From positions 640,001 through 704,000 of the forward strand of contig OZ240248.1 of NCBI GenBank assembly GCA_965198235.1: a stretch of DNA of 64,000 nt. The letters run 5' to 3'. The notes beneath the pieces were generated by a model. It saw only the letters and a list, made by a program, of their open reading frames with translations. It did no database searches and was not told the origin of the DNA. The first letter of the stretch is position 1, and every line of letters starts with the position of its first letter. The stretch is from Candidatus Poribacteria bacterium. GTDB taxonomy: Bacteria > Poribacteria > WGA-4E > WGA-3G. Positions 1-64,000 of the stretch are shown here, piece after piece. Position numbers and translations under genes: made by a program.

Positions 1-1
1 T

Positions 2-514
2 GACTGTTTTATCCACGCTGCCGGTGGGTTTTTCTCAACGGAACACGACATTACCAAGATGGACCCAGCGTATTGGGATGGGGCATTACAAAACAACTTG
101 CAAACGCTGTTCAACCCTGTGCGTCGGCTCGTGCCGGTTTTAGAAGCGCGTGGGGGTGGATGCCTTATTACTATTTCTGCGGGTGAACGGGTACGGCAAG
201 ATGCAAACAGTGCTTACGCCGTCGCGAAGGCAGGAATGGTCGCGGCAGCGAAAAACCTCGCGAAGGAATTGTATGATAAAAATATCCGCGTCCACGCGTT
301 GTCCCCGGGGATTATTTGGGATCCGTTGCCAGACGGAGAAATCGCCCCAGTAGCGACGCAACTGGAACGGCTTGGCAATCCAATTGATGTAGCTTATGCG
401 GCATTGTGGCTCTGCTCAGATGAGGCAGCGTGGGTTACAGGCTTGGAATTAACGATTGATGGTGGCGATTCACTGTTCATTGATTCGCCAATTCGCCGAG
501 AGTTTTTGGCGTAG
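2..514 (+). CDS. SDR family oxidoreductase (5'-truncated by window edge)
   Basis: Frame is open from position 2; YAVAK (YxxxK) catalytic motif; IRVHALSPG and WVTG..LTIDGG SDR C-terminal motifs. Confidence 0.9.
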   Translation, partial: DCFIHAAGGFFSTEHDITKMDPAYWDGALQNNLQTLFNPVRRLVPVLEARGGGCLITISAGERVRQDANSAYAVAKAGMVAAAKNLAKELYDKNIRVHALSPGIIWDPLPDGEIAPVATQLERLGNPIDVAYAALWLCSDEAAWVTGLELTIDGGDSLFIDSPIRREFLA

Positions 515-547
515 TAGGATTAATCCGAAAGGACCTTAACATGAACA

Positions 548-573
548 GGCGAGGCACAGAGACCTCGCCCTAC
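548..573 (-). repeat. GTAG-headed REP-like palindrome, possible terminator between convergent genes
   Basis: Minus strand reads GTAG-GGCGAGG-8 nt-CCTCGCC. Confidence 0.5.
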
Positions 574-589
574 AGCAAAATTCGTTGGA

Positions 590-1396
590 TTACCACTGCA
601 CCTGACAGAATTCTTCGTAATCGATTAACTCGTGGATGGTGGGATTTTCACCGCACATCGGGCAATCGTTATCTTGACGCAATTTCAGTCGCTTGAAATC
701 CATCGATAACGCGTCGAAAAGCAGAAGGCTCCCGATTAACGGATCGCCGATGTCCAGCAGGACTTTAATCGCTTCAACGGCTTGAATCGTTCCAATAATA
801 CCGGGCAACACGCCAAAAACGCCTGCCTCTTGACAGCTCGGTACCATTCCGGGTGGCGGCGGGTCGGGATAGATGCATCGATAACACGGTCCTTTGCCCG
901 GATAGAGGACAGAGACTCGTCCTTCAAACTGGAAGATGCTGCCATGCACAACCGGTTTTCCCAACATAACGGATGCGTCATTGAGTAAGTAACGCGTCGG
1001 TATGTTGTCGCACCCGTCTACAATCAGATCGTATTGTTCCAGAATCTGGAAGGCGTTTTCTGAGGTAATCCGTTCGTTATAGGGAATCACCTTGACATCA
1101 GGGTTCATCTCTGTGATAGTGGCTTCTGCGGATTTCGTCTTCGGGACACCGATGTCGCTGGTGCCGTGCAAAATTTGGCGTTGCAAATTACTGAGATCTA
1201 CCACGTCGTCGTCGATGATGCCGAGTGTGCCGACCCCTGCCGCGGCGAGGTAAACGCCGACTGGAGAGCCGAGTCCCCCTGCCCCGATGAGTAGCACTTT
1301 CGATTCAAGCAACCGCGTCTGACCCATCCCACCGACCTCTTTAAGAATGATATGCCGGCTGTAGCGTTCAATCTGTTCGTTGCTGAAGTTAAACAT
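590..1396 (-). CDS. moeB: MoeB/ThiF/HesA family adenylyltransferase (no rhodanese domain)
   Basis: Starts MFNFSNEQIERYSRH; GAGGLG, SNLQRQ, CYRC...CxxC Zn motifs and PSC active-site Cys; ATG lies 1 nt after the upstream stop. Confidence 0.92.
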   Translation of the reverse strand: MFNFSNEQIERYSRHIILKEVGGMGQTRLLESKVLLIGAGGLGSPVGVYLAAAGVGTLGIIDDDVVDLSNLQRQILHGTSDIGVPKTKSAEATITEMNPDVKVIPYNERITSENAFQILEQYDLIVDGCDNIPTRYLLNDASVMLGKPVVHGSIFQFEGRVSVLYPGKGPCYRCIYPDPPPPGMVPSCQEAGVFGVLPGIIGTIQAVEAIKVLLDIGDPLIGSLLLFDALSMDFKRLKLRQDNDCPMCGENPTIHELIDYEEFCQVQW

Positions 1397-1397
1397 C

Positions 1398-1976
1398 TTA
1401 GGCTCCCAAATTGGAGAGGAGTTCTGAAATTGGTTTATCCGAATTCGCTGAGATTCGCAAAGCGAACCGTTCGCGTGCGTCTTCGGAGGTGCGTTCCACC
1501 GCGAAATCGTCACCGCCGTACATCTGTTGTAGGACAGGTGTGAGTTCTGCCTGCACGGATGCCGCTGTTTCCGATGTATTCGGTACGACATTCCGATTGT
1601 TTATCATAAACAGGAGGTCTGCGCCGTTGAAATGCACTGCGTTTTCTAACTCTGCGGACGCTTCAAGTTGTTCGCATTTGGAAAGCACCTCTGTGAGTGC
1701 TTGGCGAATCTTGTCAGCATTGTCGCCTTCGACTGCATGCTTCCGGTTGTAGAGGAAACCGTGCTCATAGTAAGCGTTGTCAATGCTATAATTGGCTTGC
1801 TTCAAAATCAACAGTACACCCGGTCCTGCATCGACGTGCGAATAGTCGGCGTAGTTCAAATAATCTTCTGAATCAGCTTCCTCCATCCAACGGTTGAAGA
1901 CCTTGATGAAGTTGGTATAGTTGATTTTGCTATCTTCGGTTGCGAAAACCTTAATGTTAATTTGTTGTAGATCCAT
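1398..1976 (-). CDS. conserved hypothetical protein coupled to moeB
   Basis: 192-aa ORF with ADYSHVDAGPGVLL motif; stop abuts the moeB start (TAA-G-ATG). Confidence 0.8.
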   Translation of the reverse strand: MDLQQINIKVFATEDSKINYTNFIKVFNRWMEEADSEDYLNYADYSHVDAGPGVLLILKQANYSIDNAYYEHGFLYNRKHAVEGDNADKIRQALTEVLSKCEQLEASAELENAVHFNGADLLFMINNRNVVPNTSETAASVQAELTPVLQQMYGGDDFAVERTSEDARERFALRISANSDKPISELLSNLGA

Positions 1977-2118
1977 TCTGCTAAAAAATTTCCTATAAAC
2001 ATAACGCCCTGATGGGCTTTTCTTGTGAGAGCAGGCTTCACCCGCGATATTTTAGTCCCATCGTTTTAGAATTACCAGCACCCTATTCCTCCTGGATTCA
2101 TCACAATCTGCTGCTTTT

Positions 2119-2147
2119 ATTATACCGCAATTTGGTGGGAAAGTCAA
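2119..2147 (-). promoter_or_regulatory. sigma70-like promoter for the hypothetical-moeB pair
   Basis: TTGACT-17 bp-TATAAT. Confidence 0.7.
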
Positions 2148-2209
2148 TTTCTATTTTTTCCCAACTGCATGGCTCCATATACAATCTGAAAACCAGTTTC
2201 AATGCTTGT

Positions 2210-2467
2210 TTAATAGACGTTCCTACGATGTCCGACCCGGTGAACAATGATCTCCCGGGTAAGCCTATCAAAAGTATAGAGGATTCGATAATGCCGGGCG
2301 ACCGTTAAACTGAATTTATCGCTATGCTCGCCTTTTAATCTCTTATGTGGTTGGCTGTCGCAGGTTTCGCGTAACCGCTCCAGTTTGGTACGAACCCGGG
2401 CGCGGAGGGTCGCATCTAAACGCCGCAGATCCGCTCTGGCACTTGAGTCTATTTCCAATGTATACAC
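2210..2467 (-). CDS. RelE/ParE family toxin
   Basis: 85 aa, basic; YRILY..D...I.V.RVGHRRNVY RelE signature. Confidence 0.85.
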   Translation of the reverse strand: MYTLEIDSSARADLRRLDATLRARVRTKLERLRETCDSQPHKRLKGEHSDKFSLTVARHYRILYTFDRLTREIIVHRVGHRRNVY

Positions 2468-2469
2468 GA

Positions 2470-3171
2470 TTACTCTTCTTCAAATTCTGCAAAAACTTCT
2501 TCGAGAGAATAGGTCTTACCGCCAGCTTTCACGTCAGCAACACTTCGCCCCAGCTCTTCGGCAACCTCCGGGCGTATTTCGAGTCCTTCATCTGGGTCGT
2601 ATTCATAGGCTTCCAAGAACTGCTCCAATTCCAGATGACAGACAAAAAATTCATAAAATGCAGATTGCAACTGCAAATGATTTGCTACCGATGTGGGTTC
2701 CTTCATTAACTTAACCACCCGTTCTCGGGCGGCAAACAGTTCGGAATTCACGAGTGTCTCGGTGAACGTGTGGAATTTATCATCAGATAGTGCCGTCACC
2801 TTTATCGTCGGCACTGGCATATCAGGGATTCCGCCCAACCGCCGTGCCATGCGTCCCGCGTCTGAGGTCTTCCGTTCACCTTCGACTGCTGCCACGCGCT
2901 GTTTCAGATGCGCAAACTCTTGGCGTGCTTCACACGCTGCGAGCACACACGCCTCCTGCATATCTAAGTCAAATGCCAGATCATAGGAATAGGCTTCAAA
3001 CATTGCCCGGAACCCTTCTGTCAGTGTTTCTCGGTCAACACTCTGTGCAAGCAACATGACAAGTTCATCGCGATCAGCAAATAGCACCTCGTTCACGATC
3101 AGGCGGAGCCACTCTCGAAACTGCGCTGGTGTCATATCTGTGAGGGATAATTTTGTTTTCTTTACGTGCAT
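2470..3171 (-). CDS. putative antitoxin (long, internally duplicated)
   Basis: Directly upstream of RelE; acidic C-terminus DPDEGLEIRPEV...SLEEV resembles small RelE-linked antitoxins. Confidence 0.65.
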   Translation of the reverse strand: MHVKKTKLSLTDMTPAQFREWLRLIVNEVLFADRDELVMLLAQSVDRETLTEGFRAMFEAYSYDLAFDLDMQEACVLAACEARQEFAHLKQRVAAVEGERKTSDAGRMARRLGGIPDMPVPTIKVTALSDDKFHTFTETLVNSELFAARERVVKLMKEPTSVANHLQLQSAFYEFFVCHLELEQFLEAYEYDPDEGLEIRPEVAEELGRSVADVKAGGKTYSLEEVFAEFEEE

Positions 3172-3185
3172 TGAGATATCCTTGT

Positions 3186-3360
3186 TAGCAAACTCCTACG
3201 GGTAGGTGATAGCACCCACCGCCTAAAGGCGGGGGCTTCGGTTTCATAGCGACTGCGGTTTTCTCAAAGAGTCCACCGTCTGACTGTCGCTCCACCAGCG
3301 AGCTATTATCCTGTATCAGAACAGGTTTATCGTGTATCAAGACACGGCTACCCCAGCTCG
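3186..3360 (-). ncRNA. putative TnpB omegaRNA (reRNA) scaffold plus ~20-nt flanking guide
   Basis: Spans the tnpB 3' end and the right-end hairpin; AGCGAC/GTCGCT pairing; boundaries approximate. Confidence 0.6.
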
Positions 3361-4449
3361 CAAAATGTTTATCGCAGCATTTATATCTCTATCGTGAGAC
3401 GTGCTGCAGGAAGGACACGTCCAATATCTGTCCTCAAGTGTGAGGGTCTCATTTTTAGAGTCGCAGCCGTGGCAAACCTTTGTTGTCGGTTGCCATTGTC
3501 CTGCTTTCGCAAGCGTTTTTCCATATTTGGTACACATCCATTCAAGGATAAGTGAGAATTCACCAAAAGCGAGGTCAGAGACTTTACGACCCCACAGACG
3601 TTTCATACCTTCAAGGTTGAGTGTTTCAATCGCAAGCGTATCATACTTTCGCACAAGACGCAGAGCCACCTTGAAAAACCAGTCTCGCCTTCTGTTAGCA
3701 ATCTTTTTATGGAGACGTGCCAAGTGTCGTTTCGCACGATACCAAGCACCAGACCCCTTCTGTTTACGAGAGAGGGCTTTATGGGCGGATCGTATTGCAT
3801 TCAAACTTTGTTTGAAAAACTGGGGTGACTCTATTTTCATACCGTCTGAAAGTGTTAGAAAGGTTTTCATACCGAAGTCTGCCCCTGCCACACTACCGGT
3901 CAGTGGGAGTGCCTCGGTCGGTGCTGAATCCTCACAGACGAGATATAAATAGTAGTCGCCTACGGTATCACGTTTGATTGTTACTGTCTTTATCGTTCCC
4001 GTCCATTCACGGTGTTTCCAAAAGGTAAACGATTTCTTCAAACATTTAATATCGATACGATTGCCTTCTATCTCATACCCCGATTGTGTAAATGTCAATG
4101 AGTTATATCTATGCTGCGGTTTTATACGAGGCTTCCCCACTTTTCGGACAGTTCTGCCTTTGCCTCGGTCTTCAATGTTATCAAAGAAACGTTGATATCC
4201 TAAGTCAATACGACGGGCAACTTGCTGAATTACTTGACTCGGTAGTTGATTCCAGTGCGGCTTCGTTCTCCGTTTCAACTTCGTGATATGTCGGCATATC
4301 CGAGCGAAAGACGCATACTTGCCATAAATCCGATAGTAACGTCGCTGCAACTCAAGCAAGTGGACATGCACACCGTGCAAATCGTCTATCAGATTGCCAA
4401 TCTGTATGATATTAGATTGCTGATACAACTCATATTTTTCAGTTTTCAT
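3337..4449 (-). CDS. tnpB: RNA-guided endonuclease TnpB
   Basis: RuvC I (GADFGMK), II (AIETLN) and III (DRDINAA) acidic residues intact; CHGC/CPSC Zn ribbon; likely start MKTEKY at 4449. Confidence 0.95.
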   Translation of the reverse strand: MKTEKYELYQQSNIIQIGNLIDDLHGVHVHLLELQRRYYRIYGKYASFARICRHITKLKRRTKPHWNQLPSQVIQQVARRIDLGYQRFFDNIEDRGKGRTVRKVGKPRIKPQHRYNSLTFTQSGYEIEGNRIDIKCLKKSFTFWKHREWTGTIKTVTIKRDTVGDYYLYLVCEDSAPTEALPLTGSVAGADFGMKTFLTLSDGMKIESPQFFKQSLNAIRSAHKALSRKQKGSGAWYRAKRHLARLHKKIANRRRDWFFKVALRLVRKYDTLAIETLNLEGMKRLWGRKVSDLAFGEFSLILEWMCTKYGKTLAKAGQWQPTTKVCHGCDSKNETLTLEDRYWTCPSCSTSHDRDINAAINILRAGVAVS

Positions 4450-4460
4450 GGTTTTTTCAC

Positions 4461-4543
4461 GTATCACGCCTTTAACCCCGTTCAAGTGGGTAGGCAGACA
4501 CGCCACCAAGCGGTGACGCTTGAACTGTCTGCCAACGTGATAC
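4461..4543 (-). ncRNA. structured pseudoknotted 5' leader RNA of tnpB
   Basis: Four helices plus a perfect 7-bp bulge-loop pseudoknot (GUUCAAG/CUUGAAC). Confidence 0.6.
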
Positions 4544-4547
4544 AATC

Positions 4548-4576
4548 ATTATACCACAATCAAACGGATTTGTCAA
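4548..4576 (-). promoter_or_regulatory. perfect sigma70 promoter inside the IS, driving tnpB
   Basis: TTGACA-17 bp-TATAAT with extended -10 TG. Confidence 0.85.
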
Positions 4577-4729
4577 GGTTTTTTGCGGTCTTATATCCCA
4601 AAGCTGAAGCATTGGGCTTTACGACCGAAGTCCCGTAAAAAGGCGATTGGTCGCCTACACCCATTTTAGGTGAAAACGACAATCGCCAATAGTGTAAAGT
4701 TCGGCTTCGATGAACCGCAATCTTGGACT

Positions 4730-7174
4730 TTATTCGCCCTTCCGAACGGTAAGACGGTAGTGCTGTCCGACCTTCTTGGTGTCAACAACCTCATGTCCAT
4801 CGTTGGTGAGGCTCTTCGGTACGTTCTCAATCGGTTCGCCATCGTCAATGGTGACTTCGAGAAGTTGACCGAGTTGCATCGTTTCCAGCCGAATCTTTGC
4901 CTGGACATAGTTGAACGGGCAAGCGACACCCTTGAGGTCGAGGCTATCCACGATTTCCTCAACGGGTTTCTTCTTCTTGACAACCCTCGGCTTCCGTGCC
5001 GGTCGCGAGCGACGTGCTTTGAGACGGCTCTCTTCCTCTTCCTCCTGTTTGATGCGCATGCGTCCATAGACGTTATGCGATTCTTCAACGAAGAGTGTAG
5101 CTTCTTCAACCCGACGGTGTGCCAATTCGTGATCAAACGTAGAAGCATCCTCCTCTGTTACTTTGAAGATGTGCGCACCGTAACCGGGGAAGAAGTTACC
5201 GGGTTCAAAGAAATGGGTGCGGAATTCGTTGACGGTGATCGCGTCGTCAATATATTGCAAACCTACCGTTGTCTGAAGTCCGTCTGCGGCTCTGATCATT
5301 GCATCAAAAGCCAACTCCGCGGAATCCTGATATTCACCCCTTTCCAAGTTCAAGCCAGATTCATAGATAAGCCGATCTGCTTCTTCCAACTTCATAGAGA
5401 CGAGTGCTACTACCTCTCCTGCACATTCACCGACACCCGTCTTGAGTTGGTAATCTTTCGTGTCGCCGGTGTCCACATAGAATTCTGGTGCTTCCTCATA
5501 AGATGGAATCTTATCGTACTTGGACAAGATCTGCTTGATCTCCGCCTTACCGAGCCGTGCGACATAATCAGTGAAGGATTCTTCCTCATTTCGTTCCGCC
5601 GTGTACTTACCGGTTAATTCCTCAATGAACGTCGGAATATATTTGCCGTGAATTTTTCCAGTGGCAAGTCCGTAAGAATTGGCGTTTTCCACCATGTGTC
5701 CACCGAGTAGCACCTGATAATAAGGAGCAATATGCTCACCCATCCGGCGCGAGGAACCGAAGAAACCAATATTCGCGACATGATGCTGTCCACATGAGTT
5801 GGGGCATCCGCTAATCTTAATCCGAAAGTCTTTGATTTCATTCTGCACACCGGTTTCAATGAAATGGTTTCGCAGGTGCGCTGCCAGACCACGTGAAGAA
5901 GAAATACCGAGTTTGCAGGAGTCAGTACCAGGGCAAGCGGTAATATCAACCATAGATTCTGCCCCCGGGTCACCGAGACCAACCGCTTTCAATTCGCGAT
6001 AGAGTGCTGGCAGATCTGTCATCGTTACCCAGCGGAGAACGATGTTCTGCTCGACTGTGGCGCGGATGGTGTCTTTAACGTATTTCCGGGAAATGTCTGC
6101 CAAAGCACGCGTCTGATCTGCGGTAATATCCCCAAGAGGTAGCGTAATCGTCACAAAAGCGTAGCCGGGCTGACTCTGTAACCGCACATTAGATTGATAC
6201 CACTCTTCAAACGCTTCGGGTTTCGTGGTGCCGTTGAGCTGCGTCGGTGCCTTGAGAGGACTTTCGTTGTAAGCGTCGAGATTGTCCAGATAGTCCGTCC
6301 ATACGGGGTCATGCCGTAGCGTTTTTCGATCTTCAAGGACCTGTCTACGGAATTCCTCAATGCCATATTTCGCTATGACAAACTTTAAACGAGCCTTATT
6401 CCGATTTCTGCGTTCACCTAAACGGGTGAAGACTCTGCAAATTGATTGTGAAATCGGCAGGAGTTCTTCTGCGGCGACAAAATCATCAAACACTTTCGCC
6501 TGATGTGGTACTGCGCCGAGTCCGCCACCGACATAAAGTTTAAAACCGCGTTTGACTTCCCCGTCCACCTCTTTAACAGCGGCAACCGCACCGATGTCGT
6601 GCATATTTGCTAAACCGCACGCATGCTCTTCACATCCAGAAAATGCGATTTTGAACTTACGACCAAAGTCCTGCGCGTCTGGGTGCCCTAAAAGAAATGC
6701 AGACAACGCCTTTGAATAAGGTGTTACATCAAACGTTTCATCTTGGCACACACCGCTGAGAGGGCATGCTGTGACGTTTCGCACGACATTCCCGCACGCT
6801 TCTTTTGTCGTAATGTCAACACTGGCGAGGCGGCGCATCAACTCAGGGGTGTTGTTGATGTCTACGTAGTGGTATTGTACATCTTGACGTGTTGTAATGT
6901 GAATGATGTTGTCCGAGAATTCTTCAGCTACATCTGCTAACATTTCAAGTTGTACTGCTGTGAGTCCGCCAAATGGGATTTTAACACGGATCATCTGCGA
7001 TCTATCATCGCGCTGCCCGTAAACCCCGTGACGGAGTCTAAATTCGGTAAACAGAGTCTCTTCAACTTGGCCAGCTTGGACCCGACCAAGTTGTATCTCA
7101 TAAATTTCAATTTCGCGGGCAACATCAGCAGGGATAGCCGATGTATCATAGGGATCCGCGTATTCAATAGCCAT
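4730..7174 (-). CDS. siroheme sulfite/nitrite reductase fused to a HEPN-like helical domain and a C-terminal TusA/SirA sulfur-carrier domain
   Basis: TTRQDVQ, CGNVVRN, CPGTDSC...SGCPNSCGQH siroheme/[4Fe-4S] motifs; C-terminal LDLKGVACPFNYV...DDGEP TusA motif. Confidence 0.9.
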   Translation of the reverse strand: MAIEYADPYDTSAIPADVAREIEIYEIQLGRVQAGQVEETLFTEFRLRHGVYGQRDDRSQMIRVKIPFGGLTAVQLEMLADVAEEFSDNIIHITTRQDVQYHYVDINNTPELMRRLASVDITTKEACGNVVRNVTACPLSGVCQDETFDVTPYSKALSAFLLGHPDAQDFGRKFKIAFSGCEEHACGLANMHDIGAVAAVKEVDGEVKRGFKLYVGGGLGAVPHQAKVFDDFVAAEELLPISQSICRVFTRLGERRNRNKARLKFVIAKYGIEEFRRQVLEDRKTLRHDPVWTDYLDNLDAYNESPLKAPTQLNGTTKPEAFEEWYQSNVRLQSQPGYAFVTITLPLGDITADQTRALADISRKYVKDTIRATVEQNIVLRWVTMTDLPALYRELKAVGLGDPGAESMVDITACPGTDSCKLGISSSRGLAAHLRNHFIETGVQNEIKDFRIKISGCPNSCGQHHVANIGFFGSSRRMGEHIAPYYQVLLGGHMVENANSYGLATGKIHGKYIPTFIEELTGKYTAERNEEESFTDYVARLGKAEIKQILSKYDKIPSYEEAPEFYVDTGDTKDYQLKTGVGECAGEVVALVSMKLEEADRLIYESGLNLERGEYQDSAELAFDAMIRAADGLQTTVGLQYIDDAITVNEFRTHFFEPGNFFPGYGAHIFKVTEEDASTFDHELAHRRVEEATLFVEESHNVYGRMRIKQEEEEESRLKARRSRPARKPRVVKKKKPVEEIVDSLDLKGVACPFNYVQAKIRLETMQLGQLLEVTIDDGEPIENVPKSLTNDGHEVVDTKKVGQHYRLTVRKGE

Positions 7175-7351
7175 TCTGTCCTCCCTTAATTAACCTCGGA
7201 TTCGTAGTGGGCGTTGATTGATGTCCGATTGCTTTCTATTTACCTTAGCCGAAGTTTGTGTGCTGATTTGCATGGTATCCAGCCATTAGAAATCCTTTAA
7301 ATAGTATAGTATACTATAAATTGGAATAAAAATCAAGGATAATCTTCTGTT

Positions 7352-8446
7352 TTAAGTTTCCGGTGCATCTCCCCAATCCGGAATTGGGAGTAATTCGCCA
7401 TCCCGTAAAGCAGATTCATGTGCGACAAATCCGGGTGCGCAGTACCGAACTGCTTCCCAAACGTTGACGCGTGGCAATCGTTGGCGATTGACGGAATCCA
7501 CGAATTCGTGTACGAGATAGGCGTGTGAACCCCCATGTCCGCCGAGATCCGCTGCGAGTGCTTCCGGAAGATCTTCGTGAGACATTGAAGGTTCAACGAT
7601 TTCCCTCCCACGTTTGTCTGCCCAAACACTCCCTGCCAGACTCTGCTCGTAACTACCCTCTGTTCCGTAAATACCACTGATACGTTCAGATCCGGGGTGT
7701 CCAACCCGTCGGAACTCGCAGATTTGCATTGTTGCACCGTTGCTCATTGTGAAAAGCCCAACTTCGTTGGAGAATGGATTCTTGTGAATGGTATCCTTCC
7801 GAAACCAATCGTCGTTTGGATAGATGTACCCTTGTGCAGAGACCGACGTTGCGTGCGCCTTCATCACGGAGATAGGAAAGCAGGTTGAATGCGTCGGATA
7901 ATACATCGGAATATTACCACTCTTGTCGCGCCCCCAGAGCGCACCCCACCGATTTTTCGCGACATCGTAGAGTCCGTGACTCATGTCGTGAAAGTATTCA
8001 GCGCGGCAGTGAACAAACTCCCCGAACGCCTCTTCTGCTGCTTTCTGACGACAGAAGACGGTCTCCGGACGGAAATAACTCGTTTCACCATTCATGTAAA
8101 TCATTCCGGTTCGTTCAACTGTTCTGATAAGGGCTTCGCATTCATCCAGCGATGCCGTGGCAGGGACAGCGGTATAGACGTGTTTACCTGCTTCCATCGC
8201 TTGAATTGCCTGCGGTGCGTGCATCCAATGCTGGGTGATGATCACAAGGGCATCTAAATCCGATTTGCAGATGTCGTCAAGACTTGAGTAGGTCTCAGAA
8301 ACCCCAAACTGCTTTGCCCATTTTGTCAACCGGTCTTCGCGCAAATCACAGAGAGCAAGCCGATGTACATCTGGATGCGACTTATACGATTGGATAAACG
8401 CCGGTCCGAACATTCCCAAACCTACCATCCCGACACTGATACTCAT
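7352..8446 (-). CDS. Gfo/Idh/MocA family oxidoreductase
   Basis: VGMVGLG Rossmann motif; AGKHV; Y.H and GGHGGSH motifs. Confidence 0.9.
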   Translation of the reverse strand: MSISVGMVGLGMFGPAFIQSYKSHPDVHRLALCDLREDRLTKWAKQFGVSETYSSLDDICKSDLDALVIITQHWMHAPQAIQAMEAGKHVYTAVPATASLDECEALIRTVERTGMIYMNGETSYFRPETVFCRQKAAEEAFGEFVHCRAEYFHDMSHGLYDVAKNRWGALWGRDKSGNIPMYYPTHSTCFPISVMKAHATSVSAQGYIYPNDDWFRKDTIHKNPFSNEVGLFTMSNGATMQICEFRRVGHPGSERISGIYGTEGSYEQSLAGSVWADKRGREIVEPSMSHEDLPEALAADLGGHGGSHAYLVHEFVDSVNRQRLPRVNVWEAVRYCAPGFVAHESALRDGELLPIPDWGDAPET

Positions 8447-8512
8447 CTGTCACTCCTCCTTCACGCTTACAAGGCGTGCCTGCGGGGATTGAGGTGTAAA
8501 TTCTGTTATGAA

Positions 8513-8590
8513 ACGATAGCATGTATAGGAATTGCTGTCAAGTATATTTTTGAAGATATTTGTTGACAAAACCGCGAACAGCCTTATAAT
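8513..8590. promoter_or_regulatory. divergent sigma70-like promoter pair
   Basis: Minus strand TTGACA-17-TATCGT (8541-8513); plus strand TTGACA-16-TATAAT (8563-8590). Confidence 0.6.
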
Positions 8591-8694
8591 AAATGCAAAG
8601 TCACTGTAGGGTGTTACGAGCAAGCGCAAATTTAAACTGCAAGTTTTCCCTATAGGCGAAATCAAACTTCACCTTTGGAAGGAATTCACAACAA

Positions 8695-9774
8695 ATGGCA
8701 TTAAAAGTTGGCGTTGTCGGCATGAGTGGGATTGGCAATAATCATGCGAACTGTCACGCGAATGACGACTTAGCGGAACTGGTTGCGGTGTGCGATATCG
8801 TAAAAGAACGCGCAGACAGCGCAGCAGAACGTCTCGGTGTAAAGGCATACTACAGCGTAGCTGATATGATTGATGGCGAACCCGACTTGGACATCGTTGA
8901 TGTCGGCACCGGTGGAAATGAGAACGGGAGTTGGCACTATGAACCGACGATGGAGGCGTTGGAAAAGGGCAAACATGTACTCGTTGAGAAACCGATTTCA
9001 AACGATATCGGACAGGCTCGGGAGATGGTAGCGAAAGCGACGGAAGAGGACCTGTATCTCGGTTGTAATCTGAATCACTATTTTACGCCGCCTGCGGAGC
9101 AAGCGAAGCAATACATTGACGATGGACACATCGGGGAGATGGTTTACTGTCTTCACAAAATGGGGTTTGCTGGTGGTGAATTCAACTATAGTTACTCAAA
9201 AGCTCCTCGGTCAGATGGATTCCCCTATTTTCATGTGAAAGCCTTCTTGTCCCACCCCTTCAGTGTGATGCGTCATTTCTGTGGCGATGTAACACACGTT
9301 CAAGCCTTTATGGAGCGCCCTCATTTTAGGCGCGACACCGGGGATCTGATGGTCTCCATTAACGGCATCCATCTCCGGTTTGAGAACGGGTGTATCGGTT
9401 ACTTGCTCAGCCAGCGTGGTGATGCTACATTCGGTCTTGGGGGTTGGTGGAGTGTTGAGCTCGCAGGCACACGTGGTACCTTCTGCATTGAAAACTGCAT
9501 CGAGAAGGTGACCTATTGGCCCTCCCCTGGAGCCCCTGATTTCTCTGGTGAGCCTATTGTCACGGAGTCCGGTATCAGCGACTTCGGTCAGACCTTCCCG
9601 CTGAGAATTCATGCGTTCTTAGAAGACATTACGAACGGCGTTCCCAGAGAGCAGTTACGTGCCTCCGGCAGAGATGCACTCGCGGCACTTGAGTATACTT
9701 GGGCGGCGATGGAGTCTTATGAGCAGGGCGGTATCTTGGTGCGTCCACATCCGCTTCCGTCATTAAAGGGATAA
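8695..9774 (+). CDS. Gfo/Idh/MocA family oxidoreductase
   Basis: KVGVVGMSGIG; GKHVLVEKP motif; AGGA RBS. Confidence 0.92.
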   Translation: MALKVGVVGMSGIGNNHANCHANDDLAELVAVCDIVKERADSAAERLGVKAYYSVADMIDGEPDLDIVDVGTGGNENGSWHYEPTMEALEKGKHVLVEKPISNDIGQAREMVAKATEEDLYLGCNLNHYFTPPAEQAKQYIDDGHIGEMVYCLHKMGFAGGEFNYSYSKAPRSDGFPYFHVKAFLSHPFSVMRHFCGDVTHVQAFMERPHFRRDTGDLMVSINGIHLRFENGCIGYLLSQRGDATFGLGGWWSVELAGTRGTFCIENCIEKVTYWPSPGAPDFSGEPIVTESGISDFGQTFPLRIHAFLEDITNGVPREQLRASGRDALAALEYTWAAMESYEQGGILVRPHPLPSLKG

Positions 9775-9827
9775 TTGTCGTAAAGTGGGTGGTGCAATAT
9801 CTGCCCCTACAGAAGGAGAAACCACAT

Positions 9828-10625
9828 TTGAAATTAGGAGCAAATTCGGTACTGTTCGGCGGTTACGATATGGAAACCGCCTTCAAACACATCGCGATGG
9901 CTGGTTATGATGGCATTGAACTTTCAGCGATCGACGGGATGAGTCAGCATCTCGTGCTCGCGAACTGGCAGGAGCTTGCTGCCGACATCAAACGGTTCGC
10001 GAAAGAATACGAACTCGACCTATTGGCAATGGAACAACCCTCGCGTGATCCAGAACGAATGGAGCTTGCCTTCCAAGCCGCAGCTGAGATAGGCATCCCC
10101 GTTATTAACTGCGGTCCTGGCGGTGCATCGGACGATGAGTCTGCGTGGCCCGAGGTGATTGATTCATTGGGCAGTCTCTCCGAACGTGCGGAACACTACG
10201 GCGTGACGCTCTGTGTCAAGGCACATGTGGGCGCGAGCATCTATAACACTCCGACGACACTTCGCATCATGGAAGCGATTTCGTCCCCGGCGTTTGGAAT
10301 CGATATGGATCCGTCTCATATTCATCGTGCAGATGAGAATCCTGTGGAGGCGATTGCTGCGGTGATCTCGCGCGTGAAACATGTACATATTCGAGACTGC
10401 AAAGGTACACAACGCGGTCCCGGCGATCCTGAATTGCAGGCAAACGGACGCGGTGACATCGACCTCGTCGGCTACATCCGGGTTTTACATGAAAACGGTT
10501 ATATCGGTCCGTTGAACCTTGAGGTCATCGGTGCGAAAGAGTATAGTTTGGCGCAGTGTTGCACGATCGCGGCAGAATCGCGCGGACACATGCAGGCGTG
10601 TTTGCAAGCATGTGGTGCACGTTGA
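9828..10625 (+). CDS. sugar phosphate isomerase/epimerase (AP2Ec/xylose isomerase-like TIM barrel)
   Basis: GYDGIEL, DPSH, HVHIRD and GxGDID..LE motifs; TTG start after AAGGAG. Confidence 0.85.
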   Translation: MKLGANSVLFGGYDMETAFKHIAMAGYDGIELSAIDGMSQHLVLANWQELAADIKRFAKEYELDLLAMEQPSRDPERMELAFQAAAEIGIPVINCGPGGASDDESAWPEVIDSLGSLSERAEHYGVTLCVKAHVGASIYNTPTTLRIMEAISSPAFGIDMDPSHIHRADENPVEAIAAVISRVKHVHIRDCKGTQRGPGDPELQANGRGDIDLVGYIRVLHENGYIGPLNLEVIGAKEYSLAQCCTIAAESRGHMQACLQACGAR

Positions 10626-10636
10626 TTCCTGAATAC

Positions 10637-10664
10637 AGTAGGCGGGACATATAGCCTGCCTACT
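10637..10664. terminator. hairpin (GTAG REP-like) between convergent genes
   Basis: AGTAGGCGG...CCTGCCTACT inverted repeat. Confidence 0.5.
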
Positions 10665-10802
10665 TGTGAAATTTTTAAATACATAAGCATGTCTTTTCGA
10701 AGATACCTTACGCCATTTAAAGTAGAAGGACTGAGGAGAAATGCGATGAAAGATAGGAAGCTATAGTGCATTCGGAGCCGCAATGAGAACCAAATTGTCT
10801 TG

Positions 10803-11597
10803 CTACTGAAGTTGGATTTCCGATAACGGAATCCCGCTGTTAAACATCTGTATTGGCGGAATTTCCTCCTCCACTTCTGTCAATCCGCATAGCCACTGCC
10901 ACGTAAGTTCGCCTCTTCGTCGGTCGCGGTAGGATTCTACCTCGGTGACGTAAGGGTGCCTACCGGCATGCTGATAGGGTGGAAGCTCATCGGAATCCCG
11001 CACCCAATCCCGTTTGGGCATTGCGGTACGGAAGTAGGAAAACTTAATCATCCCACGTCTATCGTCATTGAGTTTTGGACCAGCCTTATGCCAGATGCCG
11101 TAGCGTGTCATTGCGACGGTGCCTGCTGGAACGGTGAGCGAGAGTTGCCCGAGAATATCGCCGTAGTGAGCGATAGCCTCGCGATCCACAAGCCGATGGT
11201 GCGATCCGGGCAATATCATCGTCGGTCCATCCTCAATCTTCACCTCTTTCGGGTAGTAGTAGCACTGAAGATGCGTGATACCGTATCCGTATTCCGTGAT
11301 TCCATCGGAGTGCCATGTCTGACCGAGGTGCGCAGCTTCAAAGAGATGATGGTGTGCACTTGTCGGGACGAGGAAATTCTCGCCTAATAGTGAACAGACT
11401 ACACCAGCGACTTCCGGGTGTAATAGGACATTCCGGCGAAACTTATCTGTAAGAACGAAATCGCTGAGATGTCCGCTCTCCATCGATTCACATTCTCGGT
11501 TAAAGTCGGCATCGATGATGCTTTCTAATGTGATATAACCGTTGTGGATAAATTGCATGACTTGGTGGTCATTTAACGTAGGTTTAACGTCAATCAT
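10803..11597 (-). CDS. phytanoyl-CoA dioxygenase (PhyH) family Fe/2OG oxygenase
   Basis: WHSD, GPT..LPGSH and IWH facial-triad motifs. Confidence 0.88.
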   Translation of the reverse strand: MIDVKPTLNDHQVMQFIHNGYITLESIIDADFNRECESMESGHLSDFVLTDKFRRNVLLHPEVAGVVCSLLGENFLVPTSAHHHLFEAAHLGQTWHSDGITEYGYGITHLQCYYYPKEVKIEDGPTMILPGSHHRLVDREAIAHYGDILGQLSLTVPAGTVAMTRYGIWHKAGPKLNDDRRGMIKFSYFRTAMPKRDWVRDSDELPPYQHAGRHPYVTEVESYRDRRRGELTWQWLCGLTEVEEEIPPIQMFNSGIPLSEIQLQ

Positions 11598-11608
11598 TGC
11601 GTTTTCCT

Positions 11609-11968
11609 TTACACGGATTTTTCTAAAATGAACTCAAAAGCGAGATAGGCGTTGTCGACATCCGAAAAATTGTAGAGTTCAGGACGCGGAAATTGGACGA
11701 TCCACCACCCATCGCGAACTGCGTCAAGCACTGATGTATAAGGGACATCTTGCGAGGGAAGGATCGGTTCCTCCGGTGCGGTTGCGTCGTACAATGCCCA
11801 TCCGCCAATCGGTGAGCGCAAATTCGTTGATTTAGAATAGAGATAAAGGATCAGTTGCTTCTTGGAATTCAGAACGGCAGTTACACCGCGCAGGTCAGTC
11901 TCGGTCAACTTGCCTGCCTTAAGTTTTTCGATACAATTGTCGAGCCATTCTTTTATCGTTGGTTTCAC
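11609..11968 (-). CDS. hypothetical protein co-transcribed with PhyH
   Basis: GTG start after GGGAG; PY.SVLDA..DGW.I.QFP motif; ends 11 nt before the PhyH start. Confidence 0.7.
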   Translation of the reverse strand: MKPTIKEWLDNCIEKLKAGKLTETDLRGVTAVLNSKKQLILYLYSKSTNLRSPIGGWALYDATAPEEPILPSQDVPYTSVLDAVRDGWWIVQFPRPELYNFSDVDNAYLAFEFILEKSV

Positions 11969-12219
11969 ACGAATTTCTCCCTTCATTACGGTTATTATCA
12001 TTGTAGCACAAAAGTGAAAAATATGTTATAATAGTTGGAAAATTGATGACTGCAGGCTTTAGTAATGGATTTGAGCAATTTTATAAGCCAGGAACGAATG
12101 GCGAAATTACCCTGCAACAAGTGTTCCACGTTCCTGATTCTTGTTGGACCTTTCAAGAGAGGTCCGATGCTCTAAAAATCGTCCAGTGTTTAATAAAATA
12201 TAAGTGGAGAGGCTGAACT

Positions 12220-13533
12220 GTGGCTAAGAACCGTCCAAATAAACGAAAGAAACGCCTGAAGAAGTCTCCAGAATTCCATAATACAATGGGACTTGCAAAA
12301 GCTTCGAGAGGTCAATACTTGGAAGCAATAGCAGACTATAGCAAGGCGCTCCGTCTCAAGCCGGATTATGTTGAAGCCTACTATAATCGTGGGCTCTCAA
12401 ATATTGAGTTAGAGGAATATGAGGCGGCTGTCAAAGACTTCGATCGAGTCATTAGGTTCAATGCGAAAGATGCTGATGCCTATATCAAACGAGGATTTTC
12501 ACTCATGATGAGTGGCGATGACACTGCCGCTATCGCGGATTGTGATATCGCTATTCACCTGAAACCGGATTCGGCAGAAGCCTACAGTATCCGAGGACTT
12601 GCGAAAGATGAATTGGAACAATATGATGCCGCTATCGCGGATTTTGACGAAGCGATTCGACTCCGGCCGGACCTTGATAAGCTATATTACAATCGAGGAT
12701 TTACAAAGCACCAGATAGGCGACTATGAAGCCGCCATTGCCGATTATAATGAAACGCTCCGCCTAAATCCCACCAATATTGATGCCTATCACAGCCGTGA
12801 ATTTGCAACGAATGAGCTAGAAGACGGGGATCCATTAGGCCCAGATTTAGACTTCCTGAATCTGCTATTGCCTGATGATACTCCAATTTATCTTGAAGAC
12901 TTTGATGAAGAAACTATAGAGGAATATAAGGCAGACGTTGCAGCCGCTACTGAAGCGATACGTTTAAATCCTGAAGACACCGAAGCGTACTACGACCGAG
13001 GGATCGCGCAAGGCTATCTCACTAATTTTGAGGAGGCCATCAGCGACTTTGATGAAGTCATACGGCGAAAACCAGAATGCGCCGAGGCTTATATCGAAAG
13101 AGCATTCATAAAGAATAAACTTGAACAACTCGATGCCGCTATTGCAGACTACGACAAAGCAATACAATTTAAACCGGACTATGCTGAGGCATACTATAAC
13201 CGAGGGCTTGCGAAAGATGGCTTGGAACAACATGATGCCGCTATCGCGGATTTTGACGAAGTGATCCGACTTGATCCAGATTCCGCACTAGCCTACTTTA
13301 CTCGGGGAATGCTGGTTGCCGCGCATGCCGGAGACCCCAGTGAGGAGAACCTCTCACAATACGATACTGCGCTCTCAGATTATGATGAAGCGATTCGACT
13401 CCAACCCGATTTCATACTCGCTTACCTCGCTCGGGGTATGACGAATGCTATGCTTGGGAAGGAGGATGCCGCCAAATTAGACTATGAGAAGGCTCGCCAA
13501 CTTGAAGCGAGTCTGATAGAAATAGAAGAATAA
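12220..13533 (+). CDS. tetratricopeptide repeat protein
   Basis: About 10 repeats of AYYNRG...AIADYD.AI.L.P. Confidence 0.92.
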   Translation: MAKNRPNKRKKRLKKSPEFHNTMGLAKASRGQYLEAIADYSKALRLKPDYVEAYYNRGLSNIELEEYEAAVKDFDRVIRFNAKDADAYIKRGFSLMMSGDDTAAIADCDIAIHLKPDSAEAYSIRGLAKDELEQYDAAIADFDEAIRLRPDLDKLYYNRGFTKHQIGDYEAAIADYNETLRLNPTNIDAYHSREFATNELEDGDPLGPDLDFLNLLLPDDTPIYLEDFDEETIEEYKADVAAATEAIRLNPEDTEAYYDRGIAQGYLTNFEEAISDFDEVIRRKPECAEAYIERAFIKNKLEQLDAAIADYDKAIQFKPDYAEAYYNRGLAKDGLEQHDAAIADFDEVIRLDPDSALAYFTRGMLVAAHAGDPSEENLSQYDTALSDYDEAIRLQPDFILAYLARGMTNAMLGKEDAAKLDYEKARQLEASLIEIEE

Positions 13534-13615
13534 TCAATACCTGCCAATAGCATCAAGAAGATGCAAAAATTGGATACATGTCCTCGGAAGACTTATAAAC
13601 AGAAAGGGATTTATT

Positions 13616-14455
13616 ATGAGACTGGAAGGAAAAGTTGCAATTGTCGCGGGTGCTGCTTGGGGTGGTATTGGGGCGGCGACTGCTTATAGGTTTGCTTGTG
13701 AAGGTGCGAAAGTGGTTGTTAATACGCGCCGCCGCAAGGAAAAACTTGATGAAACTGTCCACCGCATTCAAGATGCTGGCGGACAAGCAGTCTCCGTCAT
13801 GGGCGATGTCGCCGATGAAAAGACTTGGCAGACACTCGTCGAAACCGCCTTGTCGAACTATGGGAAAATAACAACCCTCGTCCATAACGCTGCACATTCT
13901 TACACCAAAAAAGCAATTGAATTCACGATGGAAGAGTGGAATGAAAGTCTTGGCGTGACGCTCGGCGGACCGTGGCTCGGTGCGAAGTATTGTATTCCCG
14001 AAATGATCCGTAATGGTGGCGGTGCCTTGGTCTTTATCTCCACGGTCAACGCTACAATTACAAATCCAGGATTTGGGCTTTACGGTGCCGGAAAGGGTGG
14101 TTTGAACGCCCTAACGCGAAGCATTGCGCTTGATTACGGCAGGGACAGTATCCGTGCGAACGCTATCGCACCCGGACAGATTGTTGGCGAAAGAGGTGAA
14201 GCCTCTCTCGCTGAGGATGCACTCGAAGAACAAGCCTCTCGTGATTGTTATCCAATTGGGCGCTACGGAAAACCCGAAGACATTGCCAATGCTGCGCTTT
14301 TCTTAGCATCTGATGAGGCGGATTTCGTTACTGGAATTGTTTTGACTGCCGATGGTGGCTTGACGCTTCAGTCGCCAGAGGCACTCGTGCGTCCATCCTT
14401 CCGTCTTCGCTGGAGAGATGATATTCTTGTCCCACAGTCCAAAAAGGATGTGTAG
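13616..14455 (+). CDS. SDR family oxidoreductase
   Basis: GAAWGGIG, HNAA, YGAGK, IRANAIAPG motifs. Confidence 0.92.
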   Translation: MRLEGKVAIVAGAAWGGIGAATAYRFACEGAKVVVNTRRRKEKLDETVHRIQDAGGQAVSVMGDVADEKTWQTLVETALSNYGKITTLVHNAAHSYTKKAIEFTMEEWNESLGVTLGGPWLGAKYCIPEMIRNGGGALVFISTVNATITNPGFGLYGAGKGGLNALTRSIALDYGRDSIRANAIAPGQIVGERGEASLAEDALEEQASRDCYPIGRYGKPEDIANAALFLASDEADFVTGIVLTADGGLTLQSPEALVRPSFRLRWRDDILVPQSKKDV

Positions 14456-14532
14456 GGCAAATTCTCGTGTTTACGCCCCTCAATTTTTGTAGAGGCAGGC
14501 ATCCGTGTCTGCTCTGTTTCAGGAGATAGAAA

Positions 14533-15249
14533 ATGTGTGGACGTTTTACCCTCGCAAGCGATGCTGAAGCATTGAAGCAAACTTTCTTCGACTTTGCGGG
14601 ACCAATGAACCTGTCCCGGCGCTACAATATCTCACCGACACAAGACGTGGCTGTTATTGCGAATACGCCGACGGATACGGCGGAACACCCAGAAACTGGA
14701 CAGGTAGAATTCTTTCATTGGGGACTTATTCCATCTTGGGCAAAAGACCCAAAAATCGGAAAGCAAATGATTAATGCGCGTTCGGAAACCCTCTCAGAGA
14801 AACCCTCCTTTCGGAACGCTTACAAACGCAGGCGATGTCTTATTTTGGCAGATGGTTACTACGAATGGAGCAAGATACCCGGGGACAGGCTCAAACAACC
14901 GGTGTACATTCGTCTCAAATCGCAGAAGCCGTTTGCGATCGCAGGGTTATGGGAGATATGGCAGGCAGACGGAATGGATGAACCACTCCGCTCCTGTACT
15001 ATTATTACATGCCCGCCCAATTCCTTATTGGAGGAAATTCATCATAGAATGCCTGTAATTCTACCGCAAAACGCTTATGCGGAGTGGCTTGCACCGAATC
15101 AACAATCGGCAGACATCCTTCAATCGCTTCTTGTTCCCTACCTTGATGAGGAGATGGAAGCATACCCGGTGTCAAAGTTCGTCAATCGTCCCACGAATGA
15201 TTCGCCGGAATGTATCGCGCCCTTTGAAGTTTCACAATTCTTGAACTGA
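14533..15249 (+). CDS. SOS response-associated peptidase (SRAP/YedK, abasic-site crosslinking)
   Basis: N-terminal MCGRF; INARSET; GYYEW; IHHRMPVIL. Confidence 0.93.
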   Translation: MCGRFTLASDAEALKQTFFDFAGPMNLSRRYNISPTQDVAVIANTPTDTAEHPETGQVEFFHWGLIPSWAKDPKIGKQMINARSETLSEKPSFRNAYKRRRCLILADGYYEWSKIPGDRLKQPVYIRLKSQKPFAIAGLWEIWQADGMDEPLRSCTIITCPPNSLLEEIHHRMPVILPQNAYAEWLAPNQQSADILQSLLVPYLDEEMEAYPVSKFVNRPTNDSPECIAPFEVSQFLN

Positions 15250-15313
15250 ATGCCTATGAAACTGGCAAAACGTCTTTAACGCTTGTACCAAGACAGAAAA
15301 TAGGAAAGGAATT

Positions 15314-16300
15314 ATGTCAAAACCGAGTAAAGATCAGATGCTTTACATGTATCGTAAGATGTTAGAGATTCGTCAATTTGAAGAAGCCGCTGGAACGCTT
15401 TATCAGAGTGGTCAGCTTCCCGGTTTCTTGCATCTTTATATTGGTGAAGAAGCGACAGCAGTCGGGGTTTGCGCCCACTTGCAAGATGAGGATTACATTA
15501 CGAGTACACACCGTGGTCACGGTCATCTTATTGCGAAGGGTGGCAAACGCGACCGGATGATGGCGGAGTTGTTCGCACGTACGACCGGCTATTGTAAAGG
15601 CAAAGGAGGTTCGATGCATATCGCCGATAAAGAGACCGGTATTTTGGGTGCCAACGGCGTTGTCGGGGCAGGAATTCCGCTCGCGGCGGGTGCCGGACTC
15701 TCTGCTAAACTTCGTGGCACAAAGCAGGTCGCAGTGTCTTTCTTTGGTGATGGTGCGACGAACCAAGGCGTGTTCCATGAAACGCTCAACCTCGCTGCCG
15801 TATGGGAATTACCTGTCATCTTTGTGTGTGAAAACAACCGATTCGGCATGGGAACGCCGCAACGAGAGCATCAGCGGGTAGTGGATATTGCTGCTGTCCG
15901 TGCCCCTGCCTACGATATGCCGGGTATTACCGTTGATGGGAACGATGTCCTCAAGGTTTACGCTGCTGCGGACGAAGCCGTCACACGCGCACGCAAAGGC
16001 GGTGGACCGACGCTCCTCAACTGCGATACTTACAGATTCCGCGGGCATCACATCGGTGATCCGGGGACATCTTACCGCGACCGCGAGGAAGTTCAAGAGC
16101 AAGAACGGCAACGCGATCCTATTCGGAGACTCACCCAGGTCCTCATCGAAGAAGAGGGTATGAGCCAAGACGAACTCTCGGCACTTGAGACCGAACTCGC
16201 AAACGAACTTGAGGAGGCACTTGAGTTCGCCAAGAATAGCCCGGAGCCACTTCCAGAAGACGCTTTGGACGATCTTTATGCCGGTTCTATTCAGCCGTGA
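15314..16300 (+). CDS. TPP-dependent pyruvate/acetoin dehydrogenase E1 alpha subunit
   Basis: STHRGHGH, GKGGSMH, GDGA...NN TPP motif, YRFRGHH. Confidence 0.92.
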   Translation: MSKPSKDQMLYMYRKMLEIRQFEEAAGTLYQSGQLPGFLHLYIGEEATAVGVCAHLQDEDYITSTHRGHGHLIAKGGKRDRMMAELFARTTGYCKGKGGSMHIADKETGILGANGVVGAGIPLAAGAGLSAKLRGTKQVAVSFFGDGATNQGVFHETLNLAAVWELPVIFVCENNRFGMGTPQREHQRVVDIAAVRAPAYDMPGITVDGNDVLKVYAAADEAVTRARKGGGPTLLNCDTYRFRGHHIGDPGTSYRDREEVQEQERQRDPIRRLTQVLIEEEGMSQDELSALETELANELEEALEFAKNSPEPLPEDALDDLYAGSIQP

Positions 16301-16409
16301 TTGTCATTAAGCCTATCATTGAACGCTTCACAGCTGCTGGGCGAGAGAAACATCCAAGCAAAACACCTCGCCCGTTCTCAAATGGACAGATGGTAGGGAG
16401 GTTTCAAAT

Positions 16410-17372
16410 ATGCATAGCACACCTACGACAAGAGAGATGTCTCCCTCAGAACTCTCGGAATGCAGAGAAAACCTCAAACGCCGATGGGAAAATCGTCGGG
16501 TTGACAAAGCGTTGCTTCAACGCGCATGGGAAACTGCACATCGCGTCGCCACCGTACTCTATCAAGACTTTGGTGCAGCGAAAGTTGCCGTTTTCGGTTC
16601 TCTCGCTGAACGGGAAGGGTTCACAAAAGTATCGGACATTGACATTGCTGTCTGGGGACTATCAGATGCCCAGTGTCGTGACGCTCGTTGGGAAATTGCT
16701 GACTTGTGCCTTGAGTTCAAGATTGACCTAATTAATTTTGACGAATCCACAGGACTTTTCCGCGAGCGAGTGAAGCATCAAGCGATTCCTTTTAAAAATG
16801 GCGACGAGGGCATAGAGAGGCAGGCCCCTTATGAACATCATCTCCCAACTATTCCTGCTCGAAACGGAGCAATTTACGAGATGAATCAAATCAAACTCAT
16901 CCAACGCATCACAGATGAACGTGCGAAAATAGAGCGGGTCATTAGTAGCATTACAGAACTATTGCGAGAAATTGAAGTAGCTGTGCCTCGCCATAGAAAA
17001 TTCTTTGAAGAGTTAACTGCTAAAAAACTCGCTGAGGTTTACAGTGGCACTGAGCGAATTTTTGAACGGATTGCCCATGAGGTAGATATGCACACGCCCA
17101 GGGGGAGTCAGTGGCATAACAACCTACTTAAACAAATGGCAGAACGACGACCAGAACGCCCTCCCGTGATTTCCGAGAAAACCTTGCCGAGATTAAAAGA
17201 ACTTTTAGATTTCCGACACAAAGTCAATAACATTTACGGAGACGAGCTGATTTACGCGAAAGCCGAGGAACATGCAAAGCCAATTGAGGCACTATTTGCA
17301 ATCGTTTCTGAAGAGTTGGATACGTTTATCGCTTTTCTAACCGAACCCCGCGAGTCAGATGAGAAACGATGA
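16410..17372 (+). CDS. fused MNT nucleotidyltransferase + HEPN (HepT-like) protein
   Basis: FGS-x10-DID MNT motif; C-terminal ERIF..IA, WH..LL and FRHKVNNIY HEPN-type motifs. Confidence 0.8.
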   Translation: MHSTPTTREMSPSELSECRENLKRRWENRRVDKALLQRAWETAHRVATVLYQDFGAAKVAVFGSLAEREGFTKVSDIDIAVWGLSDAQCRDARWEIADLCLEFKIDLINFDESTGLFRERVKHQAIPFKNGDEGIERQAPYEHHLPTIPARNGAIYEMNQIKLIQRITDERAKIERVISSITELLREIEVAVPRHRKFFEELTAKKLAEVYSGTERIFERIAHEVDMHTPRGSQWHNNLLKQMAERRPERPPVISEKTLPRLKELLDFRHKVNNIYGDELIYAKAEEHAKPIEALFAIVSEELDTFIAFLTEPRESDEKR

Positions 17373-19290
17373 ACGCCCGAAATCGCACGGTGTCACATGG
17401 AAGTCTATTGCTATTACACTCGTACTGATTCCGTTTAATTTCTATTGGATCATTGCGGGCGAAGTCGGGCTTGTCGGTTATGCGCTGAATACTTACGCCG
17501 TGCCGTTTTACAACGTCGTCTTCGTCGTGTTTGCTTTCACACTTCTCAATCTTGCGGTCCGCCGTCGTTTATTCACCGATGCGGAACTCCTTACGATATA
17601 CATCCTACTCAGCACGGCGTGCGCTTTCCCATCTATTACGCTGATGACGATTCTCGTCACGACCGTCGGGCACGCCTTCTGGTTCGCAACCCCCGAAAAT
17701 GAATGGAAACAGCTCTTCTGGGATTACCTTCCGAGATGGCTTCTTGTCGATGATCCAAAAGCACTGGCAGGATATTACAAGGGTGAATCCGATCTCTCCA
17801 CACTGGATATTCTCGGCACTTGGGTAGTACCGACGCTATCTTGGGCAGGGTTTATGACGGTCCTGGTCCTCGTGATGTTGTGTATCAACGTCATCTTGCG
17901 GAAGCAGTGGGTGGAACGCGAACGGCTTGCCTATCCGATCACGCAGATTGCGTTTCATGTCACCCACAGCACGAAATCGCTGTTTTCGCACCGCATCACA
18001 TGGATCGGATTCGGAATTGCAGCGTCTATAGCGATTCTCAACGGCTTTAGCTTTCTGTATCCGACGCTTCCTACCTTACCGATTAAACGAATCGGTGGCT
18101 GGCGAGGGTTTGGACACCTGTTCACAGAAAAACCGTGGAACGCTATCGGTGGCATCAGTATGTCTTATTACCCGTTCGTTATCGGACTTGGGTTGTTGAT
18201 GCCGCTCGACCTATCGTTCTCCAGTTGGTTTTTCTTTATTTTCTACAAGGCACAATTAGTTTTAGCAAGTGCCGCTGGCTTGTCCAGTCTGCCCGGATTT
18301 CCCTATATTGATAGACAATGCTTCGGTGCCGCCATCGGGATTTTCATCTCTGTCGTAGTGCTGAACCTACGCCACTTTCGCGGTGTCCTTCGTATCGCAC
18401 GTCACCGCACAGGTGAGGATGCCAACGAACCGATTTCCTACAGGCTTGCTCTCTGGGGCATCGTTGTCGGACTTGCAATACTCTTTATTTTTTCCAAACG
18501 CATCGGTATGTCCCTCTGGCTGATCCCGCTGTTTTTTGCTATCTATTTCATCATCGTTTCGGTGCTGACGCGGATGCGGGCAGAGCAGGGGTTTCCCGTG
18601 CATGCGATGGAAAATATGCCGAATCATCATATCCTCGTTGACGGTTTCGGCACACGGATACTGGGCACAAACAACCTCGTTGCTCTGACCCTCTACCGTT
18701 GGTTTAATCGGAGTTACACGAGCAATCCGATGCCGCACCAGTTAGAGGGCTTCAAACTCTCGGAACGCTCTGGAATTGCACCGAGGCGATTGTTCTTCGC
18801 TCTGTTAGGAGTTTCAGCGTTCGCTGCCGTAATGGTGTTCGGCGTTATCCTCTATATCTTCTATACCTATGGTGCTTTGAACATGAGTGGTGGCAGCGGT
18901 TGGGCAACCGGTTTCGGTGGGCGCGTCTTTAACGGACTCCAACGTTGGATCTATTACCCTACCGAACCAAATCTCTATGCCACTGGCGGTATCGTGTTTG
19001 GCTTACTCTTTTCAACGCTGTTGATGTTTATGCGGGCGCGTTTCTTCTGGTGGCCCTTTCATCCGATCGGATTTGTCGTTTCGAGCGATTGGGGCATGCG
19101 GTATTTATGGAGTTGCATGCTGGTGAGTTCGATTATCAAGTGGACAGTCTTAAAGATTAGTGGTCCACGAGCATCGCAGCAGTTGATAATGTTCGCGATT
19201 GGGCTGATGTTAGGTGATTTCACTGTCGGTGGTATTTGGAGTCTTGTTAGCGTTGTGACACAACAGCCGATGTATAATTTCTGGCCATAG
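17359..19290 (+). CDS. large multi-pass membrane protein (DUF6785/DUF6784-like, OPT-like transporter)
   Basis: About 16 hydrophobic segments; QW.ERERLAYP, R.RAE.G and WWPFHPIG motifs. Confidence 0.75.
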   Translation: MRNDERPKSHGVTWKSIAITLVLIPFNFYWIIAGEVGLVGYALNTYAVPFYNVVFVVFAFTLLNLAVRRRLFTDAELLTIYILLSTACAFPSITLMTILVTTVGHAFWFATPENEWKQLFWDYLPRWLLVDDPKALAGYYKGESDLSTLDILGTWVVPTLSWAGFMTVLVLVMLCINVILRKQWVERERLAYPITQIAFHVTHSTKSLFSHRITWIGFGIAASIAILNGFSFLYPTLPTLPIKRIGGWRGFGHLFTEKPWNAIGGISMSYYPFVIGLGLLMPLDLSFSSWFFFIFYKAQLVLASAAGLSSLPGFPYIDRQCFGAAIGIFISVVVLNLRHFRGVLRIARHRTGEDANEPISYRLALWGIVVGLAILFIFSKRIGMSLWLIPLFFAIYFIIVSVLTRMRAEQGFPVHAMENMPNHHILVDGFGTRILGTNNLVALTLYRWFNRSYTSNPMPHQLEGFKLSERSGIAPRRLFFALLGVSAFAAVMVFGVILYIFYTYGALNMSGGSGWATGFGGRVFNGLQRWIYYPTEPNLYATGGIVFGLLFSTLLMFMRARFFWWPFHPIGFVVSSDWGMRYLWSCMLVSSIIKWTVLKISGPRASQQLIMFAIGLMLGDFTVGGIWSLVSVVTQQPMYNFWP

Positions 19291-19319
19291 AGAACAGCAT
19301 TGCCCTCTTGCATCAATAA

Positions 19320-19556
19320 TTAGGGCCCCATCACCATGACTGGGACAGATATTCTCTCGGGTGCAGTGTCACTGTTCTGAGCCATCGTATCAAGTCGATC
19401 CAACGTCGCAGCTGCATAATACCGCTGACCGCACTCTTGGCAGACACCTACTGGTACATCTTTAATGATTACTAATTTGCCTTCATACCAGTGATCCACG
19501 GTAACTTTCTTCTGGCGAATTTCACCACTGCAATATTCACATTCAGACGCTTTCAT
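19320..19556 (-). CDS. YgiT/MqsA-type zinc-finger protein (antitoxin-like)
   Basis: CEYC...VPVGVCQECGQRYY; start overlaps the upstream stop. Confidence 0.85.
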   Translation of the reverse strand: MKASECEYCSGEIRQKKVTVDHWYEGKLVIIKDVPVGVCQECGQRYYAAATLDRLDTMAQNSDTAPERISVPVMVMGP

Positions 19557-19849
19557 TATTGTGTATCCTCCGTCGCATAAACTGTTATGATTCGCAATTC
19601 GCCCGAATCCAAAATTCGGCAAATCACGTTGATTTCCCTTCCATCGCGAGCAGGTCCCCGGAGCCTATAACGGATACCTCTCCGGTCGTGCGTGAATCTT
19701 TGAATTATCTGACCTCTCCGAATCGCGTGCTTTACATCAACCGTTGATAGTGCATCCCTTCGCATCTCATCCAAGGCATGTTCAGTTACTTGATACAAAT
19801 TCCTAACGACTTTCTGCTGGATCGATTGAAGAATTCTACTCCTTCTCAC
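19556..19849 (-). CDS. DUF4258 (RelE-fold toxin-like) protein
   Basis: T.HA.DEM, G.II.R and LRIITVY motifs; paired with the YgiT finger gene. Confidence 0.82.
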   Translation of the reverse strand: MRRSRILQSIQQKVVRNLYQVTEHALDEMRRDALSTVDVKHAIRRGQIIQRFTHDRRGIRYRLRGPARDGREINVICRILDSGELRIITVYATEDTQ

Positions 19850-19930
19850 GTCTGTCCCTGTAGGTGCGAATCTTAGGATCCGAATTGCGGCGTATGTCTG
19901 CTAACGAACGAAAACCCTATGTGAAAAGAA

Positions 19931-19959
19931 AGTATATCACGAATTCCCCCGAAAGTCAA
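19931..19959 (-). promoter_or_regulatory. sigma70-like promoter of the DUF4258/YgiT pair
   Basis: TTGACT-17 bp-TATACT. Confidence 0.6.
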
Positions 19960-20225
19960 ACAATTCTCAATACTCCGCAGGGTCATTCAGTTTTAAGAAA
20001 ATATCGGATTTCCCGCCTTTTTCTGATGATCCGGCACCCTTTCCGAGTATCTCTTTCCAGTAACGGGCGGGGACCCCCGGCTAGAAACCGCACCGATTTA
20101 GAGTGTATAGGTAATTCTAAAATCTACCATAAATCGCCTAATAATCCCAAGCATTGGCAAACCACTTTTGTGATAAGCAAGAGGTGAAGTATACGTGGAC
20201 AATTCATTATCGAACAGCAATCATT

Positions 20226-20450
20226 ATCGGGTTTGTTGTCTCCAGTGATTGGGGCATGCGGTATTTGTGGAGTTGCATGCTGGTGAGTTCGATTATCAAG
20301 TGGGCAGTCTTGAAGATTAGTGGACCGCGAGCGTCGCAGCAGTTGGTAATGTTCGCGATTGGGCTGATGTTAGGTGATTTCACTATCGGTGGTATTTGGA
20401 GCCTTGTTAGCGTTGTGACACAACAGCCGATGTATAATTTTTGGCCCTAA
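20226..20450 (+). pseudogene. orphan 3' fragment (74 codons) of the DUF6785-like gene
   Basis: Near-identical to the C-terminus of 17359-19290; no matching 5' part. Confidence 0.8.
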
Positions 20451-20568
20451 GGCAAAAACCACCTTATGAATCCCTCAGGTAATTGTTGGTGTAGTGTAGA
20501 AATTCCACCTCTTTTTTGTTGCACGCCAAACCGTTTCGTGCTATTCTATTCTCTAAGGAGATTGCGAT

Positions 20569-21447
20569 ATGCATCGACCCACAGACACCCATCGCACAAC
20601 GAAAGATTTATCGCCTGAAGCGTTAGCACGATATCACCTCCAAAATCGGAAAGAAGATGGAATGTTGCTGCAACGCGCATGGCACACCGTGCACCAGATT
20701 GCAGCAATGCTCTATGAAGACTTTGATGCAACACAGGTCGCTGTCTTTGGATCGCTTGCCGAACCAGATGCATTCTCAAAATGGTCGGATATCGATATCG
20801 CTGTTTGGGGCATCCCGTCTAAGAAATACTTCCGTGCGGTATGGAAAGCCGAAGAGATTAGTGGGTTGTTCAAAATAGATTTGGTTGATTTCGAGAGTTC
20901 TAAAGGATTGTTTCGCGAGAGGATTCAGCGTCAATTGATTCCTATCGAAAAAGGAGTAATCTACAAAGTGGACAGAAGCGCGCTCATCCAGCGTATCTCT
21001 GATGAACGAAACAAAATAGAGGGAACTATAGGAAAAATCACGGAAAGGTTAGAAAAAATTAAAACAGCTCCTATTGAATACAGAGAGGAGATAGAAACGA
21101 CGATTGCCAAAAATCTCGTTGATTGTTACAGGGGTATGGAGAACATTTTTAGACGGATTGCCCTCGATGTTGACTTACGCATACCTGATGGAAGTATGTG
21201 GCATAAGGAATTGCTGGTGCAGATGGTAGAACCGAGAGCTGAACGACAACCTGTGATTTCCCAAGAAACTTTTGAACTCTTACAAGAACTCTTGGAATTT
21301 CGCCACGTTTTCAATAATATTTATGGAGAAGAATTGGTTTACGAAAAAACAGAGGAAAACGCAAAGCAGATCAGCGAGTTGTTTAACAGTCTTTCTGAAG
21401 AACTGGAAGCGTTTATCGCTGACTTAGAGAAACAAGATAATGACTGA
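20569..21447 (+). CDS. fused MNT nucleotidyltransferase + HEPN protein (paralog 2)
   Basis: FGSLAEPDAFSKWSDID; WHKELL; FRHVFNNIY; AAGGAG RBS. Confidence 0.82.
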   Translation: MHRPTDTHRTTKDLSPEALARYHLQNRKEDGMLLQRAWHTVHQIAAMLYEDFDATQVAVFGSLAEPDAFSKWSDIDIAVWGIPSKKYFRAVWKAEEISGLFKIDLVDFESSKGLFRERIQRQLIPIEKGVIYKVDRSALIQRISDERNKIEGTIGKITERLEKIKTAPIEYREEIETTIAKNLVDCYRGMENIFRRIALDVDLRIPDGSMWHKELLVQMVEPRAERQPVISQETFELLQELLEFRHVFNNIYGEELVYEKTEENAKQISELFNSLSEELEAFIADLEKQDND

Positions 21448-22597
21448 ACAAACCCTACTCCAACAAATTACAGATTTCTGCCGCTTGCTCCGGCAGATGG
21501 GCATCAATGTGACGACAACCAACCAGCTGAGTTGGTGTGAAAGCGTTCAATTGATCGACATCGGTGAGCGGGAGGCGTTTTACCACACAGCGCGTACGAA
21601 TCTCATCGCTGGGGAAGCCGATCGAGAGACGTTTGACACCGCCTTTAATCTGTTTTGGCGATACCCGCGCCCCGAATTCCAAACTGTAGATACGGAGGAG
21701 GAGACCCCAGAACCATCCAGTCTCCAAGAACTTTCCGATGCCAGTGATGAACAAGACATCATGGAGCAGTGGTTAGATACCGAGGCGGAGGATAGTGAAG
21801 AAGGACAGGAAGACGATCCTATCGCTTACAGTGCTGAGGATCTCCTGACTCGGAAGGATTTTAGCGAGTTCACAAGGGAGGATATGGAGAAAGCGAGGGA
21901 CATTGTCGCGAAATTGGCGGCAGTGTTGGCAACGAAACTCAGTCGCCGAAAGGTTGTCGGCAAAAAGGGGAAAATTATCGATTTCCGACGAAGTTGGCGA
22001 CAAAGTCTCGCACATGGTGGCGAACCTCTTGAATTAATTCGGAAACAGCAGAAAATCAAGAAAACCAAGATTCTGCTTCTCTGTGATGTGAGCGGTTCGA
22101 TGGACTGTTACGCCAAGTTTCTCATCCAATTCATCTACGGTATGCAGCAGGAGTTGAGAGAAGTGGAGGTCGCAGTCTTTAGCACACACCTGACAAACAT
22201 CACAGGCCTCCTCCGACGAAAAGGGTTAGCAGAAGGTTTGAATGAAGTCGCGAATGTCGTGCCGGACTGGTCAGGTGGAACGAAGATTGGCGAAAGTCTG
22301 CTGGAATTCTATCGGCAGTTTGCTCCCGCTTTCTCGGCATATCGTTCAGTCGTTATTCTCATCAGCGATGGCTGGGATCGAGGCGATGCAGACGTGTTGC
22401 GCCGTTCTATGGAGATGCTCCATCGGCATGCCTACCGTTTAATCTGGCTCAATCCGTTGCTCGGTAGTGACGGCTATCAGCCGATTTGCCGAGGCATCCG
22501 TACAGCGTTGCCGTATGTGGACTACTTCCTACCAGCGCACAATTTAGAGAGTTTAGCACAATTGACAAGGGTATTGATTCCGCTCTGGGCACGATAA
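21440..22597 (+). CDS. VWA domain CoxE-like protein
   Basis: DVSGSM MIDAS; WSGGTKIG; SDGWD; WLNPL. Confidence 0.88.
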   Translation: MTEQTLLQQITDFCRLLRQMGINVTTTNQLSWCESVQLIDIGEREAFYHTARTNLIAGEADRETFDTAFNLFWRYPRPEFQTVDTEEETPEPSSLQELSDASDEQDIMEQWLDTEAEDSEEGQEDDPIAYSAEDLLTRKDFSEFTREDMEKARDIVAKLAAVLATKLSRRKVVGKKGKIIDFRRSWRQSLAHGGEPLELIRKQQKIKKTKILLLCDVSGSMDCYAKFLIQFIYGMQQELREVEVAVFSTHLTNITGLLRRKGLAEGLNEVANVVPDWSGGTKIGESLLEFYRQFAPAFSAYRSVVILISDGWDRGDADVLRRSMEMLHRHAYRLIWLNPLLGSDGYQPICRGIRTALPYVDYFLPAHNLESLAQLTRVLIPLWAR

Positions 22598-22640
22598 ATG
22601 GTGTCTATAAAGTAAAAAAATAAGATAAGGAACCTTAACT

Positions 22641-23765
22641 ATGCAAGTTCAGGCGGCGGTGATGCTCCAACCGGGGCAGATAGAGATCCGCGAATTTGAG
22701 AAACCGACACCCGCAGATGACGCACTCCTCTTACAGGTGGACAGAGTCGGCATTTGTGGAAGTGATAAACACATGTACCTTGGGCACACTGCCCTAAAAT
22801 TTCCGGTCATCCCAGGACATGAAGTCGTTGGTACGGTCGCTGAGATCGGCAAAAATGCGAATCAGGTTATGAATGTAATGGGGGGTCCCATCAAAGCCGG
22901 GGACCGCGTGACTGTGGTGCCTGGTTCAAAGAACTGTGGCAGATGCTATTATTGCCTGCACGTGCCGGGTCGTCCAACCTTGTGTTCTGGACGAACTATC
23001 TATGGGTTTAGCAACAGCGAAACACCACCGTATCTGAATGGCGAATTCGCTGAGTATACCTACATTCATGGTAATTCCTGGGTTTATAAGATGCCAGAAA
23101 GCGTACCTGAGGTAGTTCGCGTATTGACGGAGCCGGTAGCAGTAGCAACGCGCGCCGTTGAACGCGCGTGTGCCCCCGGTCTACCACAGGTCGGAGATGG
23201 ATACAGCATCGGGAATCGGGTTGCAGTCCTCGGATGTGGGCCGATTGGCCTCCTCGTTGTTGCTGTGCTACGGGATAGCGGTGCTGGTACTATCATCGCC
23301 ACTGACCTTGTTGACAGTCGATTAGAGATGGCGAAGCAGATGGGAGCGGATGTGGTCATCAATGTCGGGGATACAACACCTGAAGAACGGGTCGAGCAGA
23401 TTCAGGAGCTCACAAACGGTGTCGGTGTGGACATCGCCATTGAATGTGCAGGCATACCAGCGGTTTTCTCCGAAGCATTGGATGTAGTGAGACGAGGCGG
23501 AAAGGTCATCGAAGTTGGACATTACACTGATTCTGGAGATATCCGGGTCCGACCCCACCAGATTTGCAACAAAGACTTAGATGTTTGCGGTGTATGGGCA
23601 TATCCACAGATTCAGTTTCAAACAGCGTTGGATTTCCTCCAGATAACGCGCGCCCCACTGCATGAATTGATAACGCATCACCTACCGTTGCACCAATTGG
23701 AAAAAGGCATTGATATGCTCGGGCAAGAAGGAGTTTACAAGGTTGTGATTGAACCGCAGTTGTAA
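22641..23765 (+). CDS. zinc-dependent medium-chain alcohol/polyol dehydrogenase
   Basis: GICGSD, GHE, CGRCYYC...C and GCGPIG motifs. Confidence 0.92.
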   Translation: MQVQAAVMLQPGQIEIREFEKPTPADDALLLQVDRVGICGSDKHMYLGHTALKFPVIPGHEVVGTVAEIGKNANQVMNVMGGPIKAGDRVTVVPGSKNCGRCYYCLHVPGRPTLCSGRTIYGFSNSETPPYLNGEFAEYTYIHGNSWVYKMPESVPEVVRVLTEPVAVATRAVERACAPGLPQVGDGYSIGNRVAVLGCGPIGLLVVAVLRDSGAGTIIATDLVDSRLEMAKQMGADVVINVGDTTPEERVEQIQELTNGVGVDIAIECAGIPAVFSEALDVVRRGGKVIEVGHYTDSGDIRVRPHQICNKDLDVCGVWAYPQIQFQTALDFLQITRAPLHELITHHLPLHQLEKGIDMLGQEGVYKVVIEPQL

Positions 23766-23833
23766 TAGTAAAAGTGTTTATAGCCGCGCATTTCGCGCTC
23801 TGAAGTTGGCAACCAAAACCGTGAGTGAGAAAG

Positions 23834-24832
23834 ATGAAAAATTACAGAAACGTCCTCATCTTGATATGTTGTTATCTGCTGTTGAACTTCTTGATTGGCA
23901 TTAAAGACGGATCTGCCGCGGATAACGAAGGTCTCCCTTCCGATGAAGTGCCAATAGAGGGACCACCTCTCTACAAAACCATAGAGGATGCGAAAACCTA
24001 CATCGCGCAGCACCAGAACAAAGATGGCGGCTGGCCCCTAATCCCTGGTGGAGATAGCAATGTGGAGAGCACTGCCTTCGCGGTTTGGGCATTGATCGAT
24101 GCGGGCTGGGGCACCGGATCACAGGTAATCCGAACGGGGGTTATGTATCTCAGAAATACGCAGTGGGATAACGGGAGTTGGAACAACAACACCGCACATA
24201 CCACTTTCGCACTTGTTGCCTTCGCAGCAGCGGAGACCGATCCCGAAGTCCGTTTTAAAGGGCTCCGTTGGTTAAAAAAAGCACAGAATCGTAGTGGCGG
24301 ATGGGGGAAAAAAGAACGGAGTCCTGACAACGTTCTTTACACTGCCGCTGTATTAGCTGGACTCAGGAGGCTCGGCTTTAAACGAAACTTTGAACCGATC
24401 TCTAAAGGCGCAGATTGGCTGGCAGAAGGCATTAATTTCGATGGCGGCTGGGCATTAGAACGTGGAGGCAGATCTGACGTTTTCATAACGTCTTGGGTGG
24501 TCCAAGGCTTGGAGACTGTTTACGATATCGATGTTCAAATTGCATGGCTAAAACAGTTCCAGAATAATGATGGTGGATTCGGGAGATATAAGGGCAGTCC
24601 AAGCGATCCAGAAATCACAGCGATTGCGATTATGGCACTCGCCGCTGGAAATGATCCACTCAACACCCGTCGAGTTGCTATCAACTATTTAACAAATGTC
24701 CGGCGGGAAGATGGCAGTTTCGCAAGTAATACACCGATTGAACTGTCGCAACCGACTGCCAATTTACAGTCAACCTCTTTCGTGCTTATCGCTATCCATG
24801 CCAAAACGGCAGATGAACTTAATTTACAGTGA
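23834..24832 (+). CDS. secreted prenyltransferase/squalene-oxidase repeat (alpha-alpha toroid) protein
   Basis: Signal-peptide-like N-terminus; repeated Q.xDGGW/F QW motifs; start uncertain. Confidence 0.8.
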   Translation: MKNYRNVLILICCYLLLNFLIGIKDGSAADNEGLPSDEVPIEGPPLYKTIEDAKTYIAQHQNKDGGWPLIPGGDSNVESTAFAVWALIDAGWGTGSQVIRTGVMYLRNTQWDNGSWNNNTAHTTFALVAFAAAETDPEVRFKGLRWLKKAQNRSGGWGKKERSPDNVLYTAAVLAGLRRLGFKRNFEPISKGADWLAEGINFDGGWALERGGRSDVFITSWVVQGLETVYDIDVQIAWLKQFQNNDGGFGRYKGSPSDPEITAIAIMALAAGNDPLNTRRVAINYLTNVRREDGSFASNTPIELSQPTANLQSTSFVLIAIHAKTADELNLQ

Positions 24833-24866
24833 TGGACAAATCACTAAGGACAGGGAAATAGTACAT

Positions 24867-26303
24867 CTATCTCCGTTCATCAGCGATAGTGGATCCCGGC
24901 ATGATATAGTGTTCGCCTTTGGTTAACTGGGCGACTTGACGTTGAAAATTATCACCGATAGAACTACTTCGCATAGAGGTAACCCCGCCGATGACATAAA
25001 CCCGAGCAAGCACGCCTCGACACACAGAAATTGCTCTGCCTGCGGTATATCCTTTCTCTGGTCGTTTGCTTGTTGCTTCATCTGTGACGATGATGAGGAC
25101 GAGGTCGCGCTCTTCTTTGGTCCGAAGTTTCGGCACCCCTTCAATGATGGCATCCAACAGGTGTTCATCGCCGATTTTGGGGAGGCGAAATAGCGATTTC
25201 ACCTGTTCTGGTTCCAAGGGTGGTTTGGTTACAACAATAGTGCTTTCGCCCCCGCCGACCGCCGCCCAAAACCGGATAATCCCAAATCGATAGTCGAGTC
25301 CCGCCGCCTTGAACACCGAAACCATAAGGTCCAAACCATCGCAAGCGGGATCCGTTTTGGTTTCCATACTCAAACTGTAATCGAAAACGAACACAATATC
25401 TACTTTGCCGGGGTTACTCTCAACCAAATTCTCAGCAATACGTTTAAACAAGCCGTCAATCCTGAGTAGTGCTTTATCGGCAATCGTCCCACCGCTCTGA
25501 ATGCGCTGCCCATCCATCCGCCGCTGGTTTGAATCAATGGGGTACCACACACCGTTGGTTTCATCAGTAAGTTCCGCTTGAACCTTTTCGCTAATGCCGA
25601 TGAAGTTGAGTTGGACGCTGTTTTTTCGACAAAGATCAATAATCTGTCCGCTAATTTTACTTTTCGCCTTCGCTTCTGTCCATGAGGTGCGCATCCGAGA
25701 GTTGGTTACCACGACGAACTGCGTTATAACTTCCTCTCGGAATTCCAACTCGTTCAAGCCTTTTATTACAGCGTCGAGTCCATATCCAGATTCAATGTTG
25801 TTTCCGGATTCGACCCGCATATCCCGGAAAGCATTTTCAATGCTGAGATAGTCAAATGTCCATTGATGAAAATTGACGCGTGGTTCTCCGTACACCGAGT
25901 GAAAACTCACCAGCGCGAATCTATAGTCCATCGTCTTCGTCTCTATAACGGTGAGCATGTCGACGAGCCTCTTTTCAAGGTCGGCGAGATGTTCTAACAT
26001 CTGTCTGCTACCGTCAACGACGAATACTACATCCACTTTTGGGTGGCGCAAGCCTATAGAGGCTTGCGGGACAATGTGTTGCGTTGCGCGTTTTGCGATG
26101 TCCTTGAGGCTTGCACCTATATCCGCCTTGAGGGTCTTTTCCTTCTTCGCCCCCGGATCTACCATGACCCTGTGTTTCCGTCGAGGCGGGCGAACCTGTG
26201 CTGATGCTTGCAATGTGCACACCAACAGACTCGCTGCAAGCAAGCAGCATATCCAGCCCTTTTGGTGCGGCTTGCAAACCAAAATTTGCTTAACAAAATT
26301 CAT
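24867..26303 (-). CDS. secreted tandem VWA-domain protein
   Basis: Two VDxVFV.DxSxxM MIDAS-like domains (DGSRQM, DYSLSM); N-terminal signal. Confidence 0.75.
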   Translation of the reverse strand: MNFVKQILVCKPHQKGWICCLLAASLLVCTLQASAQVRPPRRKHRVMVDPGAKKEKTLKADIGASLKDIAKRATQHIVPQASIGLRHPKVDVVFVVDGSRQMLEHLADLEKRLVDMLTVIETKTMDYRFALVSFHSVYGEPRVNFHQWTFDYLSIENAFRDMRVESGNNIESGYGLDAVIKGLNELEFREEVITQFVVVTNSRMRTSWTEAKAKSKISGQIIDLCRKNSVQLNFIGISEKVQAELTDETNGVWYPIDSNQRRMDGQRIQSGGTIADKALLRIDGLFKRIAENLVESNPGKVDIVFVFDYSLSMETKTDPACDGLDLMVSVFKAAGLDYRFGIIRFWAAVGGGESTIVVTKPPLEPEQVKSLFRLPKIGDEHLLDAIIEGVPKLRTKEERDLVLIIVTDEATSKRPEKGYTAGRAISVCRGVLARVYVIGGVTSMRSSSIGDNFQRQVAQLTKGEHYIMPGSTIADERR

Positions 26304-26347
26304 GTCATCTCCGATTAAAATTCAACCAAAAGCTGCGGCACTCGCAG

Positions 26348-27325
26348 CTAATATGTGTCCAAGTCAATCTCCTCCTCGCTAAACCGGAGGTGTGCTTGAT
26401 TGACTAATTCAACAATACCGTCCCACTGCTCGCGCGTTACGTCAGAAATCCCTTCCTTCTCAAGTGCTTCAGCGAATTTAAGGAGGGTTTCGCTAAACTT
26501 GTCTTGCAGGTAGACATACTCCTCGGTCTGATCCGCGTTCTTGGGTGGCTCGAAGTTTGAAATGCTTTTCGCATATTTAGCGAGGCGTTTCACCGCTTCA
26601 ATGGCTTTCTCCATGCTCTCTTTTTCATCAAAGTAGTCGACGAGAATAAAATAGTCATCTATCATCAACGCCATAAGTGCTTTGAGATCATCAACTTCAG
26701 GCATATCTGTCTCTGGAATATCAGGCTCCGGTGCTTTTTCGGCATCAGAGTTTGGCTCCTGTTTCCGAAAGAGGGCATAACTCATTACCAACGTCTTTTT
26801 CGGAATTAGAGCGACCGCTTTTGAAGCATCTTCATGCCCGTTGACAGCTTCAACGTCCACTCCCACCTTGAAAGCATCGTCTATGCCCATACCAATAAAC
26901 TGCTTGAGAAATCTATCTCCCGCAATCGCGTCTGATTCCTTATGTTCATAGATTTCTACTTTTACGACTTTCCCTCTCATGTTCAGTCCAACGGCACCTT
27001 TAATAACGCTGACCGGTCCATCTGCATCGGTAAACAACACCAAGCCCATAGGCTTCTTTTTGTCGCTGATCGGAATGTAGAAAACAGGTTTCAGATCTCC
27101 CGACCGAAGCTTAACACCGAGTCCCTTCTCAATAGAAACTATCCTATCTGGAGCGAGGACAGGATTTCGTCGAACAAATTTCTTGGCTTTTGGGAAGATA
27201 GCCGCCAGTTTTTGACCGGACGACTCTGTTTCACGTGCGTTGCTGAGTAGTGGTGTGCCCAGTATGAAAAAAATAAATACTAACAGAATACCTGTTCGAG
27301 GATGCCGATAGACTTGGGAAAACAT
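26348..27325 (-). CDS. periplasmic FMN-binding-like domain + cytochrome b562-like four-helix bundle
   Basis: Signal peptide; G.V..V.I..H.ES...FLKQF.G FMN_bind-like segment; C-terminal DDLKALM...PPK...VNQAHLRF. Confidence 0.65.
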   Translation of the reverse strand: MFSQVYRHPRTGILLVFIFFILGTPLLSNARETESSGQKLAAIFPKAKKFVRRNPVLAPDRIVSIEKGLGVKLRSGDLKPVFYIPISDKKKPMGLVLFTDADGPVSVIKGAVGLNMRGKVVKVEIYEHKESDAIAGDRFLKQFIGMGIDDAFKVGVDVEAVNGHEDASKAVALIPKKTLVMSYALFRKQEPNSDAEKAPEPDIPETDMPEVDDLKALMALMIDDYFILVDYFDEKESMEKAIEAVKRLAKYAKSISNFEPPKNADQTEEYVYLQDKFSETLLKFAEALEKEGISDVTREQWDGIVELVNQAHLRFSEEEIDLDTY

Positions 27326-27564
27326 TACAATCTCCTTATTTCTAACTATGGGAATCTGGGCGTTGTTCCACTACGTTTCACAACGGTGTCTGGTTAATTC
27401 CAACGCGACCGAGGATTTGAACGTTTTTTTAAGAGTCTTTCTTCACGCCATAAGTTTACCAGAAATCCTTTTCTTTCCAAAGACTTTTACTGTAGGTCGT
27501 CCGTTTATTTTTAAGGACTCGATCAAAAAATCAAGACAACCTCGTGTCAACTTAACCCCTTCAC

Positions 27565-28179
27565 CTATAACCCTAAGATTTCTAAACGGAAGGTAACGCT
27601 ATGGCGGTTTAACCACAACACTTCAACGTCCGATCTGGCAGGCACGCTCACCTTTGGTCTTAAAAAACTGAACTGATAGCCAAATGATCCATTCAACTGA
27701 GCCACCTCAAAGATACTGTCAATCAGTCTTACGTTGAGCCCAGTAGACGCTTCCGCACCAAAAGTATTTTGAATATTCGCTGGCGTAGCGAATTGTTCAG
27801 TAAAGGCATAAAAATTTGATCCGAATCCAATAAATGGTGCCCATTTCCCACGTCCACTTAGTGTCAGCATCATGCCAACAGTCTCAACATTCAACATCCC
27901 GAAGGGCAAGACATCTGCGTTTCCTCCGCGAGTATCCACAACGTAACTACTGAATGGAACTGAGAACCGAAGTGCAGGTGTTAATTGAAATCCGATAGAG
28001 AATTCTTCGGTGCGTGCGATTTCCAGTTCGTCGTTGGTGACCGTTAATCCGCGACCAATACTTACGGTCGCCCCTTTGGCAACATGCAAGTATTTTTCAA
28101 GTTCAAGGGCAGTGCCGACAGTTGGGAATCCTATAAGACCAACGAGTATACAGATGCTGAATGCAGTCAGAAGTTTCAT
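27565..28179 (-). CDS. OmpW/OmpA-like small outer-membrane beta-barrel protein
   Basis: Signal peptide; alternating amphipathic strands; APFIGFG and FG...STGL motifs. Confidence 0.6.
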   Translation of the reverse strand: MKLLTAFSICILVGLIGFPTVGTALELEKYLHVAKGATVSIGRGLTVTNDELEIARTEEFSIGFQLTPALRFSVPFSSYVVDTRGGNADVLPFGMLNVETVGMMLTLSGRGKWAPFIGFGSNFYAFTEQFATPANIQNTFGAEASTGLNVRLIDSIFEVAQLNGSFGYQFSFLRPKVSVPARSDVEVLWLNRHSVTFRLEILGL

Positions 28180-28382
28180 GATTCCTCCAATTTGATTTCT
28201 CAGTGACAGACTTGGGAACGGGTTTCACCTGCATAGTTGTCAAGTCTCAAACCACGATTGAAAAACCAAAATTACAGATAGTGCTTGAATCCAGCGGATT
28301 CAGAAAAACGTTAGGATTGGAAAACGAATGGTTTGATCCGAACCTACAATTGTTGAAAAAAAGCAACCCTTATATATCTCTT

Positions 28383-31300
28383 CTACCGCTGGCGAATCCA
28401 GCGTTCAACGGGATAGAAGAGAGAGAATAACACAGGTGCTAAGATAAGATTAGCCACCGTTGCCGAGGCGAGTCCCCCGAAGGTAGGAACCGCGATAGGC
28501 TTCATTAATTCCGCACCAGTAGTGGTGCTGATTTCTGCTAACATGATTGGTAATAACGCCAAAATCGTAGTTGCTGTGGTCATGATAATGGGTCGGACGC
28601 GCAATAAGCCAGCATTAATTACCGCTTCGTCAATAGGCTCACCGCCTCGGACGCGTTCCAGTAAATATTCAATTAAGACTATTCCATCTTCAACCGCTAT
28701 CCCAAATAAGGCTATATACCCTACCCACACTGCTGTACTGTACTTAATGGCGTAACCACCGCCAAGTACATCTGGTATATATTTCATCAACCACTGCATC
28801 CACATACCACCGATGAATGCAAAGGGGATCGCAAGAAAGATTGAAAACATCGCAGAAGGCGACTTGAACTGGAGATATAGTAATATAAAAATGGCTGCGA
28901 TACATACTGGTACGACGATTATTAACCGATTGCGAGCCTCAAGCTCAGCTTCGTACTGTCCGCTAAAAGCGTAGAAGTAGCCTTGAGGTAGAGTCGGCTT
29001 AATCTTTTCATCAAGTGTCTTTTGGGCTAATGTGACGAAGTCAACCAGGCCAATGGTGTCAACATCCACATCACAAAAGACGCGAGAAAAGAGTAACGTA
29101 TTTTCGCTCGCGATTTTCGCCGGACCGGGCCGTCTCTCAATTTTCACGAGTTGCTCAAGCGGAATATGCAGTCCTTTTGGTGCTGGCACGAGGACACGCT
29201 TAAGTGCTTCAATATTATCCCGCAATTCTCTCATGTAACGGATACGAATTGGAAATCGCTCCCGTCCCTCAACGGTATAAGTTAGATTCATGCCCCCGAT
29301 GGCTGTCATGATGATTTGTTGTACCGTTCGGATTTGGATGCCGTAGCGCGCGGCTTCCTCGCGGTCAATGTGAAATTCAAGGTACGGCTTATTCCCGATA
29401 CGCTCGGCATAGGGACCCTGTGCTCCTTCAAGTTTAAGGAGTTCCTGCTCAATCCGGACCGCAATCTCTTCAATCTTCGCAAGGTCTTTACCAAACACTT
29501 TAATTCCGATTGGGGTTTGTATACCTGTTGCGAGCATATCAACGCGATTGCGTATAGGTTGCGTCATAATAGGCGAAACGCCTGGCATTCGAGTAGCCTC
29601 TGTCAGTTCGGTGATAAGTTCGTTGCGGTTTTTGGTCCGGAAGTAAGTCTTGTGTTTGAAAGTAGGTTCAATTTCTTCGGCGATCCGATGAAGTTTCACC
29701 TCAGTCTCAGATTCACCTATTTTAACTTGTTCCAATCTCATCCCACTCATCCGTTTTTCAGTGAGGAGTTCTTCTAAAAGGATTCGTAATAACCAGATGC
29801 GATACAGCCGTTCGCGCTCGTCAACTGACAGATAAGAGTTGTGATATGTTGTCGCTAAGGTATCAAATCGTTTTACGGTCGCCGTAACAATATCACCCAG
29901 AAAATCAGCACTAATATGACTGGCATGTTCCTCGCTTATCAGTCCGTCGCGTGTTAAGCGTTGGACAAGATCGAACACAAGCTCCTCTATTAAATTGCGT
30001 TTAATCGCCCGTCGGGGCCACTCCGCTGGATCAATTATATTGACAATAGTTTCAAACATGCCAATTGGGGCAGGGTCGGTTGCTGTTGTCGCTCGTCCCA
30101 ATTTTCCCACCACAAGTGAAACTTCTGGAAATCGATTCATAATCAAATCTTGCTTCGCCATGACATCTTTTGCTTGCGTAATTGAGGCACCGGGAAGCAG
30201 CACCGGCATAAACAGCAGTGCCCCTTCGTTAAGTGGCGGCATGAATTCCTGCCCAATATTTTTATAGAAAGGGGTCAGCGGTATGCTTGCGACAAAAGCA
30301 AGTATCGCCAAGACAACAACAGCGAGTTTAGTCCAAATATTTCTTACAGCCAACCGAATAATCGGACGATAGATGGTTCTGAGCACCCACGTAATCCCAT
30401 CGGCTAACTTTCTCAGGGGCCAGCTGAGTAGCGCAAAGAACTGTGCTATTAGTTTGGAAACCACACCTGTCCGGGTACGGGTTGGGTCCGTGAGTAGAAT
30501 TGATGCTAAAACCGGGACCAGGCTAATCGCTATGAGGGCTGCACCAAGCATAGCGAAAGTTTTTGTATAGGCAAGCGGTTTGAAGAGTTTACCCGCTTGG
30601 CCGGTAAGAGAAAAGACAGGTATGAAGGCAACGATAACAATGAGCATTGCAAAGAAAATGGGTGGACCCACCTCTTTAGCGGCACGGGTTGCAACTTGAA
30701 GTTTGCTTTCACCTGGGTGCGGTTCTCGCAAATGTCGCGTGATATTTTCTGTCATCACAATACCGGCATCCACCATCACCCCAATCGCGATGGCGATGCC
30801 CCCCATCGACATGATGTTCGATGGTAAACCAATAATTCGCATACCGACAAACGAAAGCAGAACCCCCATCGGTAAGACAAGTGCTATTATCAAACTACCT
30901 GAAACTTGCCCCAAGAAAAGCAGGATAACAACTGCAGCAACGATGATTTCCTCTGTCAACGTTTCCTTCAGCGTGTCTGTTGCGCGGTGAATGAGATGGC
31001 TCCGGTCGTAGAACGGGACAATTCGGACACCTGATGGAAGTCCAGGCATGAGCTCCGCTATTTTCGCTTTGACATTCTCAATCACACGCAACGGATTATC
31101 ACCATACCGCATTAGCACAACCCCGCCGGTTGCCGGGATGCCTGCTTTGTCTAAAGCACCGCGCCGAAAGTCGGGACCTTCGCTGACTGTTCCAAGGTTT
31201 TTGACGTAGATGGGTACGCCGTTATGCTCCTTGACAACGATGTTTTCTATGTCCGCGATGCTTTTGATGAAGCCCACGCCTCGAATCAGGAGCTCCATTC

Positions 31301-32051
31301 CGCCTTCTTCAATAACCTTTGCCCCAACATCAAGATTGCTCCCACGGATAGCGTTGTAAACCGCTGATAACGGCACATTATACGCTAATAGGGTGTTCGG
31401 ATCGATGTCAATCTGATACTGTTTAACATATCCACCAACTGAGGCAACCTCGGAAACGCCATCGGCAGAGGCGAGATAGTAACGAACCGTCCAGTCTTGG
31501 AGTGTCCGAAGTTCATGAAGCTCCAAATTGGAAGCAACAAGCGTCTCTCCATCTTCCGGACAGGTGCCCGGCTCGGCATAGCGCGCCGTCGGATGATTAG
31601 GGCAATAGTACCCATTTTCAACGGTATACCAAAATACCTGTCCGACACCCGTCGCATCGGGACCGAGGATCGGCACAACACCCTCTGGCATGTCTTTTTG
31701 TGCAAGATTCATACGCTCCAGTACACGCGTGCGTGCCCAATAGAAATCGACATCATCTTTGAAGATAATGTTAATGTAGCCAAAGCTAAACATTGAAGTT
31801 GAGCGAACATCTTTGATATCGGGAATGCCAAGCATGGTAATGCTCAACGGATAGATAACTTGATCTTCAATATCTCGTGGGCTTCGTCCGGGCCAATCCG
31901 CGAAGACAATAACTTGGTTTTCGCCGATGTCCGGCATAGCATCAATTGGTGTCCGGTTCAATGCCCACCAACCCGCCATCGTGACAAAGACAAAAATAAC
32001 TAATACCAACAGGCGGTTTTTCATACAGATTTCAATAATTCGGTTAATCAT
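28383..32051 (-). CDS. cusA: CusA/CzcA heavy-metal efflux RND permease with insertions
   Basis: DAMPDIGENQVI, LGPDATGVGQV, GIAIAIGVMVDA and R.RPI.MT motifs. Confidence 0.92.
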   Translation of the reverse strand: MINRIIEICMKNRLLVLVIFVFVTMAGWWALNRTPIDAMPDIGENQVIVFADWPGRSPRDIEDQVIYPLSITMLGIPDIKDVRSTSMFSFGYINIIFKDDVDFYWARTRVLERMNLAQKDMPEGVVPILGPDATGVGQVFWYTVENGYYCPNHPTARYAEPGTCPEDGETLVASNLELHELRTLQDWTVRYYLASADGVSEVASVGGYVKQYQIDIDPNTLLAYNVPLSAVYNAIRGSNLDVGAKVIEEGGMELLIRGVGFIKSIADIENIVVKEHNGVPIYVKNLGTVSEGPDFRRGALDKAGIPATGGVVLMRYGDNPLRVIENVKAKIAELMPGLPSGVRIVPFYDRSHLIHRATDTLKETLTEEIIVAAVVILLFLGQVSGSLIIALVLPMGVLLSFVGMRIIGLPSNIMSMGGIAIAIGVMVDAGIVMTENITRHLREPHPGESKLQVATRAAKEVGPPIFFAMLIVIVAFIPVFSLTGQAGKLFKPLAYTKTFAMLGAALIAISLVPVLASILLTDPTRTRTGVVSKLIAQFFALLSWPLRKLADGITWVLRTIYRPIIRLAVRNIWTKLAVVVLAILAFVASIPLTPFYKNIGQEFMPPLNEGALLFMPVLLPGASITQAKDVMAKQDLIMNRFPEVSLVVGKLGRATTATDPAPIGMFETIVNIIDPAEWPRRAIKRNLIEELVFDLVQRLTRDGLISEEHASHISADFLGDIVTATVKRFDTLATTYHNSYLSVDERERLYRIWLLRILLEELLTEKRMSGMRLEQVKIGESETEVKLHRIAEEIEPTFKHKTYFRTKNRNELITELTEATRMPGVSPIMTQPIRNRVDMLATGIQTPIGIKVFGKDLAKIEEIAVRIEQELLKLEGAQGPYAERIGNKPYLEFHIDREEAARYGIQIRTVQQIIMTAIGGMNLTYTVEGRERFPIRIRYMRELRDNIEALKRVLVPAPKGLHIPLEQLVKIERRPGPAKIASENTLLFSRVFCDVDVDTIGLVDFVTLAQKTLDEKIKPTLPQGYFYAFSGQYEAELEARNRLIIVVPVCIAAIFILLYLQFKSPSAMFSIFLAIPFAFIGGMWMQWLMKYIPDVLGGGYAIKYSTAVWVGYIALFGIAVEDGIVLIEYLLERVRGGEPIDEAVINAGLLRVRPIIMTTATTILALLPIMLAEISTTTGAELMKPIAVPTFGGLASATVANLILAPVLFSLFYPVERWIRQR

Positions 32052-32152
32052 GCTCTCTCTCACTTCTTGTAGATGTGTTTTGTCGAGGCAATCTTACTCT
32101 TAAGAATAATTTGTGCTCGCAAATTCAGATTACGGCTAAAGGAACCCTCAGA

Positions 32153-34036
32153 CTAATGCTGATGAACAGGCGCGGTTGATTCTTCACCGCCGAGTGCCCC
32201 GCCGTAAGCACCGGATGCGGAACCTGTTAATTGCGTCTGCGAATCTATCAGGAAGTTGCCATGAGTGACAACCATATCACCAAGGGTAAGACCACTCACA
32301 ATAGGATAGTATCGGCGTTTGGTTTCTGAGTCGCCCGTTGTTCCCCAAGCTTCGGGACCCACCTTAACTTCAATCTGTTCATAACCTGATTCACCGCGAT
32401 CCACGAAGACTATTTTCCGTAAACCGGTGTCAATGACCGCACTCTTGGGAATAGTTAGAACTTCACCTGTCATGTGGAGCGGTTTTCCATCACGTGGACA
32501 CAGCCCTGGGACGGTTGCATACTCGTCAGGATGGTCAGGACACACGTATTTGAAAATCAATGGTGGCTGATCTGCGTGGAGGGAAGGCGAGGGCGCGAGT
32601 TGATGGGCATGAGAATGGGCACCAGTTGTTGACTGTTTTTCAACGAGATCCATACCGCAGATAGAACACTCTCCAAATTCGTCAGACTGCACTTCGGGAT
32701 GCATCGGACAGGTCCACGCAGATGCTGTCGTCTCTGTGGGTGTAGATGCTTTCGCTCTTTCAACAAGATCCATACCACAGATAGAGCATTCACTGAATTC
32801 CTCAGACTGCACTTCGGGATGCATCGGGCAAACCCACTTCCCCTCTGTTTCAGGTGCCGATTCAGGCCCAATGATATCGGAATGTGTCGGTTCCAGATCC
32901 ATGCCACATATCTCACACTCAGCGGGATGTTCAGACGTAACCCATGGATGCATCGGACACGCATACGGGGCTTCTGAGATGGCTCCATGGGTATAGATTT
33001 CTGCAAGTGTCGGTTTTATTTGAAGGGTCACATACATCCCTGGACGGAGCCGTCCGGTCGGATTGGGGACTTCTATCTGGACCTTCTGAGTTCGCGTTTG
33101 CGTGTCAAAGAACGGATAGATATAGGTAACTTTGCCAGAAAACGCTAACCCAGGCATCGATTGCGTCGTAATTTCAACCGCCTGCCCCATGTAAATCCAC
33201 GGCAGTTCATACTCGTAAACGTCCGCCATAATCCATAAACTATTAAGGTCGGCAATGCGGTAAAGATTCATACCCTTGTTCACGTGTTGACCTTGCGTGA
33301 CGTTCATGTGAACCACAGTCCCAGCCATCGGTGCGAACAGTGGTAACGTTGTACTGACTTCTCCGCGGTCGCGTATCCCTTCAATTTGGCTTAAGGTCAA
33401 TCCGTACAATTCAAGTTTGGATTTCGCAGCGTTAAGTGTCTGTTCAACCGATCTGCGCAGTTCCGCGTATTCCGTGTTTTGAAGTTCCTCAATACTTTTA
33501 AGTGCTGTCAAATATTCTTCTTGTGCTATGACCAATTCCGGGCTGTAGATAGACAAGAGTTCATCGCCCTTACGCACTTTGATACCTGTGAAATCGATGT
33601 GCAAGTCCTCAATCCATCCGGAAACTCGTATTGAAGCATAAGCCATACGTGTCTCATTGTAATCAAGAACACCGACGGTTCGGATTTCACGCGAAACTTC
33701 GCGGAAAGCAACAGGTTCGGTACGCACAGGAATCAGTGCCTTCTGCTGCTCAGTTAGCTCCAGTCCTGAACCTTCGTAAATAGGAATCAGATCCATCTTA
33801 CAAACTGGACAGCTGCCAGATTCTGACATTTTGACTGCTGGGTGCATAACACACGTCCAGAAACGAATCTTTTTTGCTTCATCTGAGGATGCTACCATTG
33901 GCTCATGGTCGGCATGTTTATTCATACCTGACATCGTGTTTTCCGATGTTGTTTCAGGTTTCTCTTGCTGACTACAGCCGAATATAAATAGCAGAGTAAT
34001 TATCAGTGCGGTTGCGAGGCAGAAATTTTTAGGCAT
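32153..34036 (-). CDS. cusB: CusB-like RND membrane-fusion lipoprotein with five heavy-metal-binding repeats
   Basis: Lipobox IFGC; SGWIE.L, YSPEL, LRPGMY and GNFLIDS motifs; CxMHP...C..C.M.L repeats; AGGAG RBS. Confidence 0.88.
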   Translation of the reverse strand: MPKNFCLATALIITLLFIFGCSQQEKPETTSENTMSGMNKHADHEPMVASSDEAKKIRFWTCVMHPAVKMSESGSCPVCKMDLIPIYEGSGLELTEQQKALIPVRTEPVAFREVSREIRTVGVLDYNETRMAYASIRVSGWIEDLHIDFTGIKVRKGDELLSIYSPELVIAQEEYLTALKSIEELQNTEYAELRRSVEQTLNAAKSKLELYGLTLSQIEGIRDRGEVSTTLPLFAPMAGTVVHMNVTQGQHVNKGMNLYRIADLNSLWIMADVYEYELPWIYMGQAVEITTQSMPGLAFSGKVTYIYPFFDTQTRTQKVQIEVPNPTGRLRPGMYVTLQIKPTLAEIYTHGAISEAPYACPMHPWVTSEHPAECEICGMDLEPTHSDIIGPESAPETEGKWVCPMHPEVQSEEFSECSICGMDLVERAKASTPTETTASAWTCPMHPEVQSDEFGECSICGMDLVEKQSTTGAHSHAHQLAPSPSLHADQPPLIFKYVCPDHPDEYATVPGLCPRDGKPLHMTGEVLTIPKSAVIDTGLRKIVFVDRGESGYEQIEVKVGPEAWGTTGDSETKRRYYPIVSGLTLGDMVVTHGNFLIDSQTQLTGSASGAYGGALGGEESTAPVHQH

Positions 34037-34142
34037 TTTGTGAACTCCTTGTATTGTTTGCATCGTAGTTTTATAAGCCAAATGCGCGTCTCCGAGAAGA
34101 AATTAGTAATTGACGAACGCTAAAATCTTACACAAGGAAAGG

Positions 34143-35858
34143 CTACTCTCGGATCAGTGGTTGTTTGGGCAATATCATGCCAACCGCCTGTTCTAATTGT
34201 GTGAGATGTTGGTGATAATCACGCAATGCTCGATGCTCTTCAATTCTCAAATTTAACAAAGTGCGCTGGGCATCAAGAAAACTCAAAAAGTCAATTTGCG
34301 CTGTTTGATAGGCTGTATTCGCGGCATCCAACGCTTGCTGTGCTTGCGGAAGCAGCACCTGGCGATAGAGGCGAACACTCCGATCTGCTGTTTCCATTCC
34401 AAAATGATGTTTTTTCACAACAAAACGGAGCTTGCTCTCAAGTTCTTCAATTCGATGCTTCACCGCTTCAATTTTTACATTCACTTCATGGATGTACGAA
34501 TTTCGGTGGCCGAACCACGCTGCATTTGTCGGATTTAATGTGCGCTGCGTCATAAAAGTCACCGGCATTTTTTGTGTGTGTTTCAAGTCCGCCATGCTCC
34601 GGTTTTCAAAGTAACTTGCCCCGAGGGTCGGATCAGGATATGTCATCTGTTTTGCCATTTCCACAGCCAAGCCCATTTTACTGATTACCAACTTCTGTTT
34701 TTGGATCTCTTGACGTTTCTGAACTGCTAATTCATACAACTCCGCCAAAGTAGATATAACACGTTCCTCTTCAATTGGTACAGGAATTCCTAACGGCAAA
34801 TCTGCTGAAGCGTTCAATAACGTATTAAGACGCGCAATGATAGTTTCCCGTTGTTGTTCAAGCGTAATAATCACGTTCGCCGACTTCGATAACTCCACCT
34901 GTGCCATAATAACGTTTGAATATTTGCCTTGTCCGACACGAAACTTCGTCTGGGCAATGGCAATCATCTGCTGCAGTAATTTCTGATTTTCTTCGTTAAT
35001 ACGGGTTGCCTCAACGACAAAAAGATAATCGTAGTAAGCTAACTTGATCTCGGTCACCAGGTCTCGTAGGGCGATTTCAAAATCTTTTTGGGCGATTAGC
35101 ACATCTTCAGTGATGACCTGTCCTTTCAACGCTAAGGTATCTGGAAACGGAAATTCCATTGCCATCATCTCTTTATGCCGCATCGGTCCAACCTTCGTAT
35201 CAAGTTGTTTCGTGAAAGCGTTATACTGCCGTAACACATTCTCCAAGTAGACGGCTTGCGGATATTGCTCCAGTATCGCCCGAATTTTTTCACGGGCAGA
35301 TTTCAACCCCGAGCTCCATTCGTATCCAAGTGCCACAAGGAGTTCCAACGCAATAGGTTCAGCAAGTCGGGCTCTTGCGGCTTCAGGTGACGCTGCCAAT
35401 TGCCGATAGGCTTTCATCGTGTCTGTTGAAAGATCGTAAAATAGATTTGGCATCGGTGTTTCACTTTCTAATTGAGCTTCCCACTGTTTCTGGTACTTCA
35501 ACACCTTCGCTTCAATTTCGCTGAGAAACTGGTCTGATTCCACGATCGGATCGCTTTCAGTATTAGAAACCTTTTTTTCTACTTCCGTATAGTAGTAGGC
35601 AGATTGTTGTATCTTAGTACCACGCAATTCTTGATACGTTTCCAATCGATGATTTGCACACCCGCTTACCAGAACAGTCAGCATTATAAGACTGATGAGT
35701 AGGGTAACAGAACACTTACGATAGTAAAACCGGTGGTGATATAGTGTGCTCGAAGCGGCGTTATGTCGGATATGTATGAAAAGCACAACTATAGGCACAA
35801 ACAGATCTCGCAATCTGCCTTTATTGCACAGTATGTGAATCATCGATCTTTCCTCCAA
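34143..35858 (-). CDS. TolC family outer-membrane efflux protein (true start probably downstream)
   Basis: FPFP, AYYDY and DFLSFLDAQR OEP motifs; lipobox-like VSGC. Confidence 0.8.
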   Translation of the reverse strand: MEERSMIHILCNKGRLRDLFVPIVVLFIHIRHNAASSTLYHHRFYYRKCSVTLLISLIMLTVLVSGCANHRLETYQELRGTKIQQSAYYYTEVEKKVSNTESDPIVESDQFLSEIEAKVLKYQKQWEAQLESETPMPNLFYDLSTDTMKAYRQLAASPEAARARLAEPIALELLVALGYEWSSGLKSAREKIRAILEQYPQAVYLENVLRQYNAFTKQLDTKVGPMRHKEMMAMEFPFPDTLALKGQVITEDVLIAQKDFEIALRDLVTEIKLAYYDYLFVVEATRINEENQKLLQQMIAIAQTKFRVGQGKYSNVIMAQVELSKSANVIITLEQQRETIIARLNTLLNASADLPLGIPVPIEEERVISTLAELYELAVQKRQEIQKQKLVISKMGLAVEMAKQMTYPDPTLGASYFENRSMADLKHTQKMPVTFMTQRTLNPTNAAWFGHRNSYIHEVNVKIEAVKHRIEELESKLRFVVKKHHFGMETADRSVRLYRQVLLPQAQQALDAANTAYQTAQIDFLSFLDAQRTLLNLRIEEHRALRDYHQHLTQLEQAVGMILPKQPLIRE

Positions 35859-37176
35859 CCAACTGCTCCAACCGAGCGAGATTCTGTTGATAGTCTACAA
35901 TCGCACGCAGCCGAGCGAGATTAAAATTTAACCAAACACTCTGCGTCTCAAGAAATCCTGTAATGCTCTTAGGACCTTCTTGATGCCACGTCTCAGCAAC
36001 TTCAATAGCAGCACCAGCTTGCGGAATAAGCGTGGTTTCATAGAGCTCGACAAGCCGCCGAGCGTTTTCAAGACGAAAATAAACCTTCTGGAGGGCAACT
36101 TTGGTTTCATCCTCCAAGACGCGCTTGTTCGCTGTGACAACTTCATGATTTTGCTGCGCTTCGCGAATCTTGCTACTGTTCTTCAAATCTGACCACGGAA
36201 TTGTCACACCAAAACCGATGCTAAACGGGTTTTTACCACTGCCAGGTGCGTCTAACATCAAAGCTTCACCCGTTTCTATTGTCATTAAGTCAAACTTAAG
36301 CATGGGCTTGGTTTGGAGCTCGGCAAGAGCAATCCCCTCGGTGGCTTTTTCGATAGTCAACGCCGCAATTCGCAACTCCTGTCGTTTTGCTAATGCCTGT
36401 TTTTCCACATCGGCTAACGCCACATCAAGAGGCTCGTAAGCAATAGGCACTGTTGCACCAAGCGACGTTGTTGAAGGAACAGACAGGATTCCATTGATGT
36501 TGGCATGTTCAACGCGCTGTAATTCCTTCAGCAGAATAAGATCATATTTCAACTGTGCAAGTTGGCTTTGTGCCTTCAACACATCATTGAGTGTTGTCTT
36601 TCCTTCCGCATAACGTGTGGTTGCAATCGCGAGAATAGAGGCTATCAGTTCATGATTTTGCCGTGTCAGCTCGACCGCCCGTTGGAGATACGCCAATTCG
36701 TGATAACTTAGTTTTAGTTCAACAATGAGATCTCGTACCACCTGCTCGTGCTTCACGCGCTCAATTTCTATTGCCTTTTTGACGACCTCCCCAGCTGCAT
36801 CAAGCGTACCAGGGTATGGAAATGTTTGTGAAAAACTAACTCGATGGCGTTGAGGTCCAACTCTCGTCTCCACGCTTCGCATGTAATAGCCGTACATGAA
36901 CATCGGATCGGGCAATGCTGTCACTTGTGGGTACTGTTCAATTGTCGCTTGCCACCGTGCCTTTGCCGCTCTAACTTTTGGATTCCGCTCAACCGCAACC
37001 CGAATTAAGCTCGGCAACTCAAGCGTTTCAGTAAATAGAGTCGTCACATCGGTTTGTTCCAGGGTTGACGCTGTCTGAGTTATCCCATGTGCTTCCGTTG
37101 GCACCAGGACTTGTAACACCATCATACTTCCGATAACAATAACCGCTAATCGATATAGTAAATTAACGCCACGCAT
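35821..37176 (-). CDS. TolC family outer-membrane efflux protein (CzcC/CusC-like)
   Basis: A..RNP, LPDPM, SQTFPYPG and LEQLVG motifs; AAGGAG RBS. Confidence 0.88.
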   Translation of the reverse strand: MRGVNLLYRLAVIVIGSMMVLQVLVPTEAHGITQTASTLEQTDVTTLFTETLELPSLIRVAVERNPKVRAAKARWQATIEQYPQVTALPDPMFMYGYYMRSVETRVGPQRHRVSFSQTFPYPGTLDAAGEVVKKAIEIERVKHEQVVRDLIVELKLSYHELAYLQRAVELTRQNHELIASILAIATTRYAEGKTTLNDVLKAQSQLAQLKYDLILLKELQRVEHANINGILSVPSTTSLGATVPIAYEPLDVALADVEKQALAKRQELRIAALTIEKATEGIALAELQTKPMLKFDLMTIETGEALMLDAPGSGKNPFSIGFGVTIPWSDLKNSSKIREAQQNHEVVTANKRVLEDETKVALQKVYFRLENARRLVELYETTLIPQAGAAIEVAETWHQEGPKSITGFLETQSVWLNFNLARLRAIVDYQQNLARLEQLVGGKIDDSHTVQ

Positions 37177-37202
37177 TATCGTCTCCTTGAGAGGATAGGT
37201 AA

Positions 37203-37309
37203 TTCAGTTTTCAGTTTCGCACGAATTGTCATTACACGGCTCGCTCCTACCATAGAGCGGCGATCGGAAAATTGCAGTAGTGACAATACGCAGACAACTG
37301 AGAACTGAA
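37203..37309. repeat. long imperfect palindrome (MITE/REP-like)
   Basis: Outer arms TTCAGTTTTCAGTT/AACTGAGAACTGAA; inner arms ATTGTCATTAC/GTAGTGACAAT. Confidence 0.6.
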
Positions 37310-37393
37310 CACCATATTTGAGGAGCCGTATTCGGAGCTTTCTCTAACGGGAGGCATCGTGCTCAGAACCTGCTCCTATCAGACTCGACGAAA

Positions 37394-38023
37394 TTAAAGT
37401 GAAATCTTGACAGCTGGGCTCGTCACGCGAACGCGGACCTCATGTTCTGTGCCTTTTGGCATAGCAATGAACCCTTCGTAGGTGTGCGTCATTTTGCTAT
37501 ATTTTAGTAGTGCCATCTTCGTTTCCGCTTCGGTATTGGTAACCTGAATGGCGAGTTTAACATCACCTAACGCAATCTCCCCATGATCTTGCGTCGGATA
37601 TATACTGAAATAGTGCGTTTTTCCCTTAATCTCGTCGGTTTTTATCATGCCCTCCATTCCCATGTGAGACATCATCTTCCTGTGCGCATCTATAGTGAGT
37701 ACGTTGAGATCAAATGTCAAATTTCCCACTGAAATTGTTTGGAGGTACTTATCTGGATTCGCCTTGAACATCTCTGCCTGCATATGGTTGCAGAAGTAGT
37801 AGGCTTTTCCGTCCTGTTCAACTTTCATCATTGCTGAAGGCTTCATCATCATGCCGTCAACTGTGCAACGCACCTTTTCAGCAGCAGCTGTATGCGCGCT
37901 GTGATGGTGGCCCTCATGCTTTTTGTGCGCGTCTTCTGCCTTAAGCGAAAAGACTGAGAACAGCAGCACGGCTGGGATTGCCAGGAAAGATGCGACGATT
38001 CGCCGCGTCAATTTAATTTTCAT
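37394..38023 (-). CDS. periplasmic His/Met-rich YHS-domain metal-binding protein
   Basis: Signal peptide; HKKHEGHHH; CTVDGM...GKAYYFC...F.ANPDKY YHS motif. Confidence 0.82.
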   Translation of the reverse strand: MKIKLTRRIVASFLAIPAVLLFSVFSLKAEDAHKKHEGHHHSAHTAAAEKVRCTVDGMMMKPSAMMKVEQDGKAYYFCNHMQAEMFKANPDKYLQTISVGNLTFDLNVLTIDAHRKMMSHMGMEGMIKTDEIKGKTHYFSIYPTQDHGEIALGDVKLAIQVTNTEAETKMALLKYSKMTHTYEGFIAMPKGTEHEVRVRVTSPAVKISL

Positions 38024-38354
38024 GTGTTTCTCCTTTTTTATTTTGTTTTACTTGTTGTCCAGCATTATTACATGAAAGTTTTTTGCTGGGATTTGGCCGG
38101 TGTGCTGACAGACAGATACAACACACTACACAGCATACTCAAAAGAAACTTGTCAGTTAACACAGTATGCTAACGGTTATCGCCGCTATGTAATATAGGT
38201 AGGCAACTTTGCCATAGAACGAAAAATCGCGCTACAGGTTTATTAACAGTTCTGCTTGTAAACTTTCATGAAAAGAAAGCTCGGGAAAACGCTATAAAAA
38301 AATAATGGAATCAAGGAATAGGTGAGTGCTTGAAGAATTCCTAGTGGAACTCAC

Positions 38355-38795
38355 TTAGCACTGGGTAAACGGAGGACCTCTATGGGATAGAGAGTGGTCG
38401 GGGAAAAACGTGGAGGTTAGAGGCACGAGGGAATTCTCGAACAATTCCCACGGTGCAATAGGTAAAGTTACTGAGAGAGGAAGAATTGAGACGAGAGGCT
38501 GCTCAATCAACCCACGTGATTCGTGAGCGTTGTATCTATCGTCTGGAAGAACGAGTTCTAAATTTTTCGAGCAGCAGGATTTACCGCTTTCTGATGGAGT
38601 TTCGGTTTCATCTGCTGTGCCTGCTTCGACACTTTGGCAGCAGATTGAGCGTGTTTCAGCATTTCCGTCCAAGACTTCTTGAGATCCGTCGTGGCAGAAC
38701 TTTTGTTCTAAAGTTGCACAAAGAAACGGGCATACTGAATAAACGTACAATAGTCCTACAAGTAGAATGAGAATTTGCCGATGTTTTCGTAACAC
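38355..38795 (-). CDS. Cys-rich secreted/membrane protein with C-terminal RGPP (DUF2946/CruR/CutF-like leader candidate)
   Basis: N-terminal hydrophobic segment; CPFLC, CH, CC, CC; ends HRGPPFTQC; first gene of the metal efflux cluster. Confidence 0.65.
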   Translation of the reverse strand: MLRKHRQILILLVGLLYVYSVCPFLCATLEQKFCHDGSQEVLDGNAETRSICCQSVEAGTADETETPSESGKSCCSKNLELVLPDDRYNAHESRGLIEQPLVSILPLSVTLPIAPWELFENSLVPLTSTFFPDHSLSHRGPPFTQC

Positions 38796-39139
38796 TGTTC
38801 AATAAACTCCGCTGTTTTCGTCAGAAAATGGAAACCGAATGAAATACTTTAGGATACTATACACCAAAATCTCAAAAAGTTGCAAGAAAAAAACAGACAG
38901 CCTAAGGCATTTAATTTTGGTGTATCTTTCAAGTATGAGGAATCATTGGTCAACTTCGCAGGATAAGCTTCGTTTTTTATAAGACTGCTACATTATTTGA
39001 GACCGCATCGAAGGAGAATATTACACTGGTGTAACGCTTTTAGGAACACGTCGATGAAGGCGTGCCAAAAGCAGAAACAATTTGGAGTCGAGGATTCAGC
39101 GACAGATCCGTTAAATACACAATAAAAGTTGAATTTAAG

Positions 39140-39168
39140 TTGCATTTCAGATGCAAATGAGATATACT
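39140..39168 (+). promoter_or_regulatory. sigma70-like promoter of msrP with overlapping palindrome
   Basis: TTGCAT-17-TATACT; TTGCAT-N5-ATGCAA inverted repeat over the -35 box. Confidence 0.5.
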
Positions 39169-39289
39169 ACTTGGCAAATCTCGCTCCTGCATCTGTAGCA
39201 CTCTGAAGTGTCGCTCTCCGTCTTCTAAGTAAAATAACAGAAGATAGTCAAATCATTGTCCTTAATAAATTACAACGGAGGAAAACCTC

Positions 39290-40249
39290 ATGGCGCATAT
39301 TAAAATTCCAAAGGGATGGGAAATCCGTGAAAATCAGGTGACATCTGAATCAGATTATATGAACCGCCGGAAATTCATCAAAGACTTAGGGATAGCGAGT
39401 GCGAGTACCTTACTCATCTCGAGTTCAAACGCGTGCGCGCAGAATAAAGGGGTAGAAAAGCAGTTGGAACCCTTCCGCGCGCAAAAACTTGCTGCCGAAA
39501 ATAATACAAACTTTACTGTAAATAGGCAGATGACTGATGAAGTTACTGCTGCTACTTACAACAATTACTATGAGTTTACCAATAGGAAAGACCGTGTTTG
39601 GAAAAAAGTGGATAAATTTAGAACACGCCCGTGGGAAGTTGAAATATCGGGATTAGTCGAAAAGCCGATGACGTTGGATGTGGATGACTTAATCAAGCAG
39701 ATGCCGATTGAAGAGCGAATCTACCGGTTACGCTGTGTTGAAGCGTGGGCGATGGTGGTGCCTTGGATCGGCTTTCCAATGAAAGCGTTGCTTGAAAAAG
39801 TTCAACCTAAGGCTGAAGCCCAGTACGTTCGGATGCTCACATTTTTGGACGCTGACATGGCACCCGAGCAACAGAACGTACGCATGCCGTGGCCCTATTT
39901 TGAAGGACTAACGCTTGCCGAGGCAATGAACGACTTGACGCTACTCACTGTCGGCATTTATGGGCATATCTTGCCGCCGCAGCACGGGGCACCTATTCGT
40001 CTCATCGTCCCTTGGAAGTATGGATTTAAAAGTATTAAGTCCATTGTCAGTATTGAGTTGACTGACCAGAAGCCGCGGACTTTTTGGAATACGCTCGCGC
40101 CGAGGGAGTATGGCTTTGAAGCAAACGTCAACCCTAATGTGCCACACCCCCGTTGGTCGCAAGCCCGCGAACGGATGATTGGAACTGGGGAGAGGCACCC
40201 AACGGTGATTTACAACGGCTATGGCAGCCATGTCGCACACCTCTATTAA
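39290..40249 (+). CDS. msrP: protein-methionine-sulfoxide reductase catalytic subunit MsrP (YedY)
   Basis: Tat NRRKF; YNNYYEF; RLRCVEAW; GAPIRLIVPWKYGFKSIK; HPRWSQA. Confidence 0.95.
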   Translation: MAHIKIPKGWEIRENQVTSESDYMNRRKFIKDLGIASASTLLISSSNACAQNKGVEKQLEPFRAQKLAAENNTNFTVNRQMTDEVTAATYNNYYEFTNRKDRVWKKVDKFRTRPWEVEISGLVEKPMTLDVDDLIKQMPIEERIYRLRCVEAWAMVVPWIGFPMKALLEKVQPKAEAQYVRMLTFLDADMAPEQQNVRMPWPYFEGLTLAEAMNDLTLLTVGIYGHILPPQHGAPIRLIVPWKYGFKSIKSIVSIELTDQKPRTFWNTLAPREYGFEANVNPNVPHPRWSQARERMIGTGERHPTVIYNGYGSHVAHLY

Positions 40250-40299
40250 GGTAAGTTTTTCAAAGCGGCAACGCAACTACTTGAAATAGCAGGGTACAG

Positions 40300-41559
40300 A
40301 TGGATAGAAAACAGACAATCACAAAAACTTTTCTTGGACTCTTCTGCTCGATTTTGCTACTATTCGTCGGATGTGATGAGTTTCGGCCGGACATGTTTGA
40401 GAAAAAAGAAGCTAAACCTGAGATTGGCTCCGTTGATGGCAGTGTTGTCACGGCGAATACTAAATTTGGTTTTAACCTGTTCGATGAAATCCGCAAAACT
40501 GAGCAGGATAAGAATATTTTTATCTCACCCTTCAGTATTTCTGTTGCCTTGGCAATGACACTGAACGGCGCATCCGGCGAAACCGAGCAGGCGATGACCG
40601 ATACGTTGCAACTGCAAGGATTAGACTCTGCATCGATTAACACCGGCTATGCCGGACTGCGCCAAATACTTTTGACATCAGACCCGAAAGTGACACTTAC
40701 GATTGCAAACTCACTTTGGGCACGCAAGGGTAGCCCATTCAAGCAGGATTTCCTGCAGCGAAACACCCAATTTTTCGGCGCGGAGATTTCAACACTGGAT
40801 TTTAACGATCCGAGTGCTTCAAAAACAATTAATCAGTGGGTAGATACCAATACAAATGGCAAAATTCAAAAAATCATTGATAAAATTGGCCCAGGCACGG
40901 TGTTGTTTCTGATTAACGCTATCTACTTCAAAGGTACATGGCATAAAGAATTCGACCCATCAAAGACACGAGAGGGTCCCTTCCATCTCGCAAATGGCGA
41001 TGAAAAACAGATACCAATGATGAGAAAACTTCACTGGTATCCATACTACCGAGGAGAGAACTTTCAAGCGATTCGCCTCGCTTATGGTGATGGGCAGATG
41101 AGTATGTATATTTTTCTGCCCGACCGTGAATCCGACCTCAACATCTTTTTAGAGAACTTAAACGCCGAGGGTTGGGAGAATTGGATGTCGCAGTTTCGCG
41201 GACAAGACGTGTCCCTCGTTATGCCTAAATTTAAGTTGGAATATAGAAAGACGCTTAATGATCCGCTAAAAGCACTTGGCATGGACATCGCGTTTAAGCA
41301 AGGTCTTGCAGATTTCAGCCGCATGGCACCTTTAGAGATTTCAGATGTCAAGTTGTATATTGAAAAAGTTGTCCATAAAACCTTCGTTGAAGTCAACGAA
41401 GAAGGTACTGAAGCCGCCGCGGCGACCAGTGTTGAGGTCGGCGCAGTCAGTGTGCCACCACCACCAATTTCTTTTAGTGTAGACCGGCCCTTCTTCTTTG
41501 CGATTCGTGATAATGAGACAAAGACGGTGCTATTTATGGGTGTTGTTGTAGAACCATAG
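40300..41559 (+). CDS. serpin family lipoprotein
   Basis: Lipobox FVGC; NIFISPFSI, NAIYFKG.W, EEGTEAAAATS hinge and DRPFFF motifs. Confidence 0.93.
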   Translation: MDRKQTITKTFLGLFCSILLLFVGCDEFRPDMFEKKEAKPEIGSVDGSVVTANTKFGFNLFDEIRKTEQDKNIFISPFSISVALAMTLNGASGETEQAMTDTLQLQGLDSASINTGYAGLRQILLTSDPKVTLTIANSLWARKGSPFKQDFLQRNTQFFGAEISTLDFNDPSASKTINQWVDTNTNGKIQKIIDKIGPGTVLFLINAIYFKGTWHKEFDPSKTREGPFHLANGDEKQIPMMRKLHWYPYYRGENFQAIRLAYGDGQMSMYIFLPDRESDLNIFLENLNAEGWENWMSQFRGQDVSLVMPKFKLEYRKTLNDPLKALGMDIAFKQGLADFSRMAPLEISDVKLYIEKVVHKTFVEVNEEGTEAAAATSVEVGAVSVPPPPISFSVDRPFFFAIRDNETKTVLFMGVVVEP

Positions 41560-42570
41560 GTGAAAATGTATGATGATTCAGGGAAAATACCTTCCCTCCA
41601 AAGGATCCGGTGGAAGTGGGCAATGGTTGTGCTGTATCAAAAACTCTTCTCGTGGCTATGGGCGAAAGGTATTGTTTTTACCGTCCTATTACTACCAATA
41701 TTTTCGGCATCGGCAACTTGGGAGTCAGTAGAGAGCCCACACTTCCGAGTCTACTATCAGAAAGGAACAGTAGATCCAGCGTCAATCCTTCAGATTGCGG
41801 AGGACTTCTATGCCGAAATGCCGCAGTTGACAAGTCGTATCCCGGCGGGAATGATTGACATCTGGGTGTGTGACACACAAAAAGAGTTTCAGACTTCCGT
41901 TCATGCTCCGATTCAGGATTGGGCGGTTGGGTGTGCCTTTCCGTTGAGTAGACGTATCGTCATCCAAAACCCGAAACATATTGTCCTTGCGAAACTGCAG
42001 TTAGCACAAGTCTTGCGTCACGAAATTGCACATGTCCTCTTTGGACAGTGCACGCGTAAAGCCGTTAGAGAAATCCCACTATGGTTCGTAGAAGGCATCG
42101 CAATTTATTTTGCTGATGAATGGGTGCCGAGCCGCCACAAAACATTGCTAAAACATATTTTCTCAAAATCTATCCTGCCGCTTCAGGAACTGGAGCGGCG
42201 TTTTCCGCGTTCGCAAGGCGGTGCGGATTTGGCGTATGCTGAAAGTCAGGATGCACTCCGTTGGTTAGTCGAAGTCAAAGGTAGAGATGTGCTGTTTTCG
42301 CTGATTGCGGAACTCCACGCTGGCAGCAATTTCAATACTGCTTTTGAAACTGCGGTTGGATGGGATATTGCCACCTATGATATCCATTGGCGCGAATCGT
42401 TGACGGAACGTTATCAATGGGCATCCCTCTTTTCTAATTCTTACGTCTTGTGGGGAGGCTTCGGTGGACTTGCCCTTATTGGTTATCTCGTCTGCTGGAA
42501 TCGTAGACGACGGCACTTGAATAAACTCGCGCAACAAGAAGACACTGTTGACGCATTCTTCAAAATTTAA
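41560..42570 (+). CDS. peptidase MA/gluzincin-like metallopeptidase with C-terminal TM anchor
   Basis: LRHEIAH (HExxH), P.WF.EG.A and AY.ES motifs; start uncertain. Confidence 0.82.
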   Translation: MKMYDDSGKIPSLQRIRWKWAMVVLYQKLFSWLWAKGIVFTVLLLPIFSASATWESVESPHFRVYYQKGTVDPASILQIAEDFYAEMPQLTSRIPAGMIDIWVCDTQKEFQTSVHAPIQDWAVGCAFPLSRRIVIQNPKHIVLAKLQLAQVLRHEIAHVLFGQCTRKAVREIPLWFVEGIAIYFADEWVPSRHKTLLKHIFSKSILPLQELERRFPRSQGGADLAYAESQDALRWLVEVKGRDVLFSLIAELHAGSNFNTAFETAVGWDIATYDIHWRESLTERYQWASLFSNSYVLWGGFGGLALIGYLVCWNRRRRHLNKLAQQEDTVDAFFKI

Positions 42571-42576
42571 AAACCC

Positions 42577-43575
42577 ATGAACGCCTATCTCCTCTACATT
42601 GCCCTCTGCTTTATCTGTTTCGCTTCCGCTGCGATCGCCCAATCCAAACAACTCGCGCAGTATTCCAATCAACTGACGCGCGATGGGCACATCGTTGTTC
42701 TACCCGACCACGGCACCGTCTACATTGTTTCCGATCTGCATGCACATTGGGACGATTTTAACCAATGGTTACAACTCACAAAACTGGTTGAACGAATTCA
42801 AGCGGACGAAGATGTTTACGGATTGATACTTGGTGATGCAGTTGATTATAAGCCTGATGAACCGAGACACCCGCCTTACGGGGACACACTCATCGTCGAT
42901 CGGGTTATGGAACTCCAAAGACAACTTGGTGATAAGGGTGAAAGGATCATCTATCTCCGAGGAAATCACGAATTCGCCGCTGCAGATGCCTATGCAATGC
43001 TCAAAAGGCAAGGGATGACGGCACAGAACCGGAGGCACTTTATTCGCGCTTTATATGAAAGTCCTCTCGGTGCCTATTATGAGCAGTTCAATTTTATTGA
43101 AAGAATGACGGACACACATTATGAATTTCTGACGAATCTCCCGACGGTGGCCGTTGGAAAAAACGGCTTCGTCGGTATTCATGCGGGTCCCGCGCGTTTT
43201 GTCACCAGCCTCGCCGATCTGGTCAATCCGAACCCCAAAACCCTTGAGGAACTCCTTTGGCATCGTCCAGAGATCGCTTACAGCGGTGGATACACCTTAA
43301 CACATATTAAAAATTTCCTTGAAGCCATCCATGGGAATATCCTTATCGTTGGACATACCCCGATTCATTATTTTCCAAGGCAAAATGTCAGAGATGGTAT
43401 AGCGACGTTCGGTGAAAGCCAACTCATTTTTTCGACAGGCTACAGTGGTCGACCTGGAATTCCTTCGTATATTGAAATTGACTTGGCAGAGACGTATCCG
43501 TCTGTAAATGTGATGAAGTTAGGTACAAATATCCATCACCTCTATAGCGGAACTCGAAAGCCAAAATCCGACTAA
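42577..43575 (+). CDS. secreted calcineurin-like metallophosphoesterase
   Basis: SDLH, GDAVD, GNHE, HAG and GHT motifs. Confidence 0.88.
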   Translation: MNAYLLYIALCFICFASAAIAQSKQLAQYSNQLTRDGHIVVLPDHGTVYIVSDLHAHWDDFNQWLQLTKLVERIQADEDVYGLILGDAVDYKPDEPRHPPYGDTLIVDRVMELQRQLGDKGERIIYLRGNHEFAAADAYAMLKRQGMTAQNRRHFIRALYESPLGAYYEQFNFIERMTDTHYEFLTNLPTVAVGKNGFVGIHAGPARFVTSLADLVNPNPKTLEELLWHRPEIAYSGGYTLTHIKNFLEAIHGNILIVGHTPIHYFPRQNVRDGIATFGESQLIFSTGYSGRPGIPSYIEIDLAETYPSVNVMKLGTNIHHLYSGTRKPKSD

Positions 43576-43606
43576 AGGGACATTTTCGTCAGAAAGACAC
43601 TCACCC

Positions 43607-44503
43607 ATGCGACCACTCGCTTACATCATGACCCCGGTGTTGATTCTTACCATTATCCTCGCTTCTCGTTTCGTAACATGGGATGCAATAAAGGGGGAAA
43701 AACCACAGGCGCAAGCAGACGTACAGGAGGGGACAGTATCATTGAGGACATGGAAGATTCCACACGCAATAACGGCGTTTACGCGTGCTATTGAGACTGA
43801 ACCCAAATACGCTGAAGCTTACGTGAAACGTGGACTTGCCTATTACCGTGCGGGGCAGTACAAAGCAGCTATCGCGGATTACACCCGAACGTTAGACCTG
43901 AATCGGTATCACGCCGATGCGTACGCAAGTCGTGGCGATGCTTATCGAGCGTTAGGGGACATGCAACACGCTATTGCGGATTACTCAGCCTCGTTGGAAA
44001 AAAGGTGGAACGCCCACGTTATACGAAGGCGCGCACAAACCTATTTTGAACAGGGCGACGTTCAGAATGCGTTCGCCGACTACAGTACTGTAATTAAGCG
44101 GCAACCGAGTGCCGTGGCTTACTACGCACGTGGTAACGCCTACCTACGGCTTTCCACCGAAAGTGACGAAAACCGTTTAAGACTCGCTTTGGTAGATCTG
44201 AATCAGGCTATTGGTTTGGAACAGCGTTTTGCCGGTGCTTATATCAATCGCGCTCAGGTTCACGCACGTTTGGGAGAACAGGTATCGGCAAACTCTGATT
44301 ACACAGACGCTGTAGAACTCTTCACTGAAACAATTCAAACATGGCAAGGTGAACCGAACGCGCTTACACAGGTTTACCTCTGGCGTGCCTTCGCTTACCA
44401 AAAATTGGGCGAAATTGGTAAAGCAGAAACAGATGTCCATGAAATGTATAAACGCGTTTTTAGTTTTTTCTTGAAAAAAGCAAGAAATTGTGATATACTA
44501 TAA
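43607..44503 (+). CDS. membrane-anchored TPR protein
   Basis: N-terminal TM segment; AY..RG...AIADY repeats. Confidence 0.88.
   Translation: MRPLAYIMTPVLILTIILASRFVTWDAIKGEKPQAQADVQEGTVSLRTWKIPHAITAFTRAIETEPKYAEAYVKRGLAYYRAGQYKAAIADYTRTLDLNRYHADAYASRGDAYRALGDMQHAIADYSASLEKRWNAHVIRRRAQTYFEQGDVQNAFADYSTVIKRQPSAVAYYARGNAYLRLSTESDENRLRLALVDLNQAIGLEQRFAGAYINRAQVHARLGEQVSANSDYTDAVELFTETIQTWQGEPNALTQVYLWRAFAYQKLGEIGKAETDVHEMYKRVFSFFLKKARNCDIL
44471..44499 (+). promoter_or_regulatory. sigma70-like promoter of the BMC locus
   Basis: TTGAAA-17-TATACT. Confidence 0.55.
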
Positions 44504-44650
44504 GAGTGGGGTTTCAGCATTTCGCTTGATTTTCCCCTTTTTTTACGCGTGGATTCGCGATCAGGAAATTGCTTCTACTGTACGACTCACAAGTTAAAAA
44601 CTTGATTTTATTCCTGAATTAATTTTCAATAGGAGGCTCTTAGAATTAAT

Positions 44651-44926
44651 ATGACCGGAGAAGCATTGGGTTTAGTTGAAACGAGAGGCTTAGTTGGGAG
44701 CATTGAAGCTGCCGATGCTATGGTGAAAGCGGCAAATGTTCATCTCATTGGTTATCAGCAAATTGGTGCTGGCTACGTGACTGTCATGGTTCGTGGCGAT
44801 GTTGGTGCCGTGAAAGCTGCAACGGATGTTGGTGCCGAGGCTGCGGCGCGTGTCGGTGAAGTTGTTTCGGTTCATGTGATTCCGCGACCACACGCTGAAG
44901 TCGAAACTATGTTGCCAAAATCTTAA
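44651..44926 (+). CDS. bacterial microcompartment hexamer shell protein (EutM/PduA-like)
   Basis: [29 protein letters not shown] and VIPRPH motifs; AGGAGG RBS. Confidence 0.96.
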
Positions 44927-45005
44927 ATTAGGTAGTCCGCGGATTCATTGGACGTTCCTTGTTCCATGACGTTCAGTATATCCTAACCAAGAAGGCAGAA
45001 CATAG

Positions 45006-45719
45006 ATGCCAGACCGTGCCCTTGTTGAGTTGATTACCCGGCGTGTTGTTAATAGACTGACAACAGACCAGGCATGTAGCGGTTGTGCTTTGCGGACTTG
45101 TGATGCAGGAAACCGCGCTTGCGATGCTGTCGCACAGCAGCAGCAGATTCCGGTTGGGGTTTCAGCACGACATGCCCATGTAACGCAGAAGCACCTTGAA
45201 ATTTTATACGGTGCCGGACATCAACTTACTGTCTACGCCCCACTCTATCAACCCGGAGCATTCGCCGCAAATGAGACGTTAACTATCGTTGGGAAACGGA
45301 TGCGCGCTATTGAAGCGGTTCGTATCCTTGGTCCCGTGCGAGATTATTCCCAAGTCGAAGTCGCTCAAACGGAAGCAATCCGGCTTGGATTAAACCCGCC
45401 CATTCGAGACTCAGGTGACCTTGTCGGTGCGGACCCTATTACCCTCGTAGGTCCCGCCGGAAGCATTTATTTGCATGAAGGGGCAATCTGTGCGACGCGA
45501 CACATCCACATGACCCCCGGAGATGCTAACGCACTCGGTATTCGCGAGGACGACCTTTTAAAAGTGCACTTCCGTGGCGAGCGTGCTTTAACCCTTGAAA
45601 ACGTCCGTCCCAAAATTTCTGAAGATTATGTGCTTCAGATGCACTTAGATACCGACGATGCCAATGCGGCAGGTTTACAAGGCGGCGAACCCGTTGAAAT
45701 CGTACGTGATGCAGGTTGA
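45006..45719 (+). CDS. pduL: phosphate propanoyl/acetyltransferase PduL
   Basis: VSARH.H, RHIHMTP and MHLDTDDANA motifs; N-terminal amphipathic encapsulation-like helix. Confidence 0.92.
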   Translation: MPDRALVELITRRVVNRLTTDQACSGCALRTCDAGNRACDAVAQQQQIPVGVSARHAHVTQKHLEILYGAGHQLTVYAPLYQPGAFAANETLTIVGKRMRAIEAVRILGPVRDYSQVEVAQTEAIRLGLNPPIRDSGDLVGADPITLVGPAGSIYLHEGAICATRHIHMTPGDANALGIREDDLLKVHFRGERALTLENVRPKISEDYVLQMHLDTDDANAAGLQGGEPVEIVRDAG

Positions 45720-45751
45720 GACGTACAGGTTTCTTAATATTTTGAGGCAGT

Positions 45752-46498
45752 ATGAATCAGGAGCTGATTGACCAGATTAGGAGAATCGTGGAGAGGGTAC
45801 TGCAAGAGCAAACGCCGATTTCCACGCAAATTACACACGAAAAACGACTACTCGCTATTTTTGGTGCAACACAACTTGAGTTAGATGAACCAATCCAGCA
45901 GCTTCACACTTGCAGACAAAATGGATGGAAAATTACAATAATTCTGTCCGATCTCGCAAATAAAGTTACAAACCTCGAACCGATTCAGGTCGCATTTGGC
46001 GAAGAGAACGTTTTGCAGGAGAATGCCCTAAGCAATATAGCAACTTTTGTGGAGACTTATCAGCAAATTGTGCTCCCTGTCTTCTCATATCCGATGGCTG
46101 CGAAGCTCGCGTTAAGGTTGGTGGACACGCCGTGTACCTATCTGGTGTTTGAAGCACTCTCTAAGGGAAAGAAAGTTATAGCAGTCTCTGACGCACTTAA
46201 TCAGAGTGAAGTTTCCGTAAAAATGGGTCCTATTTTCAGTAAACTTGAAAACGATTATGTAAACGCTTTGTCTGAACTTGGCGTTCAATTGGTACCAATG
46301 ACCCAAATCGCCGAGTCGATCGTACAGAGAGCAAGTGGTTCGCGTGCTTTTGTGGAAGAAACTTTAATTAGCGCAACGACTATTTCAAATCTGGATGCGG
46401 ATGTGCGAGAATTAGTTCATGCAAATCCAGCGACTATTACGCCACTCGCCCGTGAGCACGCGAAAAAAAGAGGTATTGAACTGATACCTAAAAACTAA
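45752..46498 (+). CDS. BMC-associated flavoprotein-like protein
   Basis: N-terminal encapsulation-like helix; AAKLAL...D flavoprotein-like core; ITPLARE C-terminal motif. Confidence 0.65.
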   Translation: MNQELIDQIRRIVERVLQEQTPISTQITHEKRLLAIFGATQLELDEPIQQLHTCRQNGWKITIILSDLANKVTNLEPIQVAFGEENVLQENALSNIATFVETYQQIVLPVFSYPMAAKLALRLVDTPCTYLVFEALSKGKKVIAVSDALNQSEVSVKMGPIFSKLENDYVNALSELGVQLVPMTQIAESIVQRASGSRAFVEETLISATTISNLDADVRELVHANPATITPLAREHAKKRGIELIPKN

Positions 46499-46500
46499 GA

Positions 46501-46528
46501 ATTGGTAAAACCATTCAGTTTTACCAAT
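46501..46528 (+). terminator. hairpin at the end of the BMC operon
   Basis: 11-bp stem ATTGGTAAAAC/GTTTTACCAAT directly after the stop; weak U tract. Confidence 0.5.
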
Positions 46529-46606
46529 ACATTAAGAAGCCCGTTCGTTCTTAAAGGGTGAGCCGTGATTAGGGTGTCTGAACTATTGAATGGCGTTGAT
46601 TAATCC

Positions 46607-46635
46607 TTGACAATTCTTAAAAAAAATTGTATCAT
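46607..46635 (+). promoter_or_regulatory. sigma70-like promoter
   Basis: TTGACA-17-TATCAT. Confidence 0.65.
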
Positions 46636-46753
46636 TTCTATGGCAATTTGATTAAGATAATTTACCTTTGATACTCACGCGTCACCGCGCTCGGTGAGTA
46701 GAAGCCTATTGACAATGCCAAATGAAGGACATGAACATAGGAGGAGGATTCTC

Positions 46754-48367
46754 ATGAAGACCCGAATTTCTATTTTAAGTGCAGCATGCCTCATCAGTTG
46801 TTTTGCAATTGCTGGGTTGTTAACCCCTGCTGCTGCGGATTATGATTATTACGCCGACCGATTGAGTCGAGAGCATCGCGTTGCAAATGATGTCGATGAA
46901 TGGATAGAACGTGGGAATGCGACAATTACCGCCAGTCCGCGTTTTGAAGATGGTGTTCGGCTCACCGCTTGGGCAAATGCTGCCGAGGACGCAAATAACT
47001 ACGAATTCGCGATTGCCAGCGCGGTATATCTCTTTGAAATTCCAACGGGGACACAGTACATTGAAGTTTTGGTGAGGTATCGAGGGGAACCCCATCGCCT
47101 GGAGATTGAAGACTACGAAGAACCTATCGCGGGACGTGTTTGGATTCGTAATACCCAGCGCGAGGCGACTCGTCGCGGTTACCATGACGAGAATGCTAAG
47201 GAGACACGCTACGGTGACACCTTTGTCCTGCGAGCAAAAAATCGCTCTGAGCGAATTAAAATTCCTGCAGTGGGCCATGTCAAAGATGGATGGATGGAAC
47301 TTCATATCGTTGCAGAGGGTGGCGAACAGATTGACGTGGAACATCTTGAGGTATCTACTTATCAGAGGCAACCGAAGGTTAAAGTGATTCAACGGTATAC
47401 ACCGGCTTATCGTTGGCATCCATGGCACCGTTACACCTATCTCTACTTTTACGATGGTCCTATCTATTACGCAACGGACTACGACCACTATCTCCGATGG
47501 AGTTATCCGATCTACGATCACCACCATCTCTCGATCCGTTCGTATTATGGAGGGTATCTTGGACGTTACCGTCGGTATTACTCAGGTGCGTACTACCGCG
47601 GTTATTCGCCGTATTATGGTTCTTACCAAGGTCACTACCGCGGCACACCGAAGGTCTATCAGCGGCGAACACGTTTGAATCGGTGGAGTGCACAGCATGA
47701 AACAGCGCGCCGGCAGTACAGCCGTAGCCGATTGTCTGCGAACAGTCGTCAAGGAGAACGGACAGCGGTTAGGAGAAACATCCGCACCACGCTTGAAAAC
47801 CACCGAAGGCAGACACCGGCAACAACGGAACGGGTTGCGCGCCAGTCAATTATTTTGGAGAAACAGCGCTCGCTTGCCTCCGCATCAACACTCCGGCAGA
47901 ATAGTGTAAGACGGAGCACATACTCTGGAAATGCGCTAAGCAAGCAGCGGCGTTACTCGGGTTCGACGGCACAGAATCTGAGTAGTTATAGAAGTTCCGT
48001 AGAGAGACAGCGAACTACGCCACTTTATAGACGTTCGACCCCTTCTTCAAACCGGTCATTCTCGTCCAGTACAAGTAATAACTCACGTTCAAAGTATAGG
48101 AGCTCGACGTCAAGTTCAAGTTCGACGCGCTCGCGCTCAAGCATAAACCGTTCAACTGAGAGGTCTCGCATAAGTCGTTCGAGTTCGACATCAAGTAAAA
48201 GCTCGACGCGCTCGCGTTCAAGCATAAGCCGTTCCTCTTCTACAAAGTCTCGGACGCGCCCGACAACATCAAGTTCGAGTTCATCGCGTAGCAGTTCGAG
48301 CAGTAGCAAGGATGATGACGATAAGAATCGGAGTCGGACAACGGAACGGACGAAACGAAGACGTTAA
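46754..48367 (+). CDS. secreted protein with Tyr-rich region and long Ser/Arg low-complexity tail
   Basis: GGAGG RBS; signal peptide ending AAA-D; strong compositional bias. Confidence 0.8.
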   Translation: MKTRISILSAACLISCFAIAGLLTPAAADYDYYADRLSREHRVANDVDEWIERGNATITASPRFEDGVRLTAWANAAEDANNYEFAIASAVYLFEIPTGTQYIEVLVRYRGEPHRLEIEDYEEPIAGRVWIRNTQREATRRGYHDENAKETRYGDTFVLRAKNRSERIKIPAVGHVKDGWMELHIVAEGGEQIDVEHLEVSTYQRQPKVKVIQRYTPAYRWHPWHRYTYLYFYDGPIYYATDYDHYLRWSYPIYDHHHLSIRSYYGGYLGRYRRYYSGAYYRGYSPYYGSYQGHYRGTPKVYQRRTRLNRWSAQHETARRQYSRSRLSANSRQGERTAVRRNIRTTLENHRRQTPATTERVARQSIILEKQRSLASASTLRQNSVRRSTYSGNALSKQRRYSGSTAQNLSSYRSSVERQRTTPLYRRSTPSSNRSFSSSTSNNSRSKYRSSTSSSSSTRSRSSINRSTERSRISRSSSTSSKSSTRSRSSISRSSSTKSRTRPTTSSSSSSRSSSSSSKDDDDKNRSRTTERTKRRR

Positions 48368-48435
48368 TACGTTTATTAGGAGTAGTATAGGCTTTGCGCC
48401 CTTCTTGGATGCGCAAAGCCTTTATATTCATTCAG

Positions 48436-48999
48436 ATGCGATTTTTGTTAATTATATCACTACTGTTGTTGAACCTCCACGCCAGTTTTGCGCAGGAGGC
48501 TAAAAATGGTGCAGATACTGAGCAGCAAGCACCCGAAGTGACAGAAGAAGACCTGCTCGTCTCGCCGATTGGGGCTATGATACGCTCTGCGGTTTTCCCG
48601 GGATGGGGGCAATTTTATAGCCGGGGTTATATCCGCGGCAGTCTTACTATTTTGGGAATAGGGGGTTCTGTTGTCGGTGCCGTGTTGGCACAGCAATCTT
48701 TTATGAATCGTTACAATGCCTACGCGACGTACGCAAGTTTGTATCCCAACGACGATCAAGGTGTGTTAGAGCAGTACGAATTCGCGAATCAGCGCTACAA
48801 ACTCAGGACGTTTTTTATGTATACTGGTATCGGTATTTGGGTTTATAGCCTTATCGATTCTTATGTTGGTGCAAATTTCTACAATGCTACTACATTAATT
48901 CAGTCTATTGAGCAGGATGCACAGGATATTGAAAAATTGGGGATTGAAGTCGGGGCAACCCCATCACGTCTTTATTTAGGTATTGTTAAAACCTTTTAA
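48436..48999 (+). CDS. DUF5683-like membrane/outer-membrane-associated protein
   Basis: SP..A..RSA.FPGWGQFY and YSLIDSY motifs; C-terminal Phe. Confidence 0.7.
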   Translation: MRFLLIISLLLLNLHASFAQEAKNGADTEQQAPEVTEEDLLVSPIGAMIRSAVFPGWGQFYSRGYIRGSLTILGIGGSVVGAVLAQQSFMNRYNAYATYASLYPNDDQGVLEQYEFANQRYKLRTFFMYTGIGIWVYSLIDSYVGANFYNATTLIQSIEQDAQDIEKLGIEVGATPSRLYLGIVKTF

Positions 49000-49018
49000 A
49001 ATAAGGAGGGTACTTACT

Positions 49019-49579
49019 ATGTTCAGGGCTTTTGCAAAAGTCACCGGCGTACTCATCTTACTCATAGGTTTTATGGGGTGTGGGGATGCCGAAAAGGTCG
49101 GTCAGGTTCCACCTGAAGAACTCCTTCAAATCAATAAAACCTTAGACCGATGGCGGCAAGGTTATGAGACGGAAGATGTCAACTCTTATATCGGCACTTT
49201 TTGGGAAGACGGTTTCCTGTATGTTTCTGATATGGGAACAGACGGAGACAAAACGGACGATCTGGAGTTTGATGACATCCGACAGGAACGGGACGCTGCC
49301 ACTCGCGTCTTTGAGCGTTTTCAGGATATTGAGATAGAACTCTCTGTCCCACCAGAGATTTCTATGAATGAGGATGGTAATCAGGCGGAAGTACGGAATC
49401 ACTATAGAATCCAACTTTTCATATCCGATGGACATTCGCTGGAGGGTGGATTTAGTGGTGTATACGCTGAAGGTGACAACCTCTTTATCTTTGAAAAAAG
49501 AAACAATGAATGGCGTATAGCCGAATGGCATGACGAAGCCTTTAACGCAGAAGAAATTCGTATTGCCAACAATTTATAG
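49019..49579 (+). CDS. NTF2/SnoaL-like lipoprotein
   Basis: AAGGAGG RBS; lipobox FMGC; W..GYE..D and F.FEK....W.I..W motifs. Confidence 0.7.
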   Translation: MFRAFAKVTGVLILLIGFMGCGDAEKVGQVPPEELLQINKTLDRWRQGYETEDVNSYIGTFWEDGFLYVSDMGTDGDKTDDLEFDDIRQERDAATRVFERFQDIEIELSVPPEISMNEDGNQAEVRNHYRIQLFISDGHSLEGGFSGVYAEGDNLFIFEKRNNEWRIAEWHDEAFNAEEIRIANNL

Positions 49580-49638
49580 GTTTAAGAAAAGGAGGGGCAA
49601 TTTCCAGTCCAAGAATTGGGCCGGAATACCGCACGTTC

Positions 49639-51063
49639 ATGCCGCAACAGGAGGAACATCTCCGCGATTATCTTCAACTCATCCGAAAGCATGATTTTAC
49701 ACTCTGCCTGAGTGTCTTGCTGGTGTTAGGAACTGCTTTGGTTATCTCACTCCGCTTGCCTAAAACGTATGCTGCCTCCACTTTAATGTTACTCGTCCAA
49801 CCTAATACAACGTCTGCCTTGCCTTCAACGAACCTGTTTCAAAGCGTCCTCTCTGGCGGTGTTGACCGACGGGAAATGGAGACAATCAGTGCTCGATTTT
49901 CCACAGAATCAATGCTAAAAATGGCAATCGAAAACCTCGAAGAGAGTGGTAACGTTGAGGCAGTTTCTCTCCTTCCACCGGTAGGTAAACTCAAACGAAT
50001 GCTGAAGGCTCAGCTGAATCCAGACTCCGATTATATTAATCTTTCGATTGCTTTGACCGAGGCGGAGGGAGGGGAACGCAACGCGGCTCTTCTTGTTAAC
50101 CAGCTTGCACAAGATATGAAAACACTGAGGCGTGGAGATGAAGAGACAAAACTCAAAAAGCGGATGGAGTTTCTCGAAAATAAACGACGAGAAATTCAAA
50201 CCGAAATAGAAAAAGATTTTGATGCCCTCCTCCTATATGTTCGCCAGAATGGTAGCCCAGAAACATGGGTGCCGACTTTTACTAATTTACTTCAACGTCA
50301 TACCAGTGTTCGGGAAAGTCTTAAAACCAATCAACAGCAGCTCTATGCGACACGTGTCCACATTGCATATCTACAGGAACAACTAAAACTCTTACCAGAG
50401 CAGACGAAGATATCAGAAACTACATCCTACGACCCCGTTTGGCTTTTTCAGCAAGAGAAACTCTTCAACCTTGAATCGCAACGTGCTGCAGATGCGGAAA
50501 AGGTCGGTAAAACTGCATCAGAGTTGAAGGGACTCGACGCACAAATTGCTGAAATCCGCGAAAAAAACGCCCAAACCTCCCCTACGGCTACTACCGTTAC
50601 TTTCGGCACCCCTGCACATTATACCTATATAAAGAATCAGCTGCTGGCATTTATTCCGAGTCTCTCGCGTTATGAAAACGCTGCAGAACGCCTTAAGCAG
50701 GAACTTAGCACATTGGAAACTGAATTGGCGCAAATGCTGGAACAGATCCCAGAAAACCAGATAATTCTCACGCAGATGGGAGCCAAGATTCAGAAAACTA
50801 ATGAACTTGCTGAAGAGATTGCGAAACGGTCGCTTGAAGCTGAAATATTATATGCTGAATCCAAGTTAAATACCGTGCGCAACCAGATGGGTGGTATTGA
50901 AATCATCGACCGCGCCACACCAAGAAAAATTCCCGTTAGTCCTCAACTCAGGTTTATCTTGGTCATCGCGGGAATCGCAGGTCTATCCTTGGGTGTTACG
51001 ACTGCTTTGTTTATCGAATATTTCAACAAAAGTCCTGAGAGTCTAAAAAACTCGATGTCTTAA
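49639..51063 (+). CDS. GumC/Wzz-like polysaccharide chain-length/export protein (no kinase domain)
   Basis: HLRDYL; TM-P.TY.AS; long coiled coil; IIDRA.P...P.SP followed by TM. Confidence 0.82.
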   Translation: MPQQEEHLRDYLQLIRKHDFTLCLSVLLVLGTALVISLRLPKTYAASTLMLLVQPNTTSALPSTNLFQSVLSGGVDRREMETISARFSTESMLKMAIENLEESGNVEAVSLLPPVGKLKRMLKAQLNPDSDYINLSIALTEAEGGERNAALLVNQLAQDMKTLRRGDEETKLKKRMEFLENKRREIQTEIEKDFDALLLYVRQNGSPETWVPTFTNLLQRHTSVRESLKTNQQQLYATRVHIAYLQEQLKLLPEQTKISETTSYDPVWLFQQEKLFNLESQRAADAEKVGKTASELKGLDAQIAEIREKNAQTSPTATTVTFGTPAHYTYIKNQLLAFIPSLSRYENAAERLKQELSTLETELAQMLEQIPENQIILTQMGAKIQKTNELAEEIAKRSLEAEILYAESKLNTVRNQMGGIEIIDRATPRKIPVSPQLRFILVIAGIAGLSLGVTTALFIEYFNKSPESLKNSMS

Positions 51064-51160
51064 TTTTGAAGTTTTATAGCCCAATTTCGGGTTCAGGAGC
51101 CTTATATTGATGGCTGTATGAAAAAAAAATGTCAATTTTCCTTAAAATGTAGTATAATTA

Positions 51161-51460
51161 TAGTACGCCCAATGTGCAGTGTTGCCTGACTTGTTCGCTG
51201 CCATTGTGAGGATACTCACAAATTTACACCAGGACCCATCAATATTTTTTACTTGGGTCCTTAGGACAATACAACTTTATTTTCTATTGTCTTCGGGTGT
51301 CTTCAGGAAGACAGTAGTTGTCAAAATGATCCTCATATTAGGGACGCACCTATCCTGCACAGGATTTTGTGGGATAATTACTTGGGTGCACGCGAGAGCA
51401 ATTTGTAGATCGCGACTTATCCTTAAAGTGGGCGAAAAATCGAAAATAAAATGGTACTGA
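51161..51460 (+). ncRNA. candidate ~300-nt structured non-coding RNA
   Basis: TATAAT at 51153; terminal pairings enclose several hairpins; strand inferred. Confidence 0.4.
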
Positions 51461-51543
51461 TATAATTAAACTTGAAAAATATGACGTTTGTGGTATGATA
51501 TGTGAAATTACCACTCCATGCATGCGTTTTTTCTGTTAAAAAC

Positions 51544-51572
51544 TTGACAGAAATTTGAATCAGTGCTATTTT
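51544..51572 (+). promoter_or_regulatory. sigma70-like promoter upstream of the large OM protein gene
   Basis: TTGACA-17-TATTTT with TGn; a second candidate TTGAAA-16-TATGAT at 51472-51499. Confidence 0.45.
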
Positions 51573-51918
51573 AAATGCTAAGAACAGTTTTGTGGGCGTT
51601 TTATCACCTATTTATTGGGAATTCCCGCAAAACAAACCCTTAATTCGTTGGAAGGAGATTTGCTTTTTACACGCTTCGCTTGGTGTTCGCAACTTTCGGA
51701 TACCTGCCTGGCAGTAACAGAAAAGAACGAAATTGAAGTGATGTTGGTTTCATTAACAAGATTTTGGGACTTTTCGTTTACATGTAAAGCAGTTTTCATC
51801 CATTTTTAAGGTTTTTTGTCGGAAACCGAGGTAGGGACAGCGAAATGTGAAAAATTCATATCGCAGTTCCAGCGTCCAAACATCCGATTCATTATTTCCA
51901 AGGAGGAAAAACAAAGTA

Positions 51919-54900
51919 ATGAACAGGCTAAAACAATCATTTGATGTTTTACTTGTAGCGACCTGTATCCTGAGTGCTTTTGTGCTTTACGGTTGTGGTG
52001 CACAGAGCCTTGGTCCACAAGAACCCCTATTGCCAACAATTGAGGGGAGTTCTAAATTTTCAGCACGGTTCCAGTTGGAAGAAGAACCTCAGTTCTTCTA
52101 CGATCTGTTTGGAAAAGAGCTGCTTGAGGGTAATGAGGTCTATAACTATATTGAGCAAAAAGAGTTTGACCAGGCTGGTACATTGATTATTGGTCGGACC
52201 GGTCAGCTTGATAGCGAAAGATTCTCAGCGCAGCTGGATAGAACCGTCTTGACAGAAGACAGTTTCCGCGGTAGATATACCGAATTTGCGATCGGCGATA
52301 GTATGCGTTTCAAACCGTCTACATTGTTCCCGAACCGCTACATTCTCTACAAAACAGAGTTTGATGGGCTGCGTTGGGATATCTCTTTCGCGCAGGAACG
52401 ACATCTTTTCACGCTCATCAATTCGCGTATCTCAAACCCTGTTCAGTTGACAGACGCAGCGGCGAACCTTGCACCGACTCTCGGACGTCGAAATGGTTTG
52501 AATGAAGACGCTGGAGTTCGCCATATTGAAAACTCACGACTGGTGGGCTTCCGAGCCCAAGGACTTTTGGGTGACATCTTCCGTGTTGGGTTTACTTATG
52601 TCAACCTGCATAAAGAGCACCCCGAACGTGTTGAGAACCCGCTCATGGGTACTGTAGCCAATACACCGCCAAAGGTAATTTCTGTTGTTTTCCGCGATGA
52701 CTCACCTGAAGACAATCACGGTTCCGTTACCCTATTCTCTGGCTATGATGATGCCAAACATGGCGGGAATATTCAAGGTGGTGTCGGTGCGGCTTTCAAA
52801 GGCATGACTGCCACAGTCATCACGCAAGAACTGGAAGACTTAACACCCAAAGAGATTGAAGACGGTGTTGAACCTAAAGCCCAACCCGCACGAACCGAAA
52901 AGATTAATATCTTCTCTAGCGATGTCACTCCGATTGATGTAGGCGGACTTCCGTCTGATATCCGTAAATCCGGGGATTGGGCAATTGTGGACGGTTTCAA
53001 CAAAATGAAGTATGATCTCGTTTTTGACGAGCATGATATTGACCCGCGCACTGTTCAATCGGTCATTTTTGATATGGTCGTAGCCGGTGATTATAACATT
53101 GCTGTTATCGGATTCAGTGATGCTAACAAAGCCGCTGAAGGTGCAGATCCGTTTGTTGAAGAGTGGATTAAAACCGAAGATGGGCACATTGAAATGCCAT
53201 ACCGCGATGTTATTCAAGCCCCCGGTAACTATGGACAATCCTCGGATTATATTAGCAACCGCGCGAATCTCTTTGATAATCCGAGTCAATGGTCAGGTGA
53301 AGGCAGACCGCGTAAAATCCGTTATCGTTACGGCGCGGCACGAGCGGCACTCCTCTACGGGCTTGATTTGGAAGGTACAGTCGGCAACGTTTTCGTTCGG
53401 GCACACTACTCTATCAACGGTAAATATAAGCAGTATCCGACGGTCCCCAAAGATCAGATTGGATTTAGTAGACTTACGCCAACTATTATAGGTGAGGATG
53501 GCGAGGAAGAAACCGGTATCTCCGTCGATCCGGCAACAGGCTTGCCATTAGACCGGAACGGTATACCCACCTATTCGGAGACTGAAGGTGAGCGGTTTGA
53601 AGCCAGGTTAGGTGGTGAGGGAACCGACGAAAGCGGCGACGGAGAAATGGGAAGAGAAACCGCATGGTTCGTCCAACTCAAATCCCGATTTGGGAAGTTG
53701 TACCTTGAAGGTGTCTACTACCATATCGATCCCGGGTACACCACAACCTATCTCAACTTCGGTGCTAATACCGACAGAGACCAGCCCTACTCGCTGGAGC
53801 GAACCCCCGAATCTCAGGCTGAAAGAGATCCGTGGGATGAAGTCAATTATGCCCTCGTTGAAGATGATGATGATGACGATGACTGGCCCGATGACATTGA
53901 CTTCGACGGAGTCCTACCCCGTGCTGATGACAGAGACCAGAACGGTGTTTTGGACTTCCAAGAAGACTTTCTCATCTTTGATGCCGATCCACCAGTGTTT
54001 ACCGACCTCGTCGATCTGAACAACAACGGCACCATTGATTCTCTTGAGGACGATTTTGAACCGCAATATGAGTACGGGGTAGACAGGGCAGGATACCATG
54101 TCTTCGCTGAATATGACCTCCTTGATAACCTTTCACTCAAAGTTGGGTGGCTCAACGAAAACGAAGTTTCAAGCCGCCGGCAGAATGATTCCAAATACCT
54201 ACATGTCACCTACCAACGTGACATCCCTGATTTTGGAACTGTACTTTTCCAAAACCGCTTCGTCCGAGTCCGAGACGATATTCCAGATTACACCATTACA
54301 CTGCGTGTTGGTGAATTGGAGCCTGTCCAAATTTCCGACGAGCTTGATTTCTACAACGCTCGTGTGAATACGACAACGCTGCAGTTCCTTTACACTGCTG
54401 TTCCTAACCTCACACTTGAAGCGAAATTCCTCGTTGTCCTCCAAAAACAGTTTGAGCAGGATGAAGAAGGCGCGATCTTCTTGGATGTTGAGGGATCAGG
54501 AGAAGAGGGCGATCCACTCAATGCAGATCAACGCGTTGATTTCATGGTCCCCATTGAGCAGGTCCGATCCTCCGGTGACAGACGGGAATTCCCATTCTAT
54601 CCAGATCACGGAATTAATGCCCTGAACCCTGAGGATCCGGGCTTAATCTACGATTCTGAAAACTGGAAGAAGCGTCGTTATCCGGAACGGGATATTCGCA
54701 ATCAGCAGACGATTCTCAAGGCGAGATACGAGATTCCACTTGGTGACCTCCCCTTCGTCGACAGAATCGGTGAAGATCTGACGCTTACACCGATGGTGAA
54801 GTACATTTGGGACCGCGCTTTTGACCGCGGCGCAGAGGAAATTGGGGATGCCCTTAACCCACGTCTGTTTGTTCCGACTGATGAAGAACCCATCGAATAC

Positions 54901-55239
54901 TTGCGCTTCAACCGTAGAAGTCGTGAAGATGTCCTCGGCGTACGGCTTGATTATCAGTTCACGCAACGAATGAACATTCTTGGGGGTTTCCAGTACAGGA
55001 AGTTCACCAACCGGGATAATAACTTCAAAGATTATTTGACGAATTTCCCGGAAGATGAGGATGTGCCAATCCTTTTCCGACCCGACCTGCGAACACGGAT
55101 ATTTGAAGTCCAAGCAATCAACCGTGGTGAATGGCTTGGGTTTAACATTGTTATCCTCGCTGGTTACCGGCGAACCACCATCCTGCTCGACCACACGACG
55201 AGTAACACAACGTTTGTGCGAGCGATGATGGGTTTCTAA
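51919..55239 (+). CDS. large (~1100 aa) putative outer-membrane lipoprotein/beta-barrel with Ca2+-binding DxDxDG repeats
   Basis: AGGAGG RBS; lipobox LYGC; amphipathic beta-strands; DIDFDG, DRDQNG and DLNNNG motifs; C-terminal FVRAMMGF. Confidence 0.75.
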   Translation: MNRLKQSFDVLLVATCILSAFVLYGCGAQSLGPQEPLLPTIEGSSKFSARFQLEEEPQFFYDLFGKELLEGNEVYNYIEQKEFDQAGTLIIGRTGQLDSERFSAQLDRTVLTEDSFRGRYTEFAIGDSMRFKPSTLFPNRYILYKTEFDGLRWDISFAQERHLFTLINSRISNPVQLTDAAANLAPTLGRRNGLNEDAGVRHIENSRLVGFRAQGLLGDIFRVGFTYVNLHKEHPERVENPLMGTVANTPPKVISVVFRDDSPEDNHGSVTLFSGYDDAKHGGNIQGGVGAAFKGMTATVITQELEDLTPKEIEDGVEPKAQPARTEKINIFSSDVTPIDVGGLPSDIRKSGDWAIVDGFNKMKYDLVFDEHDIDPRTVQSVIFDMVVAGDYNIAVIGFSDANKAAEGADPFVEEWIKTEDGHIEMPYRDVIQAPGNYGQSSDYISNRANLFDNPSQWSGEGRPRKIRYRYGAARAALLYGLDLEGTVGNVFVRAHYSINGKYKQYPTVPKDQIGFSRLTPTIIGEDGEEETGISVDPATGLPLDRNGIPTYSETEGERFEARLGGEGTDESGDGEMGRETAWFVQLKSRFGKLYLEGVYYHIDPGYTTTYLNFGANTDRDQPYSLERTPESQAERDPWDEVNYALVEDDDDDDDWPDDIDFDGVLPRADDRDQNGVLDFQEDFLIFDADPPVFTDLVDLNNNGTIDSLEDDFEPQYEYGVDRAGYHVFAEYDLLDNLSLKVGWLNENEVSSRRQNDSKYLHVTYQRDIPDFGTVLFQNRFVRVRDDIPDYTITLRVGELEPVQISDELDFYNARVNTTTLQFLYTAVPNLTLEAKFLVVLQKQFEQDEEGAIFLDVEGSGEEGDPLNADQRVDFMVPIEQVRSSGDRREFPFYPDHGINALNPEDPGLIYDSENWKKRRYPERDIRNQQTILKARYEIPLGDLPFVDRIGEDLTLTPMVKYIWDRAFDRGAEEIGDALNPRLFVPTDEEPIEYLRFNRRSREDVLGVRLDYQFTQRMNILGGFQYRKFTNRDNNFKDYLTNFPEDEDVPILFRPDLRTRIFEVQAINRGEWLGFNIVILAGYRRTTILLDHTTSNTTFVRAMMGF

Positions 55240-55561
55240 GTGATGTTTGGATCGCTGGACACGAAGAAATCGTTCCAGCGATCTCGCGTCTCGCTATATC
55301 ACCTGTGTTGTGTTTCCATGGGGTTTGAATAAAACTCACGTAACTTCTGAAGCACTCAGGTGTTGTTAACGAGAACGGCGTTGTAAACGGTGGGAGCGGT
55401 TACAAATCGCTTCTACCCAACCTGAAAACTTGTGTTGTTTTTCAAATGCTCAAGTGTTAGTAAAATTGAGTTGTTGGGTGAGGTTCCCACAACACTTTAT
55501 GAGATGACTTGTAAAACTTGCCAGCGTATTTGGCAAGTTATCCTAAGGAGGATCAGAACGA

Positions 55562-56554
55562 ATGACTCGTTTAAGTTTGGTGTTAATGCTGGTCGCTTGT
55601 ATCGGTATGTCTGCCGGTGTTGTCTTCGCACAAGACAGTGGCGGAACCGTCCGGGGCCAGATTGTTGATACAACCACAGCACAAAGCCCAATTGATGGCG
55701 TTGAAGTCAAGATTGTTGCCCAAAGCGGCGAAGAATTTGCAGCATCGACGGATGCTAACGGTGATTATGAGCGCTCCGGTGTTCCCGCGGGTCGCTACCT
55801 CATCAGTATCTATAGAGAAGGATACGGTGATCGGCTCGGTAAACCCGTTACAGTCGTTAATGGTGGCGACCACTTTGTCCCACTCAAGATGACGAAAAAA
55901 GACAATATCGTCACTTTCTTCCAGAAGTTTGGATTCGTCTTCTGGCCCCTCGCCCTCTGTTCCATCACGGCGTTGACTTTCATTATTGAAAGACTGTTCA
56001 CCTTCGTTCGGAGCCGTTCTCGAATTGGAACCGAACAGTTTATCGCCAGTATTGCTGATTCATTGCGGAAAGAGAACATTATGGAAGCCGTCTCGATTTG
56101 TGAAGAAGCCGGTGGACCGCTTGCTAACGTTCTTAAAGCAGGATTGCTGCGATACAGCCAAGCCCAAATTGAGGAACGCAATATTACCAAAGAGGAAATT
56201 CAGGAATCCATTGAGGAAGCAAGTCTGCTTGAAATCCCTGAACTCGAAAGAAATCTACCCGTCCTCGGTACTGTTGCAGTCGTGTCTCCGCTGTTTGGTT
56301 TGCTCGGAACAGTTACAGGTATGATTAGTGCATTTACTACAATCGCACTTGAAGGTACTGGTGACCCGCAGCAGCTCGCTGGTGGTATCTCACAGGCACT
56401 TCTCACAACTGCTGCTGGCTTGACAGTTGCTATTCCCTGCTTGATTTTCTTCCAGCTCTTTGATAGTTGGGTCAACAGGCACCTGGTTGAGATCTCCCAG
56501 GTTTCTACCGAGATTGTGAACCAGTTGATTGTTAGTGAAGGCGGCGATGCCTAA
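55562..56554 (+). CDS. MotA/TolQ/ExbB proton channel with N-terminal carboxypeptidase-regulatory-like domain
   Basis: LGT....PLFGLLGTV.GMI.AF and GIS.AL.TTA.GL motifs; N-terminal G.V.G.IVD...TD.NG.Y...VP.G.Y domain. Confidence 0.9.
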   Translation: MTRLSLVLMLVACIGMSAGVVFAQDSGGTVRGQIVDTTTAQSPIDGVEVKIVAQSGEEFAASTDANGDYERSGVPAGRYLISIYREGYGDRLGKPVTVVNGGDHFVPLKMTKKDNIVTFFQKFGFVFWPLALCSITALTFIIERLFTFVRSRSRIGTEQFIASIADSLRKENIMEAVSICEEAGGPLANVLKAGLLRYSQAQIEERNITKEEIQESIEEASLLEIPELERNLPVLGTVAVVSPLFGLLGTVTGMISAFTTIALEGTGDPQQLAGGISQALLTTAAGLTVAIPCLIFFQLFDSWVNRHLVEISQVSTEIVNQLIVSEGGDA

Positions 56555-56666
56555 TCTTGGAACGGAACGGGCGGGTACTTTCACTCGCCCTCTCCTAATG
56601 ACTTTGTAGGCTACCAGGTCCTTGTACCTTAGCCTTAGTCTCATTAACGAGAAAGGAGACTCTAAA

Positions 56667-57119
56667 ATGCAACAAGCCGGCGGTGAAGTCAAATTGAGTC
56701 TACTTGCGACCAGGATCCGGGAACGCAAGCCACCAACGCTCAGTATGGCACCTATGATTGATTGTGTGTTCCTGCTCCTGATTTTCTTCATGGTATCGAC
56801 AACCTTCTCGCCGATTCCAGGTCTCCGGGTACAGTTGCCCCCGCCGGGGAAACCGTCACCCGATAAACCGAAAGGTCTGACTGTCCGAATCGCAAATCCG
56901 GAACCCGGTGATGACAGAGGCACTATGGTGCTGAATGATGAGGTCGTCCAGATTGATGAAATGTTTAATCGATTCATCAATGCACCTGAGGAAGCGACAA
57001 GCATGCTCATTATTCAATCCGAGCGAGAAGTACTACATGAGCAGATCGTGCAAGTGATGGATATCGCGAAACAGGCAGGTATAGATAAAATCGGGTTCGC
57101 TATTGTCGCGAGAGACTGA
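56667..57119 (+). CDS. exbD: ExbD/TolR family protein
   Basis: MAPMIDCVFLLLIFFMV TM segment with conserved Asp; AAGGAG RBS. Confidence 0.9.
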   Translation: MQQAGGEVKLSLLATRIRERKPPTLSMAPMIDCVFLLLIFFMVSTTFSPIPGLRVQLPPPGKPSPDKPKGLTVRIANPEPGDDRGTMVLNDEVVQIDEMFNRFINAPEEATSMLIIQSEREVLHEQIVQVMDIAKQAGIDKIGFAIVARD

Positions 57120-57172
57120 CTTATCTCACGCGATAATAATAGCACTCCACTCTCTATAGAAGGAGAATTCAG

Positions 57173-57595
57173 ATGGCTTTGAACATGTCTCGGCGGAAGA
57201 AAACAGGCACCGATGATGACATTCCGATGGCACCGATGATCGATTGTGTCTTTTTGTTGCTTATCTTCTTCATGGTGTCTGCTATCATGCGGGTTCCCCC
57301 GCCTTTCACTGTCACCTTACCCGATTCCGCAACTAAGCACGAGTTCACACGGAAGAAGTATAATCTCTTCATTAGCGGTGACGGACGGATTTCGATTGAT
57401 GACCAGGAGATGTTGACCCTGGAAGACATGGAGCTTTTCATTGCAGCTCATGAAAACCAGATTAGCACTCTAATTATCAAGGCAGATAAGCGTGCGAAAC
57501 ACGGTGTCGTCATTGATGTGGTGGAACGAGCGAAACAACGCTCCAGTAAAACGGAGGGGCTTGAAATCGCTTTCGCGGTCTCGGAAGAGAACTGA
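57173..57595 (+). CDS. exbD: ExbD/TolR family protein (second copy)
   Basis: MAPMIDCVFLLLIFFMV; LIIKADK motif; AAGGAG RBS. Confidence 0.9.
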   Translation: MALNMSRRKKTGTDDDIPMAPMIDCVFLLLIFFMVSAIMRVPPPFTVTLPDSATKHEFTRKKYNLFISGDGRISIDDQEMLTLEDMELFIAAHENQISTLIIKADKRAKHGVVIDVVERAKQRSSKTEGLEIAFAVSEEN

Positions 57596-57614
57596 AAACT
57601 GCAACGCAGTTAAC

Positions 57615-57645
57615 AAAAAAGGCAGCTTCGGCTGCCTTTTTTTTT
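57615..57645. terminator. bidirectional rho-independent terminator
   Basis: A6-GGCAGC-TTCG-GCTGCC-T9 between convergent exbD and gltB. Confidence 0.9.
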
Positions 57646-57720
57646 CAGATAATATAGTACAATAGAGGGACGACTCAACTGCAAGGTAGATTTTTGGTGC
57701 TTATCTCGCGGTTGAGTTTT

Positions 57721-60700
57721 TTAGCGTTTTCGTTCTCTGCGTCCTGCGGCTCTCCTTTTAAGTTGGACGGGTGCTGGAGGCGGTGGCGGCGGCGGTGTTA
57801 CAACCTTCCAAAAATGCGAAAGGAGATCCTCCCAATTGGTGAGGATTTTCTCGGCGTGTTCACTGTCGGTATATGCCGCGTGATTTTGTATAAGTGCCAT
57901 CAGATTTTTAATATCTGTTTCACTCGTTACCTTTTCTAACTTCACCCAATCCGAGTTGTACTTCTTCTCGAACTGTTGTTTTTCGTCGAGAACATAGGCA
58001 GTGCCGCCGGTCATCCCGGCTCCAAAGTTTCTACCCGTTTCGCCGAGAATTACGACTGTCCCCGCGGTCATGTATTCACAACCGTGATCTCCCACACCTT
58101 CAACGACAGCGGTTACACCGCTATTTCGGACGCAGAACCGTTCGCCGGCTCTACCGGCTGCATAAAGCGTACCACCTGTGGCACCGTACAACACTGTATT
58201 TCCGATGATTGTATTTTCATAAGTTAGGAACTGTGCAGTTGGCGCGGGTCTAATAATAATTTCTCCGCCTGCCATGCCCTTGCCCACATAGTCATTAGCT
58301 TCGCCTGTCAAAACGAATTGTACACCGCTGATACAGAAAGCACCGAAGCTCTGTCCCGCACTGCCCCTAAAATTGCACCGGATCGTCCTATCAGGTAAGC
58401 CAGCATCGCCATAGTGCATCGCAATTTCACCGGACAACTTTGCTCCCACTGTTCGGTGCGTATTCCGGATGGAATAAGAGAGTTGGATCGATGTTTTCTG
58501 TGAGATTGCTTCCTTAGCATCCTCCAGAATCTGGTCGTCAAGAGAAATGTCATCCCGACTGTTTCGCTTTTGTAGATGGTAACGCGGCTGCGTTCCAGTT
58601 GGATCGGCAGGGGTCAGAATCTCGCTCAAATCCAGCGTTCCAGTTTTCGGGTAATCTGCTAAATCGACCGGTTGAAGCAATTCTGGACGTCCGATAATAT
58701 CGTTGAGGCTCCGGTGCCCGAGGTTGGCAAGGATAATTCGCACTTCATTCGCCACACCGAGCATGAAATTGATAACCATTTCGGGCGTGCCGGGATATTT
58801 CGCACGGAGTGCTGGATCTTGGGTAGCTACACCAACCGGACACGTATTCAAGTGGCATTGGCGTGCCATAACACACCCTGTCGCGACCATCGCTATCGTT
58901 CCAAACCCGTATTCTTCTGCCCCCAACATTGCGGCAATAACAATGTCGCGTCCGGAACGCATTCCACCGTCCGCCCGTAACACGACACGATCCCGCAATT
59001 CATTTGTTACGAGTGCACGCTGTGTCTCAGCAAGTCCGAGTTCCCAAGGGGTCCCTGCGTTTTTAATGGAACTGAGCGGGGATGCCCCGGTGCCTCCTTC
59101 ATGCCCACTTATTTGTATTACATCAGCGTAGCCCTTTGCCACCCCTGACGCAATCGTTCCAACGAGAAATTCGGATACCAATTTTACAGCTACCTTTGCC
59201 CGCGGGTTCGCTTGTTTCAGATCGTAGATGAGCTGTGCCAAATCCTCGATAGAGTAGATGTCATGATGTGGAGGTGGTGAGATCAGCGGCACTCCTGGCA
59301 CAGAGTGTCGAAGAGAAGCGATTTCGGCTGTCACTTTATGCCCTGGAATCTGTCCACCTTCTCCGGGTTTTGAACCTTGCGCCATCTTAATTTCCAGTTC
59401 CTTCGCCGATATAAGATATGTTGGAGTTACACCGAAACGTCCGGATGCCACCTGTTTGATGGCACTGGAAGCAAGGTCACCATTGGGCTGCGGCTTAAAG
59501 CGCGTGCTGCTTTCACCGCCTTCTCCACTCCCCGATTTTGCCCCAAGACGATTCATAGCGATTGCCAAGGTTTCGTGTGTCTCGCGACTTAACGCACCGA
59601 AGGACATACTACCGGTTGTGAAACGCCGAACGATATCTTCCGCCGGCTCTACCTCTTCAATCGGAATAGGGGCACCGGGTTTAAAAGCAAGCAGATCTCG
59701 TAAACTGGAAGGTTCTCCACTCTCAACGGCAGCAGCATATTTTTCATAGTCCTCAGGCTTACCTCCCTTGACAAATTTGTGAAGTGACTTAAATACCGTC
59801 GGATTAAAGGCATGGAATTCGCCGTTTCTACGAAATCGGAAATAGCCTGCCTCCTCTAAGGACGTGTTGCCTTCACTTCCAGAAAACGCTTTTGTGTGAA
59901 AGTGGAGCGTCTCTGCTGCGATTTCAGCAAAGCCAATGCCACTTAAGCGTGAGGTGGTACCTGTAAAGCATTTATCAATAACCGTTGCGTTGATACCAAG
60001 GGCTTCAAAAATCTGGGCACCGTGATAACTTGACACCGCCGAAATTCCCATCTTTGCCATAATTTTCAAAATACCTTTTTCGACGGTTGCTTTATAGATT
60101 TCAATGGCTTTCGGTGCGGTGAGTTCTGCGAATTCACCGTCCTCAGCAAGTTGAACAATCGTTGAGAGGGCAAGATAAGGGTTGATTGCAGCTGCCCCGT
60201 AACCGAGAAGAACAGCGAAGTGATGTTCTTCTCTTGCATCTCCGGTTTCAGCGACGAGGCTTGCCCGCATTCGCTTTTCTTCCCGAATCAAATGGTGGTG
60301 GACAGCACCGACAGCAAGTGCCATCGGAACCGGAGCAAGATCAGGAGAAACCTCTTTGTCACTTAGCACAAGAATTGTTGTTCCCGCATCAATTGCCTCG
60401 GAGGCGCGTTGACATAGCGTTTCTAAGGCATCCTCCAAACCTTGTTTGCCAGAAACTACGGGGAAGCAGACAGAGAGTGTTGCTATCTGAAAATCAGGTA
60501 TATTCAGTTCACGCAACGCTTGTAAATCTGTGTTTGTCAAAATTGGCGAGGGTACTCGAATAAGTCGAGCATGCTCTGGAGTTTCTGTGAGCAAACTCTG
60601 CTGCTGTCCAAGATGCGTTGTCAGGGACATCACCAAACGTTCCCGGATGGAATCGATAGGTGGATTCGTAACCTGCGCGAAACGCTGTTTGAAGTAACTA

Positions 60701-62214
60701 TAGAGCAAACGCGGATGCCGAGAAATCACAGCGGGCGGTGTGTCATCGCCCATTGAACCGACTGCTTCCTTCGCTTCTGTTACCATGGGTTTAATAAAGC
60801 GTTCCACGTCTTCAACCATATAGCCGAAAGCTTTCTGGTATGTCGATAACTGTTCAGGAACAGCATTTGTCGTGATACACGCCCCATTTTTTTCGGTTGG
60901 GAGCATCACGATGCCTTTCTGTACCCACTCGGCATAAGGCTTTTGCGTGGCAACATCATGTTTAATTTCGGAATCTTTCAGCAATTTCCCTTGTGCTGTA
61001 TCAACAGCAATCATTTGCCCAGGACCCAAACGTCCCTTTTCCACGACGCGACTGTCATCAAGTTCAATAATTCCAACTTCGGAGCCCATGACAACTGTAC
61101 CGTCTTCGGTAACCTTATAGCGTGCGGGTCGTAGTCCGTTTCTATCCAAATTCGCACCGACCATAACACCATCTGTAAACGCAACCGCCGCCGGTCCATC
61201 CCAAGGTTCGCTGACACATGAGAGATACTCGTAACAGGCTTTCAACTCGTCCGGCATATCGGGAACCTGCTCATAGGCTTCTGGGATCAGACACATCATG
61301 GCATGTAAAATACCGCGACCAGAGTGTGTTAACAACTCTAACACGTTATCCAGACTCATCGAATCGCTGCCATGTGGGTTGATAATCGGAACGAGTTTTC
61401 GGATGTGTTCGTTCCAGAGGGGCGATTGCAAGTCGGCTTCGCGCGCTCGCATCCAGTTCTGATTGCCCATCAAGGTGTTGATTTCGCCATTATGTGCAAG
61501 TGTATGAAAAGGTTGGGCGAGCATCCATGTGGATGAGGTGTTTGTACTGTAGCGTTGATGGAAAACGGCAAGTGCCGCCTGAAAATCAGGGTCTTTTAAA
61601 TCGGGATAAAACTGGGTCAGCTGGGGTGCTACCAGCAATCCTTTATAGACAATCGTCCGATGTGAAAAAGAGGCGATATGGAATTCGTCGAGTGCTGCCG
61701 CTGTAACACGATGCTCTAACTCTTTACATATCAGATACAAGCGTTGTTCAAAGGCGTCATCGGTGAATTGCTCTGGACGTCCCACCAATACCTGTTGGAT
61801 TTCCGGCAGCGTTTCCAGTGCCTTAGCCCCGAGAGCGGCAAAATCCTGAGGGACCGAACGCCATCCAAGGAAAGGAACACCGTACTGTTGTAATATCTCT
61901 TCAACGATTGCGCGTCCCCGTGCCTGTGCGTCCCGGTCGTGCCTCGGCAGGAAGATCATCCCGACACCCATGTCATTTATTGAATCGAGGTGGACTCCGA
62001 GTTTCTGAAGTTCTTTTTGAAATATTTTCTCCGGAATTTGTGTTAAAATACCTGCACCGTCTCCTGTCTTGGCATCAGCCGCCACCGCGCCTCGATGTGT
62101 CAAATTCGTGACCGCTTGCGTCGCCATCTTGATAATATCGTGGCTCCGATTTCCAAAACGGTTTGCGACAAAACCAACGCCACAGGCATCTTTTTCATTT
62201 AAATCATTATACAT
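57721..62214 (-). CDS. gltB: glutamate synthase large subunit
   Basis: CGVGF N-terminal nucleophile; HQRYSTNT, EPWDGPA, GEGGE, C..ARQCHLNTCPVG and GXGXG repeats. Confidence 0.97.
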   Translation of the reverse strand: MYNDLNEKDACGVGFVANRFGNRSHDIIKMATQAVTNLTHRGAVAADAKTGDGAGILTQIPEKIFQKELQKLGVHLDSINDMGVGMIFLPRHDRDAQARGRAIVEEILQQYGVPFLGWRSVPQDFAALGAKALETLPEIQQVLVGRPEQFTDDAFEQRLYLICKELEHRVTAAALDEFHIASFSHRTIVYKGLLVAPQLTQFYPDLKDPDFQAALAVFHQRYSTNTSSTWMLAQPFHTLAHNGEINTLMGNQNWMRAREADLQSPLWNEHIRKLVPIINPHGSDSMSLDNVLELLTHSGRGILHAMMCLIPEAYEQVPDMPDELKACYEYLSCVSEPWDGPAAVAFTDGVMVGANLDRNGLRPARYKVTEDGTVVMGSEVGIIELDDSRVVEKGRLGPGQMIAVDTAQGKLLKDSEIKHDVATQKPYAEWVQKGIVMLPTEKNGACITTNAVPEQLSTYQKAFGYMVEDVERFIKPMVTEAKEAVGSMGDDTPPAVISRHPRLLYSYFKQRFAQVTNPPIDSIRERLVMSLTTHLGQQQSLLTETPEHARLIRVPSPILTNTDLQALRELNIPDFQIATLSVCFPVVSGKQGLEDALETLCQRASEAIDAGTTILVLSDKEVSPDLAPVPMALAVGAVHHHLIREEKRMRASLVAETGDAREEHHFAVLLGYGAAAINPYLALSTIVQLAEDGEFAELTAPKAIEIYKATVEKGILKIMAKMGISAVSSYHGAQIFEALGINATVIDKCFTGTTSRLSGIGFAEIAAETLHFHTKAFSGSEGNTSLEEAGYFRFRRNGEFHAFNPTVFKSLHKFVKGGKPEDYEKYAAAVESGEPSSLRDLLAFKPGAPIPIEEVEPAEDIVRRFTTGSMSFGALSRETHETLAIAMNRLGAKSGSGEGGESSTRFKPQPNGDLASSAIKQVASGRFGVTPTYLISAKELEIKMAQGSKPGEGGQIPGHKVTAEIASLRHSVPGVPLISPPPHHDIYSIEDLAQLIYDLKQANPRAKVAVKLVSEFLVGTIASGVAKGYADVIQISGHEGGTGASPLSSIKNAGTPWELGLAETQRALVTNELRDRVVLRADGGMRSGRDIVIAAMLGAEEYGFGTIAMVATGCVMARQCHLNTCPVGVATQDPALRAKYPGTPEMVINFMLGVANEVRIILANLGHRSLNDIIGRPELLQPVDLADYPKTGTLDLSEILTPADPTGTQPRYHLQKRNSRDDISLDDQILEDAKEAISQKTSIQLSYSIRNTHRTVGAKLSGEIAMHYGDAGLPDRTIRCNFRGSAGQSFGAFCISGVQFVLTGEANDYVGKGMAGGEIIIRPAPTAQFLTYENTIIGNTVLYGATGGTLYAAGRAGERFCVRNSGVTAVVEGVGDHGCEYMTAGTVVILGETGRNFGAGMTGGTAYVLDEKQQFEKKYNSDWVKLEKVTSETDIKNLMALIQNHAAYTDSEHAEKILTNWEDLLSHFWKVVTPPPPPPPAPVQLKRRAAGRRERKR

Positions 62215-62591
62215 TTGTAAACTGACTCTCCATACATTCTTCTATATTTCTTTTGCATTGGCATTGTAGAGTGGACTCCCTGCTACTCGCCATTTTGTAT
62301 TTTATCTGCGGGGCGAGGTATACGTGTTTTAGCCCTACTCCTTTTTATCAAGGCTACAAACAATCGAAAAACGGATTTAGCTTTCAAGGCTGGATAGAAT
62401 GTTTCGTACGGCTTAAATCGGACGCTGACTACTCGTATCCTGCCAGAGGTAGCGCGCCCCAAGGCAAGAGAGCCTTTGGAATCAACGGCGATCCGCGATC
62501 GCGTCAACGGTGATTCGCGACCGACTTGGCGGGCTTACATGCTTCGGTTCGGTTCTCAGTCTTTGAGCCGAAACCGCCTATTCGTCTTAAT

Positions 62592-62620
62592 ATTATACCT
62601 TAATTTAAGCCAAAAGTCAA
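62592..62620 (-). promoter_or_regulatory. sigma70 promoter of gltB (long leader)
   Basis: TTGACT-17-TATAAT. Confidence 0.7.
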
Positions 62621-62637
62621 AAAAATCCCCTCTCGCC

Positions 62638-63842
62638 TCAATAGCCGACTGCACAGCCATCTCGTCTCGGATCCGAACCTGCGACGAGCGTGCCGAAGGA
62701 TGGATTGATAAAAATTGTTTGTCCCCCTCCAAAAAAAGTGTGCCCCGGTATGATATGATGTCCTTTTTGTGCCAATACGGCTTGTGTATTCATCGGAATG
62801 CCTGTCTCCAGCATAACCCGTGAGTCGTCCATTATTCTAAACCGAGGCGCGTCCAACGCGTTCTGTACGTCCATATTGAAATCTACAAGATTGCATACAA
62901 ATTGTAAATGTCCTTGCGCTTGCATTTGTCCGCCCATGACCCCAAAGGTGACTAAGAGAACCCCATTTTGTGCAATCATACCGGGGATAATAGTATGCAG
63001 TGTACGTTTATGTGGAGCAATACAATTTGCATGGTCGGGATTAAGCGAGAAACCCGCACCCCGATTTTGTAACATAATACCCGTATCGCCAGCAACTAAA
63101 CCTGAACCAAAACCAGCGAAGAGACTGTTGATAAAGGATACAACATTTCGCTCGCTGTCAACTGCACAGAGGTATACCGTGTCACTTCCCATTGCGGGCA
63201 CACCAGGGTTTGGCTGCATGTTTGCCCGCTCTGGTGAGATACGCTCTCGCTGGCTTTCTGTATAGTCGTTGGAAAGCAGGCCATCTACTGGCACATCCAC
63301 AAATGTCGGATCTGTCACGTATTCGTAGAGATCTGCGAACCCTAATTTCATTGCCATGCGAGACTAATCTGTAGGCTGACAGGAAATCCTTTTTCCGCGT
63401 AATTGATGGCAGGCTGAAGGACCTCCGCTAACGACATTGTTCCACATTCGTTGAGGAGTGTTGCCCACCCGTCAATTGTACCAGGGACAGTGACTGGATA
63501 CATACTTCCAAAAGAAGGAATACTCACCAACCCCTGCTTGGTAAAGAATTCTGGCTCTGCAGCGTAAGGTGCTCTACCGCTCGCATTTAAGCCGCGGATC
63601 ACGCCATCTTTGGGCTGATAAACGAGCATGAAGGCATCACCGCCGATGCCGGTTGACATTGGCTCAACAACGTTAAGTATTGCGGCAGTCGCGACCGCTG
63701 CATCAACGGCGTTTCCGCCATTTTGTAAAATCTGCAACCCACCCTGCGCCGCGAGCGGTTGACTCGTTGCAACTGCCCCATGTTGGCAGATGACAGCCGA
63801 ACGTCCAGGCCCAAATTGGTTTGGAAAGTACCCATCAAACAT
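62638..63842 (-). pseudogene. ggt: gamma-glutamyltransferase split into two ORFs (63348-63842, 62638-63357) with internal deletion
   Basis: N-part GGNAVDAA...GIGGD; C-part DTVY nucleophile, LQNRG, GVMGG, DPRRDG; the middle of the large subunit is absent and the frame shifts at the junction. Confidence 0.75.
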
Positions 63843-64000
63843 CCATTTTCTCCTACTTGCAGACTGGTATCACTGTAGCACACCCCATATTTTTTGTCAA
63901 ATTCAGCACCAAATGCATATTTGATTTCCGTAGGAGCATTGTGTAAGAGCGTCGGTTTTCACGGACTGGATGGTGTTGCTTTTAGACTATCTCATCTTGA

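Follow-up and report, generated by a model that had tools for sequence, protein, structure and literature searches.

TnpB is the Cas12 ancestor and a compact genome-editing nuclease; to our knowledge, the natural control of its expression has been little studied outside the case of IS200 tnpA. In a 64,000-nt stretch of a Candidatus Poribacteria genome (contig OZ240248.1, positions 640,001–704,000; here called the window), a tnpB gene is preceded by a leader that can be drawn as a compact pseudoknotted RNA. This raises two questions, namely whether the leader is a genuine structured RNA and what it would do for the nuclease gene behind it.

The gene lies in a tnpB-only element of the IS200/IS605 family, 1,429 bp long (window 4634–3206, minus strand), whose limits were set where paralogous copies cease to resemble one another. 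From left to right end, the element and its flank contain the following features.

4635–4639, minus strand: TTTAC target or TAM-like flank, abutting the left end (first element base 4634)
4597–4616, minus strand: imperfect left-end hairpin read from the sequence, stem CCCAATGC / GCTTTGGG, loop TTCA
4548–4576, minus strand: sigma-70-type promoter, with the −35 box at 4576–4571, a 17-nt spacer and a TG-extended −10 box at 4553–4548
4461–4543, minus strand: leader structure, 83 nt, between the promoter and the tnpB ATG and followed by an 11-nt spacer
3337–4449, minus strand: tnpB, 370 aa, ATG at 4449–4447
3206–3336, minus strand: 3' non-coding region, with the presumed omega-RNA scaffold, the right-end hairpin (3235–3215) and the right end ...CTATCAC (last base 3206)

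Copies of the element's own subfamily differ upstream of ...TTAC and are alike from GGGACTTCGG on, and the 403-aa subfamily has TTATC in place of TTTAC at its left flank. At the right end, paralogous copies part ways immediately after TATCAC. The hairpin found there is of the same type as the left-end hairpin, and such imperfect end hairpins are typical of IS200/IS605 elements. Several copies carry a terminator-like hairpin with a T-run upstream of the promoter. The 370-aa protein contains the Pfam domains OrfB_IS605 and Cas12f1-like_TNB and matches the solved TnpB chains 8bf8, 8ex9 and 8h1j (E = 1.7e-52). Its ADFG, IETL and DRD motifs, which we take to be the RuvC residues, align with the corresponding blocks of the best-matching solved chain.

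Within the leader, four helices and a pseudoknot can be read from the sequence, followed by an additional segment that resembles one strand of P1.

4543–4536 with 4468–4461, minus strand: P1, 8 bp
4536–4543, minus strand: P1 5' strand, at or within a few nucleotides of the predicted transcript 5' end; the proposed switching strand
4461–4468, minus strand: P1 3' strand, proximal copy, as paired in the alignment
4533–4526 with 4500–4493, minus strand: P2, 8 bp
4501–4518, minus strand: P3 hairpin (4518–4512 with 4507–4501), 7 bp including one U-G, with a tetraloop
4475–4491, minus strand: P4 hairpin (4491–4488 with 4478–4475), 4 bp, its 9-nt loop consisting of A, the pseudoknot 3' strand (4480–4486) and G
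4525–4519 with 4486–4480, minus strand: pseudoknot, 7 perfect bp
4519–4525, minus strand: 5' partner of the pseudoknot, formed by the 7-nt P2/P3 bulge
4469–4474, minus strand: junction J4/1, A-rich, UAAAGG in the window copy, its sequence not conserved across variants
4455–4461, minus strand: P1', distal copy of the P1 3' strand and alternative partner, weak in the window copy (4–6 bp)

The initial annotation had drawn P1 to P4 and the 7-bp pseudoknot in this way, and the sequence reads exactly so. RNAfold returns P1–P4 with a minimum free energy (MFE) of −39.9 kcal/mol (z = −3.9), and 0 of 200 shuffled sequences fold as well. The spacing to the gene is likewise as first described, with P1 ending at 4461, 11 nt before the ATG at 4449. 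The "SD-like AAGG" stretch pointed out in the same annotation proved to be peculiar to the window copy, since other copies differ at that junction.

Sequence comparisons were made at two levels, using an alignment of 24 copies from the same genome (A1), from which a covariance model (R1) was built, and an alignment of 95 distinct sequences from many genomes (A2). In A1, 95.8% of cells are paired compared with 28–41% when the partners are slid, 18 of 34 pairs change on both sides, and the covariation score was reached by 0 of 500 shuffles, a statistic that overstates independence because the leader sequences are kin. In A2, pairing amounts to 96.2% compared with 21–43% for slid partners, and 33 of 34 pairs change on both sides, which bears out the proposal that homologous leaders would covary. 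P2 is 100% paired in A1, and all of its pairs (8/8) change on both sides in A2. For P3, the A2 values are 99.2% paired and 7/7 covarying pairs, with U-G pairs frequent. The pseudoknot was left out of the search model, yet it covaries as well: it is 96.1% paired in A2, with 6/7 pairs changing on both sides and 4–5 pair types at the five central positions. U-G wobbles are frequent in A2, for example at column pair 40–75 (CG 45 and UG 41 of 94) and also at pair 37–79, which identifies the tnpB-sense strand as the folding strand, as had been proposed. By the measure of comparative sequence analysis, the leader is thus confirmed as a genuine structured RNA family under selection.

The family includes variants that keep the architecture and replace the sequence. 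Divergent variants (G070-type, L026-type, L144 and L161) retain P1, P2, the 7-nt bulge pseudoknot, P3 and P4 with helix sequences wholly different from those of the main family, and those that were parsed (L147, L144, L161 and L026) also retain the A located 5' of the pseudoknot strand. The G070-type, L026-type, L144 and L161 variants may each represent a class of their own. Within the main family, P2, P4 and the junctions hardly vary, but the junction nucleotides differ from variant to variant (UU / U / UAAAGA as opposed to G / CC / CAU, among other combinations), an argument against a single catalytic core or a single ligand pocket. In the manner of a variable stem in other structured RNAs, P3 tolerates extra sequence: its loop holds a 28-nt insert in two loci, L090 (481–614) and L043 (2387–2519). 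This insert is a GC-rich palindrome that is also found beside the right end of another element (flank of G000:C1:4636174), and it may be a REP-like repeat of these genomes.

The leader is present in many copies and in many genomes. In its own genome, BLASTN found 25 leader matches including the window copy, and R1 matched only leaders, 26 in number and diverged, each directly before a tnpB-like reading frame, and no 3' region. Model matches are present in 24 of 24 genomes of the same genus and in 0 of 16 genomes from three other families of the same order. A phylum-wide even draw gave matches in 94 of 151 Poribacteria genomes and in 5 of 22 genera (87/99 genomes of family f1, 6/26 of f3 and 0/25 of other families), with at least 1,164 leader matches across the 151 genomes searched, up to 25 candidates being scored in each genome. 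The Poribacteria that carry the leader are sponge symbionts. An exact pattern matched three metagenome contigs and no viral contig; since it fits the main family only, it is a poor guide to distribution.

TnpB-like sequence directly follows 86 of 97 model matches, a set in which about a quarter of the loci were chosen through TnpB similarity. Five of 10 matches without a following TnpB were inspected, among them a miniature element (L048) and a decayed one (L042). The miniature derivative, located in genome G003 downstream of 1501–1609, consists of the promoter, the leader and about 14 tnpB codons, to which the right-end hairpin and the TATCAC terminus are joined within about 125 nt of the leader end; it would still yield the leader and a guide-type RNA without TnpB. 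At another locus (L143:2850–2957), a leader copy without its own promoter directly follows the TATCAC right end of another element, an arrangement that suggests nested or tandem insertion beside the GTATC-like start of P1. A tRNA-like sequence lies within about 100 nt of the right end of one further copy (G000:C1, flank of 4603985).

Leader copies remain 81–84% identical in nucleotide sequence where the downstream TnpBs are 38–50% identical to the window TnpB, leader subtypes do not track TnpB subfamilies, and near-identical leaders precede TnpBs with different 3' RNA regions. Judged from these identities, the promoter and the leader appear to move together, as one transferable cassette, between TnpB families with only 38–50% identity.

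The promoter half of this cassette is well defined. In the window, TTGACA, a 17-nt spacer and a TG-preceded TATAAT give a match score of 12/12, and a score of at least 9/12 was obtained in 90 of 95 distinct upstream regions of leader copies. The end of the −10 hexamer lies 4–5 nt before P1 in 75 of those 90 regions, which places the first transcript bases inside P1. The claim that the leader begins at the predicted start of a perfect promoter therefore holds, and P1 starts at the predicted +1 in both the main family and the divergent variants. Upstream of two further leader copies (2106907 and 5120903), the −35 region is interrupted by a palindrome of about 45 nt and reads GACTT[...]TGAC (G000:C1, about 2106800–2106900 and 5121040–5121140); this insert looks like a small mobile hairpin element.

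A full tnpA–tnpB element (G000:C1:119800–120700, copy at C1:119829) has the same promoter type as the leader elements. Its tnpA has a short unstructured leader with a purine-rich stretch (AAAGG) before the ATG and runs into tnpB through an ATGA overlap, and the structured leader RNA is absent from this copy. This indicates that the leader belongs to tnpB-only derivatives, in which the tnpA overlap has been lost. The same element bears on the idea that the structure works in single-stranded DNA during transposition and not in RNA. IS200/IS605 elements do transpose as single-stranded DNA with the help of end hairpins, and DNA tolerates G-T wobbles. However, the recognised end hairpins lie elsewhere (4616–4597 and 3235–3215), the fold is locked to the promoter start and the start codon, and the full tnpA–tnpB copy is without the leader, so that we regard a role in DNA as highly improbable.

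Searches against known RNAs gave no assignment. Neither the main family nor the divergent variants could be credibly matched to any of the 4227 models of Rfam 15: window 1–12000 (E ≤ 5) and 12 diverse loci (E ≤ 1) gave 0 hits, and nothing credible came from 4420–4600 (E ≤ 10). The best scores are at chance level (DUF3800-IX, 14 bits, E 2.1; PreQ1, 10.8 bits, E 8.9), and the hammerhead, twister, twister-sister, hatchet, HDV-like, purine and preQ1 models gave no credible match to the leader. The suggestion that Rfam be searched for pistol and IS605-orfB motifs thus led to no already described family. In the openly accessible full texts searched, an RNA in the 5' leader of tnpB is not described. 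The leader fold and its alternative pairing are absent from Rfam 15 and from the literature searched, while structured mRNA leaders in IS200/IS605 elements as such are already known.

The initial annotation had considered a self-cleaving ribozyme and a loose resemblance to a circularly permuted pistol. In pistol, the pseudoknot joins the 5' hairpin loop to the 3' strand of the P2/P3 internal loop, which bears the cleavage site. Common to pistol and the leader are the pairing of a hairpin loop with one side of the internal loop that separates two helices, and an A-rich linker after the hairpin. The leader differs in that its pairing strand is the 5' and not the 3' strand, in its extra closing helix P1 and in the lack of a core conserved across variants. 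There is no unpaired base on the 3' side of the P2/P3 loop of the leader, and the P4 hairpin lies 3' of the P2–P3 arm. With the pseudoknot strand on the 5' side of the P2/P3 loop and no match to the pistol model, the resemblance is not supported. A ribozyme, whether pistol-like or of a new class, would suit a compact pseudoknotted junction in a mobile element, with its A-rich linker after the hairpin that carries the pseudoknot loop, and ribozymes occur at the 5' ends of other mobile elements. Against it, the search of Rfam ribozyme models stayed without a match even with E values up to 10, variants differ in the unpaired nucleotides of their junctions, and pistol has its pseudoknot strand on the other side of the internal loop. 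Moreover, the transcript is predicted to begin at P1, with nothing upstream to remove. Self-cleavage is accordingly a reading to which we give very little credence.

A second known RNA of such elements is the omega RNA. Rfam IS605-orfB-I is listed as RF03065 in a passage of PMC11701678. The leader and the TnpB omega RNA are both structured non-coding RNAs of the same kind of element, but the omega RNA occupies the 3' end (here 3206–3336) and continues into guide sequence of the flank, whereas the leader occupies the 5' end. The Rfam IS605-orfB models match neither the leader nor the 3206–3336 region.

By analogy, the closest known case is the leader of IS200 tnpA. As described in PMC5435999, tnpA is repressed by a leader stem-loop that hides the SD, and the left end of IS200 includes a terminator. 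Both leaders belong to the same superfamily and share an arrangement in which a left-end hairpin is followed by the element's own promoter and by a structured leader that limits, or here would limit, ribosome access. They differ in that the IS200 case concerns tnpA and a single stem-loop that includes the SD, whereas the leader described here precedes tnpB and combines a pseudoknotted three-way junction with two closing helices and no SD; this distinction is drawn from the published description of the IS200 stem-loop, no Rfam model having matched.

The second closing helix is the feature that links the fold to the start of the gene. The P1 3' strand is present twice in direct succession, as CGUGAUAC|GUGAAA in the window copy, CUUGAUAC|UUGAUAU in most leaders and GAAAGCCAU|AAAGCCAC in the G070-type. 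The P1 5' strand therefore has two mutually exclusive partners, the proximal copy (P1) and the distal copy (P1'). In A2, the P1' helix is 83.4% paired and 7 of its 8 pairs change on both sides, with pair 10–136 occurring as AU 42, CG 31, GC 6 and UA 5. For the longest complementary run on the distal side, the median length is 8 pairs compared with 4.5 in shuffles, and the run is individually significant (p < 0.05) in 59 of the 85 sequences evaluated out of 95. Relative to the AUG, the run mostly starts between −13 and −11 and stops between −7 and −4. P1 itself ends at −13, and it is P1' alone that reaches over −13 to −4 or the AUG. The second site of L026 and L145 stands apart from the first, is not identical to it and covers the AUG, and in the G070-type a third site lies over the AUG; in all three, the P1 sequences are unrelated and the second site still overlaps the AUG. 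Slippage instead of selection could in principle keep tandem copies alike, but the second sites of L026 and L145, which lie over the AUG at a distance from the first site and are not identical to it, speak against this.

No Shine–Dalgarno sequence was found before tnpB in these leaders, and several genes neighbouring leader elements have GGAGG-like motifs. Nearest-neighbour MFE calculations place the P1 5' strand in the proximal copy in 64 and in the distal copy in 20 of 84 evaluable sequences, and a single mismatch in the proximal copy marks the distal-preferring examples looked at. In some copies, the two forms lie near each other in energy. Most copies, however, are predicted to favour P1 over P1', with a median difference of +5.3 kcal/mol. 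In the window copy, the predicted preference for P1 is 9.7 kcal/mol and only 4–6 distal pairs can form. According to these energy models, the window copy may be locked in the P1 form, and a two-state switch is only a candidate. The early proposal of a translational switch is genuinely strengthened by the covarying second partner that the P1 5' strand has beside or over the start codon; in the window copy, P1' is weak.

Other origins and partners of the repeated segment were considered and set aside. The P1 5' strand (GUAUCAC) resembles the right end or omega-RNA terminus (CUAUCAC), but the right end stays TATCAC whatever the P1 variant, and G070-type elements have right ends that are unrelated. 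Pairing of the distal copy with an early coding segment was dismissed since that segment is without covariation, and an origin of the tandem copy by target-site duplication was rejected since the copy is absent from the left flank.

We propose that the leader acts in cis, capping the 5' end of the mRNA and controlling the initiation of tnpB translation by competition between two pairings, a model that we consider about equally likely to be right or wrong. Its directly observed components are the fold, its covariation and strand, its position relative to the promoter and the AUG, and the covarying alternative partner. The strong promoter that the element carries would start transcription at the first bases of P1, and the 5' end of the mRNA would be buried at once in a compact three-way junction formed by P1, the P2–P3 arm and the P4 hairpin, both arms being tied by the 7-bp bulge-to-loop pseudoknot. 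The proximal pairing, P1, would close the folded domain and leave the initiation region single-stranded. The distal pairing, P1', which extends over −13 to −4 or over the AUG, would occlude the SD-less ribosome landing site and so block initiation. The balance between P1 and P1' would then set the amount of TnpB translated. We infer that the pseudoknotted junction domain biases the choice between the two, and folding kinetics, Mg2+, a host factor or TnpB itself are candidates for shifting the balance. Pairing of the 5' end probably protects the mRNA too.

This last point could be the whole function. The fold might only bury the 5' end against decay or read-through effects, with the distal copy as a spare partner. 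Such a role agrees with the start of P1 at the predicted +1, which holds for the divergent variants as it does for the main family, and also with the fact that P1 and P1' both keep the 5' end paired. It leaves unexplained, however, why a second site should keep to the initiation region and, in divergent variants, extend over the AUG, and why a covarying 7-bp pseudoknot and a three-way junction are present where one hairpin would do; we judge it unlikely. To protect the mRNA, one plain hairpin at the 5' end would suffice, and the complexity of the fold is therefore a hint of some further role that the leader model leaves unexplained.

An alternative model is a sensor, in which the three-way junction and pseudoknot bind a small ligand, a host protein or the TnpB RNP, and occupancy picks P1 or P1'. 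Translational riboswitch platforms offer one strand a choice of two partners, one of them at the ribosome site, and in the "tuning fork" of purine riboswitches a closing P1 surrounds a junction from which two arms emerge that are tied by tertiary pairing. The leader has the closing P1, the two parallel arms tied by tertiary pairing and the strand with two partners, and P1/P1' shows the exclusive pairing of riboswitch type that links a folded domain to the ribosome site. The near-invariance of P2, P4 and the junctions within the main family also fits a binding site. The leader departs from riboswitches in that its switching strand is the 5' and not the 3' strand of P1. The variation of junction nucleotides between variants and the lack of an Rfam aptamer match also weigh against sensing, and the presence of near-identical leaders before TnpBs that are 38–50% identical argues against recognition by the cognate TnpB. 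We consider a sensor rather unlikely. Further known cases with similar features are fold-back inhibition in IS10, where a 5' segment pairs with the initiation region and so limits translation of the transposase, and the pseudoknot translational operators of T4 gene 32 and S15, where a pseudoknot near the start serves as a control point. The inhibitory strand of IS10 occurs in read-through transcripts alone, whereas the corresponding strand of the leader is the native 5' end.

RNA data were available from one sponge study, in which metatranscriptome contigs of all four runs (4/4) cover the element. Summed contig depth peaks at 3235–3301 on the minus strand with 2,400–3,600, compared with 8–78 over the tnpB coding region, and is 0–44 just outside the element in the four runs. 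This peak fits a very abundant omega RNA produced from many near-identical copies. Its location, with the leader lying 5' of the ORF, upholds the view that the leader is separate from the 3' guide (omega) RNA. In the leader bins, summed depth is 2–6 times that of the coding region in four runs, paralogous copies adding to the sum, and RNA starts, ends, cleavage sites and structure are not readable from contigs. Loose contig ends at 4457–4502 reflect paralogous copies that diverge in variable helices. One contig (run X4, contig 31) matches the upstream flank and promoter within window 4548–4887 and then continues from the −10 box with 81 nt unlike the window, and may come from a variant strain in which this site is occupied by an element with another body.

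The elevated leader depth in the four runs, to which paralogous copies contribute, would also be expected if the leader were released as a small RNA, by a cut between the two copies or before the AUG, and acted in trans. There is precedent in IS200, where the 5' UTR of tnpA is processed into regulatory small RNAs (PMC5435999). Against release, no terminator follows P1, and target complementarity was not found in the element's own 3' region, the sole region compared, where shuffled leaders did as well as the native one in RNAduplex for 18 of 19 copies (a crude comparison with 8 shuffles each). We consider a trans-acting small RNA very unlikely.

Taken together, the leader is a directly testable model for translational control of an RNA-guided nuclease, and its bulge-to-loop pseudoknot across a three-way junction provides a distinctive small fold for RNA structural work. 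The promoter and the leader form a compact natural expression cassette, and a single proximal-strand mismatch seems to adjust its strength in individual copies. Should the leader prove to be a sensor, no earlier case would be known in which the translation of an RNA-guided nuclease gene is under riboswitch-like or autogenous control; a cellular signal or the TnpB RNP would then move the 5' strand between a decoy copy and a copy at the start site.
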